From Candidatus Sulfobium sp. (GTDB taxonomy: Bacteria; Nitrospirota; Thermodesulfovibrionia; Thermodesulfovibrionales; UBA6898): a stretch of DNA of 15,826 nt. The position numbers were made by a program, and so were the translations under genes. The DNA lies in contig JARRRI010000034.1 of NCBI GenBank assembly GCA_037380845.1, positions 1 through 15,826 on the forward strand. Reading direction: 5' to 3'. The notes beneath the pieces were generated by a model, which was not told where the DNA came from, made no database searches, and was given only the letters and a program-made list of their open reading frames with translations. Position 1 is the first letter of the stretch. Each line of letters starts with the position of its first letter. This document shows positions 1 to 15,826 of the stretch, in pieces.

Positions 1-33
1 ACAAAAGACCGCCTGTACAGGGAAAATTACTCG

Positions 34-1263
34 ATGAAAAAACTGCCCTGCATTGCCGCCGTTCTTTTCTTCTTCCTGACCGCTTTTCCCTTGTTTGCCA
101 GGGCCGGTCTGCCCCTTCAGCCTGAAAGTCTCATTAACGAGGAGCTCAAACAGATCCGCCCGCCCCTGCAGACCCCGGACGTGAAGAGCATGCCGGGTGT
201 CATGTCCTATAATGACAGCAGGACGGCAACGCGTGCAGTGGAACGGAACCTGGGTCTTTTTACCACGAAGATCAGGGACAGGTTTTCCGTGTGGCTGAGC
301 AGGTCTGGGGAATATCTGGACGTCATGACGGACATACTGAAGAAGAAGGATGTGCCGGAGGACATGGTTTTCCTTTCCCTCATCGAAAGCGGCTTCAACC
401 CTCACGCGTATTCGATGGCCCATGCTGCGGGTCCGTGGCAGTTTATCGCTTCCACGGCAAGGAGATATGGTCTTGAAATCAACTGGTGGAAGGACGAGAG
501 GCGCGACCCCGTCAAGTCCACCGAGGCGGCGGCCGACTACCTGAAGGACCTCTATTCGATGTTCGGGTCATGGAACCTGGCGATGGCCGCTTACAACGCC
601 GGAGAGGGCAAGATACTCAGGGCCATGAAGAGAGGAAAAGTGGACGACTACTGGGACCTCCGCAATACGAGACATATCAGGACTGAAACGAAGAATTACG
701 TCCCCAAATTCATTGCGGCCAGAATCATTGCGAGCAACCCTGAGGATTACGGCTTTCGGAATGTCGACTATAAGGAACCGCTCCGCTATGACAAGGTCGA
801 ACTGGACTCGCCGGTTGACCTGTCGGTGGCTGCGGAATGCGCGGGCACTACGCTCGAAGAGATAAGGAGGCTCAATCCGGAGTTGAGGAGGTGGTGTACG
901 CCTCCGGACGCGTCGCACTACGTTCTTCGGATCCCTGAAGGCACAAGAGAGGCTTTCCTGAAGAAACTTTCCTCTCTGCCGGAGATGGAAAGGTTCACCA
1001 TGGAAAGATACAGGGTGAGAAGGGGTGATTCACTCTGGAGGATTTCGAGGAGGTTCGGTGTCCCTCTGCATGTCATACTGTCCCTGAATTCAATGAAAAA
1101 ATTCATGACCCTCAGACAGGGAAGCACCATCTATCTGCCCCCGAAGGGTTTCTCGGACAAGGATGACGGCGACAGGGGTGTGATAAAGCGCGCCTCTTAC
1201 AGGGTGAAAAAGAAAAGATCGCTGCTGAAGAAAAAGAAGACAGCACACGGGAAAAAGATCTGA
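34..1263 (+). CDS. mltD: MltD-like lytic murein transglycosylase (SLT domain + LysM), secreted
   Basis: Signal peptide MKKLPCIAAVLFFFLTAFPLFARA; SLT motifs IESGFNPHAYS..AAGPWQFIASTARRYGL, AAYNAGEG and ETKNYVPKF; LysM YRVRRGDSLWRISRRFGV..LSLNS plus a degenerate LysM (LEEIRRLNP); Lys-rich tail. Confidence 0.9.
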   Translation: MKKLPCIAAVLFFFLTAFPLFARAGLPLQPESLINEELKQIRPPLQTPDVKSMPGVMSYNDSRTATRAVERNLGLFTTKIRDRFSVWLSRSGEYLDVMTDILKKKDVPEDMVFLSLIESGFNPHAYSMAHAAGPWQFIASTARRYGLEINWWKDERRDPVKSTEAAADYLKDLYSMFGSWNLAMAAYNAGEGKILRAMKRGKVDDYWDLRNTRHIRTETKNYVPKFIAARIIASNPEDYGFRNVDYKEPLRYDKVELDSPVDLSVAAECAGTTLEEIRRLNPELRRWCTPPDASHYVLRIPEGTREAFLKKLSSLPEMERFTMERYRVRRGDSLWRISRRFGVPLHVILSLNSMKKFMTLRQGSTIYLPPKGFSDKDDGDRGVIKRASYRVKKKRSLLKKKKTAHGKKI

Positions 1264-1459
1264 TTTATCCTGCAGAAGCCCGGCCACAAAGAGTTCAAAA
1301 CTCACAAAAAAACCATAATTTCTATCGCGGGAAAATGAGGAGGCAATTAATACCTCAAGGCCGTCGCGGCCCTGATCGCATCCACCGCGTCTGAGGCGGG
1401 TAAACCGGACCCGCCGGGGGTTTGGCTTGTCCCGGAATCAGGGAATCCATGAGGAGCCG

Positions 1460-1486
1460 GATGCTCCTGTCAAGTCAGAGCATGAC
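1460..1486. repeat. Degenerate REP-like palindrome in the convergent mltD/TPR spacer
   Basis: GATGCTC-ctgtcaagtca-GAGCATGAC, in which ATGCTC 1461-1466 pairs with GAGCAT 1478-1483; the - strand reads GTCATGCTC..GAGCATC; a partial partner arm GGCTTGTCCCGGAATC lies at about 1424-1439. Only one copy is visible here. Confidence 0.35.
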
Positions 1487-1533
1487 ATGTCTAATCCATG
1501 CAGTTGCCGGCGTGATGCTTCCTCGGCATAGAC

Positions 1534-2274
1534 TTATTTTTGCTCCTTCTTTGCTTTAGGTTTTGCCTCAGGTTTCGCCTCCGGCTGTGCCTTCTCTCCC
1601 AGTTTGGCCCTGGCTTCTTCGTAGAAAGGCGAGCTCTTGAACTCATCCGTTATTTCCTTGTACTTGGCCATGGCCTCCTTTTTCTTGCCTTCGCTTTCGA
1701 GTATCCGGCCGGACTCCATAAGGGCGTAATCCCTGAAGATACCGCCCGGGGTGTTGTATAGCCTGTCGAGGGTCTTCAGTGCCTCCTCCTTTTTGCCGTT
1801 CCTGAGCTGGATGTCCGCCATCTCCTTGTAGGCAAGAGGCAGGAGATCCCTGTTATCGGAATATTCCCTGGTGAAGTCGTTGAGGGTTTTCAGCGCCTGA
1901 TCGTCTTTTCCGAGCTGGTAGTATGAATTTGCGATATAAAGCAGTACCCTCGGCGTTTTTTTCTTCTTGTACGCCTGCTGGAAAAGGTCTAATGCTTTCT
2001 GGTACCTTTCCTGACCGGGAAGAGGCTGTTTCGAATATTCACTGTAAAAAACCTCATACCCCTTGTATTCGAGCTGCTTCGCCTTTTCATCGGACCTGTA
2101 TTTATAAATATAGATTCCTCCCGCAACCAGAATAATCACAAGCAAAGCCACCCCGTAAAGCCCTATCTTTTTCTGCTTCTGTTCGAAAATGGTTTTCATG
2201 TCCAGGAGTCTTTCCTGGACGTCCGGTTCTGTATGCGTTTTCTTCTTTGACTTTTTCTTAATTGCCTTGGGCAT
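1534..2274 (-). CDS. Membrane-anchored tetratricopeptide-repeat protein (YfgM-like)
   Basis: Basic N-terminus, single TM segment IGLYGVALLVIILVAGGIYIY, then TPR-like helices (LLYIANSYYQLGKDDQALKTL; ALMESGRILESEGKKKEAMAKY). Start placed at ATG 2274: SD AAGGAGG upstream and TGATG overlap with the PHP stop. Confidence 0.8.
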   Translation of the reverse strand: MPKAIKKKSKKKTHTEPDVQERLLDMKTIFEQKQKKIGLYGVALLVIILVAGGIYIYKYRSDEKAKQLEYKGYEVFYSEYSKQPLPGQERYQKALDLFQQAYKKKKTPRVLLYIANSYYQLGKDDQALKTLNDFTREYSDNRDLLPLAYKEMADIQLRNGKKEEALKTLDRLYNTPGGIFRDYALMESGRILESEGKKKEAMAKYKEITDEFKSSPFYEEARAKLGEKAQPEAKPEAKPKAKKEQK

Positions 2275-2930
2275 CAAGACCTCCTTAGCGCTTTTTCTAT
2301 AATATTTTCGGAATTTTCGAAGATCGAATCGACCCTTCCGGCTTCTACGCCGGCGCCGAGCAGCACCTGTCGCCCCATGTCACGGGTAATCAGGTCCGAA
2401 GGGCCGTGACTGTCCGTGTTCAGACAGAGGGGAACCCCGAACCGCAGGGCCTCCCGTGCGACATATCCGTTGGACAGGGAGTGTCCTTTTCTGGACGTGA
2501 TCTCCAGGGATATGTTCTTTTCCTTTGCGAAGAGAAGGTCTTCGGTGGATATGATGCCGGGATGAGAAATTATGTCTGCCCCGGCCTCTATCGCCGCCCT
2601 GTTAGTCCCCTTTTTTACAGGCTCGACTATTGTTTCACCGTGGACCACGACGATCTTTGCACCGAGACTGCGGGCCTCCTTCACAAGGTCCGGTATCACT
2701 TCCGGAGGAGCATGAGTGATCTCCGCTCCCGGCAGGACGGTAAGGGAGACATAAGCCTTTGCGCTGCTTACGGCCTTTACTATCCTGGGAATTATCAGGT
2801 CGATGTTCGAGGCGTCGATGTGGTCGGTGATCGCGAGGCCCCTGTATCCCATTGCCTCGGCCCTCCTGATCAGCTCAAAAGGGATGAGCTCTCCGTCGCT
2901 GAAGATGCTATGGGTATGTAAATCGATCAT
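2274..2930 (-). CDS. PHP-family metal-dependent phosphoesterase (histidinol-phosphatase-like)
   Basis: PHP motifs DLHTHS..SDG, AITDH, GAEITH, ISHPG and NTDSH. Start moved to ATG 2930 (MIDLHTH) because the ORF-track extension to 3020 overlaps a promoter-like sequence. Confidence 0.88.
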   Translation of the reverse strand: MIDLHTHSIFSDGELIPFELIRRAEAMGYRGLAITDHIDASNIDLIIPRIVKAVSSAKAYVSLTVLPGAEITHAPPEVIPDLVKEARSLGAKIVVVHGETIVEPVKKGTNRAAIEAGADIISHPGIISTEDLLFAKEKNISLEITSRKGHSLSNGYVAREALRFGVPLCLNTDSHGPSDLITRDMGRQVLLGAGVEAGRVDSIFENSENIIEKALRRS

Positions 2931-2936
2931 CCTAAA

Positions 2937-2966
2937 AAGATACAGGAAGGGAGGGAAAAATGTAAA
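2937..2966 (-). promoter_or_regulatory. Putative sigma70 promoter for PHP-TPR (leaderless)
   Basis: On the - strand: TTTACA (2966-2961), N18, TATCTT (2942-2937), 6 nt, then ATG; no convincing SD. Confidence 0.5.
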
Positions 2967-3719
2967 GTTTGGCTGAGAAAGACGCACTGAATTTCGCTTC
3001 TCTCCGGGATGCGGGCACAAAAGCGCCGCTTTACAGCATGCCCGCCCTTGCCAGGGTCAAAACCGTCACGTCTTCGGCCCCTGCCTTCCGGAGCTGGAGA
3101 GAGCATTCATTGGCAGTGGCGCCGGTGGTCATGACATCGTCGACCAGGAGCAGGCGCATTCCCCGGAAATCCCCTTCGGCTTTGAAGACTCCCTTGAGGT
3201 TCGTCCTGCGCTTCTTTGCAGAAAGCCCGATCTGCGGGGGCGTATCGGCAGTCTTCACCAATCCGTTGATGATCAGAGGGATTTCGAAAGCGCCTGATAC
3301 CGTTTTTGCCAGCAGCAGAGACTGGTTGAACCCGCGTGCCCTGAGCCCCTTGAAACTTAGGGGCACCGGCAGGACCGCATTTATTCCTTTTAAGTCGAAG
3401 CCCAGCAGGAACTTTCCGAGAGGTCTGTGCAGCCTTCTTATGCCCTGGAATTTATAGAGGTGTATCGCCGCAGCGAGTTCATCCTTATATAGTCCGTAGC
3501 TCATCGCGCGGGAAAAAGCCGGGGGATGACTCATGCAGTCGGAGCACACGCTGCTGTAAGGGGACGAAAAGGGGACCGCACATATCGTACAGGCAGGACC
3601 GGAGTAGTTCCGGATTAAGGACCAGCACTGCGTGCAAAAGGGGGCGTATTGAAGGTTGTCGGTCCGGCTCTGGCACGAAGGGCATTCGGAAGGGAAAAGG
3701 TAGCCTGCAAGGATGCCGA

Positions 3720-5536
<1,817 letters not shown>

Positions 5537-5567
5537 TTAAAATAAAAGTATGATGCGGAATTACCAT

Positions 5568-5716
5568 TAACGGCCGCAAAGATGAATGCGTGATCGGTGC
5601 CTTCCTGCCGCCTTCCCCCGGAGGGCGGCGGCTGCGCTGAAGGCGTCAAGACTCATGTTACCGGACCTTCGCCCAAAACCGCATGATAATGGCGGTGTAT
5701 TCATCATTTGTCGTTA
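5568..5716 (+). ncRNA. Candidate structured RNA (multi-stem fold) in the serA-purA spacer
   Basis: TAACGGC 5568-5574 pairs with GTCGTTA 5710-5716; GATGAATGC 5581-5589 with GTATTCATC 5697-5705; 12-bp hairpin 5605-5631; ACCGC/GCGGT hairpin 5678-5696. Non-Watson-Crick pairs are G.U on the + strand. No family recognised. Confidence 0.3.
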
Positions 5717-5801
5717 CACCTTTTGACCGTTTCCCCGGCGACCGCGCTTTCCTTTCAGGAGTCCGCTTGCGCCGGGCCGGTGCGGCGTTAAGCCCGCACT
5801 A

Positions 5802-7382
5802 TTAAAGACATATATGCTTTACCGAAAGAATATTGGGCAACCCCCTGACCTGTTCCAGTATCTCGGCAGTCGGGGTCGTATCTATACTCACCACCGAAAT
5901 CGCGGTCCCGCCGGCCTTCTCCCTTCCGAAGTGCATCCGGGCGATGTTGATACCGTTTTTCCCCAGGAGGTTTCCGATATTGCCGATCACACCCGGCTTG
6001 TCGTTGTTATACATCAACAGGAGCTCACCCTCAGGCACTATCTCTACCTTGAAGCTATCGATCAGTATAATGCGCGGGTCTTTCTTGCTGAACAGGGTGC
6101 CGGCCACATAACTTTCCCGCGACCCGGCCCTGATCCTCAGCGCGATGACGCTTTGATAGTCCCCTGAATCCTCACTCTTCGTCTCCTTGACCTCTATGCC
6201 GCGCTCCCTGGCGATAAAGGGGGCGTTGACGAAATTGACTGTTTCGAGCAGGATCGGTGTGAGAAACCCCTTGACGGCGGCTATGGTGACCGGCGCGGAG
6301 TTTATCTCGGCCGCGTCCCCGCGGTATTCGATAGTGACTTCGGTGGCGCCCTCCTCCAGTATCTGCGATGAAAAGCCTCCCAGTTTTTCGGCCAGGTTGA
6401 TGTAGGGCTGCAGACGGCGGACCTGGTCGGCCGGAATGGAGGGGAAGTTCACAGCATTCCTGATCGTCCCGTGGACGAGGTAGTCGGCCACCTGCTCGGC
6501 AACCGCCAGTGCAACATTTTCCTGCGCTTCCGTAGTCGATGCCCCGAGGTGAGGCGTGCATATCAGGTTATCGAGTGTCAGAAGCGGGTGGTCAGCGGGC
6601 GGCGGCTCTTTTTCGAATACGTCGATTGCAGCGGCGCCGACCTTGCCTCTTTTAAGGGCTTCGTAAAGGTCTCCCTCGTTTATGATGCCCCCGCGGGCGC
6701 AGTTTATTATTCTTATGCCGTCCTTCATCCTGGCGATGGATTTGGAGTTGATGATACCCTTCGTCTCCGGCGTCAACGGGGTGTGTATGGTGATGAAATC
6801 AGCCTTGGAGAAGAGCTCGTCGAGTGAAACTTTTCTTATGCCGGCCGCGTGTGCGCTTTCCTCACTCAGGAAGGGGTCAAAGGCGATGACGTTCATTTCG
6901 AAGCCCTGCGCCCTCTTTGCCACCTGGCTCCCGATATTGCCGAGACCGAGAACGCCGAGCGTTTTATTGAAAAGCTCCACCCCCATGAATTTCTTCTTTT
7001 CCCACTTCCCTGCCTTCATCGACGCCGTTGCCTCCGGTATAAGCCGCGCGGCGGAAAGGAGCATGGCGAAGGCGTGCTCCGCTGTTGTCACTGTATTGCC
7101 GCCGGGTGTATTCATCACCACGATGCCCTTCTTGGACGCTGCGTTCTTGTCGACGTTGTCGAGGCCCGAGCCGGCCCTGCCGACGACCTTAAGCTTTTCA
7201 GCCGCATCTATTATTTCGGAGGTCACCTTTGTTGCCGACCTTATGATAAGCCCGCTGTATTCCCCTATGCAGGACTTCAGCTCATCGGGGCTCATTCCGG
7301 TCCTGACATCGACTTCCAGTCCGGCATTCTTCAGTATCTCAATACCCTTGGGCGCTATGTTGTCGCTGATCAGAACCTTCAT
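5802..7382 (-). CDS. serA: D-3-phosphoglycerate dehydrogenase (long form with ASB and ACT domains)
   Basis: GRAGSGLDNVD, NTPGGNT, GLGNIG, INCARGG, DVFEKEPP, TPHLGASTTEAQ and C-terminal ACT NDKPGVIGNIGNLLGKNGINIARM; SD GGAGGAGG; ATGA overlap with the upstream gene. Confidence 0.97.
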   Translation of the reverse strand: MKVLISDNIAPKGIEILKNAGLEVDVRTGMSPDELKSCIGEYSGLIIRSATKVTSEIIDAAEKLKVVGRAGSGLDNVDKNAASKKGIVVMNTPGGNTVTTAEHAFAMLLSAARLIPEATASMKAGKWEKKKFMGVELFNKTLGVLGLGNIGSQVAKRAQGFEMNVIAFDPFLSEESAHAAGIRKVSLDELFSKADFITIHTPLTPETKGIINSKSIARMKDGIRIINCARGGIINEGDLYEALKRGKVGAAAIDVFEKEPPPADHPLLTLDNLICTPHLGASTTEAQENVALAVAEQVADYLVHGTIRNAVNFPSIPADQVRRLQPYINLAEKLGGFSSQILEEGATEVTIEYRGDAAEINSAPVTIAAVKGFLTPILLETVNFVNAPFIARERGIEVKETKSEDSGDYQSVIALRIRAGSRESYVAGTLFSKKDPRIILIDSFKVEIVPEGELLLMYNNDKPGVIGNIGNLLGKNGINIARMHFGREKAGGTAISVVSIDTTPTAEILEQVRGLPNILSVKHICL

Positions 7383-8530
7383 GCCTCCTCCCGAACCATC
7401 AACAACTCCTGGGCCGCAGCAACACCCGTGCCGAGTTTCAGGGGGTAACCCAGGCCCTTCAGGACCATTTCCACTCCGGCTATAGCGGTTATCACATCGA
7501 ACGCGCCTGCATAGCCGAGGTGGGCGATCCTGAAGATCTTTCCCTTTGCCTGTCCCTGGCCGCCCGCGGCGGTTATGCCGTATTTCACCCGGAGGTTCTT
7601 GTATATCTCCTGCCCGTCAATCCCCGACGGAGCCTTTATCGCGGTGACGGCGCTGCTCGGAGACTCCTTGGAGAACATCTCAAGGCCGAGGGCCTTTACC
7701 GCCTCCCTGGTGGCCTTCGCGAGTTTTTCATGGCGGGCGACGGCATTTTCAAGCCCCTCCGCCTGCAGGATCTTCAGGCTTTCGTTAAGGCCGATTATAA
7801 GCGTCACGGGCGACGTGAAACTCGTCTGGTTTTTTGCCAGAGACTCGCGCTCCTTGCGGAAGTTGAAGTAGAATTTTGGGGAGGTCGATTTTTCGGCGAA
7901 GGCCCATGCCTTTTCGCTGACGCCGACAAAGGCCAGCCCTGGAGGGAGCATGAGGCCTTTCTGTGATCCGCCTATCATGACGTCTATCCCCCATTCGTCC
8001 ATCCTGAGGTCATGAGCGACGAGGGCGGAGATTGCATCCGCCACCAGAATGGTGTTCTCATATTTCCTCACTATATCGGCGAGTGCCTTGATATCGTGAT
8101 AGACCCCGGTAGATGTCTCCGATGCCTGAACGAAAACCCCTTTTATCGACGGGTCGCGCTGAAGGGCGGCTTCGACTTCGGCGGGTTTGACGGCATAGCC
8201 CCACTCAAGTTTTATTTCCTCTACATCGAGGTTATATGACTTGCAAATTTTCGTCCAGCGTTCGCCGAAATTCCCCCCGTTAACCACGAGGGCCTTGTCG
8301 CCGGGGCTGAAGAAGTTGTTTACGGTCCCGACCATTCCGCCCGTGCCGGTGGAGCATATTATGAGGACGTCATTTTTTGTCTGGTACAGCCATTGCAACC
8401 CCTTCTTTGCCGAATCGAGCACCGGCAGAAAATCGGGAGACCTGTGGTGAATGATGGGCATCGCCATCGCCAAAAGGGCCTCCGGAGGGACAGGGGTCGG
8501 ACCAGGGGCCAACAGATATCGCTTTAACAT
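7379..8530 (-). CDS. Class V PLP aminotransferase (alanine-glyoxylate/serine-pyruvate family), probable phosphoserine aminotransferase
   Basis: LLAPGPTPVP, HHRS, SETSTGV, VADAIS, PLP lysine motif GSQKGLMLPPG and FRIAHLG. Start ATG 8530 follows SD GGAGGT. Confidence 0.9.
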   Translation of the reverse strand: MLKRYLLAPGPTPVPPEALLAMAMPIIHHRSPDFLPVLDSAKKGLQWLYQTKNDVLIICSTGTGGMVGTVNNFFSPGDKALVVNGGNFGERWTKICKSYNLDVEEIKLEWGYAVKPAEVEAALQRDPSIKGVFVQASETSTGVYHDIKALADIVRKYENTILVADAISALVAHDLRMDEWGIDVMIGGSQKGLMLPPGLAFVGVSEKAWAFAEKSTSPKFYFNFRKERESLAKNQTSFTSPVTLIIGLNESLKILQAEGLENAVARHEKLAKATREAVKALGLEMFSKESPSSAVTAIKAPSGIDGQEIYKNLRVKYGITAAGGQGQAKGKIFRIAHLGYAGAFDVITAIAGVEMVLKGLGYPLKLGTGVAAAQELLMVREEA

Positions 8531-8566
8531 CAAAACCTCCTTAATGAAATCAGGGATCAAATTCCC

Positions 8567-8597
8567 GGGACCGGTTAAAGTACCGCAAACCGGTCCC
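8567..8597. promoter_or_regulatory. Perfect 10-bp inverted repeat upstream of the aminotransferase-serA operon
   Basis: GGGACCGGTT (8567-8576), 11-nt spacer, AACCGGTCCC (8588-8597). Confidence 0.4.
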
Positions 8598-8669
8598 TAA
8601 CCCTGGAATCCCGAAGCCGGCCGAGCCTTGAAGGCGTGAATTCGGGCCGAATGTCCGTCAGTGACAGAC

Positions 8670-8699
8670 TTTACAACATCTCAACCAGACTATTATAAT
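8670..8699 (+). promoter_or_regulatory. Putative sigma70 promoter for degP (leaderless or very short leader)
   Basis: TTTACA 8670-8675, N18, TATAAT 8694-8699, 8 nt, then ATG 8708; no SD. Confidence 0.65.
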
Positions 8700-8707
8700 G
8701 AATTAGT

Positions 8708-10177
8708 ATGAAAAATAAAACACTTATCGGGGTTGCGATATTACTTATCGGCTTTCTTCTGGGGGGCGTTTCGTTTTATCTTTTGGGGGAATATACGGGC
8801 GGGCAGAGGATTTATATGCCGGTGGCGCCGCCCCGCATCCCCAAAAAGATGCTCGAAACGGGGAGGGCTTTTTCCGATATAGTAAGGTCCGTTTCGCCGG
8901 CGGTAGTGAATATTTCAAGCACTAAGACCGTGCGGAGAGACGTCAACCCCTTTTTTGACGACCCTTTCTTCGATTTCCTTAATCCCTTCAGGGATTTTAA
9001 GACGCCGAGAAAATGGAAGGAGCAGAGCCTGGGCTCAGGGGTCATTGTTTCCAGTGACGGCTTTATCCTGACAAACAACCATGTTGTAGAGCATGCCGAC
9101 GAGGTTGCGGTCACTCTCTCCGACAACCGGTCCTTCAAGGCAAGGATTATCGGTACCGATCCGAAGACCGACGTGGCGGTGATCAAGATAAACGGCAGGG
9201 GCCTTCCCGCCGTCCGCTGGGGAGACTCCGACAAACTTCAGGTCGGGGAATTTGTCCTTGCCATCGGGAGTCCTTACGGGTTGAACAATACTGTCACCAT
9301 GGGAATCATCAGCGCCGTGGGCAGGGCAAATGTCGGCATAGCGGATTATGAGGATTTCATCCAGACGGATGCCGCGATAAACCCCGGCAATTCCGGGGGC
9401 CCCCTCGTAAATATTGAGGGAGAGATGATCGGGATCAATACCGCTATTTTTTCCCGTTCGGGCGGTTATCAGGGAATCGGGTTTGCGGTTCCCAGCAATA
9501 TGGCGCACCTCGTGATGAAGCAGCTTGAGAAGACGGGCAAGGTGACGCGGGGATGGCTCGGGGTCACAATCCAGGAGCTTACCCCGGAACTTTCCGGCAA
9601 GTTCGGGGCCGACAATTCGAGCGGCGCGCTCGTGGGAGACGTGATGAAGGGAAGCCCCGCCGAAAGGGCCGGCATACGAAGGGGAGACATCATCACCGAA
9701 TATGACGGAAGAAAAGTGAAGGATGTGGGAAGTTTGAGGAATATGGTCGCGGAGAGCCCCGTCGGCGCTACGGTGCCGGTCATGGTCATGAGGGGCGGCA
9801 AGGAATACAGACTCAAGGTAAGGATAGCGGAACTCCCCGCGGAGGTTGCCGAGGCAGCGCCGGCAGAAGGCAGAGGCGAGTACTCGGCCAGAGGGCTGCC
9901 GGGCCTGAGTGTGGTCGAACTTACAGGAGAAATAGGCAAACAGCTGGGCCTTGGAAAAGGAGAGAGGGGAGTGGTCGTGGTGAAAGTGGAACCGGGAAGC
10001 AGTTCGGGAGAGGCCGGGCTGCGGAAGGGAGACGTGATACAGGAAATAGACAGGAAGAAAGTGACCGGCCTTGAGAGGTATAACGAGATCGTGTCGGCCC
10101 TGAGTCCGGGTGAAACCGTCCTTCTTTTTATCAATAGGGGGGGAAAGAAGTTCTACGCAGCTTTGAGGGTGTCCTAG
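8708..10177 (+). CDS. degP: DegP/DegQ (HtrA, Do-family) serine protease with two PDZ domains
   Basis: N-terminal hydrophobic anchor; GSGVIVS; catalytic triad LTNNHVV / DVAVIK / TDAAINPGNSGGPL; PDZ1 begins RGWLGVTIQ; PDZ2 contains AGLRKGDVIQEID. Confidence 0.95.
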   Translation: MKNKTLIGVAILLIGFLLGGVSFYLLGEYTGGQRIYMPVAPPRIPKKMLETGRAFSDIVRSVSPAVVNISSTKTVRRDVNPFFDDPFFDFLNPFRDFKTPRKWKEQSLGSGVIVSSDGFILTNNHVVEHADEVAVTLSDNRSFKARIIGTDPKTDVAVIKINGRGLPAVRWGDSDKLQVGEFVLAIGSPYGLNNTVTMGIISAVGRANVGIADYEDFIQTDAAINPGNSGGPLVNIEGEMIGINTAIFSRSGGYQGIGFAVPSNMAHLVMKQLEKTGKVTRGWLGVTIQELTPELSGKFGADNSSGALVGDVMKGSPAERAGIRRGDIITEYDGRKVKDVGSLRNMVAESPVGATVPVMVMRGGKEYRLKVRIAELPAEVAEAAPAEGRGEYSARGLPGLSVVELTGEIGKQLGLGKGERGVVVVKVEPGSSSGEAGLRKGDVIQEIDRKKVTGLERYNEIVSALSPGETVLLFINRGGKKFYAALRVS

Positions 10178-10260
10178 CCGTCTGAAACGGCCGTCTCCTC
10201 CATCTTGTCGGCCGGATTTACCACTCTCTTCAGAGAGGCGTATGAAAGGAGGTGAAAACC

Positions 10261-11271
10261 ATGGTGATGATATTCAAAATGACGGTGTTTTTTCTTTTTT
10301 CCGCCGCCGGATACCTGTTGGGTCTTCAATATGGAAACGGAATCCTTGGGATAGTATGTGGAATGATTTTGGGAATTATCACTACTTATGCCGACAGCGC
10401 CCTGAAAAAAGTCAATTTCGGGACGATTATCGGCGGAATAGCGGGATTGGCGGCAGGGCTGGTTTTCGCGGAGCTCTTCCTTGTCCCGATCAGACTTCTC
10501 ATCGGAGCTGAAATACCGGCTGTTTCATTTGTCCTGAAAGGTGTCTTCGGTTACGGCGGTCTTCTGATCGGATTGAGTCGGGGGAAGAGCATCACCGTCC
10601 ACGGTATTTTCAGACTTCTTCAGGGAAACGGCTTTGAAGAGAACCTCAAGATTCTGGATACAAGCGTCATCATCGACGGACGGATCGCGGATGTGTGCGA
10701 GGCCGGCTTCATCGAAGGGACCTTTATCGTCCCGCAGTTCATCCTGCAGGAACTACAGTATATCGCCGATTCGCAGGATGCGACAAAGAGGGCCCGGGGG
10801 AGAAGGGGGCTCGATGTACTGCACCGGATCCAAAAGATGTCGAATATAAACGTCAGGATAATCGACGAGGATTTTCCGAAGATCAGGGAGGTCGATTCGA
10901 AGCTGGTAGCACTGGGCAAAATGATGAATGCCAAGGTAATAACGAACGATTTTAATCTTAATAAGGTTGCCCAGCTTCAGGGGGTTTCGGTCCTGAATAT
11001 AAATGAACTCGCCAATTCGCTGAAGCCCGTCGTCCTTCCCGGTGAGACTATGAGGGTCTTTGTCCTCAAGGAGGGGAAGGAGTACAATCAGGGGGTCGCA
11101 TATCTCGACGACGGCACGATGGTGGTGGTAGAGAACGGTCGGAAAATAATAGGCAAAAACGCGGAGGTGATCGTTACCAGCGTGCTCCAGACCACTGCCG
11201 GCAGGATGATATTTTCGAAGCCGAAGGAAGAATCCGAGAAGGAGGAATTCAGGACGGTCGGCAAGGGGTAG
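10261..11271 (+). CDS. yacL: Membrane-bound PIN/TRAM domain protein (YacL family, putative RNase)
   Basis: About four N-terminal TM helices; PIN motifs ILDTSVIIDGRI, ELQYIADS, RGRRGLDVL and TNDFNLNKVA; TRAM GKEYNQGVAYLDDGTMVVVENG. Start ATG 10261 follows the strong SD AAAGGAGGTGA. Confidence 0.93.
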   Translation: MVMIFKMTVFFLFSAAGYLLGLQYGNGILGIVCGMILGIITTYADSALKKVNFGTIIGGIAGLAAGLVFAELFLVPIRLLIGAEIPAVSFVLKGVFGYGGLLIGLSRGKSITVHGIFRLLQGNGFEENLKILDTSVIIDGRIADVCEAGFIEGTFIVPQFILQELQYIADSQDATKRARGRRGLDVLHRIQKMSNINVRIIDEDFPKIREVDSKLVALGKMMNAKVITNDFNLNKVAQLQGVSVLNINELANSLKPVVLPGETMRVFVLKEGKEYNQGVAYLDDGTMVVVENGRKIIGKNAEVIVTSVLQTTAGRMIFSKPKEESEKEEFRTVGKG

Positions 11272-11337
11272 GGCGGCAATCCTGCTGAACCGGGAAGGTG
11301 AGGCTAACGCTGCGAAACGGCCCGGCAGGAATACCGG

Positions 11338-11468
11338 AAAAGTCTTGTAATGACGCCGCTATCCTGATTTATCTTTCACGTAAATGCAGCTATAAGCTGT
11401 CGTGACTTTCCAAAAATGGCTGGCAGGCCCGTTTGCAGGACAATAAGGTGTCGCTGCAAGACATTTTT
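11338..11468 (+). ncRNA. Candidate structured RNA or attenuator leader upstream of ispD
   Basis: GTCTTGTAATGACGCC (11342-11357) pairs with GGTGTCGCTGCAAGAC (11447-11462) over 16 positions with 3 G.U and 1 mismatch; nested TCCTG/CAGGA, TCACG/CGTGA and GCAGCT-ata-AGCTGT stems. Confidence 0.4.
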
Positions 11469-11472
11469 GCTG

Positions 11473-11502
11473 TCCCTGCCCGGACTTGGCGGGGATTTTA
11501 TT
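11473..11502 (+). terminator. Intrinsic terminator-like hairpin about 30 nt upstream of ispD
   Basis: TCCCTGCC-cggactt-GGCGGGGA followed by TTTTATT. Confidence 0.55.
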
Positions 11503-11533
11503 AATGCAGGGCTTATATGCGCGAGGTGAAGGG

Positions 11534-12232
11534 GTGAGAGAGAGAGTAACAGCCATCGTCCCTGCCGCGGGAGTGGGCAAGAGATTCGGAGACGGCACAA
11601 ACAAACCTTTCGAGATGCTGGGCGACAGGCCCCTTTTACTGTGGGCGGTGGAAACACTCGGCAGCCTGGAGGAGATTACGGAGATCATACCGGTCGTCAA
11701 GGAAGATCACATGGAATTTGTCGCCGAATTGTTTGAGCGCTACAATGTCCGGAAGGTGAAGCGGGTGGCGCCGGGCGGCCGGGAAAGGCAGGAATCGGTA
11801 CTCCACGGGCTCAATCTGGTCGAAGACAGTAAGTCTTTTGTGCTCGTACACGACGGCGTAAGGCCGCTCATAGAGCCGCATATTGTTCTTTATGCATTGA
11901 GGGAGCTGAAGAATTGCGACGGTGTTGTGGTGGGAGTTCCCGCGAAAGATACGATCAAGGAAGTCACGGACGGTTTTGTCACGAGGACCCTGCGGCGTGA
12001 TGTCCTCTGGGCGGTGCAAACGCCCCAGGTGTTCCGCTATGGGACGCTCCGGCAGGCCTATGAAAAAGCGGCCGTTGAGGGCTTTTCTTCGACTGATGAT
12101 TCCGCGCTCGTCGAGCGCTACGGGGGCAGGGTGAAGGTGGTCATGGGTTCCTACGCTAACATCAAGATTACGACTCCCGGAGACCTGAGCATCGCCGAGC
12201 AGTTCCTCAGGATGAGAGTGAAAAAGGCATGA
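11534..12232 (+). CDS. ispD: 2-C-methyl-D-erythritol 4-phosphate cytidylyltransferase
   Basis: AIVPAAGVGKRFG..NKPF, GGRERQESV, LVHDGVRPL, VQTPQVF, TDDSALVE and NIKITTPGDL. Start GTG 11534 follows SD GAGGTG; the ORF-track start at 11486 lies inside the terminator hairpin. Confidence 0.96.
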   Translation: MRERVTAIVPAAGVGKRFGDGTNKPFEMLGDRPLLLWAVETLGSLEEITEIIPVVKEDHMEFVAELFERYNVRKVKRVAPGGRERQESVLHGLNLVEDSKSFVLVHDGVRPLIEPHIVLYALRELKNCDGVVVGVPAKDTIKEVTDGFVTRTLRRDVLWAVQTPQVFRYGTLRQAYEKAAVEGFSSTDDSALVERYGGRVKVVMGSYANIKITTPGDLSIAEQFLRMRVKKA

Positions 12233-12699
12233 GGGTGGGTTTTGGATATGACTCCCACCGGTTTGCCGGCGGGAGGAGACTCGTCATAGGAGGAGTGGAA
12301 ATCCCTCACGAAACAGGCCTGCTGGGCCATTCCGACGCGGATGTGTTGTGCCACGCCATAACCGATGCCGTCCTGGGCGCCCTTGGGCTTGGAGACATCG
12401 GAAAGCATTTCCCCGACTCCGATCCGAAATGGAAGGACGCCGCGAGTACCGGACTTCTTAAGACCTCGGTAGATCTGGCAAGGACCACTGGTTATGCCAT
12501 AAGCTGGGTGGATTCGACTGTCGTTGCAGAGAGTCCCCGGCTTGCGCCATACATAGAGCAAATGAAAACCGCGCTTTCACAGGCCGGCATTGAACAGGGG
12601 GCGATAAACATAAAGGCGAAGACAAACGAGGGGATGGGCTTTATAGGCAGGGGTGAAGGCATCGCGGCCTTCGCGGTATGCGTGCTGAGCCGGGTCTGA
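12229..12699 (+). CDS. ispF: 2-C-methyl-D-erythritol 2,4-cyclodiphosphate synthase
   Basis: MRVGFGYDSHRF, GHSDADVLCHAITDAVLGA, GDIGKHFPD and IKAKTNEGMGFIGRGEGIAA; ATGA overlap with ispD. Confidence 0.97.
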   Translation: MRVGFGYDSHRFAGGRRLVIGGVEIPHETGLLGHSDADVLCHAITDAVLGALGLGDIGKHFPDSDPKWKDAASTGLLKTSVDLARTTGYAISWVDSTVVAESPRLAPYIEQMKTALSQAGIEQGAINIKAKTNEGMGFIGRGEGIAAFAVCVLSRV

Positions 12700-12703
12700 G
12701 ACT

Positions 12704-12730
12704 AGCTCTTTTATAAGAGCTTTCCTTTAT
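12704..12730 (+). terminator. Putative intrinsic terminator of ispDF
   Basis: AGCTCTT-ttat-AAGAGCT followed by TTCCTTTAT, 4 nt after the ispF stop; the stem is AT-rich and weak. Confidence 0.45.
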
Positions 12731-12911
12731 CTGAAAAGCTCCTAAAGCAGGGTAGAATGACAGGAGATTCGATTGCAACTTTACGTCGAATGAGGACAGT
12801 TTCTCCACCCCCGCAGGCCCGGTGATATTTGGCGGCGCGGGAAGCGGCATGGTCACTGTAGAGAATCTGATTATAGAATGATAGGCTGGGTCTTTAAGAA
12901 GTAAGTTGAAA

Positions 12912-13325
12912 TCAGGAGGTTTCTGAATTCTTCAGTATCTCCTCTATCGCCTCTTCCGCAATCATCCTCACATTGAGATTTTCATCCGTCAGCGCTTTTT
13001 CAAGGAAAGGGATTACACCCTCGCTACCGGCGATCCCCAGGAGATTAGCGGCATCGCCCCGCACAGAGTCTTCCTTGTGTTCAAGAAGCGGCACTAAAGG
13101 CGCAACGGCCCTGAAAATATTGTTGCCGTCCCTCACTTTCAGCTCCTCCATCATGGCCGTCACCCCCACCCGCACCCTTACCCTCTCATCCTGAATCAAT
13201 TCACCCACGAGGCCGTAAAGGTTGCTGTCATGACGGAACATGTCGATTATATTTTCGAGAAAGCCGGCCTCCATGTGGTCTGCGATCAGCGACCTGAGGT
13301 CATAGCTGCGTTCCGCTTCAGTCAT
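12912..13325 (-). CDS. HEAT-repeat (PBS-lyase-like) small helical protein
   Basis: Three HEAT-like units: LIQDERVRVRVGVTAMM, LLEHKEDSVRGDAANLLG and ALTDENLNVRMIAEEAI. Start placed at ATG 13325, 8 nt below an extended -10. Confidence 0.8.
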   Translation of the reverse strand: MTEAERSYDLRSLIADHMEAGFLENIIDMFRHDSNLYGLVGELIQDERVRVRVGVTAMMEELKVRDGNNIFRAVAPLVPLLEHKEDSVRGDAANLLGIAGSEGVIPFLEKALTDENLNVRMIAEEAIEEILKNSETS

Positions 13326-13333
13326 ATACTTTA

Positions 13334-13342
13334 ATGATAACA
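13334..13342 (-). promoter_or_regulatory. Putative extended -10 promoter for the HEAT gene
   Basis: On the - strand: TG-T-TATCAT, 8 nt, then ATG; no SD. Confidence 0.5.
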
Positions 13343-13543
13343 CGGGTGAAGTGTGCCGAGGTGTACCGGACCTGGACAGTTTTTCGAATTGCCGGCCGCG
13401 CTATCGGAATGTCGTTTGTCGTAATTCGGGCCGTAACGGCCCTCCGTGGAGACTCACTACGAGATCCCGACTGCCGAGGGTATTCGGGAGTGCGGAGTGA
13501 CGGCGTTTCAGCCGATCTGGCAATATACCAGCCTCCTTTGTTG

Positions 13544-13549
13544 TATAAT
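13544..13549 (+). promoter_or_regulatory. Consensus -10 box for cysE-cysS-rlmB
   Basis: TATAAT 13 nt upstream of ATG 13563; no SD; no clear -35. Confidence 0.5.
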
Positions 13550-13562
13550 AAGCATTAAATCA

Positions 13563-15689
13563 ATGGGTTTCTGGGGGAACATAAGGCGGGACTACAGGGC
13601 TGTTTTCGAGAGAGACCCTGCCGCCAGAAGCGCTCTGGAAGTTTTTCTGGCGTATCCGGGTTTTCATGCCATATGCATGCACAGGGTCAACCATGTGCTC
13701 TGGAAAGCCCGGATTCCGGCGCTGCCGAGGCTCTTCTCTCATCTGGCGCGCTTCCTGACCGGAATTGAGATCCATCCGGCGGCCAGGATCGGGCCGGGTT
13801 TTTTTGTCGACCACGGGATGGGGACGGTTATAGGGGAGACGGCCGAAACTGGAACGGATTGCCTGCTTTACCAGGGGGTTACGCTCGGGGGAACGGGAAA
13901 GGAGAAGGGAAAGCGCCATCCCACGCTCGGAAACAATGTCGTGGTGGGTGCCGGCGCGAAAATCCTTGGGGCCATAACGATCGGCAATAATGTTATTATA
14001 GGTGCCAATTCGGTGGTCCTGAAGCCTGTCCCGGACAATGCCATCTGTGTCGGAGTTCCGGGCAGGATCACCAAAAAGAAGATAATCAGGATGACGACCG
14101 AAGAGGGGTTGGTGGAGGTAATGGACCATTTTCCCGACCCCACTACCGAAAAAATTATGGAATTGGAGGCCAGACTCAACGAGGCGGTCAAGAGGCTTGA
14201 TGCCGTTGAAAGGACCGGGGGAAGAGGAGGACGGATGAGAATATATAATACCCTTACCGGAAGGAAGGACGAATTTGTCCCCACGGACCCTTCGCATGTC
14301 AGGATGTATTCCTGCGGCATTACCGCATATGATCACTGCCACATCGGACACGCCCGGAGCGCCATCGTATTCGATGTGATGCGGAGATACATAAAATTCA
14401 AGGGCTACAACGTCCTTTATGTGAGAAATTTTACCGACATCGACGATAAGATCATCAACAGGGCCGGGCAGGAAGGTATTGCCTGGGACGCCGTGGCCCG
14501 GAAATATATAGACGAGTATTACGACGATATGGACAACCTGGGCGTCGGCAGGGCGGATGTCGAGCCCAGGGCCACGGAATACATACAGGAGATGATCGAC
14601 CTCGTGAAGGGGCTGGTCGAAAAGGGGTTCGCATACGAAGTGGACGGGAATGTCTTTTTCGAGGTTGCGAAGTTTTCCGGATACGGCAAACTCTCAAAGA
14701 GAGATCTCAATGAGATGATGGCGGGGGCCCGGGTCGGGGTCGACGAGAGGAAGAGAAACCCGATGGACTTTGCCCTCTGGAAGGCGTCCAAAGAAGGCGA
14801 GCCGGCATGGGAAAGTCCCTGGGGACCCGGAAGGCCCGGCTGGCATATCGAGTGCTCGGCCATGTCCCTGAAGCAGCTGGGGGAGACCTTCGATATCCAC
14901 GGCGGGGGCGCAGACCTTATCTTCCCCCATCATGAAAATGAGATTGCCCAGTCGGAAGCCTTTACGGGGAAGCCGTTCGTAAACTACTGGGTACACAACG
15001 GGTTTATTACCGTCGACAAGGAGAAGATGTCGAAGTCACTCGGCAATTTCTTTACCATCAAGGAGATACTGAACAAGTTTGACGCCGAGGTGGTCCGCTT
15101 CTTCCTCCTCTCAACACATTACAGGAGCCCCATTGAATTTTCGGATGAGCAGCTGCGCGAGGCCGAGGCGTCCATCGACAGATATTATGCAACCAGGGCG
15201 AGGATGACGGACATCCTGTCGCGTGATAACCGGGCAGAAAAACAGGTCCCGGAGGAAAAGGCCCTCGAAGGGTTGCTCCAGACTTTTTATCCCGGCTTCT
15301 CTGAAGCCATGGACGACGATTTTAATACCGCCCTGGCCATTGGCCATATCTTCGAGCTGATACGGGTGCTGAACAAGTATATGGACGGGGGACCTTCCGG
15401 AAAGAAGACCGTCGAACTGTTGCGGAAGTCGGGTGAAGCACTGGAAAGGGCGGGCGGCGTACTTAACATCTTTCGGCGCACACCGGAAGAGTGGCAGCGG
15501 GCCCTCATGAAGACGAGAAAAATCGGGTTAAGCGAGGAAGACATTATCTACAAAATAGAGGAGCGGCGGAAGGCAAGGGAGGCGAAGGACTGGGCTTCGG
15601 CCGACAGAATAAGAAACGAACTCGAGGAAAAAGGGATCATTCTTGAAGACAAGAAGAGCGGAACCGGGTGGAAAGTCAAGACCCCATGA
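13563..15689 (+). CDS. cysE-cysS: Fused serine O-acetyltransferase (CysE, aa 1-224) and cysteine--tRNA ligase (CysS), 708 aa as sequenced
   Basis: CysE motifs [55 protein letters not shown] and VGVPGR. No stop before CysS motifs [52 protein letters not shown] and KMSKS. The ORF-track start 13446 lies upstream of the TATAAT box and was rejected. Confidence 0.9.
14235..15689 (+). CDS. cysS: Cysteine--tRNA ligase, probable internal in-frame translation start (484 aa)
   Basis: SD GAGGAGG at 14224-14230 followed by ATG 14235, which gives the canonical CysRS N-terminus [14 protein letters not shown]. Confidence 0.8.
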
Positions 15690-15826
15690 AGAATGGATTT
15701 ACGGTCTGAACCCTGTCCTTGAAGCGATACGGTCGGGACGAAAAATAAAGTCGGTCGTAATATCCACATCGAGAAAAGAAAAAGTCCCGGAGATTGAAGG
15801 GGAAAGCGCGTTTCGCGGAATACCCG
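15643..15826 (+). CDS. rlmB: 23S rRNA (guanosine-2'-O)-methyltransferase RlmB/TrmH family, 5' part, truncated by the window end
   Basis: The frame at 15688 reads [26 protein letters not shown].., matching the IYGxNPVxEA N-terminus of RlmB; rlmB commonly follows cysS. The only in-frame start after TAA 15610-15612 is TTG 15643, preceded by AAGGGA. Confidence 0.75.

Follow-up and report, generated by a model that had tools for sequence, protein, structure and literature searches.

A single gene of Candidatus Sulfobium sp., a member of the Nitrospirota, joins the coding sequence for serine O-acetyltransferase (cysE) in frame to that for cysteinyl-tRNA synthetase (cysS). The cysE-cysS fusion is genuine and both of its modules are complete. 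It occupies positions 13563..15689 of the forward strand of the window, which is the whole 15,826 nucleotide stretch of contig JARRRI010000034.1 analysed here, and consists of 708 codons and a TGA. Very probably, judging from its domain matches and conserved residues, the gene is bifunctional, with an active serine O-acetyltransferase of the short type and a complete cysteinyl-tRNA synthetase (CysRS) on one polypeptide. The CysE module would make O-acetylserine, the committed step to cysteine. The best explanation of the observations overall, which we hold with good confidence, is a real bifunctional gene of single origin, with a likely leaderless mRNA and, less certainly, dual products and a trimeric scaffold. 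The two component enzymes are ordinary and the interest of the fusion is therefore moderate. The covalent linkage of an aminoacyl-tRNA synthetase to the committed enzyme for its own amino acid is nevertheless unusual, and the join has long been retained across a class of sulfur-cycling Nitrospirota, in some genomes as the only CysRS of the cell.

The frame from 13563 to 15689 (+) translates to 708 residues without an internal stop and ends in TGA. Upstream of 13563 it stays open to a GTG at 13446; every orthologue starts with MGF..., at the position equivalent to 13563. The initial annotation, made from the sequence letters, had described a complete CysE joined to a complete CysRS by a GGRGGR linker, with no stop between them, and this description stands, since the frame is open and the NCBIfam models TIGR01172 (cysE) and TIGR00435 (cysS) are both matched above their curated cut-offs. 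The catalytic serine O-acetyltransferase (SAT) module comprises residues 1–168 (13563..14066, +), as delimited by TIGR01172, Pfam and an alignment to the H. influenzae SAT 1ssq. Residues 7–168 match TIGR01172 over model positions 1–162 of 162 with 236.4 bits (cut-off 210.65), and Pfam Hexapep, the hexapeptide repeats of the left-handed beta-helix, is found at residues 119–153. The match to Pfam SATase_N is confined to model positions 72–103 of 105, and the alignment to 1ssq covers chain residues 80–242 with 147.5 bits. By these alignments the CysE module is of the short type and retains little of the N-terminal helical domain found in E. coli-type SAT.

The CysRS module comprises residues 225–708 (14235..15686, +), including the anticodon-binding end, as delimited by TIGR00435, Pfam and an alignment to the E. 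coli CysRS 1li5. The match to TIGR00435 runs from residue 225 to residue 705 over model positions 1–465 of 466 and scores 580.1 bits against a cut-off of 340. The Pfam domains tRNA-synt_1e, DALR_2 (579–637) and CysS_C (666–703) are present, and the alignment to 1li5 is end-to-end (chain residues 2–460, 484 bits). The HIGH motif, residues 260–263 (14340..14351, +), and the KMSKS motif, residues 488–492 (15024..15038, +), were placed from the translation, 67 orthologues and the 1li5 alignment; these motifs and the Cys, His and Glu positions of the module match 1li5. Across the 67 orthologues H260, G262, H263, K488, M489, K491 and S492 are invariant, S490 is at least 90% conserved, and the zinc ligands C251, C431, H456 and E460, which have matching residues in 1li5, are invariant. 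The earlier reading of the HIGH, KMSKS and zinc positions as intact is thus confirmed by columns that are invariant or at least 90% conserved. By the E. coli numbering, the two Cys, the His and the Glu are the zinc ligands of the cysteine-binding pocket. The fused gene is the sole cysE and the sole full-length cysS of a genome rated 100% complete.

The fusion is a trait of the class to which this organism belongs. Of the 85 sampled genomes of the class, 59 carry the same fused gene, as against none of 216 genomes elsewhere in the phylum, both figures coming from a table tallied by hand; close relatives are therefore not uniformly of the separate-gene type. A tree of CysRS sequences places the class in a single clade (SH-aLRT 99), with non-fused forms at four places nested among the fused ones and five changes required. 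This fits one old fusion in the ancestor of the class followed by about four fissions. The fusion would derive from an adjacent, translationally coupled cysE-cysS pair; in split relatives the stop of cysE and the start of cysS overlap as ATGA. The look beyond the class covered the best 150 representatives and the Atlas clusters, and none of nine other long CysRS representatives (576–1253 aa) contains Hexapep. Two genomes of another class, G045 and G063, have long open frames before cysS. These are not fusions, neither locus having a CysE match, and the long frame of G045 is a continuation from ispF upstream.

The junction carries traces of this origin. The Gly/Arg linker GGRGGR, residues 219–224 (14217..14234, +), was recognised from the translation and by comparison of orthologues. 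Within its DNA is a GGAGG (14226..14230, +), 4 nt before an internal in-frame ATG (14235..14237, +), the codon for Met225, which aligns with residue 2 of the E. coli CysRS. From comparison of the genes, the linker DNA preserves, down to wobble positions, what was once the ribosome-binding site of cysS, and the ATG is the ancestral cysS start codon. The junction codon of 74 orthologues is ATG in 59, GTG in 6, TTG in 2 and a non-start codon in 7. Of 59 genes, 39 have a GGAGG at -16..-3 relative to the junction ATG, whereas 29 of 1072 other in-frame ATGs are preceded by one. For the first Gly of the linker, 43 of 50 genes use GGA and none uses GGC, although among the remaining 4323 Gly codons of the genes GGC (40.5%) is commoner than GGA (22.5%). 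The motif LEG(K/R)GG(R/K)M is common to the major subclades, and linker length is conserved at 4–9 residues. Stand-alone cysS genes of family f10, which are nested among the fused ones, likewise have GGAGG, a spacer of 4 or 5 nt and ATG.

Does the linker still work as a ribosome-binding site? We lean slightly towards the view that it does, and that this genome and most others make two products. Initiation at the first start would give a fusion protein of about 80 kDa, and initiation at Met225 a free CysRS of about 55 kDa. A Shine-Dalgarno-like word is present at 50 of the 67 start-capable junctions compared with 2 of the 7 non-start ones, but the comparison yields only three independent pairs, too few to give a test of linked loss any power. 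Where the junction ATG has decayed the fusion alone would serve as CysRS, and in at least five genomes with a non-start junction codon the fused gene is the sole cysS-family match above the cut-off.

A plausible alternative, to which we give rather less credence, is that the fusion protein is the sole product, with no free CysRS and with the GGAGG and ATG of the linker as inert relics, a hinge or a pause site. The GGAGG could reflect a Gly-Gly hinge with a preference for purine-rich codons, or a translational pause site. That the seven orthologues with a non-start junction codon live on the fusion alone speaks for a sole product, as do the lack of a Shine-Dalgarno-like word at 17 of the 67 start-capable junctions and the 4 nt spacer, which is short for initiation. 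A hinge, however, would not call for A at the third position of the first linker Gly codon, as seen in 43 of 50 genes, with C in none although GGC is the commonest Gly codon, and in the nested free-standing cysS genes the same GGAGG-4/5 nt-ATG arrangement is a real ribosome-binding site.

The start of the fused gene has a different character. A perfect -10 hexamer, TATAAT, lies at 13544..13549 (+), 13 nt before the start codon, and there is no Shine-Dalgarno sequence between the two. Of 72 orthologues, 53 have a perfect TATAAT within the 26 nt upstream of the start, compared with 6 of 216 control windows, and the distance from its end to the start codon is 6–8 nt in 28 genes and 9–14 nt in 30. 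By a crude count over the whole genome, TATAAT stands beside start candidates in 78 of 3464 long open reading frames, against roughly 48 expected by chance (a rough estimate), a measure too coarse to show how common leaderless starts are in this genome. It is likely from the placing of the -10 box that the fusion mRNA is leaderless or nearly so, transcription starting at the start codon or a few bases before it. With the -10 box 13 nt upstream of the start there would be no room for a T-box or riboswitch leader to regulate the gene. The absence of a T-box remarked on earlier is upheld by an Rfam search, in which neither the T-box nor any other family matched within 12600-15826 at E values up to 1.

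Between the catalytic CysE module and the linker is the CysE tail, residues 188–216 (14124..14210, +), made up of DHFPDP (188–193) and a heptad helix (194–216). Residues 198, 201, 205, 208, 212 and 215 form a 3-4-3-4-3 hydrophobic repeat, and these positions are 82–100% hydrophobic in the 67 orthologues. The helix is likely to be a coiled coil, in agreement with the DHFPDP/coiled-coil tail of the initial annotation. The heptad patterning makes a CysE oligomer bearing several CysRS modules a reasonable expectation. The CysE beta-helix would trimerise and the heptad tail would form a stalk holding three CysRS modules on tethers of 4–9 residues, with the two active sites independent. From what is known of the families we consider this trimeric arrangement somewhat likely. 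CysRS is normally monomeric.

What might be gained by such an arrangement? Probably, the supply of cysteine and its charging onto tRNA are locked into joint expression. Channelling of substrate is improbable, since an intervening step is catalysed by CysK. The suggestion of a substitute for T-box control is speculation. A specific form of it holds that the halves are functionally coupled, so that tRNA-Cys or cysteine at one module alters the activity of the other, as a protein-level counterpart of the Firmicute T-box; the fusion would then sense charging status and tune cysteine synthesis. This we regard as improbable. The lack of a leader RNA, or of room for one, is compatible with coupling, as are the short linker of conserved length and the retention of the fusion across the whole class. 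Nothing points to contact between the domains, however, and no compensation is apparent in the four or more lineages whose CysE half has been split off or lost. Co-expression alone accounts for the retention, and the likely internal start would also yield uncoupled CysRS. The combined proposal of a dual-output gene, giving a leaderless fusion and free CysRS, whose fusion detects tRNA-Cys or cysteine by way of its CysRS modules and sets O-acetylserine synthesis accordingly, is similarly doubtful. If true, it would be a protein-level equivalent of T-box control in a lineage without leader RNA.

The closest parallel in gene order is the cysES operon of the Firmicutes, for which the layout in Bacillus methanolicus is given in Table 5 of PMC4342826. 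That operon resembles the window in having cysE and cysS in the same order and on the same strand, a short-type CysE, a SpoU/TrmH-type methyltransferase gene downstream and ispD-ispF upstream. Cysteine T-boxes in other Firmicutes are located mainly upstream of cysS or cysES, according to the conclusion of PMC2940859. In the window, the methyltransferase gene follows the fusion (SpoU_sub_bind from 15694) and ispD-ispF precede it. Unlike in the Firmicute operon, there is no gltX in front, and ispF is set apart from cysE by a small gene of opposite orientation (12912-13343). The Firmicute cysES genes make two polypeptides under a T-box, whereas the window encodes one polypeptide with neither a T-box nor space for a leader.

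Nearer to hand is the split pair of genus g18 (genomes G026, G038 and G166), in which orthologues of the two halves are adjacent, in the same order and with the same CysE tail. The split proteins are 52% (CysE) and 62% (CysRS) identical to the halves of the fusion. This pair differs from the window in its ATGA overlap, which would yield two proteins by translational coupling, and it is nested among the fused forms in the CysRS tree. Of the solved structures, the E. coli CysRS (1li5 / 1u0b) and the H. influenzae SAT (1ssq) align with the halves of the fusion over their full catalytic length; they are separate proteins, and the SAT half of the fusion is without most of their N-terminal helical domain.

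The CysE-CysK complex of enterobacteria and plants is similar to the fusion in that an oligomeric CysE scaffold carries another enzyme of cysteine metabolism. That complex needs a free CysE tail with a terminal Ile, and this tail enters the CysK active site. In the fusion the CysE C-terminus instead runs on into CysRS, and the attached partner is a tRNA synthetase rather than CysK. The initial annotation had proposed that a CysK-docking C-terminus is masked in this way, a proposal that finds no support. The DH..PDP-plus-helix tail is common to all 14 free-standing short-type CysE relatives, and their ends vary, with a C-terminal Ile in only one of the 14; in two split relatives CysE ends in K or T. 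Nothing here suggests, then, that there was ever a docking tail to lose.

Could the CysE half be a catalytically dead regulatory or scaffold domain, with cysteine synthesised by another route? Relatives of family f10 have cysS alone with no cysE match at the thresholds used, so that CysE is dispensable in some members of the class. We nevertheless consider a dead CysE very improbable, given a TIGR01172 score above the curated cut-off and the state of the active site. D83, H84, R118 and H119 are invariant in the 67 orthologues, D18 is at least 90% conserved and the RDPA region is invariant or nearly so; the DH and RH positions line up with those of 1ssq. In SATs these are the catalytic Asp-His and the substrate-binding Arg-His. 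Moreover, this is the only cysE in a genome whose two cysK/cysM genes need O-acetylserine.

An artefact of assembly or sequencing, in which a base or stop between two ordinary genes was lost, is refuted as the source of the fused frame. In its favour, the assembly is metagenome-derived and comprises 104 contigs, only a frame shift at the ATGA overlap sets split relatives apart from the fused form, and P0272 and P0274, two database proteins the size of CysE, match the fused sequence up to the linker. Against it, contigs from three runs of an independent study, covering 13829-14261, 13809-14374 and 14120-14300, reproduce the junction exactly with no differences and no gaps, and so without an indel or stop, and the frame is likewise open in the 59 fused genomes of the class. 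All of the 120 best database matches are full-length fused proteins of 685–724 aa, with query coverage of 97–100% and identity of 73–90%. Among the sequencing runs listed as containing this DNA, none is of RNA. Two orthologous genes are interrupted by a TAG. In G001, the closest relative, it stands at codon 154, within the CysE part, in place of a conserved Lys codon, and in G236 it is at codon 563, in a variable stretch. These codons may be errors or real decay, and they have no common pattern.

The CysE-CysRS fusion appears to be unstudied, no description of it having turned up in full-text searches of the literature. It provides several natural tests. Does tethering supply to charging carry kinetic or regulatory consequences? 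How does a normally monomeric synthetase function when mounted on an oligomer? And how can a fused gene preserve its internal start, and so stay a single mutation short of fission? The fusion is a class-wide trait, and automatic annotation of it already exists in public databases. The annotation of individual fused genes is mostly just 'cysteine--tRNA ligase', a name that conceals the sole cysE of these genomes from pathway reconstructions.

The fused cysE-cysS gene at 13563–15689 on the forward strand is a single open frame: its translation runs for 708 residues to a TGA and meets no stop codon before it. Its first half matches the complete NCBIfam cysE model on residues 7–168 (236.4 bits, cut-off 210.65) and its second half the complete NCBIfam cysS model on residues 225–705 (580.1 bits, cut-off 340), bearing out the initial annotation of a complete CysE and a complete CysRS in one stop-free frame. 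Hexapep, tRNA-synt_1e, DALR_2, and CysS_C are the further Pfam domains. Only the final part of the SAT N-terminal domain is left (Pfam model positions 72–103 of 105), therefore the CysE is of the short type. The E. coli CysRS (1li5, chain residues 2–460) matches the CysRS half end to end with 484 bits, and the H. influenzae SAT (1ssq, chain residues 80–242) aligns with the CysE half. Upstream of 13563 the frame stays open to a GTG at 13446, but the position corresponding to 13563 is where the 67 aligned orthologues begin, their first residues being MGF.

Across these 67 orthologues D83, H84, R118, and H119 of the CysE half are invariant. So are C251, H260, G262, H263, C431, H456, E460, K488, M489, K491, and S492 of the CysRS half, in agreement with the HIGH, KMSKS, and Zn ligands having been called intact. 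This invariance shows that purifying selection acts on both halves. The host genome is rated 100% complete, and its one cysE match above cut-off and its one full-length cysS are both this fused gene; it also has two cysK/cysM genes.

Is the fused frame an artefact? It is not. Three runs of a different study, not the probable source of this sequence, gave contigs that span 13829–14261, 13809–14374, and 14120–14300 with no differences and no gaps. The best 120 matches among 5.8 billion clustered proteins are all of fused length (685–724 aa), with query coverage of 97–100% and identity of 73–90%. Among them are 'Cysteine--tRNA ligase (modular protein) [Candidatus Sulfobium mesophilum]', several Nitrospirae/Nitrospirota MAG entries, and the JGI 'cysteinyl-tRNA synthetase/serine O-acetyltransferase'. 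The fused protein is thus already stored and automatically named in public databases, and full-text literature searches found no paper on this CysE-CysRS fusion. The gene is real, conserved, and bifunctional (SAT and CysRS), with two ordinary enzymes as its parts; what is new is the architecture, not the kind of system.

Close relatives do not all have separate genes. Among the 41 nearest relatives the full fused gene is present in 33 (one with an internal TAG, one cut at a contig start), pieces lie at contig ends in three (this position being confirmed for genomes G002 and G003), and cysS is unfused in five. In a phylum sample of 301 genomes, counted by hand from the search table, 59 of the 85 genomes of the class Thermodesulfovibrionia carry the fusion: its own genome, 5/5 of the same family, 44/70 of the same order, and 9/9 of the other orders. 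Of these 59 genes, two are truncated at contig ends and a TAG interrupts one at codon 563. Only a CysS-sized match was found in 25 of the 85, and no match in one. The 216 sampled genomes outside the class gave no match spanning both halves. In a 50%-identity library of 1.84 billion representatives, one of the best 150 matches is fused (P0122, 711 aa) and nine other long matches lack Hexapep. The fused clusters of the ESM Atlas have Nitrospirota members only.

The DNA of the GGRGGR linker (residues 219–224) appears to be the old cysS ribosome-binding site. GGAGG lies at 14226–14230, 4 nt ahead of the ATG at 14235 (Met225). Of 74 fused genes, 59 have ATG at the junction, 6 have GTG, 2 have TTG, and 7 have a codon that is not a start. 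GGAGG is found within -16 to -3 of 39 of the 59 junction ATGs, against 29 of 1072 other in-frame ATGs of the same genes. Gly-Gly occupies positions -3 and -2 in 50 of the 74, the first Gly codon of the pair being GGA in 43, GGG in 4, GGT in 3, and GGC in none; of the 4323 remaining Gly codons in the same genes, 40.5% are GGC and 22.5% GGA. The Gly at position -5 is less constrained (GGA in 11/26). The stand-alone cysS of family f10, nested among fused genes in the tree, has GGAGG, 4–5 nt, and ATG as its real start region. Together, the GGAGG enrichment, the GGA codon bias, and the f10 start layout suggest selection on the RNA sequence of the linker, with initiation at Met225 likely in most lineages. 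A phylogenetically corrected test of ATG loss against Shine-Dalgarno loss comprised only three pairs, too few to give it any power.

In five genomes the junction codon reads ATC (two genomes), ATA, CTT, or CTG, and no cysS-family match other than the fused gene exceeds the cut-off. Two of these (G257 and G060) have no other cysS-family match at all, two (G289 and G321) have others of only 43–47 bits, and G211 has an extra paralogue without the anticodon domain. Lacking both a junction start codon and another cysS above cut-off, these genomes indicate that the fused polypeptide itself must work as a CysRS.

A maximum likelihood tree of the CysRS part (quick search, SH-aLRT support) was built from 97 rows: 74 fused, 3 split-adjacent, 14 stand-alone, and 6 outgroup cysS genes, excluding the contig-end fragments of G002, G003, G014, G017, G219, and G296. 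The class forms a single clade (support 99), within which non-fused genes occupy four positions, each nested among fused ones: an 8-row group (support 95), a 25-row group (96), a sister pair (99), and a 6-row group (95) that takes in the second cysS copy of G302, a genome that also has a fused gene. At least five changes between fused and non-fused are needed, which we interpret as a single gain of the fusion and its loss on four occasions. The recurrence of the junction motif LEG(K/R)GG(R/K)M among the main subclades fits a single origin. Where the two genes are split but adjacent, in G026 and G038, they share an ATGA in which the stop of cysE and the start of cysS overlap, therefore fused and split forms differ by a frame shift at the junction.

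Several individual cases were seen. G302 has its fused gene at C14:20242–22362 and its separate cysS at C19:1728–3182 (497 aa); the latter is 71% identical to the window's CysRS half and its tree neighbours are the stand-alone cysS of family f12. Two database proteins of CysE size, P0272 (225 aa; 81% identity to the CysE half of the fusion) and P0274 (226 aa; 71%), track the fused sequence up to the linker and end after a few unrelated residues, the pattern expected from a junction frame shift. Judged from their protein sequences, they may represent either recent fissions in nature or errors of assembly. In G001 (C77, L003) codon 154 of the fused gene, at a conserved Lys of the CysE half, is changed in frame from AAG to TAG, and in G236 (C5, L060) an in-frame TAG at codon 563 falls where the CysRS half is variable. 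Either could reflect a sequencing error or genuine decay; should the former TAG be genuine, G001 would rely on the internal start for its CysRS.

The DHFPDP/coiled-coil tail described for CysE is present, with DHFPDP at residues 188–193 followed by a helix-like stretch. Positions 198, 201, 205, 208, 212, and 215, in 3–4 heptad spacing, are 82–100% hydrophobic in 67 sequences, and the linker after the tail is 4–9 residues long. The proposal that fusion masks a CysK-docking C-terminus fares less well. Fourteen free-standing short CysE relatives share the tail but have variable ends, only one terminating in Ile; the tail is therefore a family trait inherited by the fusion, not a masked docking peptide. 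With the trimeric beta-helix fold known for the CysE family, the predicted assembly is a trimer in which a central coiled coil carries three CysRS modules.

TATAAT lies at 13544–13549, and the 13 nt that separate it from the start codon contain no Shine-Dalgarno. Of 74 orthologues, 63 have a hexamer that matches the -10 consensus at 5 or more of 6 positions and ends 1–18 nt upstream of the start; the distance is 6–8 nt in 28 genes and 9–14 nt in 30. The exact TATAAT is found within the 26 nt preceding the start in 53 of 72 usable genes, compared with 6 of 216 control windows from further upstream. No Rfam family was found over 12600–15826, nor therefore a T-box, in line with the initial annotation, which saw none; the sole row was a sub-threshold snoRNA-model match (16.5 bits, E 0.29). 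The nearby -10 box and the Rfam result indicate that the mRNA is probably leaderless or has a leader of a few bases, and Firmicute-style leader-RNA regulation appears excluded. The order ispD-ispF to cysE-cysS-methyltransferase is reminiscent of the Bacillus cluster. Table 5 of PMC4342826 gives the cysES operon order of Bacillus methanolicus, and a passage of PMC2940859 places cysteine T-boxes mainly upstream of cysS or cysES in other Firmicutes.

The window opens with an mltD-like gene (34–1263), followed in order by genes for a TPR protein and a PHP phosphatase, comF, a PilZ-like gene, and purA. Then come serA (5802–7382, minus), a class V aminotransferase gene (7379–8560, minus), htrA (8708–10177), a PIN/TRAM-like gene (10252–11271), ispD and ispF (11486–12699), and, between ispF and the fusion, a small gene (12912–13343, minus). 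After the fusion, the N-terminus of a SpoU-type methyltransferase begins at 15694. The serA and aminotransferase genes (5802–8560, minus) may provide serine and lie about 5 kb from the fused gene, which uses serine to make cysteine; being on the opposite strand, they have no operon link to it. The htrA start codon (8708; region 8690–8710) also has TATAAT 9 nt upstream and no Shine-Dalgarno, unlike serA, purA, and the aminotransferase gene, which have clear GGAGG-type sites. Leaderless-type starts may recur in the host genome, where a crude count placed TATAAT next to start candidates in 78 of 3464 long ORFs, against about 48 roughly estimated for chance.

Elsewhere the host genome encodes a second protein resembling CysRS, 408 aa long and bearing the motifs HIGN and KMSKS (G000:C22, L002 1513–2739, +). 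It matches only positions 1–400 of the 466 of the cysS model (293 bits, below the 340 cut-off), so it is without the anticodon-binding end, like the ABD-less 'cysS*' of Desulfobacterales as presented in Mukai et al. (PMC5389517). Similar paralogues are found in about 10 of 40 relatives searched. A 94-nt tRNA-Cys(GCA) at G000:C62:31154–31247 (L108 1501–1594, +) has near-full-length BLAST matches in 9 of the 40, with no clear co-occurrence with the paralogue among them. It scores 47.3 bits against the tRNA-Sec model cut-off of 47, in a genome that also has a normal 76-nt tRNA-Cys (C4:63444–63519) and a true selC (C31), and looks like the selC*-type tRNA-Cys presented in PMC5389517.
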